64,000 bases of DNA, from contig NZ_AP021972.1 in the NCBI RefSeq assembly GCF_014168815.1, positions 4,756,375-4,820,374 on the forward strand, given 5' to 3'. Each line of letters starts with the position of its first letter. Position 1 is the first letter of the stretch. The stretch is from Klebsiella sp. WP3-W18-ESBL-02 (GTDB lineage Bacteria; Pseudomonadota; Gammaproteobacteria; Enterobacterales; Enterobacteriaceae). This document shows positions 1 through 64,000 of this stretch, one piece after another. The position numbers were made by a program, and so were the translations under genes. The notes under the pieces were generated by a model that saw only the letters and a list, made by a program, of their open reading frames with translations, had not been told where the DNA came from and searched no databases.

Positions 1-548
1 GTAATGTTTTTCGGGCCTTCGTCTTTATTGGCGCGGCTCTCGGCGATTTTAAACACCCGGGATTCAGCGAGATCCAGCAGGTCCTCGCTGGTGCGCCCCT
101 GCGGGTTGAAACCGGCTTCGGCAATTTCATTGGCCACCGAGATCATTTCGCGAACGACTGCACGTTCGCGAACAATGTCGGCATAAGCGCTGATATTTGC
201 CGCACTTGGCGTATTTTTTGACAATTCCGCCAGATAGGCGAAGCCGCCGACGCTGTCCAGTTGCCCCTGTCGCTCCAGCGATTCCGCGAGCGTAATCAGG
301 TCTATCGGGCTGCCGCCTTCCTGTAAACGCCCCATCTCCGTAAAGATATGGCGGTGCGGACGGGTGTAGAAATCCTCCGCAACCACGCGTTCAGCGACGT
401 CGTCCCAGCGCTCGTTATCCAGCATCAAACCGCCCAACACCGACTGTTCCGCTTCAATCGAGTGCGGCGGTACTTTCAGCCCTGCCACCTGCGGATCGCG
501 GTCGCGAGCTTCGGCTTGAGGTTTGTTGAAGGGTTTATTTGCTGCCAT
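1..548 (-). CDS. dnaB: Replicative DNA helicase DnaB, N-terminal 182 codons; the gene continues beyond the window start
   Basis: The minus-strand translation starting at the ATG (complement of 546-548) reads MAANKPFNKPQAEARDRDPQVAGLKVPPHSIEAEQSVLGG..., which matches the DnaB N-terminus. It lies divergent from qor as in E. coli. Confidence 0.88.
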   Translation of the reverse strand, partial: MAANKPFNKPQAEARDRDPQVAGLKVPPHSIEAEQSVLGGLMLDNERWDDVAERVVAEDFYTRPHRHIFTEMGRLQEGGSPIDLITLAESLERQGQLDSVGGFAYLAELSKNTPSAANISAYADIVRERAVVREMISVANEIAEAGFNPQGRTSEDLLDLAESRVFKIAESRANKDEGPKNI

Positions 549-614
549 AGTGAATGGTATTACCGAGATAAAGAGTGGGTCGAAAGATTACCACATAATT
601 GTTCAGGAGGAAGC

Positions 615-1598
615 ATGGCAACCCGTATTGAATTTAGCAAACATGGCGGCCCGGACGTGCTCAACGCCGTTGAATTCACCCCTAACGCCCCTGCCGAGAA
701 CGAAGTGCAGGTAGAAAACAAAGCTATCGGCATCAACTACATTGATACCTATATTCGCAGCGGGCTCTATCCGCCGCCATCGCTGCCGAGTGGCCTGGGT
801 ACCGAAGCCGCTGGCGTAGTCAGCCAGGTGGGCAGCAACGTTAAGCATCTCAAGATAGGCGATCGCGTGGTCTACGCGCAGTCGGGCCTTGGCGCTTACA
901 GCTCGGTGCACAACGTCGCGACGGATAAAGTGGCTCTGCTTCCGGCAGCCATCTCCTATGAACAGGCTGCAGCTTCCTTCCTCAAAGGGTTAACCGTCTA
1001 CTATCTGCTGCGTAAAACCTATGAAATTAAGCCCGGCGAACCGTTCCTGTTCCACGCTGCGGCGGGCGGCGTGGGGCTGATTGCCTGCCAGTGGGCGAAA
1101 GCGCTGGGGGCGAAGCTGATTGGCACCGTCGGCAGCGCAGAGAAAGCGAAGCGCGCGCTGCAGGCAGGTGCCTGGCAGGTGATTAACTACCGTGAAGAGA
1201 ACATTGCCGAACGCGTCAAAGAGATAACCGGCGGTAAAAAGCTGCCGGTTGTGTACGACTCGGTGGGGAAAGATACCTGGGAGGCCTCGCTCGACTGCCT
1301 GCAGCGTCGCGGTCTGATGGTCAGCTTCGGCAATTCATCCGGCCCGGTGACCGGCGTGAATCTGGGGATCCTCAATCAGAAAGGCTCGCTGTTCGTGACC
1401 CGTCCTTCCCTCTACGGCTATATCACCACCTACGACGAGCGGAAAGAGGCCAGCCACGAACTGTTCTCACTGATCGCCAGCGGCATTATCAAGGTAGACG
1501 TGGCGGAAAGTCAGAAGTACCCGCTGAAGGAAGCGCGTCGCGCGCATGAGATTCTGGAAAGCCGGGTAACGCAAGGCTCAAGCCTGCTGATTCCTTAA
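615..1598 (+). CDS. qor: NADPH:quinone oxidoreductase (zeta-crystallin family)
   Basis: The 327-aa product MATRIEFSKHGGPDVLNAVEF... matches Qor. An AGGAGG RBS sits at 605-610. The ORF-track extension 348-614 is rejected because it overlaps dnaB on the other strand. Confidence 0.93.
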   Translation: MATRIEFSKHGGPDVLNAVEFTPNAPAENEVQVENKAIGINYIDTYIRSGLYPPPSLPSGLGTEAAGVVSQVGSNVKHLKIGDRVVYAQSGLGAYSSVHNVATDKVALLPAAISYEQAAASFLKGLTVYYLLRKTYEIKPGEPFLFHAAAGGVGLIACQWAKALGAKLIGTVGSAEKAKRALQAGAWQVINYREENIAERVKEITGGKKLPVVYDSVGKDTWEASLDCLQRRGLMVSFGNSSGPVTGVNLGILNQKGSLFVTRPSLYGYITTYDERKEASHELFSLIASGIIKVDVAESQKYPLKEARRAHEILESRVTQGSSLLIP

Positions 1599-1620
1599 GT
1601 GTTTTCACTGCACAAAAGAC

Positions 1621-1653
1621 TAGGGCTTCCCGCAGGAAGCCCTTTCTTTTTTT
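1621..1653. terminator. Bidirectional rho-independent terminator between the convergent qor and pspG genes
   Basis: The hairpin GGGCTTCC-CGCA-GGAAGCCC is flanked by a T-run on the plus strand and an A-run on the other side. Confidence 0.7.
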
Positions 1654-1771
1654 AGTTCGGCTGTATGTAGGGTACAGCGCGATGAATTCGTTATCGGCGG
1701 TAATAGTGACAGATTTATTACGCGGATCCTACGGAGATTTATGCAAAAATATCGAGGTTGTGACACACCCC

Positions 1772-2011
1772 TCAATACCTCCGGTAATTGCTGCGGTACG
1801 GTGGATTTTTCGGCCCATTGATCGCCCGGATAATCCACACCGCTGCCACCGCCAGAATTAACCACGGCAGCAGCTTGATCATCATCGCAAACAATCCGCC
1901 GACGAACATCAGTACCGCCGCCACAACGAGTGCGGCGAGAATGCCAAGCAGGGAAATCCCCGTCACCAGCAGCATCACAAAAAAGCCAATCACAAATAAC
2001 AGTTCCAGCAT
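1772..2011 (-). CDS. pspG: Phage shock protein G (small inner-membrane protein)
   Basis: The 79-aa product MLELLFVIGFFVMLLVTGISLLGILAALVVAAV...KLLPWLILAVAAVWIIRAI matches PspG. It sits next to dusA as in E. coli. Confidence 0.9.
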   Translation of the reverse strand: MLELLFVIGFFVMLLVTGISLLGILAALVVAAVLMFVGGLFAMMIKLLPWLILAVAAVWIIRAINGPKNPPYRSNYRRY

Positions 2012-2053
2012 GGTCGTGCCCCCGGAAAATAGACGTTTCTCTGGTGTGACTAT

Positions 2054-2069
2054 TACAAAAACTGTGCCA
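2054..2069 (-). promoter_or_regulatory. sigma54 (-24/-12) promoter of pspG
   Basis: The minus strand reads TGGCAC-AGTTT-TTGTA, about 45 nt upstream of the pspG ATG. pspG is a known PspF/sigma54 target. Confidence 0.6.
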
Positions 2070-2073
2070 AAAA

Positions 2074-2086
2074 TAACTTATTGATT
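2074..2086 (-). promoter_or_regulatory. Putative IHF site upstream of the pspG sigma54 promoter
   Basis: The minus strand reads AATCAATAAGTTA, which fits WATCAANNNNTTR, immediately upstream of the -24 element. Confidence 0.45.
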
Positions 2087-2152
2087 ATCAACAAAAAAGC
2101 CCCGCGACAATGCGCAGGGCGTGGTGAATTTGACCAGATTTTAGCGAAAAAT

Positions 2153-3151
2153 TTAGCGCTTATCGGCCACCAGCTTCAGCGCATGCTCCAGTACGTTAAT
2201 ATCGGCCCCGGCCTTGTGCGCGTTTTCGCTCAGATAGCGACGCCATTGGCGCGCACCGGGGATGCCCTGGAACAGCCCCAGCATGTGACGAGTGATATGT
2301 CCAAGATAGGTGCCGTTGCTCAGCTCACGCTCGATGTACGGATACATCGCGCGCACCACCGCCACCGGGTCGGCATCAACGTCGGTGGCGCCGAAGATTT
2401 CACGATCGACCGACGCCAGGATACCCGGGTTTTGATAGGCTTCACGGCCCACCATCACGCCGTCCATATGTTCCAGATGCGCCCTGGCCTCTTCCAGCGA
2501 TTTAATGCCGCCGTTGATGGACATCGTCAGATGCGGGAAATCGCGCTTGAGCTGATACACACGCGGGTAGTCCAGCGGTGGAATTTCGCGGTTCTCTTTC
2601 GGGCTCAGGCCTGAAAGCCAGGCTTTACGGGCGTGGATGATAAACATCTCACATTCGCCGCGGCCGGAAACCGTGTCGATGAAGTCGCAGAGGAATTCAT
2701 AGCTGTCCTGATCGTCAATACCAATACGGGTTTTCACCGTCACCGGAATGGACACCACGTCGCGCATCGCCTTGACGCAGTCTGCCACCAGCAGCGCGTT
2801 GCCCATCAGGCAGGCGCCAAACATACCGTTCTGTACGCGATCGGACGGGCAACCGACGTTAAGGTTGATTTCGTTATAGCCGCGTTCCTGCGCAAGCGCG
2901 GCACACTGCGCCAGCGCCGCCGGGTCGCTGCCGCCAAGCTGCAGGGCAACCGGATGCTCTTCTTCGCTATACGCCAGATAATCGCCCTTACCGTGAATAA
3001 TTGCCCCGGTCGTCACCATTTCGGTATACAGCAGCGTGTGCCGGGACAGCAGGCGCAAGAAGTAGCGGCAGTGCCTGTCGGTCCAGTCGAGCATCGGCGC
3101 GATGGAGAAACGGTGAGCGGGGAAAGTAGCGGTCGAGGATTCTGACAACAT
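2153..3151 (-). CDS. dusA: tRNA-dihydrouridine(20/20a) synthase DusA
   Basis: The 332-aa product contains ...[22 protein letters not shown]...[12 protein letters not shown]..., diagnostic of DusA. Confidence 0.93.
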
Positions 3152-3255
3152 GGTGATTATTTAAGCATCCGGAAAAATGGGCGGCTACTATAGCACAAAC
3201 CTTGAGCGCGGATGTAGCGAATCCCCGGTGGGTAACACGCTGGCAGCTGGGGTAA

Positions 3256-3331
3256 GCCTGATAAGCACAGCGCCATCAGGCGGTCCAGCGCACGTTGCCG
3301 GATGGCGACGTAAACGCCTTATCCGGCCTAC
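3256..3331. repeat. REP/BIME element with two inverted REP units
   Basis: GCCTGATAAGCACAGCGCCATCAGGC is followed by GCCGGATGGCGACGTAAACGCCTTATCCGGCCTAC, a canonical enterobacterial REP. Confidence 0.8.
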
Positions 3332-3342
3332 AAGATCCGTGG

Positions 3343-4590
3343 TCAGAACATGACGCTAAGCTGCATCCCCGCCCCCCAGGTTTGCTCTTCGCCGTACAGT
3401 CCCATCAGATCGACGTGCACCCGATTAAAGGGCGCAAAGCCGACGCCGCCAGTAAAGACGTTGCTGTCGTTATTTTTTACATCAGCGCGATAACCCGCGC
3501 GCACCGCCAGCCAGTCCAGCGGGCGCACTTCTGCGCCAACGCCTACGTACTGCGACGCCTCTTCACTTTTAAAGCCCTTGGTTTGCGTCAAATCACCATC
3601 GACGCTTAAGGTCACGAGATCGGTGTGCCAGGCCCCCCCAGCGGTCACCAGTGGACGTATCTGGTAGGTATCGCGCACGCCGGCCACTTCTTTGGTATCA
3701 ATATCGCGCGAGAACAGGTTTTGCCCGCTGAGCCCCACCGTCCAGCTCTCGCCAAAATCGGCAGTCATCCCGGCATCGACGTTAAAGCCCGTATCATCAT
3801 TGCGATAGCGGCTGCTGTTGATGTCGTCGCTGCTGAAGTTGTAGATAGAGACGGTGTAGTTATAGAGCCAGGTTTGCTGGAGCTTCGGCGTAACGCCCAG
3901 TGAAATCGGTACGCCGCCAGGATTAAACTGACGGGCCATCGCCACGCCGTAGTCAGAGACGATCGCTGCGCGGCCAAATCCCTGTGATTTCAGATTGTTG
4001 GGATCGACCGCCAGCACGCTGGCCGGCACCGCCTGCACGCGGCGCAGCGTGTCGATGTCACCCTGGTCGATATACGAGCTGAGGCGCGCGCGCGCGTTGG
4101 CCTTTGCCACAAACGCCACCGCCAGTACATCGTTCGGCACTGCCACCACCATCCCTGCCCCCGCTTTCGCGCTGGCAGTTTTGCCCTTCAGGGATGATAG
4201 CCGATCCGCCAGATCCCCCGCCGCACCGGACACCTGACGATAACCCGGGCTGCCGGGGACAAACAGCTGCACCGGATTCACACCGTTGAGCGCTTTACGG
4301 TAGCCATTCACATCGTCGCTGATATCGTCGATTTCGCTGCGCAGATCGTCCTTATCGGATATCTGCGCGCCGATCGTCGGAAAAACCAGCGTCACCGCGT
4401 CGTCAGGCTGCGACCTGGCCAGCAGCGCGGGGTTAATCAGCGCCCCGCTGGCGTACGGCGCCGAAGCCACCCCCGTGCCACCCATCGCATCGCTTCGGGC
4501 CTCAACCCAGCCGTTTGCCGCCTCTGCCGGCCCTGCCATAATGAAAGAGACAGCGATCCCCATCAGCGAAAATTTGTCGTTTTTTTTCAC
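3343..4590 (-). CDS. Secreted outer-membrane beta-barrel protein, TraF-like/FadL-like family; not present at this position in E. coli K-12
   Basis: The ORF 3343-4641 has a probable GTG start at 4590, giving a signal peptide MKKNDKFSLMGIAVSFIMAGPAEA-ANG. The C-terminal residue is F, typical of OM barrels. The family assignment is from memory only. Confidence 0.55.
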   Translation of the reverse strand: MKKNDKFSLMGIAVSFIMAGPAEAANGWVEARSDAMGGTGVASAPYASGALINPALLARSQPDDAVTLVFPTIGAQISDKDDLRSEIDDISDDVNGYRKALNGVNPVQLFVPGSPGYRQVSGAAGDLADRLSSLKGKTASAKAGAGMVVAVPNDVLAVAFVAKANARARLSSYIDQGDIDTLRRVQAVPASVLAVDPNNLKSQGFGRAAIVSDYGVAMARQFNPGGVPISLGVTPKLQQTWLYNYTVSIYNFSSDDINSSRYRNDDTGFNVDAGMTADFGESWTVGLSGQNLFSRDIDTKEVAGVRDTYQIRPLVTAGGAWHTDLVTLSVDGDLTQTKGFKSEEASQYVGVGAEVRPLDWLAVRAGYRADVKNNDSNVFTGGVGFAPFNRVHVDLMGLYGEEQTWGAGMQLSVMF

Positions 4591-4762
4591 AGTTTGCTCG
4601 TCTTGTTGTCTGTTATGAAACAATCCCCCCTTCGTTATCACCTGAACGGGGGCGAACTATTGCTGTGAATAACGGGACAAAAAGCGTTCTGTTCCCTTAA
4701 CTGAAATTTTCTACAAGCTGGTTATTATTAATAAGCACCCTAATCTTTTATAGAAGATAAGA

Positions 4763-5254
4763 TTACTTTCGCCCAGGTTTTCCGTCGTGCGGGCCAAAAA
4801 ATTGCGGTGGGTGATCCACCCAGCGGTCTTCGCGCGTGACGGCATAAGCAGCGTTCAACGGGTAGTAAATACGGTTATGCTTTTTGTTGGCTTCACCCAC
4901 CACCAGCAGCCGTACCTCTTCGCTGGTGTTGTTGATGAAGGTATGGCATACGCCGGTTCCGGCCGGAAAACCAACGCTGTCACCCGGTTCAAGTTTCCAC
5001 AAATAGCCGTTAATCCACGCCTGTGGATAGCCTTCCAGCACATAGATAAACTCTTCCTCGTCGCTTTCGGCGTGCGGATACGAGGTGCGGCGGCCGGGCG
5101 GTAATCGTTCGTGGTGAATGCCGATATGCCTGAGCCCCAGCGCACGGGCCAGCGGCGCACCGATGGCAAAACGCTCGTCGCTGTCGGGATAAGTGGAGTC
5201 GTCGGGTCCTTCAACATCGCGCCAATGGCGAATACAGTCGGGTCTTTTCATCAT
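4763..5254 (-). CDS. Cupin-domain protein (cupin_2 fold)
   Basis: The 163-aa product has a cupin motif region ...EFIYVLEGYPQAWINGYLWKLEPGDSVGFPAGTGVCHTF.... An AGGATGA RBS lies upstream of the ATG. Confidence 0.65.
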   Translation of the reverse strand: MMKRPDCIRHWRDVEGPDDSTYPDSDERFAIGAPLARALGLRHIGIHHERLPPGRRTSYPHAESDEEEFIYVLEGYPQAWINGYLWKLEPGDSVGFPAGTGVCHTFINNTSEEVRLLVVGEANKKHNRIYYPLNAAYAVTREDRWVDHPPQFFGPHDGKPGRK

Positions 5255-5377
5255 TTTTCATCCTGAGTGTGAAGTTCACCTGCTATAACACACCTATAGC
5301 ACACCTGTGGAAACTCGGTGTTTCCGGCATAACATGGTAAAGTAGGGGTTTATTTCACCCGTAACTCGAGGACGCCA

Positions 5378-5893
5378 ATGGATAAGACCACCACGCAAGA
5401 ACTGTTAGCGCAGGCTGAGAAGCTGTGCGCGCAACGCGGCGTGCGCCTGACTCCGCAACGTCTGGAAGTGTTGCGCCTGATGAGCCTGCAGGAAGGGGCG
5501 ATTAGCGCCTATGACCTGCTGGACCTGCTGCGCGAGAAAGAACCCCAGGCCAAACCGCCAACCGTCTATCGCGCGCTGGAGTTTCTGCTTGAGCAAGGCT
5601 TCGTACACAAGGTGGAATCCGCCAACAGCTACGTGCTCTGTCATCTGTTCGATCAGCCGACGCATACCTCCGCGATGTTTATCTGCGATCGCTGCGGCGT
5701 GGTGAAAGAAGAGTGTGCAGAAGGGGTGGAAGATATCATGCATACGCTGGCGGCGAAAATGGGCTTTGCCCTACGCCACAACGTCATTGAGGCCCATGGC
5801 CTATGCTCTGCCTGCGTCGAGGTTGAAGCCTGCCGCGCGCATGAGCACTGTCATCACGACCATACCATTCAGTTGAAGAAAAAGGCCCGCTAA
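5378..5893 (+). CDS. zur: Zinc uptake regulator Zur (Fur family)
   Basis: MDKTTTQELLAQAEKLCAQRGVRLTPQRLEVLRLMS... is nearly identical to E. coli Zur (171 aa). Confidence 0.94.
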   Translation: MDKTTTQELLAQAEKLCAQRGVRLTPQRLEVLRLMSLQEGAISAYDLLDLLREKEPQAKPPTVYRALEFLLEQGFVHKVESANSYVLCHLFDQPTHTSAMFICDRCGVVKEECAEGVEDIMHTLAAKMGFALRHNVIEAHGLCSACVEVEACRAHEHCHHDHTIQLKKKAR

Positions 5894-5946
5894 CCGAGCG
5901 ATTAGCGGGGGGAGTACATCCGTGTACTCCGGGCAGGAGAAGCGCG

Positions 5947-6156
5947 TTACCAGCGGATATTGTGGCGTTTATCCCAGCTGTCGACCTCTTTTTCTGCCTG
6001 ATCTTTCGCGTATCCGTAGCGTTCCTGAATTTTACCGACCAGCTGGTCGCGTTTGCCTTCGATCACCGTCATATCATCGTCGGTGAGTTTGCCCCATTGC
6101 TCTTTCACTTTACCTTTAACCTGTTTCCAGTTACCGCCGATTTCGTCTTTATTCAT
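5947..6156 (-). CDS. yjbJ: CsbD-family stress protein YjbJ
   Basis: The 69-aa product MNKDEIGGNWKQVKGKVKEQWGKLTDDD... matches YjbJ. Confidence 0.88.
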   Translation of the reverse strand: MNKDEIGGNWKQVKGKVKEQWGKLTDDDMTVIEGKRDQLVGKIQERYGYAKDQAEKEVDSWDKRHNIRW

Positions 6157-6280
6157 CGTCGAATCCTCGATCGTCAGTGAGTGAATAGCGAAAGAGACAC
6201 GTTCTTTTTCGCTAAGCGTGAGGTTAATTGTAGTCAGTCATTCTGGGTTCATTTCACTATTCGGAATCTTTAACCATTTC

Positions 6281-7600
6281 TCAGGAAAACCAGCTATTGT
6301 TTCGCCAATGGCGACGCCAGATATACGCCAGCGACAGCCCGCGCAGCGCGAGGAATACAGCCAGCGCCAGCCACAGCCCGTGGTTGCCGAGCAGCGGCAG
6401 CGCCAGCAGCGTTAGCGCAAAGCCTAAGGCGGCCACCGCCATACTGTTTCGCATTTCAGCGCCGCGCGTTGCGCCGATAAACATCCCGTCCAGCAAATAG
6501 CACCACACGCCGATCGCCGGCAGCACAACCTGCCAGAGCACATAGCGATCGGCAAGCTGCTGCAGTTCAGGTAGCGACGTTAACAGCGCGACAATCTGTT
6601 GCCCCAGCAGCGCGTACACCAGCGCAAAGGCCAGCGCGACCACGCCCGCCTGACGGCATGCGGCGTGCCAGACCTCCAGCAGCTTGCTGCCATCGCGCGC
6701 CCCGAAAGCCTGCCCGGAATGGGCCTCCACCGCGTAGGCAAAGCCGTCCAGCGCATAGGCTGTAAACGTCAGCATGGTCATCAGCACCGCGTTTACCGCC
6801 ACCACGTCGCCGCCGAGGCGCGCACCGAAAACGGTCACCGCACCAAAGCACAGCTGTAACAGCAGGGAACGCAGCATAATGTCGCGGTTCAGCGCCAGCA
6901 GACGGCGAATGTTGCCGCGCCAGGCGTTTTTCAGCATCAGCCAACTGATGCCCCGCATCACCAGCACCTTGCGGACCATCACCAGCCCGACCAGCAGCGT
7001 GGCGTATTCGGCAAGCGCCGTCGCCAGCGCCGCCCCCTGTACGCTCATGTGCAGCCCCATCACCAGCCATAGGTCGAGCACGATATTCAGGACATTGCCC
7101 ACCACCAGTAAAACAACCGGCGCACGAGCGTACTGTACGCCCAGCAGCCAGCCCAGCAGCACAAGGTTAGCCAGCGCCGCGGGGGCGCTGAGCCAGCGGA
7201 TGGTCAGAAAACGCCGCGCCTGCTCCAGCACCTCGCCGCTGCCGCCAACGATGGAGAGCGCCAGATTGATCAGCGGCGTTTTCAGCAGAATAATCAGCAG
7301 CCCGGCCCCCAGCGCCAGCATGAGCGGCTGCACCAGCGCGCGAGCCAGCGCCTGCGGATCCTTCGCACCAAACGCCTGTGCCGTCAGACCGGTCGTGCTC
7401 ATGCGCAAAAACAGCAGCAGCATAAACAGGAAGCTGGTCGCGGTCGCGCCAATCGCCACCCCGCCCAGATAAACAGGGCTATCGAGATGACCAATCACGG
7501 CGGTGTCCACCAGCCCGAGCAACGGGACGGTAATGTTGGAGAAAATCATGGGTAGCGCAAGGCGCCACAGGGCCTTATCGGCGGAGGTAAGTAGCGGCAT
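6281..7600 (-). CDS. dinF: MATE-family efflux protein DinF (SOS regulon, co-transcribed with lexA)
   Basis: The 439-aa polytopic membrane protein MPLLTSADKALWRLALPMIFSNITVPLLGLVDTAVIGHL... matches DinF. It lies 65 nt downstream of lexA. Confidence 0.92.
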   Translation of the reverse strand: MPLLTSADKALWRLALPMIFSNITVPLLGLVDTAVIGHLDSPVYLGGVAIGATATSFLFMLLLFLRMSTTGLTAQAFGAKDPQALARALVQPLMLALGAGLLIILLKTPLINLALSIVGGSGEVLEQARRFLTIRWLSAPAALANLVLLGWLLGVQYARAPVVLLVVGNVLNIVLDLWLVMGLHMSVQGAALATALAEYATLLVGLVMVRKVLVMRGISWLMLKNAWRGNIRRLLALNRDIMLRSLLLQLCFGAVTVFGARLGGDVVAVNAVLMTMLTFTAYALDGFAYAVEAHSGQAFGARDGSKLLEVWHAACRQAGVVALAFALVYALLGQQIVALLTSLPELQQLADRYVLWQVVLPAIGVWCYLLDGMFIGATRGAEMRNSMAVAALGFALTLLALPLLGNHGLWLALAVFLALRGLSLAYIWRRHWRNNSWFS

Positions 7601-7665
7601 GAGTGTCGACCAGAAAGGAAAAAGACGGCGATACGGGGCGTATCGCCGTCATGAGAAAGCGGGTG

Positions 7666-8274
7666 TTACAGCCATTCGCCGTTGCGAATAACGCCAACGG
7701 CCAGTCCTTCGATCGAGAAATTCTGCTGGCGCAGATCGACCACGATAGGTTTAAATTCGCTGTTTTCCGGCAGCAGTTCGACGACGTTACCCTGTTTTTT
7801 CAGGCGTTTCACCGTCACTTCTTCATCAATGCGCGCGACCACAACCTGGCCGTTACGCACGTCCTGCGTTTTATGCACGGCAAGGAGGTCGCCGTCCATA
7901 ATACCGATGTCTTTCATCGACATGCCGCTGACGCGAAGCAGGAAGTCGGCGCTGGGTTTAAACAGCGAGGGATCGACCTGATAATGACCTTCGATATGCT
8001 GCTGCGCCAGCAACGGCTCACCCGCCGCGACGCGGCCCACCAGCGGCAGGCCCTCTTCTTCTTCCACCAGCAGGCGGATACCGCGAGAAGCGCCGGATAC
8101 AATCTCAATGACACCTTTACGCGCCAGCGCTTTCAGGTGCTCTTCAGCCGCGTTCGGGGAACGGAACCCCAAGCGCTGAGCAATTTCCGCACGCGTCGGC
8201 GGCATGCCCGTCTGGCTGATATGATCCCGGATGAGATCAAACACCTCTTGCTGCCTGGTCGTTAACGCTTTCAT
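7666..8274 (-). CDS. lexA: LexA repressor
   Basis: [54 protein letters not shown]... (202 aa) matches LexA. Confidence 0.97.
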
Positions 8275-8282
8275 TCCGCCCC

Positions 8283-8298
8283 CTGGGTGTATATACAG
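8283..8298 (-). promoter_or_regulatory. LexA (SOS) box 1 in the lexA promoter
   Basis: The plus strand reads ctgggtgtatatacag, so the minus strand reads CTGTATATACACCCAG, which fits the CTGT-N8-ACAG SOS box. Confidence 0.9.
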
Positions 8299-8304
8299 TT
8301 ATGC

Positions 8305-8320
8305 TGTGAGTATATACAGC
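8305..8320 (-). promoter_or_regulatory. LexA (SOS) box 2 in the lexA promoter
   Basis: The plus strand reads ctgtgagtatatacag, so the minus strand reads CTGTATATACTCACAG. The tandem SOS boxes match E. coli lexA. Confidence 0.9.
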
Positions 8321-8373
8321 TAGTGTCTATTTTGAAACCATAAAACGCACGAAATCAGGCAGTTTTCACAGCT

Positions 8374-8742
8374 TTAGTGGAAATGCGCCCACAGCAGCAT
8401 GCCCCAAGTGATCAGCGCGACAAAAATCGCCAGCAGCACCGCCGCCGACCCCATGTCTTTTGCCCGTCCGGACAGTTCGTGATACTCCGAGCCAATGCGA
8501 TCGACTACGGCTTCCAGCGCACTATTGAGAATTTCCACTATCATCACCAACAGGACGGAACCGATAAGCAGCACGCGGGTAATCGCATCGACATCCAACC
8601 AGCAGGCGATGATAATCGCCAGCACCGACGCGACGCCCTCCTGGCGGAATGCGGCTTCGTTGATCCACGCCGCGCGAAATCCTTTCCAGGAATAGCCCGC
8701 TGCTTTGATGATTCGGGTGAGCCCGGTGGTATTATTGGCCAT
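8374..8742 (-). CDS. dgkA: Diacylglycerol kinase
   Basis: MANNTTGLTRIIKAAGYSWKGFRAAWINEAAFRQEG... (122 aa) matches DgkA. The ORF-track N-terminal extension is rejected. Confidence 0.92.
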   Translation of the reverse strand: MANNTTGLTRIIKAAGYSWKGFRAAWINEAAFRQEGVASVLAIIIACWLDVDAITRVLLIGSVLLVMIVEILNSALEAVVDRIGSEYHELSGRAKDMGSAAVLLAIFVALITWGMLLWAHFH

Positions 8743-8870
8743 CTCAAGAACCTTTTTTGTTATTACGTCAATGACAATGCGAGTTATGCAGCGGTAGAAC
8801 AGAAATTCTGCTGACTTTCTGATATTCTTGCCGCGCATTTGCATGATTAACCAGAGGCTTTACATCGTTT

Positions 8871-11300
8871 ATGTCCGGCTGGCCACGAATTTACTACAAA
8901 TTACTGAATTTACCATTAAGCGTACTGGTAAAAAGCAAGTCTATTCCGGCAGAACCTGCCCAGGAACTGGGGCTCGATACGTCGCGCCCGATTATGTACG
9001 TCCTGCCTTATAACTCTAAGGCCGACTTGCTGACGCTGCGCGCCCAGTGCCTGGCGCATGATTTACCCGATCCGCTTGAACCGTTGGAAATCGACGGCAC
9101 TCTGCTGCCGCGCTACGTGTTTATTCACGGCGGCCCGCGCGTGTTCACTTACTACACGCCAAAGGAAGAGTCGATCAAGCTGTTCCACGACTATCTCGAT
9201 CTGCACCGCAGCAATCCGGACCTGGATGTGCAAATGGTGCCGGTTTCCGTGATGTTCGGGCGCTCTCCGGGCCGCGAAAAAGGCGAGGAAAATCCGCCGC
9301 TGCGTATGCTCAACGGCTTCCAGAAATTCTTCGCCGTCTCCTGGCTTGGTCGCGATAGCTTCGTGCGCTTCTCGCCGTCTGTGTCGCTGCGCCGCATGGC
9401 CGACGAACACGGCACCGATAAAATCATCGCCCAGAAGCTAGCACGCGTTGCCCGCATGCACTTTGCCCGTCAGCGCCTGGCTGCGGTTGGCCCGCGCCTG
9501 CCGGCACGTCACGACCTGTTCAAAAAGCTGCTGGCTTCGAAAGCCATTGCGAAAGCGGTCGAAGATGAAGCGCGCAGCAAAAAAATCTCCCATGAAAAAG
9601 CACAGCAGAATGCGATTGCGCTAATGGAAGAGATTGCGGCTAACTTCTCCTACGAGATGATTCGCCTGACTGACCGTATCCTCAGCTTCACCTGGAACCG
9701 TCTGTACCAGGGCATTAACGTCCATAACGCCGAGCGCGTACGCCAGCTGGCGCACGACGGCCATGAAATTGTCTATGTGCCCTGCCACCGTAGCCACATG
9801 GACTACCTGCTGCTCTCTTACGTGCTCTATCATCAGGGCCTGGTGCCGCCGCATATTGCCGCCGGTATCAACCTGAACTTCTGGCCAGCCGGTCCGATTT
9901 TCCGTCGTCTGGGCGCGTTCTTTATTCGCCGTACCTTTAAGGGTAACAAGCTTTACTCCACCGTGTTCCGTGAATACCTTGGCGAGCTGTTCAGCCGCGG
10001 CTATTCCGTCGAGTACTTCGTGGAAGGCGGGCGCTCGCGTACCGGCCGTCTGCTGGACCCGAAAACCGGCACCCTGTCGATGACCATTCAGGCGATGCTG
10101 CGCGGCGGTTCCCGACCTATCACCCTGGTGCCGATTTACATCGGCTACGAGCACGTGATGGAAGTGGGTACCTACGCCAAAGAGCTGCGCGGCGCGACGA
10201 AAGAAAAAGAGAGCCTGCCGCAGATGCTGCGCGGGCTGAGCAAGCTGCGCAACCTCGGCCAGGGCTATGTCAACTTCGGCGAACCGATGCCGCTGATGAC
10301 CTACCTGAACCACCACGTGCCGGAATGGCGCGAGTCTATCGACCCAATCGAAGCCGTGCGTCCGGCATGGCTGACGCCGACCGTCAACAAGCTGGCAGGC
10401 GAGCTGATGGTGCGTATTAACAACGCCGGTGCGGCGAACGCGATGAACCTGTGCTGCACCGCGCTGCTGGCCTCGCGCCAGCGTTCGCTCACCCGCGAGC
10501 AGCTGACGCAGCAGGTAGAATGCTACCTGGCACTGATGCGCAATGCGCCGTATTCACCGGATGCCACCGCGCCGAAAGCCACCGCCAGCGAGCTTATCGA
10601 CCATGCTCTGCAGATGAATAAGTTCGAAGTCGAGAAAGACACTATCGGCGACATCATTATTCTGCCGCGCGAGCAGGCGGTGCTGATGACCTATTACCGC
10701 AACAACATCGCGCACATGCTGATCATGCCGTCGCTGCTGGCGGCCATCATGACCCAGCATCGTGAGATCTCTCGCGAGCAGGTGCTGAGCATCATTGGTA
10801 CGCTGTACCCGATGCTCAAAGCTGAGCTGTTCCTGCGCTGGGATCGCGAGGCGCTGCCGTCGGTGATGGACACCCTGATTGCCGAAATGGTCCGTCAGGA
10901 GCTGATTACCGAGCAGAACGGCAACCTGCGGATTAACGCTTCGCACTCCCGCACGCTGCAACTGCTGGCCGCTGGCGCACGCGAAACGCTGCAGCGCTAT
11001 GCGATCACCTTCTGGCTGCTGAGCGGCAACCCGTCGATGAACCGCAGCACACTGGAGAAAGAGAGCCGTACGCTGGCACAGCGTTTGTCGGTGCTGCACG
11101 GCATCAACTCGCCGGAGTTCTTTGATAAAGCGGTGTTCTCCTCGCTGGTGCTGACGCTCCGCGATGAGGGTTATATCAGCGACAGCGGTGACGCCGAGCC
11201 GGAAGAGACGATGAAGGTTTACCAGATGATGGCGGGCCTGATTACCTCGGACGTGCGCTTGACGATTGAGAGCGTAACGCAGGAAGAGGCGGCGCAGTAA
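8871..11300 (+). CDS. plsB: Glycerol-3-phosphate O-acyltransferase PlsB
   Basis: The 809-aa product [54 protein letters not shown]... contains the HRSHMDY acyltransferase motif. It is divergent from dgkA. Confidence 0.97.
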
Positions 11301-11306
11301 AAACAA

Positions 11307-11339
11307 AAATCCCCGGTCAGAAAGCCGGGGATTTTTTTA
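11307..11339 (+). terminator. Rho-independent terminator after plsB
   Basis: The hairpin AAATCCCCGG-TCAGAAAG-CCGGGGATTT is followed by TTTTTT. Confidence 0.8.
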
Positions 11340-11361
11340 TCGCGTGGTGACCGAATGCCAC

Positions 11362-11436
11362 GCCTGATGGCGCTGCGCTTATCAGGCCTACACACGCGAG
11401 TGGCAGCGTAGCCCGAATAAGGCGTTTACAGGCCGC
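11362..11436. repeat. REP/BIME element
   Basis: GCCTGATGGCGCTGCGCTTATCAGGCCTAC is followed by a second partial REP, GCCCGAATAAGGCGTTTACAGGCCGC. Confidence 0.8.
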
Positions 11437-11438
11437 AT

Positions 11439-12311
11439 TTAAAACTGCCAGTAGCTCATCGCCAGGCCAATAAACAGCACCAGCCCCACGTAGTTATTGT
11501 TCATAAACGCCTGGAAGCACGGGCCGCGCTCGCGGTGGCGAATCAGTTTCTGCTGGTACACAAACAGCGCACCGGCGATCAGTATCGACCAGTAGAACGC
11601 CCAGTGCAGGCCGTTGAGCCAGCCAATCGCCACCATCAGCACCAGCACGCATGCCTGCAAAATACCGATAATCAGGCGGTCATTGTCGCCGAACAAAATC
11701 GCCGTGGATTTGATGCCGATTTTCACGTCATCGTCACGGTCTACCATCGCGTACTGCGTGTCGTAAGCCACCGCCCACAGAATATTCGCCAGCAGCATCA
11801 GCCAGCAGCTCAGCGGCAGCGTCTCGCTCACCGCCGCGAAGGCCATCGGAATCGACCAGCCAAACGCCGCCCCCAGCACCACCTGCGGCAGGTGGGTATA
11901 ACGCTTCATAAACGGGTAAACCCACGCCAGCGCCAGCGCCGCGATTGACAGTAAAATGGTCATCGCGTTGAGCGTCAGCACCAGCAGGAAGGAAAGCGCC
12001 ACCAGCACGATAAACAGCGTACGGGCCTCTTTCTCCGTGACCGCCCCGCTCGGCAACGGTCGATTTGCCGTCCGTTTGACGTGACCGTCAAATTTACGAT
12101 CCGCATAGTCGTTCACTACGCAGCCCGCGGCGCGCATCAGCCATACGCCCGCCACAAAGACCGCCAGGATCCACAGCGGCGGCACACCCGGCGAGGCGAC
12201 CCACAGCGCCCACAGCGTCGGCCACAGCAGCAGCAGCGCGCCGATCGGTTTGTCCGTGCGCATCAGCCGATGGTAGGCCAGCAGCTTATTCTGCTTCAGA
12301 CTCCACTCCAT
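11439..12311 (-). CDS. ubiA: 4-hydroxybenzoate octaprenyltransferase UbiA
   Basis: The 290-aa product [37 protein letters not shown]...[15 protein letters not shown] matches UbiA. Confidence 0.95.
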
Positions 12312-12324
12312 TCTTTTTTTCCTC

Positions 12325-12822
12325 TCAGTACAGCGGCGATGCCGGTAAAAACAGCTCGGTTAACAGCAGCGGTTTACCGCTTAAGCGGAGGCGGGAACGA
12401 CGCCCCCACAGCGCATCATGACGACCTATCTCAATAAAATCTCGCGTCAGCGTTGACGACGTAAACAGGTAGCGACCCAGCGGCGTTTGCCCCAGGTTTT
12501 GCAGCGCCAGCTCCGGCCCGCAGAGGGTCGACTCTGGCACCACGGTGCGCCCGGCAAGCCACGGTTCACCGCCGACGCACAATAATATTTCCCGCAGCCA
12601 ATAGCGAGCCTCTTCTGGCAGCAGATGCTGCTCAGCCGCCAGCGAGTCGCGGCTGACAAATTCTTCATTTAATAGCGTGACGCTGACGGGTTTCCCGAAC
12701 TGCTCAAACCGTTTGGTCATGGAATCTTCCAGCATCAGCCAGTCGCGCTGAGCGGGTTCAAGCGGGGGAATGACGTCAAAATAGCGCAGCGCGCGTAGTT
12801 GCGTCAGTGCAGAGTGCGACAT
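12325..12822 (-). CDS. ubiC: Chorismate pyruvate-lyase UbiC
   Basis: [41 protein letters not shown]...[13 protein letters not shown] (165 aa) matches UbiC. The ORF-track upstream extension is rejected. Confidence 0.9.
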
Positions 12823-13009
12823 GCCTGTCTCTCCAATACAAAGCGTTTCGCCATTGTATCGCAGAAAGTCGCGTGAGGGGGTGCAGGAATGGTCAAATAC
12901 GATCATTAGCGCAACAGCAGTGCAACAGTTTGCGTTGCGCGATAAAAAAGGTGCGCCCACAAGGGCACACCGAAAGGCTTCGCCTAAACATCAGCGCTGC
13001 GGGGAGAAC

Positions 13010-13942
13010 TTACCCCTTGCCTTTTACAGCGCCGATAAAGGTGGAACGAGCAGATTTAGAGCCCAGGCGCTCGGCTTCATTCATCAGCTTGAGGGCTTTA
13101 TCGATATCCCCTTTCGCTACCGCCTGTTTAATTCCGTTGTTGAAATAGCTTTCCGTATCATCCAGCATCGGTTCCGCCTTCGCCGCTGGCGCTGCAACTG
13201 GGGCTGCCGCTGGCGCGCTGTAGGCCGGTGCCGCCGTGTTGCCGACGGTGACCGGCGCCGGGCCGGAAGAGCCGAACAGCGGGCCAACCAGCACGCTGGA
13301 GCTGCTGTTGGTTTTCACTTTCAGCTTCACTAAGCCGTCGGTAATGTGTTTGGCTACCGGGTCCGGAATATCCGGTACGGCGTTACCGGTGCCTTTCGCG
13401 TAGGCTTTTGCCGGGTCCAGCAGAGTCGTGGTCTGCTGGAGATCTTTCTCGGTCGTAAAGACCAGGACATACAGCTTCTGCTGGCCCAGCGCTGGCGTCA
13501 GGCGCATCACCCCTTCCAGACGGTCGGCGCTCATCACGCCCGGTGCCTGGTAGGTGAAGTAGCTGCTGGGGAAGAAGGCAGAAGGCGTCATGTTCTGATC
13601 GAGAATCAGCACGTTTGGCGCAAATACGTTAGTTTGCTTGTTGACTTCACTGGTCAGGGTCAGCGTCAGTTCACCGATGTTAGCCGGGACGCTGTAGGCC
13701 GCCACGTTGCCGGTGATACCAGGAACGTTCAGGCTCTGACCGCCGGTCGCAAGCTGGGTGGACTGCACTTTGGATTGGTCTACCGGCGTCCAGGTCAGCT
13801 GCTGAAGCGCAGAGGTTGGAATCGTCGGGGCGGCGCTGGTGTTTTGTGGCACATAGTTGACGTCGGCGAGGCTGATGCCCGGGACGCTCGCCATTAATCC
13901 AGCAGATAAGCAGAGAGCAACGAGACTTTTTTTCATTTTCAT
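13010..13942 (-). CDS. malM: Maltose-regulon periplasmic protein MalM
   Basis: MKMKKSLVALCLSAGLMASVPGISLADVNYVPQNTSAAPTIP... (310 aa) matches MalM. It is the last gene of malK-lamB-malM. Confidence 0.93.
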   Translation of the reverse strand: MKMKKSLVALCLSAGLMASVPGISLADVNYVPQNTSAAPTIPTSALQQLTWTPVDQSKVQSTQLATGGQSLNVPGITGNVAAYSVPANIGELTLTLTSEVNKQTNVFAPNVLILDQNMTPSAFFPSSYFTYQAPGVMSADRLEGVMRLTPALGQQKLYVLVFTTEKDLQQTTTLLDPAKAYAKGTGNAVPDIPDPVAKHITDGLVKLKVKTNSSSSVLVGPLFGSSGPAPVTVGNTAAPAYSAPAAAPVAAPAAKAEPMLDDTESYFNNGIKQAVAKGDIDKALKLMNEAERLGSKSARSTFIGAVKGKG

Positions 13943-14056
13943 TATGATGACCTCAGAATGCGGAGTTCTAGCGGTAGCCAGGCAATAGCGCGCTAAACCT
14001 CAAGGAACAGAGGGGCTTACGCCCCTCGTCGGTTGTTACGTCAGGTTAGTGCTGAA

Positions 14057-15412
<1,356 letters not shown>

Positions 15413-15482
15413 TTAACATTTCACCCCGTATCGCCTTATCGCTAGCGACGTGGGGGTTAGATGTTTACTTTTTATGGGGCCT

Positions 15483-16592
15483 TTAAACGCCGGGCTCTTT
15501 ATGCAGCCGACGACATGCGGTGCCATCCTCACGGAACAGATGACAGCGCTCTGGCGGCAAGCCAATGGCGAATGTGGCACCCTCTTCTACCAACACCACG
15601 TCGTTCTGGCGGTAAACCAGGTTCTGACGAATGGCGGGGATCTGGATATGAATTTGCGTTTCGTTGCCCAGCTGCTCGACAACATGCACCACGCCTTCCA
15701 GCGTCACATCGGCGATGTGGCTCGGCATCAGGTGCTCCGGGCGAATGCCCAGCGACATGTTGGCGCCAACCTGCACGTTGTTACTCTCAACCGGCAGCCA
15801 GATTTGCTGATGGTTTGGCAGCTCAACCTGGACCTGTTCGATGGCGGTGGCGGTGACTTTGACCGGCAGGAAGTTCATCTTCGGCGAACCAATAAAGCCC
15901 GCGACAAAGCGATCGGCCGGATAGTGATACAGCTCAAGCGGTTTACCGACCTGCGCAACGCGACCCGCGTCCAGCACCACGATTTTGTCGGCCAGGGTCA
16001 TGGCTTCGACCTGATCGTGGGTCACGTAAATCATCGTGCGGCCCAGACGTTTATGCAGACGGGAGATTTCAATACGCATCTGTACGCGCAGCGCGGCGTC
16101 CAGGTTAGAAAGGGGTTCATCCAGCAGGAACACGCGCGGCTCGGCCACCAGAGTACGGCCGATAGCGACACGCTGACGCTGACCGCCGGACAGGGCCTTC
16201 GGTTTACGTTCCAACAGATGGGCTAATTGCAGAACTTCAGAAACCTGATTAACGCGCTGGTTGATCACTTCTTTTTTAGCGCCGGCCAGCTTCAGGCCAA
16301 AAGACATGTTCTCGGCAACGGATAAATGGGGGTACAGCGCATAAGACTGGAACACCATCCCCACGCCGCGTTCGGCGGGCGGAACATCGTTCATGCGGGT
16401 TTCACCGATGAACAGATCGCCGCTGGTGATGGTTTCGAGACCCGCGATCATACGCAGCAACGTCGATTTGCCGCAGCCGGACGGCCCGACAAACACCACG
16501 AACTCCCCTTCCTGGATATCGAGGTTGATATCTTTTGATACCACCACGTCGCCCCAGGCTTTCGTTACATTGCGTAGCTGTACGTTCGCCAT
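15483..16592 (-). CDS. malK: Maltose/maltodextrin ABC transporter ATPase MalK
   Basis: [53 protein letters not shown]... (369 aa) matches MalK. Confidence 0.97.
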
Positions 16593-16711
16593 GCCCTTCT
16601 CCCTCGTTACAACTTGTCACCAAACGACACATTCAAGATGAACCTGACTATGCAACACACATCATTGAGGTGAATCCTCCACCCCCCCTGTTTTTTATGG
16701 GGGAGGAGACG

Positions 16712-16721
16712 GGAGGATGAG
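16712..16721. promoter_or_regulatory. MalT box-like motif in the malK/malE divergent control region
   Basis: GGAGGATGAG fits the GGA(T/G)GA MalT box core. A neighbouring GGGAGGAGAC repeat lies at 16701-16710. Confidence 0.5.
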
Positions 16722-16827
16722 AAGGTGCGCTCTGCCCCCGGCGGCGCAGCCTCCGAACGAAAATCGTGACGGGGCCGACAAAAAACGGCGCTTTTTTTTG
16801 TGCGCTGAGACTCATAACCGGGGTTTA

Positions 16828-16843
16828 TGTTACAGCGATCACA
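16828..16843. promoter_or_regulatory. Putative CRP site in the mal intergenic region
   Basis: TGTTACAGCGATCACA fits the TGTGA-N6-TCACA consensus. Confidence 0.5.
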
Positions 16844-16870
16844 TTAATCACCCTTGGGGCGTAGAGGTCA

Positions 16871-16880
16871 GGAGGATGGA
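16871..16880. promoter_or_regulatory. MalT box-like motif near the malE promoter
   Basis: GGAGGATGGA lies about 85 nt upstream of the malE ATG. Confidence 0.5.
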
Positions 16881-16916
16881 AAGGGGTTGCTAAAAAAGGA
16901 AACTCAACGACGTTAA

Positions 16917-18155
<1,239 letters not shown>

Positions 18156-18167
18156 TGCTGTCGATGT

Positions 18168-18241
18168 GCCTGATGGCGCTTCGCTTATCAGGCCTACGGA
18201 GGATTGTAGGCCGGATAAGGCATTTATGCCGCCATCCGGCA
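18168..18241. repeat. REP/BIME pair in the malE-malF intergenic region
   Basis: TGCCTGATGGCGCTTCGCTTATCAGGCCTAC is followed by the inverted unit GTAGGCCGGATAAGGCATTTATGCCGCCATCCGGCA. The malE-malF spacer is the classic REP location. Confidence 0.85.
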
Positions 18242-18284
18242 CTTCTCCGGCCAGGAAGTTTCACCGTTGTAGAGGAAGATCCCC

Positions 18285-19829
18285 ATGGATGTCATTAAAA
18301 AGAATCATTGGTGGCAAAGCGACACGCTGAAATGGTCAGTGATTGGTCTGCTGGGCCTGCTGGTGGGTTACCTTGTAGTTTTAATGTACGCACAAGGGGA
18401 GTACCTGTTCGCCATCATGACGCTGATTTTAAGCTCAGCGGGCCTGTATATTTTCGCCAACCGTAAAACCTACGCCTGGCGCTACGTTTACCCTGGCATG
18501 GCCGGGATGGGGCTGTTCGTCCTGTTCCCGCTGATTTGTACCATCGCCATCGCCTTTACCAACTACAGCAGCACCAACCAGCTCACCTTCGAGCGCGCCC
18601 AGCAGGTGCTGATGGACCGTTCTTATCAGGCGGGCAAAACCTATAACTTCACCCTCTTCCCGGCGGGCGATGAGTGGCAGCTGGCCCTCACCGACGGCGA
18701 AAGTGGTAAAAATTATCTGTCCGACGCTTTTAAAATTGGCGGCGAGCAGAAGCTGCAGTTAAAAGAAACCGACGCCCTGCCAACCGGCGAGCACGCGCCG
18801 CTGCGCGTCGTTACCCAGAACCGCCAGGCGCTGAATCAGCTCACAGCGGTACTGCCGGATGAAAGCAAAGTGACCATGAGCTCACTGCGCCAGTTCTCTG
18901 GCACCCAGCCGCTGTATACGCTGGCCGACGACGGCCTGCTGACCAACAACCAGAGCGGCGTCAAATATCGCCCTAACAGCGATATTGGTTTCTATCAGAG
19001 CGTTAACGCCGACGGCAGCTGGGGCAGCGAACAGCTGAGCCCGGGCTACACCGTCAGCATCGGCTGGGACAACTTCACCCGCGTCTTTACCGACGAGGGC
19101 ATCCAGAAGCCGTTCTTCGCTATCTTCGTCTGGACCATCGTCTTCTCGGTGCTGACCGTTATTCTGACCGTGGCCGTTGGCATGGTGCTGGCCTGTCTGG
19201 TGCAATGGGAAGCGCTGAAGGGCAAAGCCATTTACCGTGTGCTGCTGATTCTGCCGTACGCCGTGCCGTCCTTTATCTCGATTCTGATTTTCAAAGGGCT
19301 GTTCAACCAGAGCTTTGGTGAAATCAACATGATGCTGAGCGCGCTGTTCGGTATCAAACCGGCCTGGTTCAGCGATCCGACCACCGCCCGCTCGATGATT
19401 GTTATCGTTAACACCTGGCTGGGTTACCCGTACATGATGATTCTGTGCATGGGCCTGCTGAAAGCGATTCCGGACGACCTGTACGAAGCCTCGGCAATGG
19501 ATGGCGCCGGTCCGTTCCAGAACTTCTTTAAAATTACGTTCCCGATGCTGATTAAGCCGCTGACGCCGCTGATGATTGCCAGCTTCGCCTTTAACTTTAA
19601 CAACTTCGTGCTGATTCAGCTGTTGACCAACGGCGGTCCGGATAGACTCGGCACCACCACACCGGCCGGCTATACCGACCTGCTCGTGAGCTACACCTAC
19701 CGTATCGCCTTCGAAGGCGGCGGCGGTCAGGACTTCGGCCTGGCGGCGGCGATTGCCACGCTGATCTTCTTGCTGGTAGGGGCACTGGCTATCGTGAACC
19801 TGAAAGCCACGCGCATGAAGTTTGATTAA
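18285..19829 (+). CDS. malF: Maltose ABC transporter permease MalF
   Basis: The 514-aa product [40 protein letters not shown]... matches MalF. Confidence 0.96.
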
Positions 19830-19843
19830 GGGAGACAACGAAC

Positions 19844-20734
19844 ATGGCTATGGTACAACCCAAATCTCAGAAACTGCGTCTCTTTACCACGCACCTGCTG
19901 CTGCTGATTTTCATCGCGGCGATTATGTTCCCGCTGCTGATGGTTATTGCTATCTCGCTGCGCGAAGGGAACTTCGCCACCGGCAGCCTGATCCCGGAAA
20001 AAATCTCCTGGGAGCACTGGAAGCTGGCGCTGGGCTTCAGCGTTGAGCACGCCGACGGTCGCGTCACGCCGCCACCGTTCCCGGTGCTGCTGTGGCTGTG
20101 GAACTCGGTGAAAATCGCCGGCATCACCGCCATCGGTATCGTGACGCTGTCCACGACCTGCGCCTACGCCTTTGCCCGTATGCGCTTCCCGGGCAAAGCG
20201 ACGCTGCTGAAAGGCATGCTGATTTTCCAGATGTTCCCGGCGGTGCTGTCGCTGGTTGCCCTGTACGCGTTGTTTGACCGTCTGGGTCAGTACATTCCGT
20301 TTATCGGTCTGAACACCCACGGTGGCGTGATCTTCGCCTACCTCGGCGGTATTGCGCTGCACGTGTGGACGATTAAAGGCTATTTCGAAACGATCGACAG
20401 TTCGCTGGAAGAAGCGGCCTCACTGGACGGCGCGACGCCGTGGCAGGCTTTCCGCCTGGTACTGCTGCCGCTCTCCGTACCTATTCTGGCGGTGGTGTTT
20501 ATCCTGTCGTTTATCGCCGCCATTACCGAAGTACCGGTTGCATCGCTCTTGCTGCGTGATGTGAACAGCTACACCCTGGCCGTGGGTATGCAGCAATACC
20601 TCAACCCACAAAACTATCTGTGGGGCGACTTTGCCGCAGCGGCTGTCCTTTCCGCCATCCCTATTACCGTCGTCTTCCTGCTCGCGCAGCGTTGGCTGGT
20701 AAACGGCCTCACGGCCGGCGGCGTGAAGGGCTAA
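19844..20734 (+). CDS. malG: Maltose ABC transporter permease MalG
   Basis: The 296-aa product [44 protein letters not shown]... matches MalG. Confidence 0.96.
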
Positions 20735-20798
20735 GTTTCATCGTTAATGCCACTGTTATCATCCTCAACTTGTACGAACCCTAACTTGTGACTGTTTG

Positions 20799-20825
20799 GC
20801 GCTCTTCGGAGCGCCTCTTTTTTTA
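20799..20825 (+). terminator. Rho-independent terminator of malEFG; possible 3' end of a malG 3'UTR-derived sRNA
   Basis: The hairpin GGCGCTC-TTCG-GAGCGCC is followed by TCTTTTTTT. Confidence 0.8.
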
Positions 20826-20886
20826 CCTGTCTATCGGAAGCTGGTCGGATACTTCAACGCCCCCATCCGGCAACCTGCGCGATATT

Positions 20887-20916
20887 GCCCGATGGCGCTG
20901 CGCTTATCAGGCCTAC
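20887..20916. repeat. REP element overlapping the psiE stop codon
   Basis: GCCCGATGGCGCTGCGCTTATCAGGCCTAC. psiE ends at 20913, inside this repeat. Confidence 0.75.
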
Positions 20917-21323
20917 TCGCGTTTGAGGCGCTTCGAGTTACACAACCACAGCGTAATCACCAGCAGCAGAATGGCGGCAGAATAAATCAGCACATCCAGC
21001 GGAGACTTATGGTCGACGATAATCAACCGCACAATCGCGGTGATGCCAATATAGACAAAATAGCGCAGGGGAAAATGGAAGCCTGACTGAAAGTACTTCA
21101 CAATCAGCGCGATAAATTCGAAATAGAGGAAGTAGACCACCAGCCCCTCCACCAGTTCGTACTTGCTGGTGCGCTCCGGCGCAAACAGTACATCGGCCAG
21201 ATGTACCGTCTCTTTACCAAGAAAAACAATCAGGATCAGACCCAGGCTGAGCAAGCCCAGGTTCAGGACGGTCTGCAAAATTGTGGAGATAAACTCTACG
21301 CGTGGGCGAGTCAGTGACGTCAT
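20913..21323 (-). CDS. psiE: Phosphate-starvation-inducible protein PsiE
   Basis: [47 protein letters not shown]... (136 aa) is nearly identical to PsiE. It is convergent with malG; xylE is absent. Confidence 0.92.
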
Positions 21324-21370
21324 AGCAAGCACCTCTTTCGCTGGGCCGAGATCTTTGTATAGCGCAAAAG

Positions 21371-21386
21371 TGTGATCCAGATCTAG
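21371..21386. promoter_or_regulatory. Putative CRP site in the psiE promoter region
   Basis: TGTGATCCAGATCTAG has a perfect left half-site. psiE is known to be cAMP-CRP and PhoB controlled in E. coli. Confidence 0.35.
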
Positions 21387-21612
21387 TTTTTCTGGTCAAC
21401 TTTTCACCGCCATGCGGCCCGTCGTATCCGGTTATTCAAGCCCGGATCGGGTATCTGAGGCGGTACCTTGGTGCATTTTTGCGTGATAAACGGCTTAAAG
21501 AGAATAATTTTCTTTATATTGCCTCTGACAAGGAAAAATAGAGTAAGTTTTTCCTCATAAAAGCACCTAAATTAACCTTATAAATAACAGGTTTATTTGG
21601 GGGCATCACCGC

Positions 21613-22932
21613 ATGCGTTACGTCTCTCCTTCCCTTTTTATCCAGTGGCTCAAGCAAGAAGTTACGCCTGCATTAGGCTGCACCGAACCGGTGGCTATCG
21701 CATTTACCGCAGCCTATGCCGCCCGCTATCTGCCCGGCCCCTGCGAGCGCATCAGCGGATTTATTTCCGCCAATCTGTATAAAAACGCCATGGGCGTCAC
21801 CATTCCTGGCACGACCGTTTCGGGCGTAAGCCTGGCCGCCGCCATTGGCGCCTTTGGCGGTCATGCTGATAAAGGCTTACGTGCGCTGGAAGGGATTACC
21901 GAGCACCACGTTGAATTAGCCAACGCGTTAATCAACACAGGCAACGTCACGATTAACGTGGAGGACACGTCCGATTTTATTCACCTCGACCTGACGCTGT
22001 TCGCCGCCGGGCAGTCCTGCCGCGTGGTGGTCAAAGGCACCCACACGAACGTGGTGGCGCTCTATCTGAACGATGAACCGCTGACGCTGGAACAGCCTGA
22101 CGAGAAGGCCGCGAACCATCACGCGCTGCCAACCTTCAGCCTGCGGGACGCGTTCGATTTTATTACCGCAGCACCCGCGGAAGAGATCGCGTTTATCCTC
22201 GAAGCAGGCCGCCTGAACTCGGCGCTGTCGCAGGAAGGTAAACGCAAAAAATACGGTCTGAATATTAACGGCGCGTTCGCCGATGCGGTAAATAAAGGGC
22301 TGATGAGCAACGATCTGATGAGCAAAGTGATCATTGATACCGTTGCCGCCTCCGATGCCCGCATGGGCGGCGCACCGGTCATTGCGATGTCTAACTTCGG
22401 CTCCGGCAACCAGGGGATAACCGCGACGATGCCAGTCGTGACCGTCGCAAACCATCTCAATGCCGATGAAGACACTCTGGCGCGCGCGCTGGCCCTATCG
22501 CACCTGACGGCCATCTCCATCCACTCGCGCTATACCCGTCTGTCCGCGCTTTGCGCCGCCTCGACGGCGGCCATGGGCTCGGCGGCAGGCATGGCCTGGC
22601 TGTTCACCCGCGATCCCGATGTCATCAACGCCGCGATTACCAACATGGTTAGCGACATTACCGGCATGATTTGCGACGGCGCGTCTAATAGCTGTGCGAT
22701 GAAAGTGTCTTCGGTGGTTTCCAGCGCCTTCAAAGCGGTGCTGATGGCAATGCAGAACAGCTGCGCCAGCGCTAACGACGGCATTGTATGCCGCGACGTA
22801 GAGCAAACCATCAATAATTTGTGCCGGCTGGTGGTTCACCCGATGACGCATACCGACAAAGAGATTATCAGCATTATGGTGGACAAGTCGTTTCCACGCG
22901 ACGCCGTGCTCGTCGACAGCGTCGCGCATTGA
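21613..22932 (+). CDS. YhaM/UPF0597-family protein (serine-dehydratase-like, putative L-cysteine desulfidase)
   Basis: The 439-aa product has the conserved N-terminal ...EVTPALGCTEPVAIAFTAAYAA... motif of the YhaM family. It is not syntenic with the E. coli yhaM locus and is probably a paralog. Confidence 0.6.
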   Translation: MRYVSPSLFIQWLKQEVTPALGCTEPVAIAFTAAYAARYLPGPCERISGFISANLYKNAMGVTIPGTTVSGVSLAAAIGAFGGHADKGLRALEGITEHHVELANALINTGNVTINVEDTSDFIHLDLTLFAAGQSCRVVVKGTHTNVVALYLNDEPLTLEQPDEKAANHHALPTFSLRDAFDFITAAPAEEIAFILEAGRLNSALSQEGKRKKYGLNINGAFADAVNKGLMSNDLMSKVIIDTVAASDARMGGAPVIAMSNFGSGNQGITATMPVVTVANHLNADEDTLARALALSHLTAISIHSRYTRLSALCAASTAAMGSAAGMAWLFTRDPDVINAAITNMVSDITGMICDGASNSCAMKVSSVVSSAFKAVLMAMQNSCASANDGIVCRDVEQTINNLCRLVVHPMTHTDKEIISIMVDKSFPRDAVLVDSVAH

Positions 22933-22948
22933 ACCCACGAGGCAGTCG

Positions 22949-25045
22949 TCAGCGGAAGTTCTGGCTCTTATCGCCGGTCATGTTGTACAGCTCGAACTGA
23001 CGTCCCAGCATCTGACCACCGTCGCGCGTCAGCGGCGTCCAGCCAACAACCGCGCGGCTGCGGGTTGGGCCGGAGGTGAAGAGATCCATCGGGATATTCA
23101 CATAGACCCCTTTGGTGAACTGCCCTTCGCCATACTCATCCGCAGAGACGTTGGTAATGGTGGCGTATGCGCCAACCACAATGCCGCTGTCGAAGTGTTT
23201 CGAGATATCCAGCGTGCCGCCTTTATCTCCCGCCAGATACTGCCCGACGCTGGCTTTCACCAGCACATCCTGAGCAAACGACGGCGTCCAGTAGGCGGTC
23301 AGGTGCCCGGTCTTCACGCTGTAGTCGGTAAACTTCATCATGTCCTGCGCGCTGCGCCAGTCACGCTGCTTCACGTAGTTGGCGTTCAGGCCAAAGGCCC
23401 AGTTGCTGTCCACCGGACGATAGAGCACTTCCGCCCCCGCGCCGCCGTACATGGTTTCCAGATAGCCGCCGTAGACCTGGCCGTAGAAATCATTGCCCAG
23501 ATACTGGAAGTAGTTGGCCTGCAGGTTATTCACGTAGACATCGTTTTCCACGTATTCGCGGATGTGCGTACGCACGCGCGGCAGCGCCGAATCCTTCGGC
23601 GGGTTGGTGTAATTAAACTTGCCGTAGTTATTGGCGAGGTTAGCGAACAGGCTACCGCTGGTCAGCAGGTGGTCAGTCACCCACCAGTCAGCCGAGCCCA
23701 TGACGCCGACCTGGTACATATAGAAACTTTCCGGCCCGCCGATCGACTGGCTCAGCACCGGATCGATATGGAAATCAAAGCGCGATTTGTCGATATACCA
23801 GCCCTGCTCGGTTTTATCCGGCACGATCGGCGCGACGCGTTTTTGCACCAGCGGCGTCTCCTGCCCCAGCGGCTCCCCGGCGAGATGCCGTTGCAGGCTT
23901 GCTACATCGGTTTCCGTGGTCACTTCCGGCAGATTCAGCCGCGTCTCGGTAATGCGGATCGTGCGGATCCCTTCCGGAAGATCGTTGGCGATGATCCGAT
24001 TGGCGCGTTCGATCCCTTCCCGCGAATCACGATACTTCACCTGCTCACCGGTGACGTACAGCGTGTCGCCCTGCACCTGAATTTTCGGCGCCGCAAAGCC
24101 CGCGTTGTACTTAAGCTGGGTCAACTGGTTTGCCACTACCGAATGCTGGAGGATAGGGTCCTGCGGCTGAGGTCGATAGGTCGGGCGCGCGTTGTCGTTA
24201 TAGGACGGACGCAGATCGTTAAAGTTGGTGCGCAGGGTAAAGCCGAACATCACCGTATTGCCACGTTCGTAGCTGAGGTTCACATCGGCCCAGTCGGTAA
24301 CGCGATAAATAGCGCCGACGTTAATTTTGCTCTTCTGATCGAGCTTGCCAGCAAAGTCCTGCTGGTAGTTGTTACCTTCATACTCCAGCTTCAGACGCAG
24401 CGGCTGCCACGGCGTCTGGTACTCAATACCGCCAAAGTAAGCCGCCGGGCCATGGAACATCTGGCTGCCATCAACCGAGCCCGCTTTACGATAGCGATTA
24501 TCGCGGTAGCAGTATTTGTCGCTGTAGGAGCAGAACGGGTTGGTGGCGTTACCGCTGGTGCCGAGATAGCCCCAGCCTAAGCCGAGAGTAAAGTCGAACG
24601 GCCCCCAGGCTTTGCTGGCAACAATATATTCCGAGTCAAACAGGCCGGTACCGCCGATATCGCGCGCGCCGACCGCCACCTGCGGCATCCAGTAGCTCTC
24701 TTCCCACAGGCGCAGCTTCACGTCGAAGGCTTTATCTTTGTAGGTTTGCGAGCCGGAGAAGGCATCCACGCTGCTGTAGTCTTTGGTGCGCACATCGGTA
24801 TAGCGCAGCGTGGTTTCCAGCCACGGGAAAAGCTGGGCGGAGGCGGAGTAATAGCGGTACTGATCGTTATCGCGATAGTTCAGGCTGAACTCGCCGTCGC
24901 GCGCCATGCGCGCCGTTGGGGTTTGCAGCAGGCCTACGCCGCCAAAGTCTGACTGCGAGGGGCCGATAGGGGCGGGAAACGTTTCCGCATGGCACGCCGC
25001 GCTAACCGACAGGGCCAGCAGGCTGTAAAGACAAGCTTTTTTCAT
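22949..25045 (-). CDS. yjbH: YjbH, outer-membrane component of the yjbEFGH exopolysaccharide locus
   Basis: The 698-aa product begins [26 protein letters not shown]... and starts with a signal peptide. Its length and position match E. coli yjbH. Confidence 0.85.
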
Positions 25046-25782
25046 TATTCAGGTCTCCGCTGCGACAGGGAGCGAAGGATTTCAGCGTTCAGCGCTTCGT
25101 ATTTTTTCGTCCACCGTGAGTCGGCAAAGCCGACAAACAGAATGCTGCCGGGCATCGGTTCAACGTGCCGCTTATTCCAGTACGCCACCGGCGCTTTTTG
25201 CGTGCGCCCGTCCGGGTAAATCACCCAGGCGTAGCTGCGATCCGCGCCGCTGAGCAGGCTGATATCATCGAGGTAGCTGGCCGCGTCGCGCCCCGGCGTG
25301 AAAGGGATTTTTCCCGGTTTATCCACCAGACCCACCAGCGTGATGGTGGAAGGTTCGCGCCCCAGCCATAGGGTGTAATGGCCTTCGAGCGGCGGGTTAT
25401 TTTTACTGCGGACCCGCACGGTGTCAGGGTCCAGCGGCACTAATAAACGCCCGGTCACCGGGATGGCCTGCAGTTGGTTGCGCAGGGCATTTATCGCCCC
25501 CGCCTCGCTGCCGCCCTCATCCGCCGCAAGCGCGGCCAGTTCTGCCAGCAGCGCCTGATGTTCACGCTCGGCTTGCGCAGTTGCCAGCGGAGAGGCGATC
25601 GCCGCGCCGGGCCACCAGCTTCCCGCCAGCCTCGGTTGCCCGACCAGGTCGGCCAGCCGTTCGGCGTGGGTTAAGGTCAGCGGCTTTTCAACGCCCGCCA
25701 TATGAACCTCGACGGTACCTGCCGCCTGAGCAGCAAAGGAGATAGCGCTGAGCATGGCGGCGATAATTAACGGTTTTTTCAT
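25045..25782 (-). CDS. yjbG: YjbG, periplasmic protein of the yjbEFGH operon
   Basis: The 245-aa product begins [20 protein letters not shown] and carries a signal peptide. Its start and stop overlap yjbH and yjbF, so the genes are translationally coupled. Confidence 0.8.
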
Positions 25783-26417
25783 GATTTCGCCGCCTTGATA
25801 AGCATGGTTTTCACCGGGAAGGTTCCTGCGCCGAGATATTGTTCCGACTGGCGAATTTGCCCTTCGCTGTCGACCCAGTAGCGGTTGCGCCAGCTCGCTT
25901 CAGAAGTGCTCACCTCTTCTTCCAGCACACGTACGGCGGTGTCCTGGCCCGACAGGGTCAGCGTGTCGTTGCCATCCCAGTGGAAGGTGGACGTGGTGGT
26001 GGCATAGCGCACCTGCTGGTGCTCGGTCCAGCCCATGGTCCGCGTCCAGCGCGCGCCGTCGGCGATCTGGTTCGGGCGGGCCAGCGGGTCGTTGTCGAGG
26101 TTATTCACCGTGAGCAGGTTGTCGCCCGCCAGCTTGGTTTTTACCAGGCGTCCATGCTGTGTCACCAGCATTGCCCGGTCCTGCGTCAGCCATTTCTGCT
26201 GACCTTCTTCGGAATACGCCAGCACCACGAAGATCTGCGGTCCGCCGTTAAGCTGCATATATTGGCTGGCGTATGGCATGGTCTGGATTTCATCGTCGGT
26301 AAGCTGTACGCCCGACTCACCGGATACGCTTTGCCAAAGCGATTTTCCCAGTCCCTTGGTGCTGGGTGAACACGCCTGAAGCAACAGGCAAATAAGGGGA
26401 ATAACAAGTCGCTTCAC
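25779..26417 (-). CDS. yjbF: YjbF lipoprotein (yjbEFGH operon)
   Basis: The likely GTG start at 26417 gives MKRLVIPLICLLLQAC-S with a lipobox. A GGAGAA RBS lies 6 nt upstream. The ORF track starts at 26447. Confidence 0.78.
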   Translation of the reverse strand: MKRLVIPLICLLLQACSPSTKGLGKSLWQSVSGESGVQLTDDEIQTMPYASQYMQLNGGPQIFVVLAYSEEGQQKWLTQDRAMLVTQHGRLVKTKLAGDNLLTVNNLDNDPLARPNQIADGARWTRTMGWTEHQQVRYATTTSTFHWDGNDTLTLSGQDTAVRVLEEEVSTSEASWRNRYWVDSEGQIRQSEQYLGAGTFPVKTMLIKAAKS

Positions 26418-26477
26418 GACGCTTCTCCAGGGGCAAAATAACCACACCGAAGTGTGGTTAGGATTAACGTACCGTTT

Positions 26478-26729
26478 TTATTGAGTACGGGTGGTCGTTG
26501 TCGTACTGGTCGTGGTGGTGGTCCCGGTGTTGGAACCATCGCCGCCAGCCGCTGCCAGCGCCATACCGACCGCAGAACCTACGGTGCTGGCGCTGGTGGC
26601 GGTTGAACTCCCGGCCGACACTGACGTTGCTGCTGCACCAGCTGCTTCACCCGTTTCAATCGGTGCCGCGCTGGCGCTTGCCGCAGCAAACGCCGATATG
26701 GCAAAAATGCCATAGAGGATTTTCTTCAT
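26478..26729 (-). CDS. yjbE: YjbE, small secreted Thr/Ser-rich protein (yjbEFGH operon)
   Basis: [42 protein letters not shown]...[14 protein letters not shown] has a signal peptide and a low-complexity Thr-rich tail like E. coli YjbE. Confidence 0.8.
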
Positions 26730-26764
26730 ACGTATTCCCTTCATTAGATGAATGGATATGTACC

Positions 26765-26778
26765 TGAGAATATTCAGG
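26765..26778. promoter_or_regulatory. RcsAB-box-like motif upstream of yjbE
   Basis: TGAGAATATTCAGG resembles the TaAGaatatTCctA RcsAB box. yjbEFGH is Rcs-regulated in E. coli. Confidence 0.3.
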
Positions 26779-27023
26779 CGTCATCGAGTATACACAACCA
26801 AATGAATGGAATTCGGTGATGGGAAATAGGGGAAGGTTTTTTCGGAAAATATGAAAATGAAAGATAAGAAAATAAAATATCAATAAATAACAGCGTGTTA
26901 TCTATTAACTTAAGAATGGCAATATACGGTTAATCCGAAACATACATCTGGGATAGGTGATATTTAGGATTATGCTCAATATCAATATAATTCAGAAAAT
27001 TAAGATATACGGAATTATCTGAC

Positions 27024-27050
27024 AAAAAAATGCCGGCATGATGCCGGCAT
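27024..27050 (-). terminator. Rho-independent terminator of pgi
   Basis: On the minus strand the hairpin ATGCCGGCAT-C-ATGCCGGCAT is followed by TTTTTTTG. Confidence 0.8.
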
Positions 27051-27065
27051 TGAGAATATATAACC

Positions 27066-28715
<1,650 letters not shown>

Positions 28716-28959
28716 TAGCAATACCCTTCTGATTTAAAAATCGTAACTGTCCTCGATTGTAGCGCCTGTCACAAAAAATTGTGATGGTTTTAATGTCATC
28801 CCCCTAAGGGATGAGAAAATTGCGCATAAAACAGACAAAAGTATAGCCTTCATAAGCCGCATTACTGTGGGGCTATGGCGCATGAAAAATCCGCATAACC
28901 CCAGCGTTGACAAGCGACCCGCTAACCCTTTATTTATAAATGTACTACCTGCGCATGCG

Positions 28960-29160
28960 CAGGCCAGAAGAGGCGCGTTGCCCAGGTATACGGTGTTGGA
29001 GGAACCCATCCTGTGAAAACACCTGAAGGGGAGCAACGCCGAGATGGCTGAACAACAGGTTACGTTCAACATCGGCTACAGGGGCTGAATCCCCTGGGTT
29101 GTCACCAGAAGCGTTCGCAGTCGGGCGTTTCGCAAGTGGTGGAGCACTTCTGGGTGAAAT
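28960..29160 (+). ncRNA. Lysine riboswitch (L-box) in the lysC leader
   Basis: The leader ...CCAGAAGAGGCGCGTTGCCCAGGTATACGGTGTTGGAGGA...GGCTACAGGGGCTGAATCCCCTGGGTTGTCACCAGAAGCGTTCGCAGTCGGGCGTTTCGCAAGTGGTGGAGCACTTCTGGGTG is nearly identical to the E. coli lysC leader. Confidence 0.85.
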
Positions 29161-29250
29161 CGTAGTTGTTTATCGCTCTGCGCCCACCCGTCTTTCGCTC
29201 TTCCCTTGTGCCAAGGCTGAATAATAAAAATCCCCTGACACGAGGTTCAT

Positions 29251-30603
29251 ATGACAGCAGCAGTAGTCGTCGCCAAGTTTGGCGGTACCAGCGTAGCCGA
29301 TTTTGACGCTATGAATCGCAGCGCCGATGTGGTGCTTTCCGACGCCAACGTGCGTCTCGTCGTGCTGTCTGCCTCCGCAGGCGTCACCAACCTGCTGGTT
29401 GCGCTGGCCGAAGGGCTGGAGCCAGCCGAACGCGTGGCTAAGCTGGACGCCATTCGCGCCATTCAGTACGCCGTGCTGGAACGGCTGGCAAACCCTGCCG
29501 TCATTCGCGATGAAATTGAACGCCTGCTGGAAAATCTCGCGACGCTGGCGGAAGCCGCCTGCGCAGAAACGTCTACCGCGCTGACCGACGAACTGGTGAG
29601 CCACGGCGAGCTGATGTCGACCTTATTATTCGTTGAAATTCTGCGTGAACGTCAGGTTCAGGCGCAGTGGTTCGACGTGCGTAAAGTCATGCGCACCAGC
29701 GACCGCTTTGGCCGCGCCGAGCCGGACGTGGCCGCGCTGGCCGAACTGGCCGCACAGCAGTTAGCACCACGTCTTGAAGAAGGCCTGGTGATCACTCAGG
29801 GCTTTATCGGCAGCGAAAGCAAGGGTCGTACCACCACGCTGGGCCGCGGCGGCAGCGATTACACCGCCGCCCTGCTTGGCGAAGCGCTGCACGCCACCCG
29901 CGTCGATATCTGGACCGATGTTCCCGGTATCTACACCACCGATCCGCGCGTGGTGCCTGCGGCGAAACGTATTGATGAAATTGCCTTTGAAGAGGCCGCC
30001 GAGCTGGCGACCTTCGGCGCGAAGGTTCTGCATCCGGCCACGTTGCTGCCAGCCGTACGCAGCGACATTCCTGTGTTTGTCGGCTCCAGTAAAGATCCCA
30101 AAGCGGGCGGCACGCTGGTGTGCAACGAAACCGCCAATCCGCCGCTGTTCCGCGCGCTGGCGCTGCGCCGTAAGCAAACGCTGCTGACGCTGCACAGCCT
30201 CAACATGCTGCACTCACGCGGCTTCCTCGCGGAGGTATTCGGCATCCTCGCACGCCATAATATTTCGGTGGATCTGATCACTACCTCAGAGGTCAGCGTC
30301 GCGCTGACGCTCGACACGACCGGCTCAACGTCAACCGGCGACACCCTGCTGACGCAGTCGCTGCTGATGGAACTGTCGGCGCTGTGCCGTGTGGAAGTCG
30401 AAGAAGGCCTGGCGCTGGTGGCGTTGATTGGCAACGACCTGTCCAAAGCCTGCGGCGTGGGTAAAGAGGTGTTCGGCGTACTGGAGCCGTTCAACATTCG
30501 AATGATTTGCTACGGCGCGTCCAGCCATAACCTGTGCTTCCTGGTGCCGGGTGCGGAAGCCGAGCAGGTGGTACAGAAGCTGCACCATAATTTGTTTGAG
30601 TGA
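29251..30603 (+). CDS. lysC: Lysine-sensitive aspartokinase III
   Basis: MTAAVVVAKFGGTSVADFDAMNRSADVVLSDANVRLVVLSASAGVTNLLVALAEG... (450 aa) matches LysC, including the C-terminal ACT domains. Confidence 0.97.
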   Translation: MTAAVVVAKFGGTSVADFDAMNRSADVVLSDANVRLVVLSASAGVTNLLVALAEGLEPAERVAKLDAIRAIQYAVLERLANPAVIRDEIERLLENLATLAEAACAETSTALTDELVSHGELMSTLLFVEILRERQVQAQWFDVRKVMRTSDRFGRAEPDVAALAELAAQQLAPRLEEGLVITQGFIGSESKGRTTTLGRGGSDYTAALLGEALHATRVDIWTDVPGIYTTDPRVVPAAKRIDEIAFEEAAELATFGAKVLHPATLLPAVRSDIPVFVGSSKDPKAGGTLVCNETANPPLFRALALRRKQTLLTLHSLNMLHSRGFLAEVFGILARHNISVDLITTSEVSVALTLDTTGSTSTGDTLLTQSLLMELSALCRVEVEEGLALVALIGNDLSKACGVGKEVFGVLEPFNIRMICYGASSHNLCFLVPGAEAEQVVQKLHHNLFE

Positions 30604-30645
30604 GTAGACGTCAACGCCCGATGGTTCTTAGGCCATCGGGCATTT

Positions 30646-31431
30646 TCAGCGCATCACCGTATCATATAACAGTCTGTCCAGCGCCCGGACATCCCCTTCC
30701 CGGCTGTCTGGTAAGGTCGGTGGGATTTCTCCTCTCTCCAGTTCGCCGCGGATAAACGCATGTAACAATGGACGACGCGGACCATACTCAGCCTCACCTG
30801 ACCGCTGTTTGCGCGCCAGCAATTCGTCGATTTCCTGACGCAATGGCGCATCCAGTTCACTTCCCGCCAGCAGCTCGGCAAAACGCATTGGCGGCACGCC
30901 CTTGCCCGCTTCCACCCAACGCACCGCCAACAGGGGTCGCAGAACGTAGAAGTACTTCTTCAATCGCACGTCGTCACCCTGCAAATAACCACGGAAGTTT
31001 TTCCGCGCCATCGAGTAGTAGTGCCAGCGGGCACGTAGCGGAGAAAACCATTTGGGCACCAACGCTTTCAGCACCGACACGGTCGCGTCATCCTGCTGAT
31101 AGACCACCGGCGAATCCAGCCACTCGATAAGCGTCGGGTTTGCGCCTTTGAGTAACCCCAGCGCCTTGCGCCATTCCCAGCCGCACACGTCCAGCTCATC
31201 ATCTATCGGCAGCTCAATAACATCGCGTGGCGCTTCGATCCGCAGATACCATTCAGGGGGATGAACATAGAGAAATCGCACGTCGTAATCGCTGTCCGGC
31301 GAAGCAAATCCCCAGCCACGGCTGCCGGACTCACAGGCATACAGCACCCTGACGCCATAGCGCTGCTCAACCTCTTTTAGCTGGCGCAATACCCGTTCGC
31401 GCATTGCGCCGTCCACTGTGTTGTCGCTCAT
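30646..31431 (-). CDS. Pol-beta-superfamily nucleotidyltransferase, distal gene of the sigma54-driven operon
   Basis: The 261-aa product has the active-site motif ...YACESGSRGWGFASPDSDYDVRFLY... (GS-x9-D-x-D). Its start lies 5 nt after the SPFH gene stop. There is no HEPN partner and no E. coli K-12 counterpart. Confidence 0.6.
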   Translation of the reverse strand: MSDNTVDGAMRERVLRQLKEVEQRYGVRVLYACESGSRGWGFASPDSDYDVRFLYVHPPEWYLRIEAPRDVIELPIDDELDVCGWEWRKALGLLKGANPTLIEWLDSPVVYQQDDATVSVLKALVPKWFSPLRARWHYYSMARKNFRGYLQGDDVRLKKYFYVLRPLLAVRWVEAGKGVPPMRFAELLAGSELDAPLRQEIDELLARKQRSGEAEYGPRRPLLHAFIRGELERGEIPPTLPDSREGDVRALDRLLYDTVMR

Positions 31432-31436
31432 TATTC

Positions 31437-32564
31437 TTATCCTTTTATGTTCACAAGACCGTGCAGCACCTGATCCAGGCCCCCGAACACCGAGATTTTA
31501 TCGATGCGCTCAGCAACTCTTTCGAGGGTTTCCAGTTCTTTTAAGCGCAGCGCTACCGGGTTGTTTTCCATCACTTTTGCCGTATTTAACAGCGATCGCG
31601 TGGCGGCAGTCTCTTCACGACGTCGGATCACGTTGGCCTGGGCGGATTTTTCCGCTTCAACCAGTTGCGATAAAATAGCCTTCATATCGCCGGGCAGGAC
31701 AATATCCTTCACCCCCAGTGAAGCCACCTCAATACCAAACGGCGTCATACGGGCTTTCACCTGCGCGCTCACCACTTCATCGATCACCTGCTTATCTTCC
31801 AGCAATTCGTCCAGCGTGCGCGTTCCCACCGCTTCACGCAGCGCAAACTGCAATTCACGGTAAAGGTGATCCAGCGGTTTAGTCAGTTGACCAAATGCCA
31901 GCAACACATCGCGATAATGCCAGTTCGCCGCCAGGTTTAAACGCAGGTTGACCTTATCTTTGGTCAGTATCTCCTGGCCGCCAACCTCCAGCACCTGCAA
32001 GCGGGTATCCACTACTTCCGCTTCAATCAGATGGTTTACCTTCCAGTATGCCGTCAGACCTGGCGACAGTAATGCCTGTGTCTCACCGTCAATTTTCAGC
32101 ACACCGACGTGCCACGCCGGGACCTGCACCGTTAAGATAGCTTCGCGACCTTTCACCGCACCGCTGCGACGTGGCTGTAATACTGCGTTCATCACGTCAA
32201 CAGGAACCAAAACCTGACGTGTATCCATCCGTACCAGCTTCAGCGCTTCATCGGCCTGCCAGTACAGACGGCGCGTTGCCGGTGGCAAAATTTCCTGCAA
32301 GACGCCGTTGACATACAGCGCCGCGGCTTCGGTATCCGTTGTATCCGCGACCAGGCAGTAACGCTCCACCCAATAAGGCTGAAAGCGGCGTAAATACTCC
32401 GCTAATGCCTGCGGTACTTCGCCGCCATCCCTATTGACGATCAGCACTTCCGGGGTGCTAAACCACGGTAAACGATGCTGACCCGCTTCCAACACCTGAT
32501 AGTAATCACCCTCGCGGGATAAAAGACCTAACTGCGCTTTTTGGATAGTGATTTTCTTAGCCAT
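31437..32564 (-). CDS. SPFH/band-7 (stomatin/flotillin-like) domain protein, proximal gene of the sigma54-driven operon
   Basis: The ATG at 32564 follows an AAGGA RBS, giving MAKKITIQKAQLGLL... (375 aa). The C-terminal half has the SPFH signature ...ILTKDKVNLRLNLAANWHYRDV...GIEVASLGVKDIVLPGDMKAILSQLVEAEKSAQANVIRRREET.... No transmembrane segment is evident. The ORF track started at 32639. Confidence 0.6.
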   Translation of the reverse strand: MAKKITIQKAQLGLLSREGDYYQVLEAGQHRLPWFSTPEVLIVNRDGGEVPQALAEYLRRFQPYWVERYCLVADTTDTEAAALYVNGVLQEILPPATRRLYWQADEALKLVRMDTRQVLVPVDVMNAVLQPRRSGAVKGREAILTVQVPAWHVGVLKIDGETQALLSPGLTAYWKVNHLIEAEVVDTRLQVLEVGGQEILTKDKVNLRLNLAANWHYRDVLLAFGQLTKPLDHLYRELQFALREAVGTRTLDELLEDKQVIDEVVSAQVKARMTPFGIEVASLGVKDIVLPGDMKAILSQLVEAEKSAQANVIRRREETAATRSLLNTAKVMENNPVALRLKELETLERVAERIDKISVFGGLDQVLHGLVNIKG

Positions 32565-32728
32565 TTTATATTCCTTAATATCGTTCAGGCGCGGGTGCAG
32601 GGGCGAAGCGGCAGGGGAATTCCCTTTTGCCTGCCGCACGGCATCTTTACCGGCAGCCTGTTCTGGAGCGTGCTAACTGCACATCACTCCGCTTTATTTC
32701 TATGATTAACAACCCGTTTTCATTCGGG

Positions 32729-32763
32729 GATGAAATTGGGAATCGAACCCACTGTGTGTCATC
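32729..32763 (-). other. tRNA-like T-arm/acceptor minihelix motif in the operon leader (candidate structured RNA element)
   Basis: The minus-strand RNA is 5'-GAUGACACACAG-UGGG-UUCGAUU-CCCA-AUUUCAUC-3'. It has a canonical T-loop (UUCGAUU) on a 4-bp GGG/CCC stem, enclosed by a 5-bp GAUGA/UCAUC helix. There are no D or anticodon arms, so it is not a tRNA gene. Confidence 0.3.
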
Positions 32764-32860
32764 GGCTGACGGAACACTCCCGGAAAACAGCCTGTGCCGT
32801 TCCTGACGTGCCGGCGGGGTTTAACCCCCTGCGTTTTCAGCGTGATTGACGCAAGTGTTA

Positions 32861-32877
32861 TTGCCAGAAGCGTGCCA
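32861..32877 (-). promoter_or_regulatory. sigma54 (-24/-12) promoter driving the SPFH + nucleotidyltransferase operon
   Basis: The minus strand reads CTGGCAC-GCTTC-TGGCAA, i.e. TGGCAC-N5-TGGC with the GG and GC dinucleotides correctly spaced. It is divergent from the RtcR-like bEBP gene, and the leader to the SPFH ATG is about 285 nt. Confidence 0.55.
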
Positions 32878-33012
32878 GGAATTAAAAAAGGCATATTTAA
32901 TTTTTAATTAATTGATTTTTATAATTTTAATTATTGATGCCAATAATGACGGTTGTCTCGACGGGTTAATTTTTTTATCTTTTATTCTCTTATTTATCTT
33001 TTTGGATAAACC

Positions 33013-34593
33013 ATGAAAAAACGGCGGGTAGTGATTGGCGTACTGGGAACGGTGCTCGATAAGCGCGGCAAGCGGGCCAATCGGTTTAAGAAGTGGCGAC
33101 CCACGGTTGGGCTATGCCAACAACCCGATTTCCCTGTCGACAGGCTGGAACTCCTCCACCAGCCACGCGATGAGAGCATGGCGCAACGGTTGATTGAAGA
33201 CGTCGCGCTGCTTTCGCCGTACACCCAGGTTCGCCCGCATGCCGTCACCATTAACGATCCGTGGGACTTTGAAGAGGTCTACGCCGCGTTTCTCGACTTT
33301 GCCACGCATTATGAATTTGATACGGAAAACGAAGAGTATCTGGTGCACATCACCACCGGGACTCACGTGGCACAAATCTGCTGGTTTTTGCTGACGGAAG
33401 CCCGCTACCTGCCCGCCAGCCTGCTGCAAACCGGCCCGGCGCCACGCGGTTCATCAGATGAGGCCGTCGCCGCTGGCGTCTGCTCGGTTATCGATCTCGA
33501 TTTAAGCCGCTACGCCACGCTCACCAGTCGTTTTCAGCGCGAACAGCAGCGGTCGGTCTCTTTTCTGAAAGCCGGGATTGATACGCGCAACGCCACCTTC
33601 AATAAACTGATCGATCGCATTGAGCGGGTAGCTCTGCGTTCGACCGACCCGATCCTGCTCACCGGCCCTACCGGCGCGGGCAAATCCTTCCTCGCGAAAC
33701 GTATTTTTCAGCTACGCCAGTCGCGGCATCTGGTGGCGGGAAAACTGGTGGCGGTTAACTGCGCAACCCTGCGCGGCGACAATGCGATGTCCACGCTGTT
33801 TGGTCACGTGAAGGGAGCCTTTACCGGCGCACTCACGGCGCGCAGCGGGTTGCTGCGAGAAGCGGATGGCGGCGTGCTGTTTCTCGATGAGATAGCCGAA
33901 TTGGGGCTGGACGAGCAGGCCATGCTACTCAAAGCAATTGAAGAAAAAACCTTTTTCCCGTTTGGGTCAGACAAAGAAGTACGCAGCGATTTTCAGCTGA
34001 TTGCTGGCACCCATCGCGACATGCGGCAATGGGTATCTGAAGGCCGTTTTCGCGAGGATCTCTACGCGCGTATCAATATGTGGAGCTTCGCCCTGCCCGG
34101 TCTGGCGCAGCGGCGGGAAGATATCGCGCCGAACGTCGAGTATGAGCTGCAACGTTTCTCCAGCAGCAAACAGACGCAAATCCGTTTCGATAAAGAAGCC
34201 CGCGCTTACTATCTGGCATTTGCCTGTTCCTCACAGGCACAGTGGCGTGGCAATTTTCGCGAGCTAAGTTCATCCATCGCGCGTATGGCGACGCTTGCCG
34301 AACAAGGTCGCATCACCTTATCCCTTGTCGAAGAAGAGATTGCGCTGCTAAAGGAGAGTTGGCAGATAGCCACTCCGCAGCCTGAACTGAATATGGACAT
34401 TGACCTGTTCGATCGCCGCCAGTTAGAAACGGTACTGGAAGTGTGCCGCCGCTGCGCGTCGCTGTCGGAAGCCGGACGCGAACTGTTTGCCGTCTCGCGG
34501 CAGAAAAAAGCCAATCCCAACGATGCAGACCGCCTGCGCAAATATCTCGCTCGTTTCGGGCTAAGCTGGGAAAACCTCCGCAGCGCAACATGA
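33013..34593 (+). CDS. RtcR-like sigma54-dependent transcriptional activator with an N-terminal CARF domain and AAA+ sigma54-activation domain
   Basis: The 526-aa product is colinear with E. coli RtcR, by memory roughly 50% identity. It carries the CARF-like N-terminus ...HITTGTHVAQICWFLL..., Walker A GPTGAGKS, the sigma54-contact GAFTGA motif (GHVKGAFTGA), and a C-terminal HTH ...DADRLRKYLARFGL.... Confidence 0.8.
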   Translation: MKKRRVVIGVLGTVLDKRGKRANRFKKWRPTVGLCQQPDFPVDRLELLHQPRDESMAQRLIEDVALLSPYTQVRPHAVTINDPWDFEEVYAAFLDFATHYEFDTENEEYLVHITTGTHVAQICWFLLTEARYLPASLLQTGPAPRGSSDEAVAAGVCSVIDLDLSRYATLTSRFQREQQRSVSFLKAGIDTRNATFNKLIDRIERVALRSTDPILLTGPTGAGKSFLAKRIFQLRQSRHLVAGKLVAVNCATLRGDNAMSTLFGHVKGAFTGALTARSGLLREADGGVLFLDEIAELGLDEQAMLLKAIEEKTFFPFGSDKEVRSDFQLIAGTHRDMRQWVSEGRFREDLYARINMWSFALPGLAQRREDIAPNVEYELQRFSSSKQTQIRFDKEARAYYLAFACSSQAQWRGNFRELSSSIARMATLAEQGRITLSLVEEEIALLKESWQIATPQPELNMDIDLFDRRQLETVLEVCRRCASLSEAGRELFAVSRQKKANPNDADRLRKYLARFGLSWENLRSAT

Positions 34594-34642
34594 ACATAAT
34601 TTGTTTGAATAATATTCCATCACGCGATAAACAATAACTATA

Positions 34643-34666
34643 GCCGGGCTCGAACCCGGCTTTTTT
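34643..34666 (+). terminator. Rho-independent terminator after the RtcR-like gene
   Basis: The hairpin GCCGGG-CTCGAA-CCCGGC is followed by TTTTTT. Confidence 0.75.
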
Positions 34667-34704
34667 ATAACAACACAACATCTTTAAATCGCAAGGAATA
34701 CAAC

Positions 34705-35631
34705 ATGCTCGCCGTTCTCACCCGGCTGTTCCCGCTTTGGGCGCTGCTGCTCTCCGTTATCGCTTATTTCACCCCCACGACCTTCACGCCGATTGGCCCG
34801 CTGGTCCCCTCGCTGCTGATGCTGATTATGTTCGGCATGGGCGTGCACCTGAAGATTGACGATTTCAAACGTGTGTTATCGCGCCCGGCGCCGGTGGCTG
34901 CGGGGATATTTCTGCATTACCTGGTGATGCCGCTTGCCGCCTGGCTGCTGGCGCTGATTTTCCATATGCCGCCGGAGCTTTCTGCCGGGATGGTGCTGGT
35001 CGGCAGCGTCGCCAGCGGCACGGCATCTAACGTGATGATCTATCTGGCGAAAGGTGACGTGGCGTTGTCCGTTACCATCTCGTCGGTCTCCACGCTGGTC
35101 GGCGTGATCGCGACGCCGCTGCTGACGCGCCTGTACGTTGATGCGCATATTCAGGTCGACGTGATGGGAATGCTGTTGAGTATATTGCAGATTGTGGTCA
35201 TTCCGATTGCGCTGGGCCTGGTCATTCACCATCTGTTCCCCCGCGTGGTCAAAGCGGTCGAGCCTTTCCTGCCCGCCTTTTCCATGGTGTGCATTCTGGC
35301 CATCATCAGCGCCGTGGTAGCCGGTTCTGCTGCGCATATCGCATCAGTAGGGTTTGTGGTGATTATCGCGGTCATTCTGCATAACACAATCGGTCTGCTC
35401 GGCGGCTATTGGGGCGGACGGCTGTTCGGCTTTGATGAGTCGACCTGCCGCACGCTGGCGATTGAAGTCGGCATGCAAAACTCTGGCCTCGCGGCAGCGC
35501 TGGGTAAAATCTACTTCGGCCCGCTGGCCGCACTGCCTGGCGCGCTGTTCTCAGTGTGGCATAACCTGTCGGGATCGCTGCTGGCGGGATACTGGTCAGG
35601 AAAGCCAATCGAAGATAAAAAAGACAAATAA
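34705..35631 (+). CDS. BASS (bile acid:sodium symporter) family transporter, PanS-like
   Basis: The 308-aa polytopic membrane protein [27 protein letters not shown]... is similar to the pantothenate-precursor transporter PanS of Salmonella, which sits next to yjbD/rluF there. E. coli K-12 has no gene at this position. Confidence 0.6.
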
Positions 35632-35644
35632 CGCTCAAGAGTCG

Positions 35645-35720
35645 GCCCGATAAGCGGAGCGCCATCGGGCTAAATAACGCACCTTGCCGGATGGCGGCGT
35701 CAACGCCTTATCCGGCCTAC
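35645..35720. repeat. REP/BIME element
   Basis: GCCCGATAAGCGGAGCGCCATCGGGC is followed by GCCGGATGGCGGCGTCAACGCCTTATCCGGCCTAC. Confidence 0.8.
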
Positions 35721-35776
35721 AAAGATTTGCCCCTTTGCCGTACACTGGGTTAACTATCCGATTGAGGGCACTCCCT

Positions 35777-36049
35777 ATGGCACTCCCCCGCATTACGCAA
35801 AAAGAGATGACCGAGCGCGAACAGCGCGAGCTGAAAACCCTGCTCGACCGCGCGCGCATCGCACATGGCCGCCCGTTGACGAACGCGGAAACTAACGGCG
35901 TGAAAAAGGAGTACATCGATAAGCTGATGGTACAGCGCGAAGCGGAAGCGAAAAAAGCCCGCCAGTTAAAGAAACAGCAGGCTTATAAACCGGATACCGA
36001 GAGTTCATTTTCCTGGTCGGCGAACACGCCGACACGCGGCAGGCGTTAA
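35777..36049 (+). CDS. yjbD: Small conserved protein YjbD (DUF3811)
   Basis: [66 protein letters not shown]... (90 aa) matches E. coli YjbD. The ORF-track upstream extension is rejected. Confidence 0.85.
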
Positions 36050-36918
36050 CGCCCTTTCTTTTTCCGCCCCGGTGCGGTGAAACGTTTACCGTTGCCCGCC
36101 GGGCGCGCCGGTTTCTCGCTGGTTTTTTCCATCTTCACCACCGGGCGTTTGATCCCCGCGGTTTTCGGCTTGGCCTTGGCTTTTGGTTTCGCCTCGGAAG
36201 AGGAGTTCTCAATCAGCTTAAACAGGTCAATCAGCTCATCGTCCGTCAGATCGCGCCACTCGCCCAGCGGGATACCCGCGAGGCTCACGTTCATAATGCG
36301 CGTACGCTCAAGCTTCGTGACTTCATAGCCAAAGTGTTCACACATGCGGCGAATCTGGCGATTCAGCCCCTGCACGAGGGTAATACGGAAGACAAACGGC
36401 GCTTCTTTCTTCACTTTGCACTTTTTGGTCACGGTGCCGAGAATCGGTACGCCCGCGCCCATGCCGCGAATAAACTCATCGGTGACCGGCTTATCAACCG
36501 TGACCAGATACTCTTTTTCGTGGTCGTTGCCGGCGCGCAGAATCTTATTCACCAGATCGCCGTGGTTGGTGAGAAAAATCAGCCCCTGGGAGTCTTTGTC
36601 CAGACGGCCTATCGGGAAGACGCGTTTGCTGTGGTTAACAAAATCCACAATGTTATCGCGCTCGCCGTCTTCGGTCGTGCTGACGATACCGACAGGTTTA
36701 TTCAGCGCAATCAGCACTAAATCATCCGCTTCACGCGGCTCAATCAACCGACCGTTGACCTTCACAACGTCGCCCGGCATAACCTGGTCGCCAATGGTGG
36801 CGCGTTTACCGTTGATAAAGACGTTGCCCTGTTCGATAAAGCGATCCGCTTCGCGACGCGAACAGATACCGCTTTCGCTGATGTATTTATTTAATCGGGT
36901 TGATGAGTCTGGCAGCAT
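36046..36918 (-). CDS. rluF: 23S rRNA pseudouridine(2604) synthase RluF
   Basis: The 290-aa product begins with an S4 domain ([33 protein letters not shown]), has the pseudouridine synthase core, and ends in a Lys/Ala/Pro-rich tail. Confidence 0.93.
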
Positions 36919-37133
36919 AAATTCTCCTTTGGCAGCGGAATATACCTTACCTTACGGGTGAGAAAAAATAGTCCGTCGCAAATCGTTGTACATATCACGC
37001 CAGATTTGCACAAACGTGCAATTACCCAACCGAGAATATCGAGCAAATACGCTTGAACTCCTTATACAGCGGCGCTATACCAGATCCATACCCTGACCAC
37101 GACGTTTTGCACATATGTGCAGGAGCCCCTTCG

Positions 37134-38072
37134 ATGGAAAACAGCGACGATATCCGTCTTATCGTGAAAATTGCTCAGCTCTACTATGAACAGGAGATGA
37201 CGCAGGCGCAAATTGCGCAGTCGCTGGGGATTTATCGCACCACCATCAGCCGCCTGCTCAAACGCGGGCGCGAGCTGGGGGTGGTGACTATCGCCATTAA
37301 CTATGACTACAACGACAGCCTGTGGTTAGAAGAGCAGCTTAAACAGATATTTGGCCTGAAGGAGGCCGCCGTCGCCCCGCAGGAAGCCGAGCTCGGAGCC
37401 TATGGCGCACCGCTGGTGGAGCGCCTGCTCTCGGCTAACGCCATCATTGGCTTCGGCTGGGGTCGCGCGGTCAGCATGCTGGTCGAGTCCCTCCCCACCG
37501 CCAGCCAGCCGCGCCAACATGTCTGTGTTCCGATCGTCGGAGGACCGTCGGGCAAGCTGCCGAGCCGTTACCACGTCAACACGCTCACCTACGCTGCCGC
37601 TGAACGTCTGAAGGCGGAGTCTTACCTCGCGGACTTTCCGGCCCTGCTGGATAACCCGACGATTCGCAACGGCATCATGCAGTCACAGCATTATCAAACG
37701 CTGGCGGGCTACTGGCAGAAGCTCGACGTCGCGCTGGTGGGCATCGGCTCGCCGGCGATTCGTCATGGTGCCAACTGGCAGGCATTTTACGGTAACGCAC
37801 AAAGCGATGAACTGATTGCCCGCGGGGTGGCTGGCGACATCTGCTCACGCTTTTTCGATAGCGATGGCGCAACGGTGCTCACCGACATGCACGAGAAAAC
37901 GCTTTCTATCCCGCTCTCCACGCTACGCCAGGCACGTGACATCGTTGGCATTGCGGCCGGAGAAGAGAAGTACGACGCCATTCTTGGCGCGCTGCGCGGT
38001 AAACACATCAACACACTGGTGACCGACCGGGCCACCGCTGACTATTTAGTACGAGGACACGCTCATGATTAA
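37134..38072 (+). CDS. SorC/DeoR-family sugar-binding transcriptional regulator
   Basis: The ATG at 37134 follows an AGGAG RBS, giving MENSDDIRLIVKIAQLYYEQEMTQAQIAQSLGIYRTTISRLLKRGRELG... with an N-terminal HTH and a SorC sugar-binding domain. It is absent from E. coli K-12 at this locus. Confidence 0.65.
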   Translation: MENSDDIRLIVKIAQLYYEQEMTQAQIAQSLGIYRTTISRLLKRGRELGVVTIAINYDYNDSLWLEEQLKQIFGLKEAAVAPQEAELGAYGAPLVERLLSANAIIGFGWGRAVSMLVESLPTASQPRQHVCVPIVGGPSGKLPSRYHVNTLTYAAAERLKAESYLADFPALLDNPTIRNGIMQSQHYQTLAGYWQKLDVALVGIGSPAIRHGANWQAFYGNAQSDELIARGVAGDICSRFFDSDGATVLTDMHEKTLSIPLSTLRQARDIVGIAAGEEKYDAILGALRGKHINTLVTDRATADYLVRGHAHD

Positions 38073-38877
38073 CCGTGATACCCAACTGTGCATGTCGCTG
38101 GCCGGACGCCCCGGCAACTTCGGCACCCGTTTCCATAATTTTCTGTATGAAAAGCTAGCGCTTAACTTTATCTATAAGGCGTTTACCACCCAGGATATTG
38201 AAGCCGCAGTGAAAGGCGTTTGCGCCCTGGGTATTCGTGGCTGCGCGGTCTCTATGCCGTTTAAAGAGAGCTGCATGCCGTTTCTGGATGCTATCGATCC
38301 GTCGGCAAACGTCATCGACTCAGTGAATACTATCGTCAATGACGATGGCCACCTGACCGGATTCAATACCGACTACATCGCGGTGAAAAGCCTGATCGCC
38401 AGCCATCGTCTGGATACCTCTGCCCGGGTAATGATTCAGGGCAGTGGCGGCATGGGCAAAGCGGTGATTGCCGCTTTCCGCGACGCGGGATTTAGCGATG
38501 TCATTATTGCGGCTCGTAATGAGGTTAACGGCACGGCGTTAGCAAAACAGTACGGCTTCCGGTGGCAGCCACGGCCGGAAGCTGAGGGTATCGACATTCT
38601 GGTTAACGTCACGCCTATCGGTATGGCGGGCGGTAAAGAGAGCACGCAGCTTGCTTACAGTGAAGCCATGGTGACACGCGCCAGCGTGGTCTTTGACGTG
38701 GTGGCTTTGCCCGCAGAAACGCCGGTGATTCAACTCGCCCAACGCCTGGGGAAAAAGACGATTAGCGGTGCTGAAGTGATTGCCCTCCAGGCGGTGGAGC
38801 AGTTTGTCATGTATACCGGCGTGCGCCCGGACGATGCGCTGATTGCAGAGGCAGCGGCGTTTGCCAGAGCGGGGTAA
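38065..38877 (+). CDS. Shikimate/quinate 5-dehydrogenase-like protein (AroE/YdiB family)
   Basis: The 270-aa product has the SDH-like fold, ...SMPFKESCMPFLD...NTDYIAVKSLI...GSGGMGKAVIAA.... Its start overlaps the regulator stop (ATGATTAA). Confidence 0.62.
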   Translation: MINRDTQLCMSLAGRPGNFGTRFHNFLYEKLALNFIYKAFTTQDIEAAVKGVCALGIRGCAVSMPFKESCMPFLDAIDPSANVIDSVNTIVNDDGHLTGFNTDYIAVKSLIASHRLDTSARVMIQGSGGMGKAVIAAFRDAGFSDVIIAARNEVNGTALAKQYGFRWQPRPEAEGIDILVNVTPIGMAGGKESTQLAYSEAMVTRASVVFDVVALPAETPVIQLAQRLGKKTISGAEVIALQAVEQFVMYTGVRPDDALIAEAAAFARAG

Positions 38878-39023
38878 CGCGCATCAAAGAGCGTCTGCCG
38901 GAGGCGTAGCCAAAGCTCACTTTCAGCACACCGCCTGCAACACCGTGAACTGCATCAGTAAGCTGACCGGTACAGGATGATAACATGCCGCCCTGATTGA
39001 TAGTTTTCTGATTAATAGGAGAA

Positions 39024-39716
39024 ATGATGGATTTACTTCTGCTGAGTAACTCAACGCTGCCGGGCAAAGCCTGGCTGGAACACGCGCTGCCGTTAATTGA
39101 GGCACGGCTGAACGGCCGCCGCCGCGCGGTGTTTATTCCCTTTGCTGGCGTCACGCAGACCTGGGATGAGTACACGGCAAAAACCGCTGCCGTGCTGGCT
39201 CCGCTGGGCGTGTCGGTCACCGGCATTCATACCGTGGCGGACCCGGTATCGGCAATTGAAAACGCCGAACTGATCATTGTCGGCGGCGGCAATACCTTCC
39301 AGTTGCTTAAAGAGAGCCGTCAACGCGGCCTGCTGACGCCAATTGTTGACGTGGCCAAACGCGGCGCGCTGTATATCGGTTGGAGCGCAGGGGCGAATCT
39401 GGCCTGCCCGACCATTCGGACCACCAACGATATGCCCATTGTCGATCCGCAGGGCTTTGATGCACTGGGCCTGTTCCCGCTGCAGATTAACCCCCACTTC
39501 ACCAACGCGCTGCCTGAAGGTCATAAGGGTGAAACCCGTGAACAGCGTATTCGCGAGCTGCTGGTCGTCGCGCCAGAATTAACGGTGATTGGGCTGCCGG
39601 AGGGCAACTGGATTGAGGTCGCGCAGGGTCATGCCACGCTCGGCGGGCCAAACACCACCTACGTGTTTACCGCCGGAGAAGACGCGATCGCGCTGGAAGC
39701 CGGCCACCGCTTCTAA
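39024..39716 (+). CDS. pepE: Dipeptidase E (alpha-aspartyl dipeptidase)
   Basis: [63 protein letters not shown]... (230 aa) matches PepE. Confidence 0.94.
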
Positions 39717-39724
39717 ACGCGATT

Positions 39725-39806
39725 GCCGGATAGCGGCGCGATAACCTTATCCGGCCTGCAGTGAACGCGACCTGCAGGGCGGATAAGCGCAGCGCTATCC
39801 GGCGCG
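39725..39806. repeat. REP/BIME element
   Basis: GCCGGATAGCGGCGCGATAACCTTATCCGGCC is followed by GGGCGGATAAGCGCAGCGCTATCCGGCGC. Confidence 0.75.
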
Positions 39807-39813
39807 GATTCCG

Positions 39814-41445
39814 TTAGTAATCATCGCGCTCGTCGTCTTCGTCCGGCTGCTCCAGCACGCTGTAGGCCACCGAACAGAACAGCGAGTTCAGCCGCTGCAT
39901 ATCCCCCAGCAGCGCCAGATGCAGGGTACTGGTCTCAATACTCTGCACGTTCTGCTGATGCAGTCGATCGACGTGCGCATGCGCATAGCGGCGGTTCATG
40001 ATACGGAAACGGTGCTTGCTGCGTCGCAGACGGCGGGCGCTGGTCATGTCGCCGGAGAAGAAGACCGACATTGCCAGCTGCAGGTTACCGAGCAGCAGTT
40101 CGTACAGCGCGTCCAGTTCTTTAAGGCCTTCTACGGAAAACGCGCGGCGCGCAGCCAGCGATTTATCGGCAATTTCGCTGCCCATTCGCTCAATAATATC
40201 CGACGCCTGCTCCAGGTTGAGCGACATCTCGATAATCTCCGCCCAGCGGCGAGACTCCTCTTCCGCCAGTTCATCCTTCGGCATTCGCGCCAGATAGAGC
40301 TTGATGGCGGTGTAGAGCACGTTGATATCGTCCGCCTGCTTGCGCAGGTTTTTCTCTTCGCGCGGCTCGCCGTTCATCACCTTTTTGAGCCCTTCCAGCA
40401 TCTGCTCGGTGGCATCGCCGATGCGCAGGGTTTCGCGCGCGGCATTGGCCAGCGCCAGCGTAGGGGTGTCGAGCGCGGTCACGTCCAGATGCTTCGGCTT
40501 CAGGCTGCCCTCCAGCTCTGGTTCATCGCGGATCATACGTTTACACAAACGCGCCATCGGTTCGGCGAACGGTACCATCGCCACGCAGCGAATCAGGTTG
40601 TAGAAGACGTGGAAATAGATAACCAGCTCTGATTCCGCCAGCGGAAGCTTGTGCAGCGTGTCGGCCAGCACGTGAACGAACGGCAGAATCAGCAGGCTGC
40701 CCACCAGCTTAAACAGCAGGCTTCCCAGCGCCACACGGCGCGCGGCGGCGTTGGCGGCGCTGTTGTTGAGCATCGCCAGCAGGCCGGAACCGAGGTTGGC
40801 GCCAATCACCAGACACAGCGCAACCGGGAAGGAAATCACACCAGCGGTGGTCAATGTCGCGGTCAGCAGCACGGCGGCCAGGCTGGAATAACTGATGATG
40901 GCGAACACCGCGCCAATCAGCGCATCCAGCAGAATATCGCCGGTCAGCGAGGCGAAGATCACCTGCACGCCGTTGGCCTGGGTGATCGGCGTGACCGCCT
41001 GAACGATCAGCTCCAGCGCCAGTAGTATCAGGCCAAGGCCGATGCCGACGCGGCCAAGCTGGCCTTCTCGGGTTTGTTTACGACCCAGGAAGAAGGTCAC
41101 GCCGATAAAAATCAGCAGCGGCGACAGCCACGAAAGATCGAATGTCAGGATTCGCGCCATCAGCGCGGTCCCGACGTCGGCCCCGAGCACGATAACCAAT
41201 GCTGGCGTCAGCGCGACAAGGTCCTGAGCAACAAACGACGTCACCAGCATGGTGGTGGCGTTGCTGCTCTGCACCAGCGCCGTCACGCCAATACCCGCGC
41301 AGAAAGCGAGCGGCTTTTTCTCTACGCTACGGCTCAGTACGGTACGCAGGCGCGCGCCGAAGACGCGCATCACGCCGGTACGGACGATATGGGTTCCCCA
41401 CACCAGCAGGGCGACGGCGGAAAGCAGGTGTAGCAGCGTTAACAC
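39814..41445 (-). CDS. yjbB: Na+/Pi-cotransporter-family membrane protein with a PhoU-like domain, YjbB
   Basis: The 543-aa product MLTLLHLLSAVALLVWGTHIVRTGVMRVFGARLRTVLSRSVEKKPLAFCAGIGVTALVQSSNATT... matches E. coli YjbB. Confidence 0.88.
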   Translation of the reverse strand: MLTLLHLLSAVALLVWGTHIVRTGVMRVFGARLRTVLSRSVEKKPLAFCAGIGVTALVQSSNATTMLVTSFVAQDLVALTPALVIVLGADVGTALMARILTFDLSWLSPLLIFIGVTFFLGRKQTREGQLGRVGIGLGLILLALELIVQAVTPITQANGVQVIFASLTGDILLDALIGAVFAIISYSSLAAVLLTATLTTAGVISFPVALCLVIGANLGSGLLAMLNNSAANAAARRVALGSLLFKLVGSLLILPFVHVLADTLHKLPLAESELVIYFHVFYNLIRCVAMVPFAEPMARLCKRMIRDEPELEGSLKPKHLDVTALDTPTLALANAARETLRIGDATEQMLEGLKKVMNGEPREEKNLRKQADDINVLYTAIKLYLARMPKDELAEEESRRWAEIIEMSLNLEQASDIIERMGSEIADKSLAARRAFSVEGLKELDALYELLLGNLQLAMSVFFSGDMTSARRLRRSKHRFRIMNRRYAHAHVDRLHQQNVQSIETSTLHLALLGDMQRLNSLFCSVAYSVLEQPDEDDERDDY

Positions 41446-41500
41446 GGAATCGGGTTCTCCTTATTGTTATAGGTTCCAGAGGCAAGCGGTGTTGGCATCA

Positions 41501-41578
41501 TGCCTGATGGCGCTGCGCTTATCAGGCCGACAGAATTTCCCCGTAGGCCGGATAAGGCGTTTACGCCGCCATCCGGCA
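41501..41578. repeat. REP/BIME element
   Basis: TGCCTGATGGCGCTGCGCTTATCAGGCC is followed by GTAGGCCGGATAAGGCGTTTACGCCGCCATCCGGCA. Confidence 0.8.
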
Positions 41579-41619
41579 AGCCGCGCAGGCGAGCCTCCTT
41601 TCAGTATAAGGGTTTACGC

Positions 41620-41655
41620 GCCAGAAAGAGACAGGGCGCTCATTGAGCGCCCTGT
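41620..41655 (-). terminator. Rho-independent terminator of metH
   Basis: On the minus strand the hairpin ACAGGGCGCTCAATGAGCGCCCTGT is followed by CTCTTTCT. Confidence 0.65.
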
Positions 41656-41686
41656 TTGTTGTAAGGAAAGATGACGATTTTGTGAA

Positions 41687-44600
41687 TTAATCGGCATCGT
41701 AGCCGAGGTTTGGCGCCAGCCAGCGCTCCACTTCCGCCACGCTCATACCTTTACGCTGCGCGTAGTCTTCCACCTGATCGCGTTGAATTTGCGCCACGGC
41801 GTAGTACTTGCTGTCCGGATGACTGAAGTACCAGCCAGAAACGGACGCTCCGGGCCACATGGCGAAGGATTCCGTCAGCTTCATGCCGGTGTGTTTTTCG
41901 ACATCCAGCAATTCCCAGATAGTGCCCTTCTCGGTGTGCTCCGGGCAGGCCGGGTAGCCCGGCGCCGGGCGAATCCCCTGGTAGTTTTCACGAATCAGCT
42001 CGTCGTTACTCAGGTTTTCGTTCGGTGCATAGCCCCAGTAAACCTTACGCACGCGCTCATGCAGATACTCGGCAAAGGCTTCCGCCAGACGGTCGGCAAT
42101 CGCTTTCACCATGATCTTGTTGTAGTCGTCGTGCTGCGCTTCAAACGCCTCGGCCAGCGCATCTTCTTCCAGGCCGCCGGTCACGGCGAAAGCACCAATA
42201 TAGTCGGCTTTGCCCGAGGTTTTCGGCGCCACAAAGTCAGACAGGCAGTAGTTAGCAAAGCCGACTTTCTCGGTCTGCTGGCGCAGATGGCGGCTGACGG
42301 TCAGCACATGGGTACGCGTTTCGTCGCGATAGATTTCCACGTCATCGCCCACGCGGTTGGCCGGGAACAACCCGACGACACCACGAGGGTTGAGGGTTTT
42401 CTCGGCGCTGAGCTGATCCAGCATGTCGTTCGCGTCTTTGAACAGGCGCTTCGCCTCTTCACCCACGACTTCGTCTTCAAGGATGCGCGGGAACTTGCCG
42501 GCCAGCGACCAGGTCATAAAGAACGGCGTCCAGTCGATGTAGTTGCGCAGGGTTTCAATGCTGGCTTCCACTTCCTGCACGCCCAAACGGTGCGCCACCG
42601 GCGGCGTGTAGCTGTCCCAGTCAAACGCCAGATCGTTTTCACGCGCGGCAGCCAGCGTCACCGGCGGGGTACGCGGTTTCTTACGCCCGTGTTGGATACG
42701 CACGGTTTCGTACTCTTTACGCGTGCGCGCGACAAAGTCATCGTGCTGGGTGTCAGAGAGCAGCGCGGCGACGACGCCAACGGTACGCGAGGCGTTCTGC
42801 ACGTAAACCGTCGGGCCGCTGTAGTTCTGCTCAATTTTCACCGCCGTGTGCGCTTTCGAGGTCGTCGCGCCGCCAATCAGCAGTGGAATGGTAAAGCCCT
42901 GGCGCTCCATCTCTTTCGCCACGTTAACCATTTCGTCCAGCGACGGAGTAATCAGCCCGGACAGGCCAATCAAATCCGCATTGACCTCTTTGGCGGTTTT
43001 GAGAATTTTGTCCGCCGGCACCATCACGCCAAGGTCGATGATTTCGTAGTTATTACACTGCAGCACCACGCCGACGATGTTTTTGCCGATGTCGTGCACA
43101 TCGCCTTTCACCGTCGCGATGACCATTTTGCCGTTGCTGGAGCCTTTCTCTTTGCTGGCCTCAATGTACGGCTCAAGATAGGCCACCGCCTGTTTCATCA
43201 CGCGGGCGGATTTCACCACCTGCGGCAGGAACATTTTGCCCTCGCCGAACAGGTCGCCGACCACGTTCATGCCATCCATTAGCGGCCCTTCAATCACCTC
43301 GATAGGGCGCGCGGCCTGCTGGCGAGCCTCTTCAGTATCCAGCTCAATAAATTCGGTTATGCCTTTCACCAGCGAGTATTCGAGGCGTTTTTTCACGTCC
43401 CAACTGCGCCATTCGGCCTGCTGTGCGTTTGCGCTGTCGTCGGTTTTGCTGCCGCGATATTTCTCGGCCAGCTCCAGCAGACGTTCGGTGCCATCGTCAC
43501 GACGGTTAAGGATCACATCTTCAACCGCATCGCGCAGCTCGGCGGGCAGGTCGTCATAGATAGCCAGCTGCCCGGCGTTGACGATCCCCATATCCATGCC
43601 GTTGCGAATGGCGTAGTAGAGGAACACCGCGTGAATGGCTTCACGAACCGGATCGTTACCACGGAACGAGAACGACACGTTGGAGACACCACCGGAGATC
43701 AGCGCGTGCGGCAGTTCGCGTTTGATGTCTTCACAGGCACCGATAAAGTCCTGCGCGTAGTTGTTGTGCTCTTCAATGCCGGTTGCCACGGCAAAGATGT
43801 TCGGGTCGAAGATGATGTCTTCCGGCGGGAAGCCGACTTCTTCGGTCAGAATTTTGTACGCCCGGCGGCAAATCTCAATTTTACGCGCGCGGGTATCGGC
43901 CTGGCCGACTTCATCAAAGGCCATCACCACCACTGCCGCACCGTAGCGACGTACTTTTTTCGCATGCTCGATAAACGGTTCAATGCCCTCTTTCATCGAG
44001 ATGGAGTTGACGATGCCTTTGCCCTGAATGCACTTCAGCCCTTTTTCGATGACGTCCCATTTTGAGGAGTCGATCATAATCGGCACGCGGGCAATGTCCG
44101 GCTCACCGGCAATCAGGTTAAGGAAACGCACCATCGCCGCTTCGGCGTCGAGCATCCCCTCATCCATGTTGATATCGATAATCTGTGCGCCGCTTTCCAC
44201 CTGCTGGCGGGCGACGTCCAGCGCTTCGCTGTATTTCTCTTCTTTGATCAGGCGCTTAAACTTCGCGGAGCCGGTAACGTTGGTCCGTTCGCCGACGTTC
44301 ACAAACAGGCTGTCATCGCCAATGTTCAGCGGTTCGAGGCCAGACAGGCGGCAGGCCACCGGGATTTCCGGCAGTTTGCGCGGCGGCAAGCCATCAACCG
44401 CGCGGCTCATCGCGGCGATGTGTTCCGGCGTGGTGCCGCAGCAGCCGCCGACCACGTTGAGGAAGCCTGCTTCCGCCCATTCGCGAATTTGTGTCGCCAT
44501 GGTGTCGGCATCGAGATCGTATTCGCCAAAGGCGTTCGGCAGCCCGGCGTTCGGGTGCGCGGTAACGTAGCATTCGGCAATGCGCGACAGCTCCTGCACA

Positions 44601-45370
44601 TACTGGCGCAGCTCGTCCGGGCCTAAAGCGCAGTTCAGACCAAAAGTCAGCGCATCGGCGTGGCGCAGCGAGTTGTAAAACGCTTCGGTGGTTTGACCGG
44701 AGAGCGTGCGGCCAGAGGCGTCGGTGATGGTGCCGGAAATCATGATCGGCAGGTCGACGCCCAGCGCTTCAAACTCTTCTTTAACGGCAAACACCGCCGC
44801 TTTGGCGTTGAGGGTGTCAAAGACGGTTTCAATCAGGATCAGGTCGCTACCGCCTTCCACCAGCGCTTTGGTGGATTCGCGATACGCTGCCACCAGTTGA
44901 TCGAAGGTGATGTTACGGTAGGCCGGATCGTTGACGTCCGGTGAAATAGAAGCCGTGCGGTTAGTCGGGCCAAGCACGCCCGCAACGTAGCGCGGTTTAT
45001 TCGGCGTACGTGCGGTCCATTCGTCTGCCGCCGCGCGCGCCTGCTTCGCCGCCGCAAAGTTGATTTCCGCCGACAGGGATTCCATCTGGTAATCCGCCAT
45101 GGCGATGGTCGTCGAGTTAAAGGTATTGGTTTCGATGATATCCGCACCCGCCTCGAAGTAGGCGTTGTGGATAGCCGAAATCACCTCCGGCTTGCTGAGT
45201 ACCAGCAGGTCGTTGTTACCCTTCAGGTCGCAGGGCCAGTCGGCAAAGCGTTCACCGCGAAAATCCTGCTCGCTTAAATGATAGCCCTGGATCATGGTGC
45301 CCATGCCCCCGTCCAGAACCAGGATACGTTCATTTAACTGCCGACGTAATTGTTCAACTTTGCTGCTCAC
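41687..45370 (-). CDS. metH: Cobalamin-dependent methionine synthase MetH
   Basis: The GTG start gives [58 protein letters not shown]... (1227 aa). The ORF track begins two codons upstream, MRV. Confidence 0.96.
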
Positions 45371-45565
45371 ACGCACTCCCGACCACGCTCAACGAAACCC
45401 AGAAAAAAGGTAATAAAGCATACTGGCATAAACTGGGGTGGCGGAAAAGGAAACAACCGTCTACATGAGACATGTTCAGCATGACTCATCGGAGCAGTAG
45501 AATCGGAGGTTGTATTATAATCAATAAAAACGAAAACTATTTCCACGATACAGAAAGGAGTTGCG

Positions 45566-46393
45566 ATGGTCGCCAACGTTCCTGCTAAACGCGGTAGAAA
45601 ACCCGCCCCTGCTACCGCCGCCGCCGCAACAGGCCAGGTGCAGTCGCTGACGCGCGGCCTGAAGCTGCTGGAGTGGATTGCCGAATCACACAGCAGCGTG
45701 GCGCTGACCGAACTTGCGCAGCAGGCCGGGCTTCCCAATTCCACTACCCACCGTCTGCTGACGACCATGCAGCAGCTTGGCTTCGTGCGTCAGGTCGGCG
45801 AACTGGGCCACTGGGCGGTAGGCGCGCACGCCTTTATCGTCGGCAGCAGTTTTCTGCAAAGCCGCAACCTGCTGGCGATTGTCCACCCCATTCTGCGTCA
45901 GCTGATGGAAGATTCCGGCGAGACGGTTAACCTGGCGGTACTCGATAAGAGCGACCATCAGGCCATCATTATCGATCAGGTGCAGTGTACGCAGCTGATG
46001 CGGATGTCCGCGCCGATTGGCGGTAAGCTGCCGATGCACGCCTCCGGCGTGGGTAAAGCGTTTTTATCCCAGCTGAGTGAAGAGCAGGTCACCGGGCTGC
46101 TGCACCGTAAAGGCCTGCACGCCTACACCCACGCCACGCTGGTGTCGCCGGTACATCTGAAGGACGACCTGGCCCAGACGCGCAAGCGTGGCTATTCGTT
46201 TGATGATGAAGAACATGCGCTGGGGCTGCGCTGCGTGGCGTCTTGCATTTACGACGAGCACCGCGAACCGTTTGCGGCCATCTCCATTTCCGGGCCGATT
46301 TCGCGCATTACCGACGACCGGGTCACCGAGTTTGGCGCAATGGTGATTAAGGCGGCGAAAGAGGTGACGCTGGCGTACGGCGGCATTAAATAA
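45566..46393 (+). CDS. iclR: Glyoxylate-bypass repressor IclR
   Basis: MVANVPAKRGRKPAPATAAAATGQVQSLTRGLKLLEWIAESHSSVALTELAQQAGLPNSTTHRLL... (275 aa) matches IclR. Confidence 0.96.
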   Translation: MVANVPAKRGRKPAPATAAAATGQVQSLTRGLKLLEWIAESHSSVALTELAQQAGLPNSTTHRLLTTMQQLGFVRQVGELGHWAVGAHAFIVGSSFLQSRNLLAIVHPILRQLMEDSGETVNLAVLDKSDHQAIIIDQVQCTQLMRMSAPIGGKLPMHASGVGKAFLSQLSEEQVTGLLHRKGLHAYTHATLVSPVHLKDDLAQTRKRGYSFDDEEHALGLRCVASCIYDEHREPFAAISISGPISRITDDRVTEFGAMVIKAAKEVTLAYGGIK

Positions 46394-46396
46394 ACA

Positions 46397-46420
46397 AAAT
46401 GCCCCAGAGGGGGCATTTTC
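46397..46420. terminator. Hairpin terminator after iclR
   Basis: AAAATGCCCC-AGAG-GGGGCATTTT is a perfect palindromic hairpin with flanking A/T runs. Confidence 0.7.
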
Positions 46421-46425
46421 GGCAG

Positions 46426-48254
<1,829 letters not shown>

Positions 48255-48260
48255 TCATAC

Positions 48261-48327
48261 CGGATGGCGCATTCGCTTATCCGGCCTACATATCGTTGTA
48301 GGCCCGGTAAGCGCTGCGCCACCGGGC
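48261..48327. repeat. REP/BIME element in the aceA-aceK spacer
   Basis: CCGGATGGCGCATTCGCTTATCCGGCCTAC is followed by GTAGGCCCGGTAAGCGCTGCGCCACCGGGC. Confidence 0.8.
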
Positions 48328-48332
48328 ATTAA

Positions 48333-49637
48333 TCAGAACTGCGACTCTTCGGTCGAACCGGTCAGCGCGGTCACCGAGGAGGTTCCGCCCTGAATAATGG
48401 TGGTGACATTATCGAAGTAGCCGGTGCCCACCTCCTGCTGGTGAGAAACAAAGGTGTAGCCATCTTTCGCCGCCGCGAACTCTGCCTGCTGAACCTTTTC
48501 AACGTAGTGCTTCATCCCTTCGCCCTGCGCGTAGGCGTGCGCCAGGTCGAACATGTTGAACCACATGCTGTGGATACCGGCCAGTGTGATGAACTGGTAT
48601 TTGTAGCCCATGTCAGACAGCTGCTGCTGGAAGCTGGCGATGGTTTTGTCGTCCAACTTTTTCTGCCAGTTGAACGACGGCGAGCAGTTGTAGGCCAGCA
48701 GTTTGCCAGGGTATTTCGCGTGGATAGCATCGGCAAAGCGCTTCGCCAGTTCCAGGTCCGGCGTGGAGGTTTCACACCACACCAGGTCAGCATAGGGTGC
48801 GTACGCCAGGCCACGGCTAATCGCCTGCTCAATGCCTGCGCGAGTACGGTAGAAACCTTCACTGGTGCGCTCGCCGGTAATGAAGTCGCTATCGTACGGG
48901 TCGCAGTCGGAGGTGATAAGGTCCGCCGCGTCGGCATCGGTACGGGCAATCAGCAGGGTCGGTACGCCCATGACATCAGCCGCCAGGCGCGCGGCGACCA
49001 GTTTCTGAACCGCTTCCTGCGTGGGCACCAGCACTTTGCCGCCCATATGACCGCATTTCTTCACCGACGCCAGCTGATCTTCAAAGTGTACCGCCGCTGC
49101 ACCGGCCGCAATCATCGATTTCATCAGTTCAAAGGCGTTCAGCACCCCGCCGAAACCCGCTTCCGCATCGGCAACGATCGGCAGGAAATAATCAACGTAA
49201 CGCGGATCGTTTGGTTCGATACCGTTCGCCCACTGGATCTGATCCGCACGGCGGAAAGTGTTGTTGATCCGATCGACCACCGCAGGCACTGAGTTCGCAG
49301 GATAGAGCGATTGATCCGGGTACATGCTGGAAGCCAGGTTCGCGTCCGCCGCGACCTGCCAGCCAGAGAGGTAAATCGCCTCAATGCCCGCCTTCGCCTG
49401 CTGTAACGCCTGGCCGCCGGTCAGCGCGCCAAGGCTGTTAACGTAGCCCTTTTTCGCTTCACCGTGCAGCAGGCGCCACATTCTGGCCGCGCCCAACTGC
49501 GCCAGCGTACATTCCGGGTTGACCGAACCGCGCAGTTTCACCACTTCCTCCGCGCTGTACGGGCGCTTGATGCCTTCCCAACGTGGCTGCGTCCATTCTT
49601 GTTGTAATGCTTCGATTTGTTGAGTACGAGTTTTCAT
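48333..49637 (-). CDS. aceA: Isocitrate lyase
   Basis: [60 protein letters not shown]... (434 aa) matches AceA. The ORF-track prefix MEHLH is trimmed. Confidence 0.97.
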
Positions 49638-49668
49638 GTGCAGATGCTCCATATTGTTATGTGGTGAA

Positions 49669-51270
49669 TTACGCCAGCAGGCGGTAGCCCGGCAGGGTCA
49701 GGAAGTCGATCAGTTCGTCGGAGGTGGTGATTTGCTCCATCAGGCGCGCGGCATCGTCAAAACGGCCGCCATTGAAGCGGGCTTCGCCCAGCTCGCCTTT
49801 AATTACCTGCAGTTCTTCCGTCAGCATCTGGCGGAACAGCGGCTTGGTTACCGGTTTGCCGTTGCTGAGGGTTTTCTGATGATGGATCCACTGCCAGATG
49901 GAGGTACGCGAGATTTCAGCGGTCGCCGCATCTTCCATCAGGCCATAAATCGGTACGCAGCCGTTGCCAGAAATCCACGCTTCGATGTACTGCACCGCAA
50001 CGCGAATATTGGCGCGCATCCCCTCTTCGGTTCGCTCACCGTTGCACGGCGCCAGCAGCTGTTCAGCGGTTATCGGCGCATCATCGGCGCGGGAAACGCT
50101 GAGCTGATTTTGACGATTGCCCAGCACCTCGTTAAACACGGCCATGGCGGTATCCGCCAGCCCCGGGTGGGCCACCCAGGTGCCGTCGTGACCGTTGTTG
50201 GCCTCCAGCGCTTTATCGGCTTTGACTTTATTCAGCACCAGCGCATTACGTTCAGCGTCTTTGTTCGGGATAAACGCCGCCATGCCGCCCATCGCAAACG
50301 CGCCGCGCTTGTGGCAGGTTTTAATCAGCAGTCGTGAATAGGCGCTGAGGAAGGGTTTATCCATCGTGACCACCTGGCGGTCCGGCAGCACGCGATCCGG
50401 GTGGTTCTTCAGCGTTTTGATGTAGCTGAAGATGTAGTCCCAGCGCCCGCAGTTCAGACCAACAATATGGTCACGCAGGGCGTGCAGAATTTCGTCCATC
50501 TGGAAGACGGCAGGCAGCGTTTCAATCAGCAGCGTAGCCTTGATGGTGCCGCGCGGCAGGTTGAAACGGTCTTCGGTATAGCAGAAGACATCATTCCACC
50601 AGGCGGCTTCCTGCCAGGCCTGCGTTTTCGGCAGGTAGAAATAAGGGCCGCTGCCTTTTGCCAGCAGCGCTTTGTGGTTGTGGAAGAAATACAGCGCAAA
50701 ATCGAACAGGCTGCCCGGGATCGCTTCGCCGCGCCAGGTCACGTGCTTTTCGGGCAGGTGAAGGCCACGCACGCGGCAAACCAGCACCGCCGGGTTCGGT
50801 TGAAGCTGATAGATTTTGCCCGCTTCGTTGGTATAGCTGATGGTGCCGTTGACGGCGTCGCGCAGGTTGATCTGCCCTTCAATCACCTTGTTCCAGTCCG
50901 GAGCCAGTGAGTCTTCAAAATCAGCCATGAACACTTTCACGTTGGCGTTCAGGGCATTGATCACCATTTTGCGTTCAACGGGCCCGGTAATTTCAACGCG
51001 ACGATCCTGCAGGTCGGCAGGAATGCCGCGCACCTGCCAGTTACCTTTACGAATGGAAGCTGTTTCCGAAATAAAATCAGGAAGTTTGCCGTCGTCAATA
51101 TCCTGCTGCTGCTGAATACGTGCGGCCAGCAGTTTATTGCGCTTTGGCGTAAATCGAGTCACCAGTTCGGTCAGAAACTCCACCGCTTCCGCCGTCAAAA
51201 CCTGCTTTTCCTGCTCGCCAGAAGGCTTCAGAAAAGCCAGTTCATCGGTTGTTGTGGCCTGTTGTGTCAT
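49669..51270 (-). CDS. aceB: Malate synthase A
   Basis: [61 protein letters not shown]... (533 aa) matches AceB. The ORF-track prefix MRSCT is trimmed. Confidence 0.97.
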
Positions 51271-51374
51271 GGTGCAGCTCCTCATTAGTGATCCGAATAG
51301 TTTCCCCGACTGATGAACGGACGATCGTTGCGTCGTTTTCGCTCAATGTTTTTAAGCCTAATCGCAAAAAATAA

Positions 51375-51398
51375 AAAATCAAAAACGATTTCCATTTT
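51375..51398 (-). promoter_or_regulatory. IclR operator in the aceBAK promoter
   Basis: The minus strand reads AAATGGAAATCGTTTTTGATTTTT, which matches the E. coli aceB IclR box AAAATGGAAATTGTTTTTGATTTTG. Confidence 0.7.
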
Positions 51399-51471
51399 TA
51401 ATTAAAATTAATCGCAACATATTGATTGGATTGAATTTAAAAATTCATATTTATGTGGGGTAGTTTTCGAA

Positions 51472-51497
51472 AACAAAAAAGGCACCCGAAGGTGCCT
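51472..51497 (-). terminator. Rho-independent terminator of metA
   Basis: On the minus strand the hairpin AGGCACC-TTCG-GGTGCCT is followed by TTTTTTGTTTT. Confidence 0.8.
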
Positions 51498-51541
51498 GTT
51501 TAAGAATGCTGAAACGCTTTAGGATCGTGAAGAGTAGCGGA

Positions 51542-52471
51542 TCAATCCAGCGTGGGGTTCATATTCCGCAGATCGTACGGTGTGATCTGGTAGACGTAGT
51601 AGTTGAGCCAGTTCGCAAACAGCAAATTGCCATGGCTGCGCCAGGTGGCATGCGGTTTGTTTTGCGGGTCATCTTTCGGAAAGTAGTTATAGGGGACCTG
51701 TGGGTCCAGACCCGCATCCACGTCGCGGAAAAACTCGCTCGCCAGCGTATGTGCGTCGTACTCCGGATGACCGGTAACGAAGGCAATACGTTTATCTTTA
51801 CTGGCAAACAGGTAAGCATCACCCTCCGCAGTTTCTGCAAGAATTTCCAGGTCGGTAAAATCGCGAATCAGTTTCGCCGGGAAGTCCGCGTAGCGAGAAT
51901 GCGGCGCCAGGAAAGTATCATCAAATCCGCGAGTCAGCAGGGCATGTGGATGAAGAATATGATGCTCATAGACGCCGGAAAGTTTATCGTCGCGAGTTTG
52001 CTTTGGTATTCCGTAGAGAATATTGAGTGCGGCCTGTACCGCCCAACAGACAAAGAGCGTCGAGGTGACGTGATCTTTTGCCCACTCCAGCACCTGCTGG
52101 ATCTGCGGCCAGTAGGCGACGTCGTTAAACTCAACCAGGCCGAGCGGCGCGCCGGTGACGATCAGACCATCGAAATTCTGGTCGCGAATGTCGTCGAAAT
52201 TACAGTAAAAGTTGTTCAAATGCTCGGTTGGCGTATTACGCGATTCACGCGCATCGATGCGCAGCAGCTGGATGTCCAACTGTAGCGGCGAGTTTGATAG
52301 CAAGCGTAAGAACTGGTTTTCTGTCTCTATCTTCTTCGGCATCAGGTTCAGGATCAGCACCTTCAGAGGACGAATTTCCTGACCTGTAGCACGCGATGTC
52401 GTCATTACAAAGACGTTCTCATCACGCAAGAAATTGACGGCTGGTAGCTCGTCCTGCACCCGAATCGGCAT
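51542..52471 (-). CDS. metA: Homoserine O-succinyltransferase
   Basis: [64 protein letters not shown]... (309 aa) matches MetA. Confidence 0.97.
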
Positions 52472-52504
52472 AACCTTATTACCTCACAGCATACGTATAA
52501 ACGT

Positions 52505-52522
52505 TTAGACATCCAGACAGCT
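52505..52522 (-). promoter_or_regulatory. Putative tandem MetJ boxes in the metA promoter
   Basis: AGACATCCAGACAGC resembles two adjacent AGACGTCT met boxes. It aligns to the E. coli metA operator region TCTGGATGTCTAAACG. Confidence 0.45.
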
Positions 52523-52628
52523 AACGATACCCAGAATTCAACAAAATGTCGAGCCTGCATGTTCAAGGTGAGAAAGTTTCAATTACCCTGCGGTAGAATG
52601 CGGAAACGATTCTGAGAGGGATATTAAA

Positions 52629-53063
52629 GTGATTATACGACGTTCAGTGCACCATGAAGGCGAACAGCTGATCGCGATCTGGTGCCGTTCGGTTGATGCC
52701 ACGCATCATTTTCTTTCCGCGCAGGACAGAACAGCGATTGAAACACAGGTACGCGCGTTTTTGCCCGGTGCCCCGCTATGGGTGGCTGCGAATGCTAATG
52801 ATACGCCTGTAGCGTTTATGCTGCTGTCAGAGCATCACCTGGAGGCGCTGTTTGTCGATCCTGATGTGCGTGGTAGCGGTGTTGGGCGTCAACTGGTTGA
52901 ACATGCGCTGTCGCTGATTGCCGATTTAACGACGGATGTGAACGAGCAGAATGCGCAGGCCTTAGAGTTCTATCAGAGGATGGGATTTGATGTTACCGGG
53001 CGATCGGAGACGGATGACCATGGCCGGCCTTATCCGCTACTGCATTTGCGTCACAAACTGTAG
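52629..53063 (+). CDS. yjaB: GNAT-family N-acetyltransferase YjaB
   Basis: The 144-aa product has the GNAT motif ...ALFVDPDVRGSGVGRQLVEHAL.... It lies between metA and rrnB as in E. coli. Confidence 0.85.
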   Translation: MIIRRSVHHEGEQLIAIWCRSVDATHHFLSAQDRTAIETQVRAFLPGAPLWVAANANDTPVAFMLLSEHHLEALFVDPDVRGSGVGRQLVEHALSLIADLTTDVNEQNAQALEFYQRMGFDVTGRSETDDHGRPYPLLHLRHKL

Positions 53064-53067
53064 GTCC

Positions 53068-53100
53068 GTAGGCCGGATAAGGCGAGGCAGCCATCCGGCA
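53068..53100. repeat. REP element
   Basis: GTAGGCCGGATAAGGCGAGGCAGCCATCCGGCA. Confidence 0.75.
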
Positions 53101-53135
53101 ATGTGCACAATGCCGCATCCCACAAGGCGCAGACG

Positions 53136-53164
53136 CAAAAAAGCCCATCCGTCAGGATGGGCTT
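53136..53164 (-). terminator. rrn operon terminator downstream of 5S (rrnB T2-like)
   Basis: On the minus strand the hairpin AAGCCCATCC-TGAC-GGATGGGCTT is followed by TTTTTGCG, like the E. coli rrnB T2 hairpin. Confidence 0.8.
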
Positions 53165-53177
53165 CTTCACTTAATTG

Positions 53178-53297
53178 ATGCCTGGCAGTTCCCTACTCTC
53201 GCATGGGGAGACCCCACACTACCATCGGCGCTACGGCGTTTCACTTCTGAGTTCGGCATGGGGTCAGGTGGGACCACCGCGCTACGGCCGCCAGGCA
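53178..53297 (-). rRNA. rrfB: 5S ribosomal RNA
   Basis: The 120-nt minus-strand sequence TGCCTGGCGGCCGTAGCGCGGTGGTCCCACCTGACCCCATGCCGAACTCAGAAGTGAAACGCCGTAGCGCCGATGGTAGTGTGGGGTCTCCCCATGCGAGAGTAGGGAACTGCCAGGCAT matches enterobacterial 5S rRNA. Confidence 0.95.
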
Positions 53298-53389
53298 AAT
53301 TCTGTATTAACCCGCTTTTCGCCGGTCAATGTAATCTGTAATCAATGCTGAAAATCGTCTCAATTTCGCCAAAACATCTTCGGCGTTGT

Positions 53390-56296
<2,907 letters not shown>

Positions 56297-56515
56297 TCAC
56301 AACCCGAAGATGTTTCGTAAAACACCATCGTGTTGCGAAAATTTGAGAGACTCGAACACACCGCTTATCTGTTCTTATTACGGAGAACAGACACAGTGTG
56401 TCGTTTCAATTTTCAGCTTGATCCAGATTTTTAAAGAGCAAATATCTCAAACAAGACTCGGAAGTCTGTTTTGAGATACTAAGGTCGGCGACTTTCACTC
56501 ACACTAACCAGCAAG

Positions 56516-56591
56516 TGGCGTCCCCTAGGGGATTCGAACCCCTGTTACCGCCGTGAAAGGGCGGTGTCCTGGGCCTCTAGACGAAGGGGAC
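56516..56591 (-). tRNA. gltT: tRNA-Glu (UUC) in the 16S-23S spacer
   Basis: The minus-strand sequence GTCCCCTTCGTCTAGAGGCCCAGGACACCGCCCTTTCACGGCGGTAACAGGGGTTCGAATCCCCTAGGGGACGCCA is identical to E. coli tRNA-Glu and includes the encoded CCA. Confidence 0.95.
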
Positions 56592-56676
56592 ACTGAAGTC
56601 TCAATCGCAAGACGCCTTGCTATTTACTTTTCATCAGACAATCTGTGTGAGCACTTCAAAGAACGCTTCTTTAAGG

Positions 56677-58216
<1,540 letters not shown>

Positions 58217-58385
58217 AAGTTTGATGCTCGTGAATTAAACTTCGTAATGAATTACGTGTTCACTCAGAGACTTGGTATTCATTTTTCGTCTTGCGACGTT
58301 AAGAATCCGTATCTTCGAGTGCCCACACAGATTGTCTGATAAATTGTTAAAGAGCAGTGCAACACGGCTTTCGCTCACTGTTGCG

Positions 58386-58426
58386 AGGTGGCGTATATTA
58401 CGCCTTCCTCTTTCAGAGTCAACCCT
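58386..58426 (-). promoter_or_regulatory. rrn P2 promoter
   Basis: The minus strand reads TTGACT-N17-TAATAT (GGCGTAATATACGCC), homologous to E. coli rrnB P2 TTGACT...TATTAT. Confidence 0.75.
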
Positions 58427-58499
58427 GATTTTCAGGATTTTTTCTCTTCAACCTAACCGGCTAGTTGCTGTGAAGTGATTCACATCCGCCGTGTCGATG

Positions 58500-58535
58500 G
58501 AGGCGCATTATAGGGAGTTTCCCTGAGGCCGCAAC
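58500..58535 (-). promoter_or_regulatory. rrn P1 promoter, with UP/Fis region further upstream at about 58536-58640
   Basis: The minus strand reads TTGCGG-N16-TATAAT-GCGCC. ACTCCCTATAATGCGCC is identical to the rrnB P1 -10/discriminator, and the upstream region is AT-rich. Confidence 0.75.
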
Positions 58536-58715
58536 CCTTAAATTGCAGAAAAATGACTGACTGCTGCATTCCACAGCAGAACCCCGCCTTATACCCATTT
58601 ACACACAGAGTTATCCACAAAAATAAGGATCTCTTTCGAGAGTCACCTGGTTTTATTCCTCATCTATAGAGATGAAATAATGGAATTGAGGTAAAGAGAA
58701 AAATTCGCGAGCGTT

Positions 58716-58731
58716 GCGCAAACGTTTTCGT
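58716..58731. promoter_or_regulatory. PurR operator upstream of purHD
   Basis: GCGCAAACGTTTTCGT fits the ACGCAAACGTTTTCGT consensus and lies about 110 nt upstream of the purH ATG. Confidence 0.8.
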
Positions 58732-58838
58732 TACAATGCCCCCGCAAAACAAGGATGCCCCGTAAGGGGCGTTAGCTGAGTTTTTAGCCAAGAATTCACC
58801 TAACGCTCTCTGTAATAGTCAAATCCAGGGGATTTACC

Positions 58839-60428
58839 ATGCAACAACGTCGTCCAGTCCGCCGCGCTCTGCTCAGTGTTTCTGACAAGGCCGGTATCAT
58901 CGAATTCGCCCAGGCACTTTCCGCACGTGGTGTGGAGCTGCTGTCTACAGGTGGCACTGCGCGCCTGTTAGCAGAGAAAGGTCTGCCGGTAACCGAAGTT
59001 TCCGATTACACCGGTTTCCCGGAAATGATGGATGGACGCGTGAAGACCCTGCATCCGAAGGTCCACGGTGGCATCCTCGGTCGTCGCGGCCAGGATGATG
59101 CCATTATGGAACAACACCACATTGCTCCTATCGATATGGTTGTCGTTAACCTGTATCCGTTCGCCGAGACCGTCGCACGCGAAGGCTGCTCGCTGGAAGA
59201 TGCAGTAGAGAACATCGATATCGGCGGCCCGACCATGGTGCGCTCCGCCGCGAAGAATCATAAAGATGTGGCTATCGTTGTGAAGAGCAGCGACTACGAC
59301 GCCATTATTAAAGAGATGGATGCCAACGACGGTTCTCTGACCCTCGACACCCGTTTCGATCTCGCGATTAAAGCCTTCGAACACACCGCCGCTTACGACA
59401 GCATGATTGCCAACTACTTCGGCAGCATGGTTCCGGCTTACCACGGCGAAAGCAAAGAGGCCGCCGGTCGCTTCCCACGTACGCTGAACCTGAACTTCAT
59501 TAAGAAGCAGGATATGCGCTACGGCGAGAACAGCCACCAGCAGGCTGCCTTCTATATAGAAGAGAATGTTAAAGAAGCCTCCGTTGCCACCGCGCAGCAG
59601 GTACAGGGCAAAGCACTTTCCTACAACAACATCGCTGATACCGATGCGGCGCTGGAGTGCGTGAAGGAATTCAACGAGCCAGCCTGTGTGATCGTTAAGC
59701 ACGCTAACCCGTGTGGCGTAGCAGTAAGTACCTCTATTCTCGACGCTTACGACCGTGCCTACAAAACCGACCCGACCTCCGCGTTCGGCGGCATCATCGC
59801 CTTTAACCGCGAGCTGGATGCTGAAACCGCGCAGGCGATTATCTCCCGCCAGTTCGTGGAAGTGATCATCGCGCCATCCGCCACCGAAGAAGCACTGAAC
59901 ATTACCGCTGCCAAGCAGAACGTTCGCGTGCTGGTCTGCGGCCAATGGGCGCAGCGCGTTCCGGGCCTGGACTTCAAGCGCGTGAACGGCGGCCTGCTGG
60001 TTCAGGACCGTGACCTGGGTATGGTGAGCGAAGCTGAACTGCGCGTAGTGACCAAACGCCAGCCGACCGAGCAGGAGCTGCGCGATGCGCTGTTCTGCTG
60101 GAAAGTGGCGAAGTTCGTGAAATCCAACGCCATCGTTTATGCCAAAGGCAATATGACCATCGGTATTGGCGCAGGCCAGATGAGCCGCGTTTACTCCGCG
60201 AAAATCGCCGGGATCAAAGCGGCCGACGAAGGCCTGGAAGTGAAAGGTTCTTCTATGGCTTCCGACGCTTTCTTCCCGTTCCGCGACGGGATTGATGCCG
60301 CTGCTGCCGCCGGTGTGACCTGCGTTATCCAGCCGGGTGGTTCTATTCGCGATGACGAAGTGATTGCCGCCGCCAATGAACACGGCATTGCGATGGTATT
60401 TACCGACATGCGCCACTTCCGCCATTAA
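58839..60428 (+). CDS. purH: Bifunctional AICAR transformylase / IMP cyclohydrolase
   Basis: [78 protein letters not shown]... (529 aa) matches PurH. Confidence 0.98.
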
Positions 60429-60443
60429 TCCACGGAGCAGACG

Positions 60444-61733
60444 ATGAAAGTATTAGTGATTGGCAACGGCGGGCGCGAGCACGCCCTGGCGTGGAAAGCG
60501 GCGCAGTCGCCAAAAGTCAAAACGGTATTTGTCGCCCCGGGCAATGCGGGCACCGCGCTGGAACCCACGCTGCAAAACGTGGCCATCGGAGTAACCGATA
60601 TCCCGGCGCTGCTGGACTTTGCCCAGAACGAGAAGATCGATCTGACCATCGTTGGCCCGGAAGCGCCGCTGGTGATTGGCGTGGTTGATGCCTTCCGCGC
60701 CGCCGGTCTGAAAATCTTCGGCCCAACCGAAGGTGCCGCGCAGCTGGAAGGCTCCAAAGCCTTCACCAAAGATTTCCTCGCGCGCCACCAGATCCCAACG
60801 GCGGAGTACCAGAACTTCACCGAAATCGAACCTGCGCTGGCTTACCTGCGCGAGAAAGGCGCGCCGATCGTTATCAAAGCCGATGGTCTGGCTGCCGGGA
60901 AAGGCGTTATCGTGGCGATGACGCTGGAGGAAGCCGAAGCCGCGGTTCATGACATGCTGGCCGGCAACGCGTTTGGCGACGCGGGCCACCGCATCGTGAT
61001 TGAAGAGTTCCTCGACGGTGAAGAAGCGAGCTTTATTGTCATGGTCGACGGTGAGCACGTGCTGCCGATGGCCACCAGCCAGGACCACAAGCGCGTGGGC
61101 AATGGCGATACCGGCCCGAACACCGGTGGGATGGGTGCCTACTCCCCTGCTCCGGTAGTGACTGACGAAGTCCACCAGCGCACCATGGAACGCATCATCT
61201 GGCCAACGGTGAAAGGCATGGCGGCGGAAGGTAACACCTATACCGGTTTCCTGTACGCGGGCCTGATGATCGACAATCAGGGCAACCCGAAGGTTATCGA
61301 GTTTAACTGCCGCTTCGGCGATCCGGAAACCCAGCCGATCATGCTGCGCATGAAGTCCGATCTGGTGGAGCTGTGCCTCGCCGCCTGTGACGGCAAGCTG
61401 GATGAGAAAACCTCCGAGTGGGACGAACGCGCCTCGCTGGGCGTGGTCATTGCCGCCGGAGGTTATCCGGGTAATTACAATACCGGCGATGAGATCCACG
61501 GTCTGCCGCTGGAAGACGTCGCTGACGGTAAAGTGTTCCACGCGGGTACCAAACTGTCTGCTGACGATCGCGTGCTGACCAACGGCGGTCGCGTGCTGTG
61601 CGCCACCGCGCTGGGCAACACCGTGGCGGAAGCGCAGAAACGCGCCTACGCCCTGATGACCGACATCCGCTGGGACGGCAGCTTCAGCCGTAACGACATC
61701 GGCTGGCGCGCCATCGAACGTGAGCAAAACTAA
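60444..61733 (+). CDS. purD: Phosphoribosylamine-glycine ligase
   Basis: MKVLVIGNGGREHALAWKAAQSPKVKTVFVAPGNAGTALEP... (429 aa) matches PurD. Confidence 0.98.
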   Translation: MKVLVIGNGGREHALAWKAAQSPKVKTVFVAPGNAGTALEPTLQNVAIGVTDIPALLDFAQNEKIDLTIVGPEAPLVIGVVDAFRAAGLKIFGPTEGAAQLEGSKAFTKDFLARHQIPTAEYQNFTEIEPALAYLREKGAPIVIKADGLAAGKGVIVAMTLEEAEAAVHDMLAGNAFGDAGHRIVIEEFLDGEEASFIVMVDGEHVLPMATSQDHKRVGNGDTGPNTGGMGAYSPAPVVTDEVHQRTMERIIWPTVKGMAAEGNTYTGFLYAGLMIDNQGNPKVIEFNCRFGDPETQPIMLRMKSDLVELCLAACDGKLDEKTSEWDERASLGVVIAAGGYPGNYNTGDEIHGLPLEDVADGKVFHAGTKLSADDRVLTNGGRVLCATALGNTVAEAQKRAYALMTDIRWDGSFSRNDIGWRAIEREQN

Positions 61734-63058
61734 CGGCTGAGCTTAGCCAGCAGCGTTTTGCGCGTAATACCTAACTGACGGGCGGCTTCGGTTTTATTGC
61801 CGCCCGTTTTTTCCAGCGCCGCCAGAATCACCTCTTTTTCAACTTCCACCAGCGGCTGAATGACGTCATCAGCCGATGAGCATGCCGGAACCGGCGTCCC
61901 GACAATCGCCAGCGGCAGCTCGCGCTCAGAAATATACTCTCCCGTCAGCAGCACAACCGCCCGCTCCACCGCGTTTTCCAGCTCGCGGATATTTCCCGGC
62001 CAGTCATAGTGAATCAACAAATCCATCGCCTGCGGGGTAAAGCCCTGTACCGACTTACGGTTTCGTTCGCCGTAGCGCCGCAGAAAATGATGTGCCAGCT
62101 GAGGAATATCCTCACGGCGCTGGCGCAGCGGCGGCATCTCGATGGCGACCACGTTCAGGCGGTAGTAGAGATCTTGGCGAAAGCGCCCGGCATTCACCTC
62201 TTCAGCCAGGTCTCGATGGGTAGCGGCAATCAGCCGTACATCGACGGAAAGGGTCTGATTGCTGCCAACGCGCTGCACCTCACGCTCCTGGATAACCCGC
62301 AGCAGGCGCACCTGCATCAGCGGCGAAATATCGCCAATCTCATCAAGAAACAGCGTGCCACCGTCGGCTTCGACAAAACGCCCTTCCCGGCGTTTATCAG
62401 CGCCGGTAAATGCGCCCTTCTCGTGGCCAAACAGTTCCGATTCCAGCAGCGACTCATTGAGCGCCGCGCAGTTCAGCGTCACCAGCGGCTTATCGCCGCG
62501 CAGGCTGAGGGCATGCAGCGCGCGCGCCACCAGCTCTTTACCGGTGCCCGATTCGCCGTGAATGAGCACCGTCGCATCCGACGGCGCCACCAGCGCAATA
62601 TTGTGTAACAGCGCCCGCATGGCCGGGCTATCGCCCACCATGCCAGACTGCGGCGCAGATTCCACCGCCGCGCTTTCCGGCTGGCGTGTGTGTGCTAAAG
62701 CCGCTACCAGCGTCTGCTGCAGGCTATCGAAATCGAGCGGTTTCACCAGGTAATCCAGCGCACCGGACTTGAGCGCCTCAACCGCTGTCCCCACGCTAGA
62801 GTAGGCGGTCATGATCAGCACCGGAATCGACGGGTTGTAGGCTTTAATCTCTTTCAGCGTTTCAATGCCGTCCATTTCCGCCATGCGGATGTCGCAGAGC
62901 ACCAGATCGAACACCCGCTCGCGTACCTGTTCCAACGCCTGTCGCCCGTTATGGGCCAGCGACACTTCACATCCCCAGCCCCGCAGCAGCGCCTGTAAGA
63001 TTGTGCAGTGACTGGTGTCGTCATCGACCACCAGAATCGTCACATTCTCTGCCGTCAT
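61730..63058 (-). CDS. zraR: sigma54-dependent response regulator ZraR (HydG)
   Basis: The 442-aa product has a receiver domain, AAA+ region (GESGTGKE, GAFTGA) and C-terminal HTH, near-identical to E. coli ZraR. Its 3' end overlaps purD by 4 nt. Confidence 0.93.
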   Translation of the reverse strand: MTAENVTILVVDDDTSHCTILQALLRGWGCEVSLAHNGRQALEQVRERVFDLVLCDIRMAEMDGIETLKEIKAYNPSIPVLIMTAYSSVGTAVEALKSGALDYLVKPLDFDSLQQTLVAALAHTRQPESAAVESAPQSGMVGDSPAMRALLHNIALVAPSDATVLIHGESGTGKELVARALHALSLRGDKPLVTLNCAALNESLLESELFGHEKGAFTGADKRREGRFVEADGGTLFLDEIGDISPLMQVRLLRVIQEREVQRVGSNQTLSVDVRLIAATHRDLAEEVNAGRFRQDLYYRLNVVAIEMPPLRQRREDIPQLAHHFLRRYGERNRKSVQGFTPQAMDLLIHYDWPGNIRELENAVERAVVLLTGEYISERELPLAIVGTPVPACSSADDVIQPLVEVEKEVILAALEKTGGNKTEAARQLGITRKTLLAKLSR

Positions 63059-64000
63059 CCTTGTTCATCCTTTTGTTGCCCGTTGGCCGGCAGGTAGAGG
63101 GTAAACGTTGCGCCCTTGCCTGGCGCGCTCGTCACCTGAATCGTTCCGCCGTGTTGCTCAACAATATTCTGTACCACCGCCAGCCCGAGCCCGGTACCGT
63201 CGGCTTTGGTCGTGAAGTATGGCGTGAAAATGGCCTGTTTTTGTTCTTCCGTCATCCCTTTGCCGCTGTCCGTGACGCTCAACATCACCCGCCCGTCGCC
63301 CGCCTCGCTGAGCGCTACCGTAATCGAGCCATCGCGGCCAATGGACTGAATGGCGTTAAGATAAAGGTTCAGCAGCACCTGGTTGAGCCTGTCCGGGTCG
63401 GCCTGAATACGGCACAAGCCAGGTTGAGCGCTAAAATTCAGCGTTACCGCCCGGCTTAGCGCATCCTGGCTGACCAGCTGAAGCGAATGGGCAACCACTT
63501 CATTTAAATCCACTGACTGCCATTTTAAATGTGCAGGCTTCACCAGCTCCAGCAGCTCGCTCACCACCCGATTCAGGCGATCGGCCTCTTTCGCCATCAC
63601 CTGCGCCAGCTCGTGCGACTCGCCGCCTGCCGGGGTTCGCTCGGCAAAATACTTCGCTAACCCTTTAATGGATGAAAGCGGGTTACGAATTTCATGCGCG
63701 ACCCCGGCCGCCAGATGCCCCAGCGCCACCAGCTTTTCTCGACGGTGGGTGGCGTCCTGTAGCAGCCGCTGCGAACGCTGATAACGACGAAACCAGAAGC
63801 GGGCAAGAAGCGTCGCCAGCATCACCAGCGCGGCGGCGCACAGCATCACGACCATATTACGCAGCCCGCGCGCGCGCTCGGCGTCGAGCTCGCGGGCATC
63901 AAAAGCGATAAAAATAATCTGCGGCACTTCGGCCGACTCCCGGCGCGTCATCATGCGCATATGATGGCCACGGGCCGGATCGAGCGGGCGAAACTGGCGA
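63055..64000 (-). CDS. zraS: Sensor histidine kinase ZraS, 3' part; the 5' end lies beyond the window
   Basis: The product has an H-box ...AAGVAHEIRNPLSSIKG... and an ATPase domain ...DSGKGMTEEQKQAIFTPYFTTKADGTGLGLAVV.... The reading frame stays open upstream of the M at 63960 to the window edge. It overlaps zraR by 4 nt. Confidence 0.88.
   Translation of the reverse strand, partial: RQFRPLDPARGHHMRMMTRRESAEVPQIIFIAFDARELDAERARGLRNMVVMLCAAALVMLATLLARFWFRRYQRSQRLLQDATHRREKLVALGHLAAGVAHEIRNPLSSIKGLAKYFAERTPAGGESHELAQVMAKEADRLNRVVSELLELVKPAHLKWQSVDLNEVVAHSLQLVSQDALSRAVTLNFSAQPGLCRIQADPDRLNQVLLNLYLNAIQSIGRDGSITVALSEAGDGRVMLSVTDSGKGMTEEQKQAIFTPYFTTKADGTGLGLAVVQNIVEQHGGTIQVTSAPGKGATFTLYLPANGQQKDEQG

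Follow-up and report, generated by a model that had tools for sequence, protein, structure and literature searches.

An RtcR-controlled SPFH–RlaP locus beside lysC as a probable rtcB-deleted version of an RNA-repair operon

Overview

The findings of this analysis suggested, with a probability of about 70%, that the locus described here is the form taken in the Citrobacter freundii complex by the RtcR-controlled Band-7/tRNA-like RNA/RtcB/RlaP RNA-repair operon, with rtcB deleted. What is left would most likely serve as an RtcR-induced accessory module for RNA end healing, the ligase being supplied in trans. In the window (the whole 64-kb stretch of DNA analyzed), rtcR diverges from the genes for an SPFH protein and the nucleotidyltransferase RlaP, and a single σ54 promoter is placed to drive the SPFH gene and then rlaP (Table 1). 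All features named by a first-pass annotation were found where it had placed them, and the reading frames of rtcR, SPFH, and rlaP are all intact. That annotation had reported RtcB, RtcA, and Rsr to be absent; tblastn across the whole 64-kb window found no homologues of RtcB or RtcA, and the operon has no room for Rsr because the convergent lysC bounds it. It was also correct that these genes are missing from E. coli K-12 at the lysC–yjbD junction.

Table 1. Features of the locus, with positions in the 64-kb window
Feature	Position	Strand	Remark
rlaP, Pol-beta-superfamily RNA 3'-nucleotidyltransferase, 261 aa	30646..31431	-	PF10127
Soluble SPFH/stomatin-like ("slipin") protein, 375 aa	31437..32564	-	Band_7 match
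rtcB-less junction, AAAGGATAA at SPFH stop	31437..31445	-	9-nt repeat in relatives
Structured leader RNA (H1, H2, T-arm, 3' hairpin), a degenerate "band-7-associated tRNA" element	32718..32856	-	Covariation
3' hairpin, UUUCAU-CCCCGA-AUGAAA	32718..32735	-	Read by eye from alignments
tRNA-type T-arm, UGGG-UUCGAUU-CCCA, b7a-tRNA remnant	32737..32751	-	Conserved motif
Hairpin H2, long, irregular	32770..32813	-	Compensatory changes in 15/16 pairs
Hairpin H1, GCAGGGG-GUUAAA-CCCCGC	32814..32832	-	6/6 pairs covary
σ54 promoter, TGGCACgcttcTGGCA (-24 GG/-12 GC)	32862..32877	-	Pattern match
IHF-like site, AATCAATTAATTA (fits WATCAANNNNTTR)	32905..32917	-	~40 nt upstream of -24 element
Putative RtcR upstream activating sequence, TTATCC-N5-GATAA inverted repeat and third GATAA	32975..33009		Abuts rtcR start
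rtcR, CARF-like sensor, AAA+ σ54 activator (GAFTGA), C-terminal DNA-binding region, 526 aa	33013..34593	+
Terminator-like hairpin and T-run 3' of rtcR	34642..34661	+	Consensus scan only

Regulator and promoter

The regulator had been named RtcR, and this was borne out by its CARF-like and AAA+ domains and by a C-terminus that aligned with that of E. coli RtcR. Residues 3–188 matched the Pfam RtcR/CARF-like family PF06956 (E 1.1e-80), with further matches to Sigma54_activat PF00158 (E 3.7e-48) and AAA_lid_14; the score against the NCBIfam equivalog NF038308, "RNA repair transcriptional activator RtcR," was 820.7 bits (cut-off 650), and identity to the K-12 protein was 62% over the full length. 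The predicted divergent σ54 architecture held as well: the promoter was the sole match to its pattern in 64 kb, where 0.05 would be expected by chance, and 77 of the 78 intergenic regions of related loci had the pattern at the equivalent position.

The blocks of the putative upstream activating sequence (UAS) were conserved in an alignment of 32 intergenic regions, at least two half-sites were present in 60/78 loci, and E. coli K-12 has a motif of similar form, TATCC...GATAT, upstream of rtcBA; RtcR is predicted, on sequence grounds, to bind the GATAA repeats. The candidate site AATCAATTAATTA fits the IHF consensus, WATCAANNNNTTR. A site of this kind stood at a matching distance of 39–43 nt in half of the loci (39/78), where it may function as an IHF site.

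SPFH protein and RlaP

Residues 148–319 of the SPFH protein matched Band_7 PF01145 (E 1e-24); the layout is an N-terminal region of ~180 aa of beta-rich repeats, then the SPFH domain and a long C-terminal helix. The start was placed at the ATG at 32564, behind the Shine-Dalgarno sequence AAGGAA at 32571–32576, which gives the 375 aa also found in database annotations, and a 400-aa GTG open reading frame was rejected. The protein was soluble as predicted, with no membrane segment (maximum Kyte-Doolittle 19-residue mean 1.08), and this lack of an anchor contradicted its description as a membrane-microdomain-type scaffold. A classical SPFH role of protease regulation or raft organization, unrelated to RNA, would suit the Band_7 domain and a weak similarity to HflK/HflC; with no membrane segment, no NfeD or FtsH partner, and a gene that is without exception part of an rtc operon and preceded by a tRNA-like RNA, such a role appeared extremely improbable. 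The protein is probably an oligomer in the form of a ring or cage. Deletion of paFlo8 in P. aeruginosa gave no phenotype under the conditions tested, which counts against the RNA-repair reading favored here.

The nucleotidyltransferase, whose start lies 5 nt past the SPFH stop, had been correctly placed and assigned to the Pol-beta fold but left unclassified; it matched RlaP (PF10127) end to end (positions 1–249 of 249, E 5.6e-96), and assignment to the CD-NTase/SMODS, MNT, or AbiEii types was rejected on that match. The catalytic residues G36, S37, D46, D48, and D81 were invariant across 62 RlaPs. [quoted passage not shown] As its authors note, RtcB cannot join the 3'-OH ends left by RlaP (bioRxiv 10.64898/2025.12.29.696909); this counts against the RNA-repair reading and makes the functional coupling of the two enzymes a putative one, even in full operons.

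The first-pass annotation had also suggested a defence role; as anti-phage defence or abortive infection, this would have a signal sensed by the CARF domain, the nucleotidyltransferase as effector, and the SPFH protein as scaffold. Some defence systems are indeed under the control of RtcR-like CARF regulators (CoCoNuTs, PMC11090510), RtcR matched PADLOC's RtcR model, and RNA repair has a part in conflicts that involve ribotoxins and anticodon nucleases triggered by phage. However, PADLOC matched the regulator alone and neither SPFH nor RlaP, the nucleotidyltransferase is not of the CD-NTase or SMODS type, and the operon has no toxin-like effector; the G+C content of the locus resembles that of its flanks, and the position beside lysC is fixed across genera. 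The defence proposal was thus unsupported, and we consider it improbable.

Structured leader RNA

Between promoter and SPFH gene lies a structured RNA of ~140 nt that the first-pass annotation had overlooked. RNAalifold on 33 leaders gave 26 pairs, 23 of them with compensatory changes; 93.5% of alignment cells were paired, against 42–52% in slid controls, and the covariation score was 0.543 against 0.10–0.15. The covariance model R1 matched once per locus, always at the leader (116 bits in the window), and had no match in the K-12 rtc locus. Rfam searches revealed neither a Y-RNA nor any other family of relevance; the window leader gave a sub-threshold tRNA-Sec match alone (17.6 bits, E 0.39).

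Comparison of relatives pointed to a band-7-associated tRNA as the source of this RNA. The motif GGTTCGAnTCC lies 110–200 nt (mostly 110–150) downstream of the promoter in 75/78 loci, and the homologous place in Neisseria, Orbus, and Pseudomonas loci holds an Rfam tRNA above threshold (43.8–68.3 bits), detected by ARAGORN too. One strand of the 3' hairpin corresponds to the acceptor 3' strand in relatives; by eye, the hairpin varies in the alignments as UUUCAU/AUGAAA, UCACU/AGUGA, and UCACC/GGUGA. In the window the cloverleaf is lost and the T-arm alone is kept, a point against the RNA-repair reading.

Loss of rtcB and selection on the remaining genes

The comparison covered 80 loci carrying an SPFH gene of this type, all with a common layout. 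The divergent rtcR was kept in 78 of the 80 (partial in five); one more locus lay on a 2.7-kb contig, and L018 had no rtcR. The arrangement in 57 loci was rtcR diverging from leader RNA–SPFH–rtcB–rlaP, with an RtcB of 405–424 aa (PF01139, E about 1e-131), and Pseudomonas loci had RtcA in addition. The rtcB-containing Citrobacter and Enterobacter loci adjoin lysC, like the window. Such sister loci in Citrobacter sp. ANG330 (L007), C. amalonaticus ku-bf3 (L040), and Enterobacter (L013) have RtcR, SPFH, and RlaP 83–90% identical to those of the window and agree with it in promoter, chromosomal position, and leader RNA. What sets them apart is a 408-aa RtcB lying between SPFH and RlaP, where the window has one AAAGGATAA junction copy instead. 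In the rtcB-containing L007, L013, and L015, SPFH and rtcB both end in AAAGGATAA, followed by 4–6 nt and an ATG, and in L040 the rtcB end reads AAAGGATGA. The operon thus descends from an rtcB-containing one, and the junction suggests a precise deletion of rtcB between SPFH and rlaP.

Loci lacking rtcB occupied no fewer than five distinct positions on the RtcR+SPFH tree and differed in their junctions; apparently the gene underwent five or more independent losses. Within rtcB-less clades, dN/dS was 0.03–0.2 for the three proteins (RtcR 0.04–0.17, RlaP 0.03–0.17) at dS of about 1 or more, on par with rtcB-containing loci; the parts left after rtcB loss form an intact module under purifying selection. 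A non-functional operon heading to pseudogenization would be consistent with the truncated RtcR of L004, the truncated SPFH and missing RlaP of L026, and the absence of rtcR from L018 and from the E. coli module described below. Against such decay, which was already disfavored and is very improbable, stand the intact frames of the window, the dN/dS of the rtcB-less clades, the invariant RlaP catalytic residues, a promoter and RNA structure conserved with compensatory changes, and the retention of the module in E. coli.

It is possible, though on balance rather unlikely, that SPFH, leader RNA, and RlaP carry out a function for which RtcB was never required; for example, damaged RNA ends could be tailed or marked, 3'-terminal nucleotides restored, or damaged tRNA sequestered inside a cage of SPFH protein, the tRNA-like leader serving as bait or primer. 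The repeated apparent losses of rtcB under continued selection would fit, as would RlaP products that are not RtcB substrates. RtcB and RlaP are also separable, because Proteus keeps SPFH–RtcB and has lost RlaP. However, SPFH, rtcB, and rlaP are translationally close-packed in one operon in the 57 loci, and the ligase-less E. coli module is nearly always found alongside rtcBA, which redundancy explains equally well.

Relation to known rtc systems

The combination of SPFH and RlaP under RtcR is already known, and the view that its effectors differ from the rtc genes did not hold: this is the known extended rtc operon SPFH–RtcB–RlaP(–RtcA), as of P. aeruginosa PaFlo8, minus rtcB. The Pseudomonas operon runs, divergently from rtcR, tRNA-like RNA, SPFH "PaFlo8," zinc-finger protein, RtcB, (HEAT protein), RlaP, RtcA; PaFlo8 is reported to be part of the rtc locus in P. 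aeruginosa (PMC13086221), and the Pf/PaRlaP genes between rtcB and rtcA (bioRxiv 10.64898/2025.12.29.696909). RtcR type, σ54 promoter, and tRNA-like leader are common to both (SPFH 58% and RlaP 57–58% identical), whereas genes for RtcB, RtcA, and the zinc-finger and HEAT proteins are missing from the window, and the window's leader has lost the cloverleaf. Earlier accounts are the RlaP enzymology of the 2025 preprint and a computational description from 2016. As far as it is quoted in bioRxiv 10.1101/312249, the latter (Burroughs & Aravind, Nucleic Acids Res 2016) associated Band-7, b7a-tRNA, RtcB, and RlaP under RtcR; components and predicted logic are alike in the quoted part (scaffold with cognate tRNA-like RNA, nucleotidyltransferase, and ligase), while in the window the ligase is missing and the tRNA-like RNA degenerate.

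Divergent RtcR/σ54 control and a similar UAS motif are shared with rtcR–rtcBA of E. coli K-12 and rsr–yrlBA–rtcBA of Salmonella, the latter encoding tRNA-like RNAs (YrlA) (PMC7790460, PMC4201824). These canonical operons encode RtcB and RtcA (and Rsr) but not SPFH or RlaP, and the K-12 rtc leader is short, unlike that of the window.

Leader–SPFH–RlaP was found at the yjbD–lysC site in 1643 of 5426 complete E. coli genomes (about 30%). This module shares the window's site, leader RNA (R1 87.5–94 bits), rtcB-less SPFH–RlaP pair, and purifying selection (dN/dS 0.03–0.08), and it keeps the UAS and σ54 promoter with neither rtcR nor rtcB adjacent; the adjacent rtcR and an SBF-family transporter gene were lost, whereas the window keeps its own RtcR. 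The canonical rtcA–rtcB–rtcR region was matched in 5425/5426 genomes; because it was at least 80% covered in 4838, at least 1037 genomes carry both.

Proposed mechanism

The general idea of a module induced by RNA damage holds. [quoted passage not shown] RtcR on the GATAA repeats beside its own start codon, helped by an IHF-type bend, would switch on the σ54 promoter, and the transcript would begin with the structured RNA (H1, H2, T-arm) followed by SPFH and RlaP. Most likely, the soluble stomatin-like protein and the leader RNA together would form a scaffold or cofactor. RtcR activation in E. coli reportedly needs RtcA and RtcB (PMC9650030), which would be a problem for this scheme if the genome lacked RtcA/RtcB. 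No ligase (RtcB, RtcA, or other) was found in the 64-kb window, so that the ligase acting in trans is a putative one in Citrobacter. Healed ends would have to be sealed by such a ligase encoded elsewhere, comparable to the E. coli module that exists alongside the canonical rtcR–rtcBA.

Gene content and regulatory region of the locus

Three intact genes made up the locus, together with a divergent intergenic region of 448 nt, and the operon ended at the convergent lysC. The first-pass annotation had described an RtcR homolog coupled through a divergent σ54 promoter to an SPFH-nucleotidyltransferase operon lacking RtcB and RtcA. This was confirmed, as profile searches recovered the three genes as described, tblastn found neither RtcB nor RtcA in the 64-kb window (the content of a canonical rtcBA operon was thus missing), and Rfam found no Y RNA in the window. 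The G+C content of the locus was equal to that of its flanks. A lysine riboswitch lay upstream of lysC at 28960-29157 (+) (Rfam RF00168, 97.9 bits). The window also held the enterobacterial sRNA STnc430 at 26911-27061 (+) (70.7 bits), adjoining pgi and also present in related locus L007, and a complete rrn operon at 53180-58216 (-) with 16S, tRNA-Glu, 23S, and 5S genes and a StyR-44 match in the spacer.

Features of the locus, in window coordinates
Feature	Position	Strand	Remarks
rlaP (nucleotidyltransferase)	30646-31431	-	261 aa; begins 5 nt past SPFH stop
SPFH/stomatin-like ("slipin") gene	31437-32564	-	375 aa
Leader, 3' hairpin	32718-32735	-	from leader alignment
Leader, T-arm	32737-32751	-	tRNA-type
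Leader, H2	32770-32813	-	from leader alignment
Leader, H1	32814-32832	-	from leader alignment
σ54 promoter TGGCACgcttcTGGCA (TGGCAC-N5-TGGCA)	32862-32877	-	sole pattern match in window; 0.05 expected by chance
IHF-like site AATCAATTAATTA	32905-32917	-	in AT-rich stretch upstream of promoter
Putative UAS, TTATCC-N5-GATAA...GATAA repeats	32975-33009		adjoins rtcR start; conserved among loci
rtcR	33013-34593	+	526 aa

RtcR carried an RtcR/CARF-like N-terminal domain (PF06956, residues 3-188, E 1.1e-80) and an AAA+ σ54-interaction domain (PF00158, E 3.7e-48) with GAFTGA in the translation, and the AAA lid was also matched. It scored 820.7 bits against NF038308, the NCBI RtcR equivalog (cut-off 650), over model positions 2-528 of 530, the C-terminal DNA-binding region included, and was 62% identical to E. 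coli K-12 RtcR over the full length, the alignment reaching residue 520. Its naming as an RtcR homolog was therefore borne out. Assembly GCA_015930025.1 encoded an identical RtcR. A second σ54-type activator, 34% identical to RtcR over the AAA+ domain, was encoded at 61949-62818 (-).

The divergent σ54 promoter also held up, being unique in the window and conserved in position in 77 of the 78 related intergenic regions. The IHF-like site, which we take to fit the IHF consensus, stood at the same distance of ~40 nt in 39 of the 78 loci, and a motif similar to the GATAA repeats precedes rtcBA in E. coli K-12. Judged by sequence, the promoter, IHF-like site, and repeats are arranged as is usual for an enhancer-dependent promoter, to which RtcR and IHF would be expected to bind. 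Activation of RtcR by 2',3'-cyclic-phosphate tRNA fragments or by RtcA/RtcB is known from experiments in Salmonella and E. coli only (PMC7790460, PMC9650030).

The SPFH gene was assigned the ATG start at 32564, preceded by the Shine-Dalgarno sequence AAGGAA, and the GTG start of a 400-aa ORF was rejected in its favor. In the protein, a long helix came after the Band_7 domain, and its AlphaFold2 monomer model (pLDDT 82) consisted of ~180 N-terminal residues in beta-rich units, a stomatin-type SPFH domain, and the long helix. A hydrophobic segment was absent (maximum 19-residue hydropathy, 1.08). The membrane-microdomain scaffold initially suggested would thus have no membrane anchor, and a membrane-raft role is hardly credible. 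Deletion of paFlo8, encoding the SPFH protein of the P. aeruginosa rtc locus, left growth, virulence-factor, motility, biofilm, and oxidative-stress assays unchanged (PMC13086221), and our literature search found no function for the rtc-associated stomatin-like protein and tRNA-like RNA. A long SPFH form of ~510-560 aa, with ~150 extra N-terminal residues, was observed in Xenorhabdus, some Providencia, Neisseria, Gilliamella, Orbus, and Snodgrassella, Orbaceae included (loci L067-L076, L079, and L080; protein matches P0121-P0162).

The nucleotidyltransferase covered the RlaP profile PF10127 end to end (positions 1-249 of 249, E 5.6e-96), and the Pol-beta catalytic residues G36, S37, D46, D48, and D81 (G-S, D-x-D, and the third D) were invariant in 62 RlaP sequences. 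A PDB sequence search with RlaP returned no match. A defense-type enzyme (CD-NTase/SMODS, MNT, or AbiEii) had been considered in the first-pass annotation; Pfam gave RlaP alone, and PADLOC matched only the regulator, with nothing for SPFH or RlaP. The same results count against the wider claim of a defense module, and it is very unlikely that the locus encodes an anti-phage effector. RtcB requires a 3'-phosphate end. Pseudomonas RlaPs were reported to prefer Mn2+, to add 1-2 NMPs (or dNMPs) to RNA 3'-OH ends, favoring the 5' half of nicked tRNA, and to partly restore aminoacylation of a tRNA lacking one anticodon-loop nucleotide; according to the authors, the 3'-OH product is not a substrate of RtcB (bioRxiv 10.64898/2025.12.29.696909). 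This addition is known from the Pseudomonas enzymes only, and the activity of the window RlaP is predicted by analogy with them.

Structured leader RNA

The distance from the promoter to the SPFH start was ~300 nt, and this interval, containing the tRNA T-arm GGGTTCGATTCCC, encoded a structured leader RNA that the first-pass annotation had overlooked. The consensus structure from 33 aligned leaders had 26 pairs, 23 of them with compensatory changes. Paired cells amounted to 93.5%, compared with 42-52% when partners were slid, and the covariation score of 0.543 (0.10-0.15 in slid controls) was reached by none of 500 shuffles. The structure was visible by comparative analysis only, the single-sequence fold of the whole leader being not distinctive (z = -1.5). 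Among loci outside the model-building set, the leader covariance model R1 gave one match per locus, always in the leader. R1 matched the E. coli copies of the locus at 87.5-94 bits and had no match in the K-12 rtc locus.

In distant relatives, the homologous position was occupied by tRNA-like genes that exceeded the Rfam tRNA threshold (Neisseria sp., 68.3 bits; Orbus, 62.4 bits; Pseudomonas, 52.4 and 43.8 bits) and were called by ARAGORN; those of Pseudomonas formed tandem pairs. [quoted passage not shown] According to that 2018 preprint, the b7a-tRNA was without experimental validation, and we found no later report of validation in the literature. In the window leader, neither a tRNA nor a Y RNA exceeded threshold (Rfam at E <=1 on 5 kb and E <=10 on 231 nt; ARAGORN), and Rfam found no tRNA in four intermediate enterobacterial loci; the Enterobacterales leader, a strongly diverged form of the element, is therefore not recognizable as a tRNA. 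Its best Rfam match in the window was tRNA-Sec, whose 17.6 bits fell short of the threshold of 47, and there was no cloverleaf, with the T-arm and positional homology being kept.

Inspection of the alignments by eye indicated that the 5' acceptor strand, D arm, and anticodon arm were gone from the leader of the window clade, and that Kosakonia, Erwinia, and others kept an acceptor-like stem (GCGAA...UUCGC) carrying an ACC tail. The strand 3' of the T-arm (3' hairpin in the table, from columns of leader alignment A1) formed the downstream covarying hairpin in the window clade, and in Kosakonia, Erwinia, and others it could pair upstream in the acceptor-like stem. Because the Superficieibacter locus (L022) holds both pairing partners, alternative leader folds are possible. 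H1/H2 formed a separate conserved unit, found at 32770-32832 (-) of the window and in related loci L077 (7524-7585) and L078 (2119-2297); in Pseudomonas, this part was matched weakly by R1, upstream of bona fide tRNA-like genes.

Apparent recurrent loss of rtcB

One genome per species was scanned for the SPFH protein, and the best 80 loci were kept. Among these best 80, divergent rtcR was present in 78 (partial in five; locus L018 had none, and L029 lay on a 2.7-kb contig). An RtcB of 405-424 aa (PF01139, E about 1e-131) was encoded between SPFH and RlaP or after SPFH in 57, and SPFH was followed directly by RlaP, like in the window, in 21. The co-occurrence of RtcR and SPFH with the nucleotidyltransferase, put forward as a check in the first-pass annotation, was thus seen, and the presence of rtcB in most of these loci spoke against SPFH and RlaP being a different set of RtcR targets. 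In the Band-7/b7a-tRNA/RtcB repair system, RtcB lies beside Band-7, and the canonical Rtc operon encodes RtcB ligase and RtcA cyclase, whereas the window operon encoded neither. RlaP was linked to RtcB in 41 of the 63 related loci having RlaP; in the window, no RtcB adjoined the rtc-like genes, leaving both the RlaP-ligase linkage and the Band-7-RtcB adjacency absent. Pseudomonas loci additionally encoded RtcA as well as one zinc-finger and one HEAT protein. SPFH-RtcB loci without RlaP (Proteus L049-L064, together with L069, L071, L074, L076, L079, and L080) showed the converse reduction, indicating that the system can do without RtcB or without RlaP, its constant parts being SPFH and the leader RNA.

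The lysC site also held rtcB-containing loci of Citrobacter and Enterobacter. In rtcB-containing relatives, SPFH and rtcB both ended in ...AAAGGATAA, with an ATG after a further 4-6 nt, and the SPFH/RlaP junction of the window retained a single copy of AAAGGATAA. From this junction, we infer that rtcB was removed by deletion between the 9-nt direct repeats. On a simple neighbor-joining tree of RtcR and SPFH, rtcB-less loci fell in at least five separate places with differing junctions. They comprised the clade of Citrobacter, the K. oxytoca group, and Kluyvera (including the window), Pseudocitrobacter, Superficieibacter, Mangrovibacter, Hafnia, and Brenneria/Lonsdalea. The recurrent loss of rtcB while RlaP was retained argues that RlaP-RtcB coupling may be loose. 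A literature search on Citrobacter rtcB found nothing useful.

Within rtcB-less clades, pairwise Nei-Gojobori dN/dS was 0.04-0.17 for RtcR, 0.05-0.09 for SPFH, and 0.03-0.2 for RlaP. These values were indistinguishable from those of rtcB-containing loci (0.03-0.14) and persisted to a dS as high as 1-1.8; estimates beyond a dS of 1 were saturated but agreed with those of less diverged pairs. A pseudogene remnant was rejected on the low dN/dS, both here and in E. coli, and on the invariant catalytic residues of RlaP. Decay was seen in a few relatives (RtcR truncated to 328 aa in L004; no rtcR in L018; SPFH truncated and no RlaP in L026, C. murliniae), but not in the window or in most other loci, and it is most improbable that the window locus is a decaying remnant.

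Copies of the module in E. coli

The absence of these genes from E. coli K-12, as originally noted, was correct; yet of 5426 complete E. coli genomes, 1643 had leader RNA, SPFH, and RlaP between yjbD and lysC, without an adjoining rtcR or rtcB. The copies kept the GATAA repeats, σ54 promoter, and leader RNA (loci L085-L089, e.g., NZ_CP104371.1 3294398-3296322), and dN/dS of their SPFH and RlaP was 0.03-0.08. Because of sequence divergence, a megablast search of E. coli with the window locus gave no match, and the copies were recovered via protein match P0214 and a second search. Directly downstream of RlaP and before lysC, a Zeta_toxin-family gene was present in one Escherichia locus (L085, 7958-8887 (-)) and P2-like phage tail genes in another strain (L089, 7467-12391).

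The canonical rtcA-rtcB-rtcR region had a match in 5425 of the 5426 genomes, with coverage of 80% or more in 4838; by counting, the module and the canonical region therefore occur together in at least 1037 genomes. A ligase-less, regulator-less module is thus maintained beside canonical Rtc. This coexistence in E. coli genomes is the best available support for the view that RtcR and RtcB would be supplied in trans, and the E. coli copy is an apparent orphan RtcR-type promoter unit.

Proposed function and significance

The most likely reading, with a probability of roughly 70%, is that the locus is an RNA-damage module under RtcR that would use a ligase in trans. RNA damage would activate RtcR, which would switch on the σ54 promoter, and the transcript would provide the structured RNA, a soluble SPFH scaffold that may bind RNA, and RlaP. 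The 3'-OH ends would then be healed or extended by RlaP and sealed by a ligase whose gene lies elsewhere. The main rival, that the module functions without any ligase, draws on the repeated loss of rtcB, the chemical mismatch between RlaP and RtcB, and the opposite case of Proteus, in which RlaP was lost; we regard it as considerably less likely.

The combination had been thought to lack a characterized function; the type of system is published, and Pseudomonas RlaP enzymology exists. This kind of system is already known from Burroughs and Aravind (2016), so far as quoted, the PaFlo8 context, and RlaP enzymology. Three points are possibly new, though some of this may be recorded in the 2016 paper. 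The first is the ligase-less variant, with its repeated emergence and its persistence under selection. The second is how often E. coli carries this variant as an orphan RtcR-type promoter unit, and the third is the enterobacterial leader architecture supported by covariation, in which H1/H2 precedes the tRNA-like part. Practical value is limited: in thousands of genomes the genes already bear the names "slipin family protein" and "nucleotidyltransferase domain-containing protein", and the system type is published.

The findings make the function of the rtc-associated stomatin-like protein and tRNA-like RNA testable in easy organisms, as well as whether RlaP works with RtcB. The RtcR regulon beyond rtcBA is likewise testable, as in natural E. 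coli strains the module is driven by an orphan σ54 promoter of the RtcR type. More tentatively, the soluble SPFH protein and tRNA-derived leader could be a constant core with RtcB and RlaP as interchangeable add-ons, making the ligase-less SPFH-RNA-RlaP version, present in Citrobacter, the Klebsiella oxytoca group, Hafnia, Brenneria, and ~30% of E. coli, a self-sufficient RNA-damage response. It might, for instance, form a vault-like ribonucleoprotein cage in which broken tRNAs are captured and have their 3' ends extended or marked by RlaP. The natural role of RlaP would then not be end preparation for RtcB, and the E. coli orphan module would be a so far unrecognized second target of canonical RtcR.

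What the first reader, a model, noticed from the sequence alone, without database searches (positions are those of the whole stretch)
32690..32835. tRNA-like T-arm/acceptor minihelix and a G5-UUAAA-C4 hairpin embedded in the sigma54 operon leader
On the minus strand the leader contains 5'-GAUGACACACAG-UGGG-UUCGAUU-CCCA-AUUUCAUC-3'. This has a canonical T-loop (UUCGAUU) on a GGG/CCC stem, closed by a 5-bp GAUGA/UCAUC helix, i.e. a tRNA-like acceptor/T-arm minihelix without D or anticodon arms. About 60 nt upstream in the transcript lies GGGGGUUAAACCCC, a near-perfect short hairpin near the predicted +15 to +30. Rtc-type loci in Salmonella and Deinococcus encode Y RNAs with tRNA-like domains, and RtcB/RtcR respond to tRNA fragments. 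A tRNA-mimic in the leader of an RtcR-like-controlled operon that also encodes a nucleotidyltransferase therefore stands out. It could be a processed small RNA, an NTase substrate or decoy, or a cis-regulatory element. Alternatively it is a decayed 3' tRNA fragment marking an old integration site.
Basis: partly seen in the sequence, partly recalled or inferred. Interest (0 to 1): 0.6.

Follow-up and report, generated by a model that had tools for sequence, protein, structure and literature searches.

The report
Vestigial tRNA-like module in RNA-repair leader
The T-arm/acceptor minihelix is real: it is a shrunken copy of the tRNA-like RNA that accompanies Band-7 (slipin) genes in RtcR-controlled RNA-repair operons, and it lies between two other conserved RNA domains in one long structured leader; the kind of RNA was predicted in 2016 and has never been tested in the laboratory.

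Summary
They lie between a bona fide rtcR gene and a slipin(Band-7)-RlaP operon. Taken alone, the minihelix is no more stable than shuffled sequence. The evidence that it is real is comparative.

- **Same element in relatives:** 74 of the 78 related loci that hold the conserved 5' domain carry a T-arm at this position (0-54 nt after it). The T-loop is invariant across the family, and both the T-stem and the acceptor helix covary.
- **Full tRNA in distant relatives:** in Pseudomonas, Neisseria and Orbaceae the same position holds one or two complete tRNA-like genes. Their "anticodons" are inconsistent or replaced by tetraloops.
- **Intermediates:** other Enterobacterales show intermediate forms.
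- **The G5-UUAAA-C4 hairpin:** it is helix P1 of a conserved, covariation-supported 5' domain that abuts the minihelix. A conserved 3' domain follows.
- **Integration scar:** rejected.

The function, probably an RNA partner of the slipin scaffold, is inferred and not shown. I rate it a new variant of a known kind, of moderate interest.

The parts
32862..32877 (-). Sigma54 (-24/-12) promoter TGGCACGCTTCTGGCA; the predicted transcript start is about 32851.
   Evidence: Sequence. The same 16-mer, or a near-identical one, is found about 135 nt from the rtcR start codon in most related loci.
32765..32841 (-). Conserved 5' domain.
   Evidence: RNAalifold on 27 close and 22 diverse leaders. Covariance model R1 hits exactly once in 79 of 82 sources, with the window hit at 32752-32848 scoring 86.5 bits. 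95.6% of cells are paired against 40-56% in slid controls, and 20 of 21 pairs show changes on both sides. P0 was predicted only in the close-relative alignment.
32729..32763 (-). tRNA-like minihelix. It comprises the acceptor-like 5' strand GAUGA (32763-32759), a 7-nt linker, the T-arm UGGG-UUCGAUU-CCCA (32751-32737), and the acceptor-like 3' strand UCAUC (32733-32729).
   Evidence: Sequence. The T-loop is invariant and the T-stem covaries. The acceptor helix keeps its position while its sequence changes between clades, and pairing of a leader's own two strands exceeds pairing between strands of different leaders in all 2000 permutations. The position is orthologous to complete tRNA-like genes in L069 and L076-L080.
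32718..32735 (-). Alternative hairpin UUUCAU-ccccga-AUGAAA. It re-uses the acceptor 3' strand, and its loop holds the CC remnant of the ACC(A) tail.
   Evidence: Compensatory variants are TCACT/AGTGA and TCACC/GGTGA. Own-versus-cross pairing gives 0 of 2000 permutations. Lonsdalea, Hafnia and Providencia have analogous hairpins.
32703..32722 (-). Conserved single-stranded block UGAAAACGGGUUGUUAAUCA.
   Evidence: Nearly invariant in alignment A1 (TG.AAAC.TGGTTGT) and shared with Superficieibacter L022; identity 0.75-0.90 to the genera closest to the window (L001-L015), falling to 0.45-0.60 in L023 and L030.
32665..32690 (-). Middle hairpin GGAGUGAUGUGCAGUUAGCACGCUCC. Its sequence is variable.
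   Evidence: Single-sequence fold. In alignment A1 the two arms change together by eye (GGGGTG/CGCCCC, GGGCGC/GTGCCC). It was not tested formally.
32586..32660 (-). Conserved 3' domain: a long-range helix CAGGCUGCCGG...CCCGCGCCUG encloses the helix GCGGCAGG...CCUGCCGC and an A-rich bulge. It ends 8 nt before the Shine-Dalgarno sequence.
   Evidence: RNAalifold on A1 and on 20 diverse leaders in A4, where 20 of 23 pairs have compensatory changes. Identity is 0.77-0.99 against 0.47-0.72 at third codon positions.
31437..32564 (-). Slipin / SPFH (Band-7) protein, 375 aa. It is the first gene of the operon and the constant protein partner of the leader RNA.
   Evidence: Pfam Band_7 over residues 172-343. 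Similar to stomatin in the PDB. 97% identical to the Citrobacter freundii slipin. Present in all 82 loci.
30646..31431 (-). RlaP (RNA-ligase-associated Pol-beta) nucleotidyltransferase, 261 aa.
   Evidence: Pfam PF10127, E = 5.6e-96. Published biochemistry of Pseudomonas RlaP shows addition of 1-2 NMP to RNA 3'-OH ends (PMC12776372).
33013..34593 (+). RtcR, the CARF-domain sigma54 enhancer-binding activator, transcribed divergently.
   Evidence: Pfam RtcR plus Sigma54_activat. NCBIfam NF038308 equivalog, 820.7 bits.

Best explanation
The minihelix is the vestigial tRNA-like module of a Band-7-associated tRNA-like RNA (b7a-tRNA). It is transcribed from the RtcR/sigma54 promoter as part of a roughly 290-nt structured leader of the slipin-(rtcB)-rlaP RNA-repair operon.

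The leader has three conserved modules:
- a 5' three-helix domain, whose P1 is the G5-UUAAA-C4 hairpin;
- the tRNA-like module, directly abutting the 5' domain;
- a 3' multi-helix domain ending just before the ribosome-binding site.

In Pseudomonas, Neisseria and Orbaceae the middle module is one or two full cloverleaves. They have a 5-7 bp acceptor, a D-arm, a non-decoding "anticodon" stem (often capped by a tetraloop), a T-arm and an ACC(A) tail. In most Enterobacterales the D and anticodon arms have collapsed to a linker that keeps a GG. In the Citrobacter/Klebsiella/Enterobacter clade, which includes this window, only the T-arm and a 5-bp acceptor-like helix remain.

Most likely mechanism (inferred, not shown): when damaged tRNA fragments activate RtcR, the leader is made together with the slipin. 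Its tRNA-elbow mimic (the invariant T-loop) and flanking domains then serve as the RNA partner of the SPFH scaffold, as a cofactor or tether for RNA-repair enzymes or tRNA-like substrates. This would parallel the Ro60-Y RNA pairing in rsr-yrlBA-rtcBA operons. In relatives with a full acceptor and ACCA tail, tRNA-end processing probably releases the RNA. In this window the eroded acceptor makes such processing doubtful, and the element may act within the leader.

My confidence that it is a reduced b7a-tRNA ortholog is about 0.85. My confidence in the RNA-partner mechanism is about 0.4.
For: **Context.** A bona fide RtcR, a slipin and RlaP flank the leader. The same rtcR | leader | slipin layout holds in 80 genome loci, and a sigma54 promoter match was found in most of them.

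**T-arm.** It is present 0-54 nt after the 5' domain in 74 of 78 loci. The T-loop is invariant, and T-stem pairs 3 to 5 covary: 84.7% paired against 30-63% in slid controls.

**Acceptor helix.** It sits at a constant position with at least 12 different complementary sequence pairs across clades. Own-partner pairing beats cross-partner pairing in all 2000 permutations.

**Full tRNA-like genes at the orthologous position.** ARAGORN calls tRNA-like genes in L069, L076, L077, L079 and L080 with inconsistent anticodons. The Rfam tRNA model scores above its gathering threshold in L069 and L076-L079, from 35 to 68 bits.

**Positional orthology.** The 5' domain model R1 hits immediately upstream of these tRNA-like genes in Pseudomonas and of the minihelix in the window.

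**Flanking domains.** Both are supported by covariation.

**Purifying selection.** The T-arm, 5' domain and 3' domain are 0.72-0.99 identical between genera. Third codon positions of the slipin gene are only 0.47-0.72 identical.

**Constant partner.** The leader persists where rtcB is lost (25 of 82 loci) and where rlaP is absent (the Proteus loci). Slipin is always present.

**Literature.** b7a-tRNA was predicted next to Band-7 and RtcB genes and is regarded as possibly redundant with YrlA (10.1101/312249). RtcR senses tRNA 5' halves that end in a 2',3'-cyclic phosphate (PMC7790460).
Against: - In this window the cloverleaf is gone, and neither ARAGORN nor Rfam detects anything.
- The minihelix is thermodynamically unremarkable.
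- In the window's own clade the fourth and fifth T-stem pairs are often unpaired, and the acceptor helix is broken in Phytobacter, Pluralibacter and some Klebsiella loci. The acceptor function may therefore be decaying.
- The acceptor 3' strand also forms a better-conserved hairpin with downstream sequence.
- Three lineages have lost the T-arm altogether while keeping the 5' domain, so the T-arm is dispensable in some backgrounds.
- No expression, processing or binding data exist. b7a-tRNA itself has not been validated experimentally.
- The permutation tests and the model-fitted alignment do not control for phylogeny.
- I could not read the 2016 paper that defined b7a-tRNA.
Confidence: 0.6

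Rival explanations
1. The leader is purely cis-acting. The conserved structures, including the T-arm, control stability, processing or translation of the slipin-rlaP mRNA. One possible route is a switch between the acceptor-like helix (GAUGA/UCAUC) and the competing downstream hairpin (UUUCAU/AUGAAA). The tRNA likeness would then be only an evolutionary relic.
For: - The element is inside a 5' UTR, with no terminator between it and the coding sequence.
- The acceptor 3' strand has two mutually exclusive partners, and both covary.
- The 3' domain ends 8 nt before the Shine-Dalgarno sequence.
- The cloverleaf features needed for tRNA-type processing are eroded in this clade.
Against: - No terminator-like or Shine-Dalgarno-sequestering pairing is evident.
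- The T-loop sequence is invariant across genera that differ at most neighbouring positions. That points to recognition of the loop itself rather than to a mere structural spacer.
- In distant relatives the module is a full tRNA-like unit with a 7-bp acceptor and an ACCA tail, which is the signature of a released RNA.
Confidence: 0.25
2. The element is a tRNA decoy or a substrate. It would bind, and so titrate or occupy, a tRNA-directed enzyme. Candidates are an anticodon nuclease or other ribotoxin, the RlaP nucleotidyltransferase, the CCA-adding enzyme, RNase P, or TruB/TrmA. It would not be acting as a partner of the slipin.
For: - A T-arm with an acceptor is the classical minimal recognition unit of tRNA-end enzymes (established knowledge).
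- RlaP adds 1-2 nucleotides to RNA 3'-OH ends and acts on tRNAs (PMC12776372).
- Many orthologs keep an ACC(A) tail after the acceptor.
Against: - The anticodon loop, which anticodon nucleases target, is the least conserved part. It is replaced by a tetraloop or deleted.
- The RNA persists in the Proteus loci, which lack rlaP.
- In the window the acceptor helix is interrupted by a 7-nt/3-nt internal loop, and the tail reads CCCG rather than ACCA. It would be a poor substrate for end-processing enzymes.
Confidence: 0.12
3. It is a decayed 3' fragment of a tRNA gene, marking an old integration (att) site of the rtcR-slipin-rlaP island.
For: The roughly 4-kb unit lies between lysC and a transporter gene, and its gene content varies between genera. 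Fragments of tRNA 3' ends are typical att scars (established knowledge).
Against: - The motif is internal, between rtcR and slipin, and not at an island edge.
- There is no second copy in the 64 kb at up to 3 mismatches, and no direct repeat involves it.
- It is held at the same internal position relative to the promoter and the 5' domain in 74 of 78 loci from many genera, with covariation and purifying selection.
Confidence: 0.02

Closest known systems
[quoted passage not shown]
   Same: It is encoded next to a Band-7/SPFH gene in an RtcB-type, RtcR-controlled RNA-repair locus and is derived from tRNA. The distant orthologous loci found here carry exactly such tRNA look-alikes.
   Different: The window copy has lost the D-arm and anticodon arm and most of the acceptor, so it no longer "strongly resembles an authentic tRNA" and tRNA finders miss it. 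This operon has also lost rtcB. The flanking conserved 5' and 3' domains are not mentioned in the description available to me, and I could not read the original paper.
YrlA / bacterial Y RNAs with a tRNA-like domain (Rfam RF02553; Chen et al. 2014, PMC4201824; Wang et al. 2018, 10.1101/312249)
   Same: It is a non-coding RNA with a T-arm-based tRNA mimic, encoded in RtcR-regulated RNA-repair operons beside a putative scaffold protein. The literature proposes that the two are functionally interchangeable.
   Different: - There is no Ro60/Rsr gene here.
- There is no Ro-binding stem.
- The topology is that of a normal tRNA, with the ends at the acceptor, and not the permuted T-arm/acceptor-loop/D-arm layout of YrlA.
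- The Rfam YrlA model does not hit the window. It hits only weakly (27 bits against a gathering score of 69) across the junction of two tandem units in Pseudomonas.
tRNA-like processing modules embedded in longer transcripts (for example mascRNA of MALAT1, or bacterial tRNA-mRNA co-transcripts such as the tRNAs upstream of tufB)
   Same: A tRNA-shaped unit inside a longer RNA could direct RNase P or 3'-end processing and so separate an upstream RNA from a downstream one. This resemblance is recalled from established knowledge and was not tested.
   Different: No processing has been shown here. The window's acceptor helix is only 5 bp and is interrupted. The only Rfam mascRNA match is a chance-level hit on the opposite strand.

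Membership tests
b7a-tRNA (Band-7-associated tRNA-like RNA) | Encoded immediately adjacent to a Band-7/SPFH-domain gene. | tested here: met
   The minihelix is 165 nt upstream of the slipin start codon, on the same strand. The arrangement is the same in 74 of 78 related loci.
b7a-tRNA (Band-7-associated tRNA-like RNA) | Part of an RtcB-type RNA-repair gene neighbourhood. | tested here: inconclusive
   RtcR and RlaP are present, but there is no rtcB anywhere in the 64-kb window. In 57 of 82 orthologous loci rtcB lies between slipin and rlaP, so the window looks like a derived deletion.
b7a-tRNA (Band-7-associated tRNA-like RNA) | Strongly resembles an authentic tRNA (cloverleaf). | tested here: not met
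   ARAGORN and the Rfam tRNA model find nothing in the leader. Only a 4-bp T-arm and a 5-bp acceptor-like helix remain. The feature is met in the distant orthologous loci L069 and L076-L080.
b7a-tRNA (Band-7-associated tRNA-like RNA) | Common descent with the full-size members (positional orthology). | tested here: met
   The 5' domain model R1 hits directly upstream both of the window minihelix and of the Pseudomonas tRNA-like genes. A graded series of intermediates exists, for example L019, L022, L047 and L049.
YrlA / Y RNA | Matches the Rfam Y RNA or YrlA covariance models. | tested here: not met
   No match at E <= 10 in the leader.
YrlA / Y RNA | Encoded beside, and bound by, a Ro60/Rsr (TROVE) protein. 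| tested here: not met
   The operon encodes only slipin and RlaP. Binding cannot be tested with these tools.
Genuine tRNA gene or tRNA pseudogene / att scar | A cloverleaf with an anticodon, or a terminal tRNA fragment repeated at the island borders. | tested here: not met
   No tRNA call. No repeat partner. The location is internal and is conserved under selection.
Structured RNA under selection (generic) | Compensatory base changes that maintain the helices. | tested here: met
   T-stem, acceptor helix, 5' domain and 3' domain. Caveats: alignment A3 is fitted to the model, and the permutation tests ignore phylogeny.

The most novel reading that the evidence does not exclude
The Band-7-associated RNA may not be just a tRNA look-alike. 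It may be a tripartite structured RNA of roughly 300-450 nt: a 5' three-helix domain, one or two tRNA-like units, and a 3' multi-helix domain.

The two flanking domains are absent from Rfam and, as far as I could establish, undescribed. They would be the constant parts. The tRNA module would be undergoing stepwise reduction, from cloverleaf, to a form lacking the D and anticodon arms, to a T-arm minihelix, to outright loss.

If so, the RNA would be the SPFH-scaffold counterpart of a Y RNA, with the elbow-mimicking T-loop as an optional adaptor. The weak YrlA-model match across the junction of two tandem units in Pseudomonas would also hint that the permuted tRNA-like domain of YrlA arose from such tandem units.
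Probability: 0.35. Interest if true: 0.6.

Novelty: new variant of a known kind. Interest (0 to 1): 0.45.

Why it matters
RtcR-controlled RNA-repair operons respond to broken tRNAs, but the roles of their accessory RNAs (Y RNAs, b7a-tRNA) and scaffold proteins (Ro60, Band-7) are unknown. b7a-tRNA has never been examined experimentally.

This analysis adds three things:
- The RNA is present, in cryptic reduced form, in common and tractable Enterobacteriaceae: the Citrobacter freundii complex, Klebsiella, Enterobacter, and about 30% of complete E. coli genomes.
- It is embedded in a larger conserved structured leader, with two further covariation-supported domains.
- Its constant genomic partners are the slipin and RtcR, not RtcB or RlaP.

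The natural reduction series says which parts matter. The T-loop and the flanking domains are conserved, whereas the anticodon arm is dispensable. That gives concrete mutants and model organisms for testing what a tRNA mimic does in RNA repair.

Tried and rejected
- **tRNA and RNA-family searches.** ARAGORN on the window and Rfam searches found nothing at the leader: gathering thresholds on the whole window, and E <= 10 on 14 kb and on 491 nt. The only hits were a 15-nt tmRNA T-arm fragment and chance-level matches.
- **Single-sequence thermodynamics.** The minihelix has z = -0.57, and the whole leader has z = -1.9. This is not evidence on its own.
- **Per-sequence shuffle tests of the 5-bp acceptor helix.** They gave p of about 0.4, so I replaced them with cross-clade covariation and own-versus-cross pairing tests.
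- **Att scar.** No second copy and no flanking direct repeats. Rejected.
- **Terminator or attenuator reading.** The only terminator-like hit is P1 read on the wrong strand. Rejected.
- **The founding paper.** Three attempts to read Burroughs and Aravind 2016 failed because it is not held. I relied on its description in 10.1101/312249.
- **Other literature searches.** Searches for an RtcR tRNA-like leader, for b7a-tRNA, and for the Pseudomonas locus tags found nothing further on the RNA.
- **Slipin structure.** An AlphaFold2 model from a 19-sequence alignment of near-identical homologs gave pLDDT 39.7. It is unusable, so I ran no fold search, and the N-terminal ~170 residues remain uncharacterised.
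- **MAFFT register.** The MAFFT alignment of whole leaders put the acceptor 3' strand out of register, so I counted acceptor pairs by script instead.
Full report
**1. Observation**

The minus strand of the window reads GATGACACACAG-TGGG-TTCGATT-CCCA-ATT-TCATC at 32763..32729. GGGGGTTAAACCCC lies at 32829..32816. Upstream, at 32877..32862, is TGGCACGCTTCTGGCA. This matches the sigma54 -24/-12 consensus at all but one position, so transcription should start near 32851.

The divergent gene at 33013-34593 (+) is a bona fide RtcR. It matches Pfam RtcR plus Sigma54_activat, and the NCBIfam RtcR equivalog at 820 bits against a cut-off of 650. Downstream of the leader lie two genes:
- a slipin/Band-7 protein, 32564..31437 (-);
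- an RlaP nucleotidyltransferase (PF10127), 31431..30646 (-).

The unit sits between lysC, which has its lysine riboswitch, and a transporter gene. The slipin is 97% identical to that of Citrobacter freundii.

**2. Is it more than chance?**

Not when judged alone:
- ARAGORN finds only the rrn-operon tRNA-Glu.
- Rfam finds nothing in the leader, even at E <= 10 on a 491-nt search.
- A 5-bp closing helix appears in about 40% of shuffled flanks.

The case rests on comparison with relatives.

**3. Comparative evidence for the tRNA-like module**

A scan of one genome per species with the slipin protein returned 80 loci. The E. coli locus L081 and the window bring the set to 82 sources. Almost all have the same layout: rtcR, transcribed divergently, then a leader, then slipin. 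A match to the sigma54 promoter pattern was found about 135 nt from the rtcR start in most of those scanned. The exceptions are L018 and L081, both Escherichia, which lack rtcR.

A T-arm motif (GGTTCGAnTCC) lies in the leader of most loci. In 74 of the 78 loci that hold the 5' domain it starts 0-54 nt (median 18) after that domain.

Across 51 distinct T-arms:
- The loop and the two inner G-C pairs are invariant.
- The three outer pairs covary: G-C to A-U in 12 sequences, C-G to U-A in 9, and U-A to G-C, C-G or A-U in 11.
- 84.7% of cells are paired, against 30-63% when the partner columns are slid.

The acceptor-like helix keeps its place, 7-16 nt upstream of the T-stem and 0-3 nt after it, while its sequence changes between clades. 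Examples:
- GATGA/TCATC, AATGA/TCATT and AGTG/CACT;
- GCGAA/TTCGC, GCAAA/TTTGC and CGATA/TATCG;
- TGCGAAG/CTTCGCA and TCGAAT/ATTCGA;
- TCAGTG/CACTGA, TTAGTG/CACTAA, GGTG/CACC and GTGAT/ATCAC;
- TTTTGAA/TTCAAAA.

Pairing each 5' flank with its own 3' flank scores higher than pairing it with another lineage's flank in all 2000 permutations. This test does not control for relatedness.

**4. What it derives from**

In Pseudomonas (L069, L077, L078), Neisseria (L076) and Orbaceae (L079, L080) the same position holds one or two complete tRNA-like genes. ARAGORN calls them in all of these except L078. The Rfam tRNA model scores 35-68 bits, above its gathering threshold, in all except L080.

Their "anticodons" are mutually inconsistent: Arg-tcg/acg, Asn-att, Pro-cgg/agg, Leu-cag without a long variable arm, or undetermined. 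In some the loop is a UUCG tetraloop. The acceptor is 5-7 bp and is often followed by ACCA.

Other Enterobacterales show intermediates. Kosakonia, Franconibacter, Proteus, Xenorhabdus, Erwinia, Hafnia and Lonsdalea have an acceptor, a 10-20 nt linker that usually keeps GGTT (a D-loop G18-G19 mimic), a T-arm, an acceptor 3' strand and an ACC tail. Superficieibacter (L022) combines this form with a downstream block otherwise specific to the window's clade.

The window's clade (Citrobacter, Klebsiella, Enterobacter, Phytobacter and others) is the most reduced. In it the outer T-stem pairs and, in several genera, the acceptor helix are no longer maintained.

Three lineages have lost the T-arm entirely: two Providencia loci and Xenorhabdus hominickii.

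**5. The hairpin and the rest of the leader**

The G5-UUAAA-C4 hairpin is helix P1 of a conserved 5' domain (window 32841..32765). A closing helix P0 encloses P1 and a long bulged hairpin P2.

A covariance model built from 22 diverse leaders hits exactly once in 79 of 82 sources, always in the leader and on the slipin strand. The window hit is 32752-32848 at 86.5 bits. On the resulting alignment 95.6% of cells are paired, against 40-56% in slid controls, and 20 of 21 pairs show changes on both sides. That alignment is fitted to the model.

The domain ends one nucleotide before the acceptor 5' strand in the window. In Pseudomonas it ends 0-3 nt before the first tRNA-like gene. This establishes positional orthology.

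After the minihelix come four further elements:
- a hairpin that re-uses the acceptor 3' strand (32735..32718), with compensatory variants TCACT/AGTGA and TCACC/GGTGA;
- a conserved single-stranded block (32722..32703);
- a variable hairpin (32690..32665);
- a conserved 3' domain (32660..32586), in which 20 of 23 predicted pairs show compensatory changes in a 20-species alignment.

Between genera, the T-arm, 5' domain and 3' domain are 0.72-0.99 identical. The third codon positions of the adjacent slipin gene are 0.47-0.72 identical, and the leader spacers 0.31-0.92. The three modules are therefore under purifying selection.

**6. What is known**

[quoted passage not shown] It is described there as:
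- encoded next to a Band-7 protein and RtcB;
- strongly resembling an authentic tRNA;
- possibly redundant with YrlA;
- not validated experimentally.

The original paper is not in the library. From memory, its abstract speaks of SPFH/Band-7 modules with a cognate novel tRNA-like molecule, and of a novel ligase-associated nucleotidyltransferase (RlaP).

Two further published results bear on the context:
- RlaP adds one or two nucleotides to RNA 3'-OH ends and is proposed to restore nucleotides lost from damaged tRNAs (PMC12776372).

The window element is thus a reduced ortholog of a predicted but untested RNA class. It fails the "looks like a tRNA" criterion but meets the context and descent criteria.

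**7. How it probably works**

Shown:
- It is transcribed, by inference from the promoter, as the 5' part of an RtcR-dependent mRNA.
- It is a conserved, structured, tripartite leader.
- Its constant genomic partners are rtcR and slipin. rtcB is missing from 25 of 82 loci, including the window, and rlaP is missing from the Proteus loci.

Inferred: the RNA is the partner of the SPFH scaffold, in the way Y RNA is the partner of Ro60, and the invariant T-loop acts as a tRNA-elbow mimic. In relatives with a 7-bp acceptor and an ACCA tail, tRNA-end processing probably releases the RNA. In the window the 5-bp helix is interrupted and the tail reads CCCG, so release is doubtful and the element may act within the leader.

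The rivals are a purely cis-regulatory leader, possibly switching between the two partners of the acceptor 3' strand, and a decoy or substrate for tRNA-directed enzymes.

The integration-scar idea is rejected. The motif is internal, has no repeat partner, and is conserved in place under selection.

**8. Limits**

- There are no expression, processing or binding data.
- The covariation statistics are not phylogeny-aware.
- P0 and the middle hairpin rest on close relatives only.
- The founding paper could not be read, so I cannot say whether the reduced forms and flanking domains are already described.
- The slipin structure model failed at pLDDT 39.7, which leaves its N-terminal ~170 residues, a candidate RNA-binding part, uncharacterised.

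**9. Verdict**

The element is a new, reduced variant of a known but unvalidated kind. Interest is moderate. The useful points are a natural reduction series, two apparently undescribed conserved flanking domains, and presence in tractable enterobacteria, including about 30% of complete E. coli genomes.

Noticed in passing
window 30646-32564 (operon); loci L001-L081: The operon has no RtcB ligase, and no rtcB is found anywhere in the 64-kb window. In 57 of 82 orthologous loci rtcB lies between slipin and rlaP. It has been lost in several separate clades, while the leader RNA, slipin and, in all but the two Escherichia loci (L018, L081), rtcR are kept. The Proteus loci instead lack rlaP.
   Followed up: yes
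L081 3626-4371 (E. coli DSM 103246); About 30% of complete E. coli genomes (1632 of 5426) carry the slipin next to lysC. In L081 the sigma54 promoter, 5' domain, T-arm and 3' domain are retained, but rtcR has been replaced by AT-rich DNA and PTS genes, and a zeta-toxin gene lies beside the nucleotidyltransferase. Which activator, if any, drives this copy is unknown.
   Followed up: partly
L077 3643-3702: The Rfam YrlA model matches weakly (27 bits, E = 0.0015, gathering score 69) across the junction of the two tandem tRNA-like units. It aligns the T-arm of unit 1, the short acceptor region, and the D-arm of unit 2. That is the permuted order found in YrlA, which may hint at how the YrlA tRNA-like domain arose.
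   Followed up: no
window 32586-32660 (-): A conserved multi-helix 3' domain of the leader ends 8 nt before the Shine-Dalgarno sequence. Twenty of its 23 pairs show compensatory changes across 20 species. Its core motifs (GGCARAA ... TTYCCC ... CTTCGC) can be recognised by eye as far away as Pseudomonas. It has no Rfam match.
   Followed up: partly
loci L019, L033, L042, L049, L050, L061, L076, L079, L080 (just 3' of the acceptor strand): An ACC or ACCA tail follows the acceptor-like 3' strand in many orthologs. In the window's clade its remnant (YCC) sits in the loop of the hairpin that re-uses the acceptor 3' strand.
   Followed up: partly
L048, L065, L070 (leaders): Two Providencia loci and Xenorhabdus hominickii keep the 5' domain but have lost the T-arm. 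In L048 and L065 an unrelated hairpin replaces it. L034 has a T-loop variant (GGCTTCGAATCCC).
   Followed up: partly
window 31437-32564 (-), slipin residues 1-170: The slipin has no evident transmembrane segment. Its N-terminal ~170 residues match no Pfam, NCBIfam or PDB sequence, while its C-terminal half resembles stomatin, which forms 16-mer assemblies. The AlphaFold2 model was too poor to use (pLDDT 39.7).
   Followed up: partly
L077 6850-8229: In Pseudomonas a HEAT-repeat protein gene lies between rtcB and rlaP in the same operon.
   Followed up: no
window 26911-27061, 28960-29157, 35644-35717, 53180-58216: Other RNA features in the window are an STnc430 sRNA homolog, the lysC lysine riboswitch, a REP/naRNA4-like palindromic element, and an rrn operon with tRNA-Glu and StyR-44.
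   Followed up: no

What the first reader, a model, noticed from the sequence alone, without database searches (positions are those of the whole stretch)
32851..32879. Strong sigma54 promoter facing the SPFH/NTase operon, about 285 nt upstream of the first start codon
The minus strand reads CTGGCAC-GCTTC-TGGCAA, with a perfect -24 TGGCAC, 5-nt spacer, and -12 TGGC carrying the GC at the right position. It points toward the SPFH gene and away from the RtcR-like gene, the same geometry as rtcR/rtcBA. The long leader suggests post-initiation control or an embedded RNA element.
Basis: seen in the sequence. Interest (0 to 1): 0.55.

Follow-up and report, generated by a model that had tools for sequence, protein, structure and literature searches.

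The report
RtcR-type sigma-54 promoter, structured leader RNA
The motif is very probably a real sigma-54 promoter, the counterpart of the E. coli rtcBA RNA-repair promoter, and the 287-base "leader" behind it is a conserved folded RNA with a tRNA-like hairpin, not in Rfam, co-transcribed with a slipin gene and an RNA-tailing enzyme gene.

Summary
The minus strand reads CTGGCACGCTTCTGGCAATA at 32878-32859 (GG at -24/-25, GC at -12/-13), and the predicted start at 32850-32851 lies 287 nt upstream of the slipin ATG (32564).

One window cannot establish it (2 matches against 0.38 expected). Comparison does: all 80 related loci, from Citrobacter to Burkholderia and Pseudomonas, carry exactly one such motif at the same place. 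79 have a divergent rtcR. Upstream lie a conserved TTATC-N6-GATAA repeat at about -158 and an IHF-like site at about -66. The core matches the E. coli rtcBA promoter.

The leader is a conserved structured RNA:
- a 5' three-way junction that starts at the predicted +1 (95.7% of cells paired, 20 of 25 pairs with compensatory changes on an unfitted alignment);
- an invariant T-arm hairpin, GGGUUCGAUUCCC;
- three further hairpins.

In relatives the T-arm belongs to a tRNA-like minihelix, or to full tRNA-like genes (Pseudomonas PA4581.1; the predicted "b7a-tRNA"). Rfam 15 has no match.

The usual operon is RNA-slipin-rtcB-rlaP. This lineage has lost rtcB.

The promoter itself is ordinary. The RNA is the interesting part. 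Sigma-54/RtcR dependence and processing of the RNA are inferred, not shown.

The parts
33013..34593 (+). rtcR: sigma-54 activator with CARF, AAA+ and C-terminal DNA-binding regions, divergent from the operon
   Evidence: Pfam RtcR (residues 3-188) plus Sigma54_activat (192-357). NCBIfam equivalog NF038308 scores 820.7 bits against a cut-off of 650. GAFTGA at residue 268 and Walker A GPTGAGKS at residue 218. 62% identical to E. coli RtcR.
32972..33010 (.). Putative RtcR upstream activating sequence: inverted repeat TTATCCAAAAAGATAA (33009-32994, about -158 to -143), followed by a second GATA-containing block (about 32990-32974)
   Evidence: A strict TTATC-N6-GATAA match occurs in 54 of 82 promoter regions, clustered at -157 to -160 or -172 to -174, including Pseudomonas and Burkholderia. 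In E. coli the equivalent place holds CGATA-N6-TATCG. Binding by RtcR is inferred.
32905..32917 (-). IHF-like site AATCAATTAATTA (matches WATCAANNNNTTR) at -66 to -54
   Evidence: A strict match occurs in 37 of 82 loci, 28 of them at exactly -66. The E. coli rtcBA promoter is described as having a UAS, an IHF site and a -24/-12 element (PMC9650030). Binding is inferred.
32862..32878 (-). Sigma-54 -24/-12 promoter CTGGCACGCTTCTGGCA
   Evidence: Exactly one TGGCA[CT]-N5-T[TCG]GC within 800 nt upstream of slipin in 81 of 81 loci. Aligns with E. coli rtcBA CTGGCACGACGGTTGCA.
32850..32851 (-). Predicted transcription start
   Evidence: Lies 12-13 nt downstream of the GC dinucleotide. Sequence conservation and the terminal helix of the RNA begin at +1/+2, while -8 to -1 are not conserved.
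32758..32851 (-). 5' domain of the leader RNA, a three-way junction. Terminal helix: GUCA 32850-32847 with UGAC 32761-32758. H1: 32841-32837 with 32769-32765. P2 hairpin: 32832-32826 with 32819-32814. Long P4 hairpin: 32813-32798 with 32789-32770.
   Evidence: RNAalifold on an unfitted MAFFT alignment of 23 diverse sequences. Pair count: 95.7% of cells paired, 20 of 25 pairs changed on both sides, 0 of 500 shuffles reach this, slid controls at most 51%. The window's own MFE fold gives the same structure. Model R2 finds it in Providencia, Proteus and Pseudomonas.
32737..32751 (-). tRNA T-arm mimic: UGGG-UUCGAUU-CCCA. The 13-mer GGGTTCGATTCCC (32750-32738) is invariant in the 24 closest lineages.
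   Evidence: Matches the T-arm of a tmRNA model. In relatives it is the T-arm of an acceptor/D-loop/T-arm minihelix or of a full tRNA-like gene.
32718..32735 (-). Hairpin after the T-arm (UUUCAU-CCCCGA-AUGAAA)
   Evidence: Compensatory variants: UUCACU/AGUGAA in L008 and UCACC/GGUGA in L033-L037 (alignments). 73% of cells paired over all 63 sequences. Absent in L017.
32665..32690 (-). Hairpin H5 (GGAGUG ... CGCUCC) with a conserved loop GCAGUYAGC
   Evidence: Forms in all 24 close relatives with different stem sequences, for example GCUGCC/GGCAGC and GCCAUCG/CGAUGGC.
32586..32660 (-). Long imperfect hairpin H6, ending 10 nt before the Shine-Dalgarno sequence
   Evidence: RNAalifold gives 21 pairs, 11 with compensatory changes.
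31437..32576 (-). Shine-Dalgarno AAGGA (32576-32572) and the slipin/SPFH (Band 7) gene, ATG at 32564
   Evidence: Pfam Band_7 over residues 147-318, E = 1e-24. Sources name it 'slipin family protein', Citrobacter, 97% identity.
30646..31431 (-). rlaP: Pol-beta-family nucleotidyltransferase of RNA repair operons
   Evidence: Pfam PF10127 RlaP, E = 5.6e-96. The family adds 1-2 NMP to RNA 3'-OH ends in vitro (bioRxiv 10.64898/2025.12.29.696909).
30615..30640 (.). Stem-loop between the convergent rlaP and lysC genes, a possible shared terminator
   Evidence: Read directly (CCCGATGG-CCTAAGAA-CCATCGGG). Not called by the simple terminator scan.

Best explanation
The motif at 32878-32862 (-) is the RtcR-dependent sigma-54 promoter of a reduced RNA-repair operon. 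RtcR is encoded divergently. It would bind the TTATC-N6-GATAA repeats about 150 bp upstream, IHF would bend the AT-rich DNA in between, and the activated AAA+ ring would open the sigma-54 closed complex at -24/-12. By analogy with Salmonella, the activating signal is tRNA fragments that end in a 2',3'-cyclic phosphate and bind the CARF domain. Transcription starts at 32850-32851. The first 266 nt of the 287-nt leader fold as a non-coding RNA; the last 21 nt carry the ribosome-binding site. The RNA consists of a three-way-junction domain closed by the very 5' end of the transcript, a tRNA T-arm mimic, and three hairpins. Transcription then continues without a recognisable terminator into slipin and rlaP. 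The RNA is the enterobacterial, reduced relative of the tRNA-like gene found between rtcR and the Band-7 gene in other proteobacteria ('b7a-tRNA'; PA4581.1 in P. aeruginosa). It most likely acts, after processing, as a cofactor or substrate mimic for the operon's proteins, much as Y RNAs do in Salmonella rsr-yrlBA-rtcBA. Shown here: the motif, its conservation, homology to the E. coli rtcBA promoter, the identity of RtcR, the RNA structure and its 5' boundary, and the loss of rtcB. Inferred: sigma-54 and RtcR dependence, UAS and IHF binding, the inducing signal, processing of the RNA, and its function.
For: Promoter. The sequence is as described. Exactly one -24/-12 motif is present in each of 81 loci, 96-160 nt upstream of the T-loop motif. 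The core and its flanks match E. coli rtcBA: ttttCTGGCACGacggTTGCAATtatca against attcCTGGCACGcttcTGGCAATaaca. A conserved UAS-like inverted repeat lies at about -158 and an IHF-like site at -66, the architecture reported for E. coli rtcBA (PMC9650030). 79 of 80 relatives have a divergent rtcR. RtcR passes the NCBIfam equivalog cut-off and has GAFTGA. No sigma-70-like site was found on the coding strand between the motif and the ATG.

RNA. The whole leader is conserved. For the 5' junction, 95.7% of cells pair and 20 of 25 pairs are compensated, against at most 51% for slid controls. On the model-fitted alignment of 63 sequences, 89% of cells pair and 26 of 29 pairs are compensated. H6 has 11 of 21 pairs compensated, and H5 forms in 24 of 24 sequences with different stems. 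The terminal helix uses nt +2 to +5, with compensatory changes in L008, L012, L017, L019 and Providencia, while -8 to -1 are unconserved. The T-arm continues into tRNA-like minihelices in relatives and into tRNA-model hits in Pseudomonas (52 bits). PA4581.1 lies between rtcR and PA4582-85, lacks CCA and is detected by qRT-PCR (PMC13637947). The 'b7a-tRNA' prediction is cited in bioRxiv 10.1101/312249.
Against: There are no expression data of any kind for this locus. The -12 element deviates at -14 (G; C in Burkholderia, Pseudomonas and some others; never T), and the E. coli homologue is very weak in vitro. Motif frequency within the window alone is not significant. The window's element is not recognised as a tRNA by ARAGORN or by the Rfam tRNA model, so 'tRNA-like' here rests on the T-arm and on homology by position. 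The leader's MFE z-score is only -1.8, and -0.95 for the 5' domain. Whether the RNA is released from the mRNA is unknown. In P. aeruginosa the level of the tRNA-like gene did not rise when the Rtc proteins were induced, which fits poorly with simple co-transcription there.
Confidence: 0.8

Rival explanations
1. The leader is a purely cis-acting 5' UTR, such as a riboswitch or another sensor that controls slipin translation or transcript stability, and not a separately functioning RNA.
For: The RNA is contiguous with the mRNA and no terminator separates them. H6 ends 10 nt before the Shine-Dalgarno sequence. A three-way junction with highly conserved junction nucleotides resembles an aptamer. 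The RNA is always found in front of slipin.
Against: In relatives the same position holds complete tRNA-like genes or minihelices, which are not expression platforms. The Pseudomonas one is annotated as a tRNA and detected as an RNA. H6 does not sequester the Shine-Dalgarno sequence in the consensus fold. The nearest characterised parallel, Salmonella rsr-yrlBA-rtcBA, releases trans-acting Y RNAs.
Confidence: 0.15
2. The sigma-54 promoter drives mainly the non-coding RNA, and slipin-rlaP are expressed from a separate internal promoter.
For: In P. aeruginosa the tRNA-like gene and the Rtc proteins were not co-regulated in one mutant background. An E. coli-type rtcBA promoter is weak.
Against: No sigma-70-like site lies on the minus strand between 32851 and 32565, and no terminator. 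Nearly all of the leader (nt 1-266 of 287) is taken up by conserved RNA helices.
Confidence: 0.08
3. The match is a chance occurrence, and the operon uses an unrecognised sigma-70 promoter.
For: The pattern is short. A second copy exists inside an ORF at 4466-4480, and 6 of 100 shuffles give 2 or more copies per window. Sigma-70-like hexamers occur in the AT-rich spacer at 32959-32915.
Against: 81 of 81 loci across gamma- and beta-proteobacteria keep the motif, while the adjacent bases vary. It is homologous to the E. coli rtcBA promoter. The conserved RNA begins at the predicted +1.
Confidence: 0.02

Closest known systems
E. coli rtcR / rtcBA sigma-54 promoter (Genschik et al. 1998; Kotta-Loizou et al. 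2022, PMC9650030)
   Same: A divergent rtcR, a UAS, an IHF site and a -24/-12 element in the same order. The core is nearly identical (CTGGCACG-N4-TKGCAAT). RtcR is 62% identical.
   Different: E. coli has a leader of about 45 nt with no RNA element, and model R1 finds nothing in that locus. Its operon is rtcB-rtcA, with no slipin or rlaP. Its -14 base is the consensus T. The genomic site also differs: malT/glpR in E. coli, against lysC here.
Salmonella rsr-yrlB-yrlA-rtcB-rtcA operon (Chen et al. 2013/2014; Hughes et al. 2020, PMC7790460)
   Same: An RtcR/sigma-54-controlled RNA repair operon that co-transcribes non-coding RNAs, one of which (YrlA) has a tRNA-like domain built around a T-arm and D-loop elbow.
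   Different: There is no Rsr/Ro60 gene here. There is no match to Rfam YrlA (RF02553) in the window, and only E = 0.089 in Pseudomonas. The RNA comes first in the operon, before the protein genes. A slipin stands where Ro60 would be.
[quoted passage not shown]
   Same: An RNA with tRNA features encoded between rtcR and a Band-7/slipin gene of an RtcB/RlaP operon. It holds the same position relative to the sigma-54 promoter in all loci examined.
   Different: In the window only the T-arm survives. There is no acceptor stem, D-arm or anticodon arm, and tRNA finders do not call it. It is embedded in a larger RNA with a 5' three-way junction and 3' hairpins that I could not find described and that Rfam 15 lacks. 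rtcB is absent from this operon. I could not read the 2016 paper, so how much of the larger RNA it describes is unknown.

Membership tests
Sigma-54 (RpoN) dependent promoter | GG at -24/-25 and GC at -12/-13, ten bases apart, within a TGGCAC-N5-TTGCW context | tested here: met
   TGGCACGCTTCTGGCA has one mismatch, G at -14.
Sigma-54 (RpoN) dependent promoter | A cognate enhancer-binding protein with a GAFTGA loop, and upstream enhancer sites | tested here: met
   rtcR is adjacent, with GAFTGA at residue 268. Conserved inverted repeats lie at about -158 and an IHF-like site at -66. Binding itself was not tested.
Sigma-54 (RpoN) dependent promoter | Transcription that depends on rpoN and starts about 12 nt downstream of the GC | not testable with these tools
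   Indirect only: the conserved RNA structure begins at the predicted +1/+2.
RtcR regulon promoter (rtcBA type) | A divergent rtcR ortholog with CARF, AAA+ and HTH regions | tested here: met
   Pfam RtcR plus Sigma54_activat. NCBIfam equivalog NF038308 scores 820.7 against a cut-off of 650. PADLOC RtcR model, E = 4e-261.
RtcR regulon promoter (rtcBA type) | Controls the RNA ligase rtcB, with or without the cyclase rtcA | tested here: not met
   tblastn finds no rtcB or rtcA in the window. The slipin stop and the rlaP start are adjacent. 64 of 80 related loci do carry rtcB in the operon, so this is a derived loss.
b7a-tRNA / PA4581.1-type tRNA-like gene | Located between rtcR and a Band-7 gene, downstream of the sigma-54 promoter | tested here: met
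b7a-tRNA / PA4581.1-type tRNA-like gene | [quoted passage not shown] | tested here: not met
   ARAGORN and the Rfam tRNA model find nothing in the leader. Only the T-arm is present. The feature is met in Pseudomonas L065 (tRNA model, 52 bits), in part in Burkholderia, and as a minihelix in Kosakonia, Erwinia, Xenorhabdus and Proteus.
YrlA / bacterial Y RNA (Rfam RF02553) | A match to the covariance model, and an adjacent rsr (Ro60) gene | tested here: not met
   No YrlA hit in 481 nt up to E = 10. None of the 8 ORFs scanned against Pfam around the locus, which include every gene of the operon, is a Ro60/Rsr homologue.

The most novel reading that the evidence does not exclude
The leader is a multi-domain non-coding RNA of about 270 nt that has not been catalogued: a three-way junction, a tRNA-elbow or T-arm mimic, and two 3' hairpins. 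It is conserved from Enterobacterales to Pseudomonas, and probably to Burkholderia. The 'b7a-tRNA' is only its variable middle module. The RNA would be the functional core of a slipin-centred RNA-repair or RNA-surveillance particle that can work without the ligase RtcB, as in this Citrobacter lineage. For example, it could present a T-loop to RlaP or to the slipin assembly, or act as a decoy for tRNA-targeting nucleases.
Probability: 0.3. Interest if true: 0.65.

Novelty: new variant of a known kind. Interest (0 to 1): 0.45.

Why it matters
The promoter call extends the RtcR/sigma-54 RNA-damage regulon to an operon with no ligase and no cyclase. It also supplies a candidate RtcR operator, TTATC-N6-GATAA, that can be tested directly. 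Bacterial RNA-repair operons repeatedly carry tRNA-like RNAs whose role is unknown (YrlA, b7a-tRNA), and according to the 2018 preprint the b7a-tRNA had not been validated experimentally. This locus gives a well-supported structural model and a defined 5' end. It also offers a natural series of variants: full tRNA-like genes, then a minihelix, then a bare T-arm, each with or without rtcB. That series shows which parts are indispensable, namely the T-loop and the 5' junction, and it makes the RNA's function approachable in genetically tractable enterobacteria.

Tried and rejected
- Rfam 15 on the leader (E up to 10), on 6 kb around it, on the whole window and on seven related loci gave no family for the leader.
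- ARAGORN found no tRNA in the leader or in the enterobacterial relatives.
- Megablast of the leader against 5,426 E. coli genomes gave no match.
- RNAalifold on the full-leader alignment proposed long-range pairs: GCUGA with the H5 loop, and GCCGG with ACUGGU. I dropped both. The first has 5 C-A mismatches and its partner sits in a hairpin loop. The second is absent from the Kosakonia/Erwinia group. The wider alignment gives H1 with the internal UCAGC instead.
- An acceptor-like helix GAUGA/UCAUC flanking the window's T-arm was considered and rejected. Its 5' strand is used by the terminal helix with nt +2 to +5, and its 3' strand by the hairpin after the T-arm.
- A crude stem-covariation script was too noisy to use.
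- Model R1 did not reach Burkholderia or Pseudomonas. The shorter R2 reached Pseudomonas (E = 2.8e-4). In Burkholderia it gave only marginal hits at the syntenic position (E = 0.1-0.8).
- The Burroughs and Aravind 2016 paper (PMC5062991) is not held.
- PADLOC gave no defence-system assignment for slipin or RlaP.

Full report
**The observation.** The minus strand at 32880-32851 reads TCCTGGCACGCTTCTGGCAATAACACTTGC. TGGCAC lies at 32877-32872, a 5-nt spacer follows, and TGGC lies at 32866-32863. This puts GG and GC ten bases apart, as in the sigma-54 consensus TGGCAC-N5-TTGCW, with one mismatch: G for T at -14. With the C of GC as -12, +1 is 32851. The first ATG of the SPFH gene is 32564, so the leader is 287 nt.

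The motif faces a Band_7/SPFH gene (32564-31437) and a PF10127 RlaP nucleotidyltransferase gene (31431-30646). It points away from a gene with Pfam RtcR plus Sigma54_activat domains (33013-34593).

Motif frequency alone is not convincing. TGGCAC-N5-TKGC occurs twice in the window against 0.38 expected, and 6 of 100 shuffles reach two. The second copy, at 4466-4480, lies inside an ORF.

**Source organism and relatives.** The slipin protein is 97% identical to Citrobacter freundii-complex proteins. A scan of one genome per species with a slipin alignment returned 80 loci. They come from Citrobacter, Klebsiella, Enterobacter, Kosakonia, Erwinia, Providencia, Proteus, Morganella, Xenorhabdus, Burkholderia and Pseudomonas.

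Each of the 81 sequences has exactly one TGGCA[CT]-N5-T[TCG]GC within 800 nt upstream of slipin, always 96-160 nt upstream of a GGTTCGAWTCC motif. The 8 nt just upstream of the predicted start are not conserved.

79 of 80 relatives have a divergent rtcR. The window's RtcR passes the NCBIfam equivalog cut-off (820.7 bits against 650). It has GAFTGA at residue 268 and a Walker A motif at residue 218.

**Homology to the known promoter.** E. coli rtcR is 62% identical at the protein level. Its intergenic region reads ...aaaaaattaatctgcttatttaattttCTGGCACGacggTTGCAATtatca. The window reads ...aaaaattaaatatgccttttttaattcCTGGCACGcttcTGGCAATaacac.

Next to the rtcR start codon, all groups carry an inverted repeat TTATC-N6-GATAA. 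In the window it lies at 33009-32994, about -158. A strict match is present in 54 of 82 regions, including Pseudomonas and Burkholderia. A second GATA block follows it. E. coli has CGATA-N6-TATCG at the equivalent place.

A match to the IHF consensus, AATCAATTAATTA (32917-32905), lies at -66. It is at exactly that position in 28 loci. Kotta-Loizou et al. describe the E. coli rtcBA promoter as UAS plus IHF site plus -24/-12, and note that it is very weak in vitro (PMC9650030).

I conclude that the finding is the homologue of that promoter. RtcR and IHF binding, and sigma-54 dependence, remain inferred. The simple scan finds no sigma-70-like site and no terminator on the minus strand between 32851 and 32565.

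**The leader is an RNA gene.** The whole 287 nt is conserved in 24 close lineages.

*5' domain.* An unfitted MAFFT alignment of 23 diverse 5' parts, folded with RNAalifold, gives a three-way junction of H1, P2 and a long P4. Of its cells 95.7% form standard pairs, and 20 of 25 pairs show changes on both sides. None of 500 shuffles reaches this. Sliding the partners by 1-3 columns gives at most 51% paired and at most 8 such pairs. The window's own minimum-energy fold reproduces the junction. It adds a terminal helix between nt +2 to +5 (GUCA) and UGAC at 91-94. That helix is kept by compensatory changes: GCCA/UGGC in L008, GUUAU/AUAAC in L012, UGCGU/ACGCA in L019, UGUGU/GCACA in L017, and AUC/GAU in Providencia. 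The conserved RNA therefore starts at the predicted +1. This is independent support for the start site.

*Covariance models.* A model of the 5' 135 nt finds one hit per locus in all Enterobacteriaceae, Erwinia and Xenorhabdus (E from 1e-33 to 5e-6). It finds one in the window (32717-32851, -) and none in the E. coli rtc locus. On that fitted alignment of 63 sequences, 89% of cells pair and 26 of 29 pairs are compensated. A shorter model of the junction also finds Providencia, Morganella and Proteus (E from 1e-13 to 8e-4). It finds Pseudomonas at E = 2.8e-4, directly upstream of the tRNA-like genes there. In Burkholderia it gives only marginal hits at the syntenic place.

*3' elements.* Hairpin H5 (32690-32665) forms in 24 of 24 sequences with different stems. 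The long hairpin H6 (32660-32586) has 11 of 21 pairs compensated. It ends 10 nt before the Shine-Dalgarno sequence.

**The tRNA-like module.** GGGTTCGATTCCC (32750-32738) is invariant in the close relatives. It is a canonical T-stem-loop (G53, U54-U55-C56-R57-A58, C61).
- In Kosakonia, Erwinia, Xenorhabdus, Proteus and Morganella it is flanked by a 5-6 bp acceptor-like helix with compensatory changes: GCGAA/UUCGC, GCAAA/UUUGC, GCGAU/AUCGC, UCGGA/UCCGA, CAGUG/CACUG, GGUGAU/AUCACC. A single-stranded D-loop-like stretch with a conserved GG lies between them. This is a tRNA elbow mimic without an anticodon arm.
- In Burkholderia there are two such elements in tandem. The second is a cloverleaf whose anticodon arm ends in a GNRA-type tetraloop.
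- In Pseudomonas sp. L065 two tandem tRNA-Arg-like genes are called, and one scores 52 bits on the Rfam tRNA model.
- In P. aeruginosa the gene is annotated PA4581.1 'tRNA-arg4'. It lies between rtcR and PA4582-85, lacks CCA, and was detected by qRT-PCR (PMC13637947). PA4582's PA14 counterpart is the SPFH protein PaFlo8 (PMC13086221).
- Wang et al. cite Burroughs and Aravind 2016 for a predicted, unvalidated 'band 7-associated tRNA' next to RtcB (bioRxiv 10.1101/312249).

The window's version has lost the acceptor and D-loop parts. ARAGORN and Rfam do not see it. No Rfam family, YrlA included, matches the leader.

**The operon.** In 64 of 80 relatives the order is RNA-slipin-rtcB(-rlaP). Proteus lacks rlaP. 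One Pseudomonas has rtcB-rtcA. The window, like the C. freundii complex, the K. oxytoca group and a few others, has slipin directly followed by rlaP, and no rtcB or rtcA within 64 kb. The type of RNA (bare T-arm or minihelix) does not track the presence of rtcB. RlaP enzymes add one or two NMPs to RNA 3'-OH ends and help restore damaged tRNA in vitro (bioRxiv 10.64898/2025.12.29.696909).

**Mechanism proposed.** Damaged tRNA fragments with cyclic phosphate ends activate RtcR (Hughes et al. 2020, PMC7790460, for Salmonella; and the abstract). RtcR bound at the TTATC-N6-GATAA sites, helped by an IHF bend, opens the sigma-54 complex. The transcript starts at 32850-32851. It first yields the structured RNA and then the slipin and RlaP messages. 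By analogy with yrlA/yrlB, I expect the RNA to be cut out and to act with the operon's proteins. A purely cis role cannot be excluded.

**Verdict.** The promoter is real with high probability, but it is an ordinary member of the RtcR/sigma-54 class. The unusual content of the locus is the leader RNA and the ligase-less operon. Nothing here is experimentally verified.

Noticed in passing
window 31431-31437 (slipin stop / rlaP start): rtcB, which lies between slipin and rlaP in 64 of 80 related loci, is cleanly absent here. The window holds no rtcA or rtcB at all, so an RtcR-controlled 'RNA repair' operon is left without a ligase.
   Followed up: partly
L062-L080 (Burkholderia) about 3580-3745; L065 (Pseudomonas) 3564-3710: Two tandem tRNA-like genes lie in the leader. 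In Burkholderia the second has a GNRA-type tetraloop in place of the 7-nt anticodon loop, so it cannot decode. In Pseudomonas both look like tRNA-Arg (TCG and ACG anticodons) and lack CCA.
   Followed up: partly
L018, L021, L030, L041, L045, L046 and others, just 3' of the acceptor-like helix: The acceptor-like 3' strand is followed by ACC, CACC or AAACC rather than NCCA. This is curious next to a gene for an enzyme that adds 1-2 nucleotides to RNA 3' ends.
   Followed up: no
window 32918-32947 (+): A sigma-70-like site (TTTATA-18-AATAAT) points toward rtcR. If it is used, the TTATC-N6-GATAA repeat (32994-33009) would lie in the rtcR 5' UTR, which suggests autoregulation.
   Followed up: no
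L061, L063, L072, L078 (Xenorhabdus, Providencia) 4001-5550: The slipin gene is about 140 codons longer. tblastn shows a second, weaker match to the N-terminal part, which suggests a partial internal duplication.
   Followed up: no
L019 (Escherichia sp. MOD1-EC7003): This locus keeps the promoter (with a TCGC -12 element), the RNA, slipin and rlaP, but has no rtcR next to it.
   Followed up: no
window 28960-29157 (+): A lysine riboswitch (Rfam, 97.9 bits) lies upstream of the aspartokinase gene at 29251-30603, which converges on rlaP.
   Followed up: yes
window 61730-63058 (-): A second sigma-54 activator-like ORF (442 aa). Its AAA+ region is 38% identical to E. coli RtcR by tblastn. Its target promoter was not sought.
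   Followed up: no
window 4466-4480 (-): A second TGGCAC-N5-TGGC match lies inside a 432-codon ORF (3343-4641). It is probably a chance match.
   Followed up: partly
window 35644-35717: A palindromic REP-like element matches Rfam naRNA4 below the gathering score (45.5 bits against 59.5), on both strands.
   Followed up: no
window 26911-27061 (+); 53180-58216 (-): An STnc430 sRNA match (70.7 bits), and a complete rRNA operon (16S, tRNA-Glu, 23S, 5S) with a StyR-44 element.
   Followed up: no
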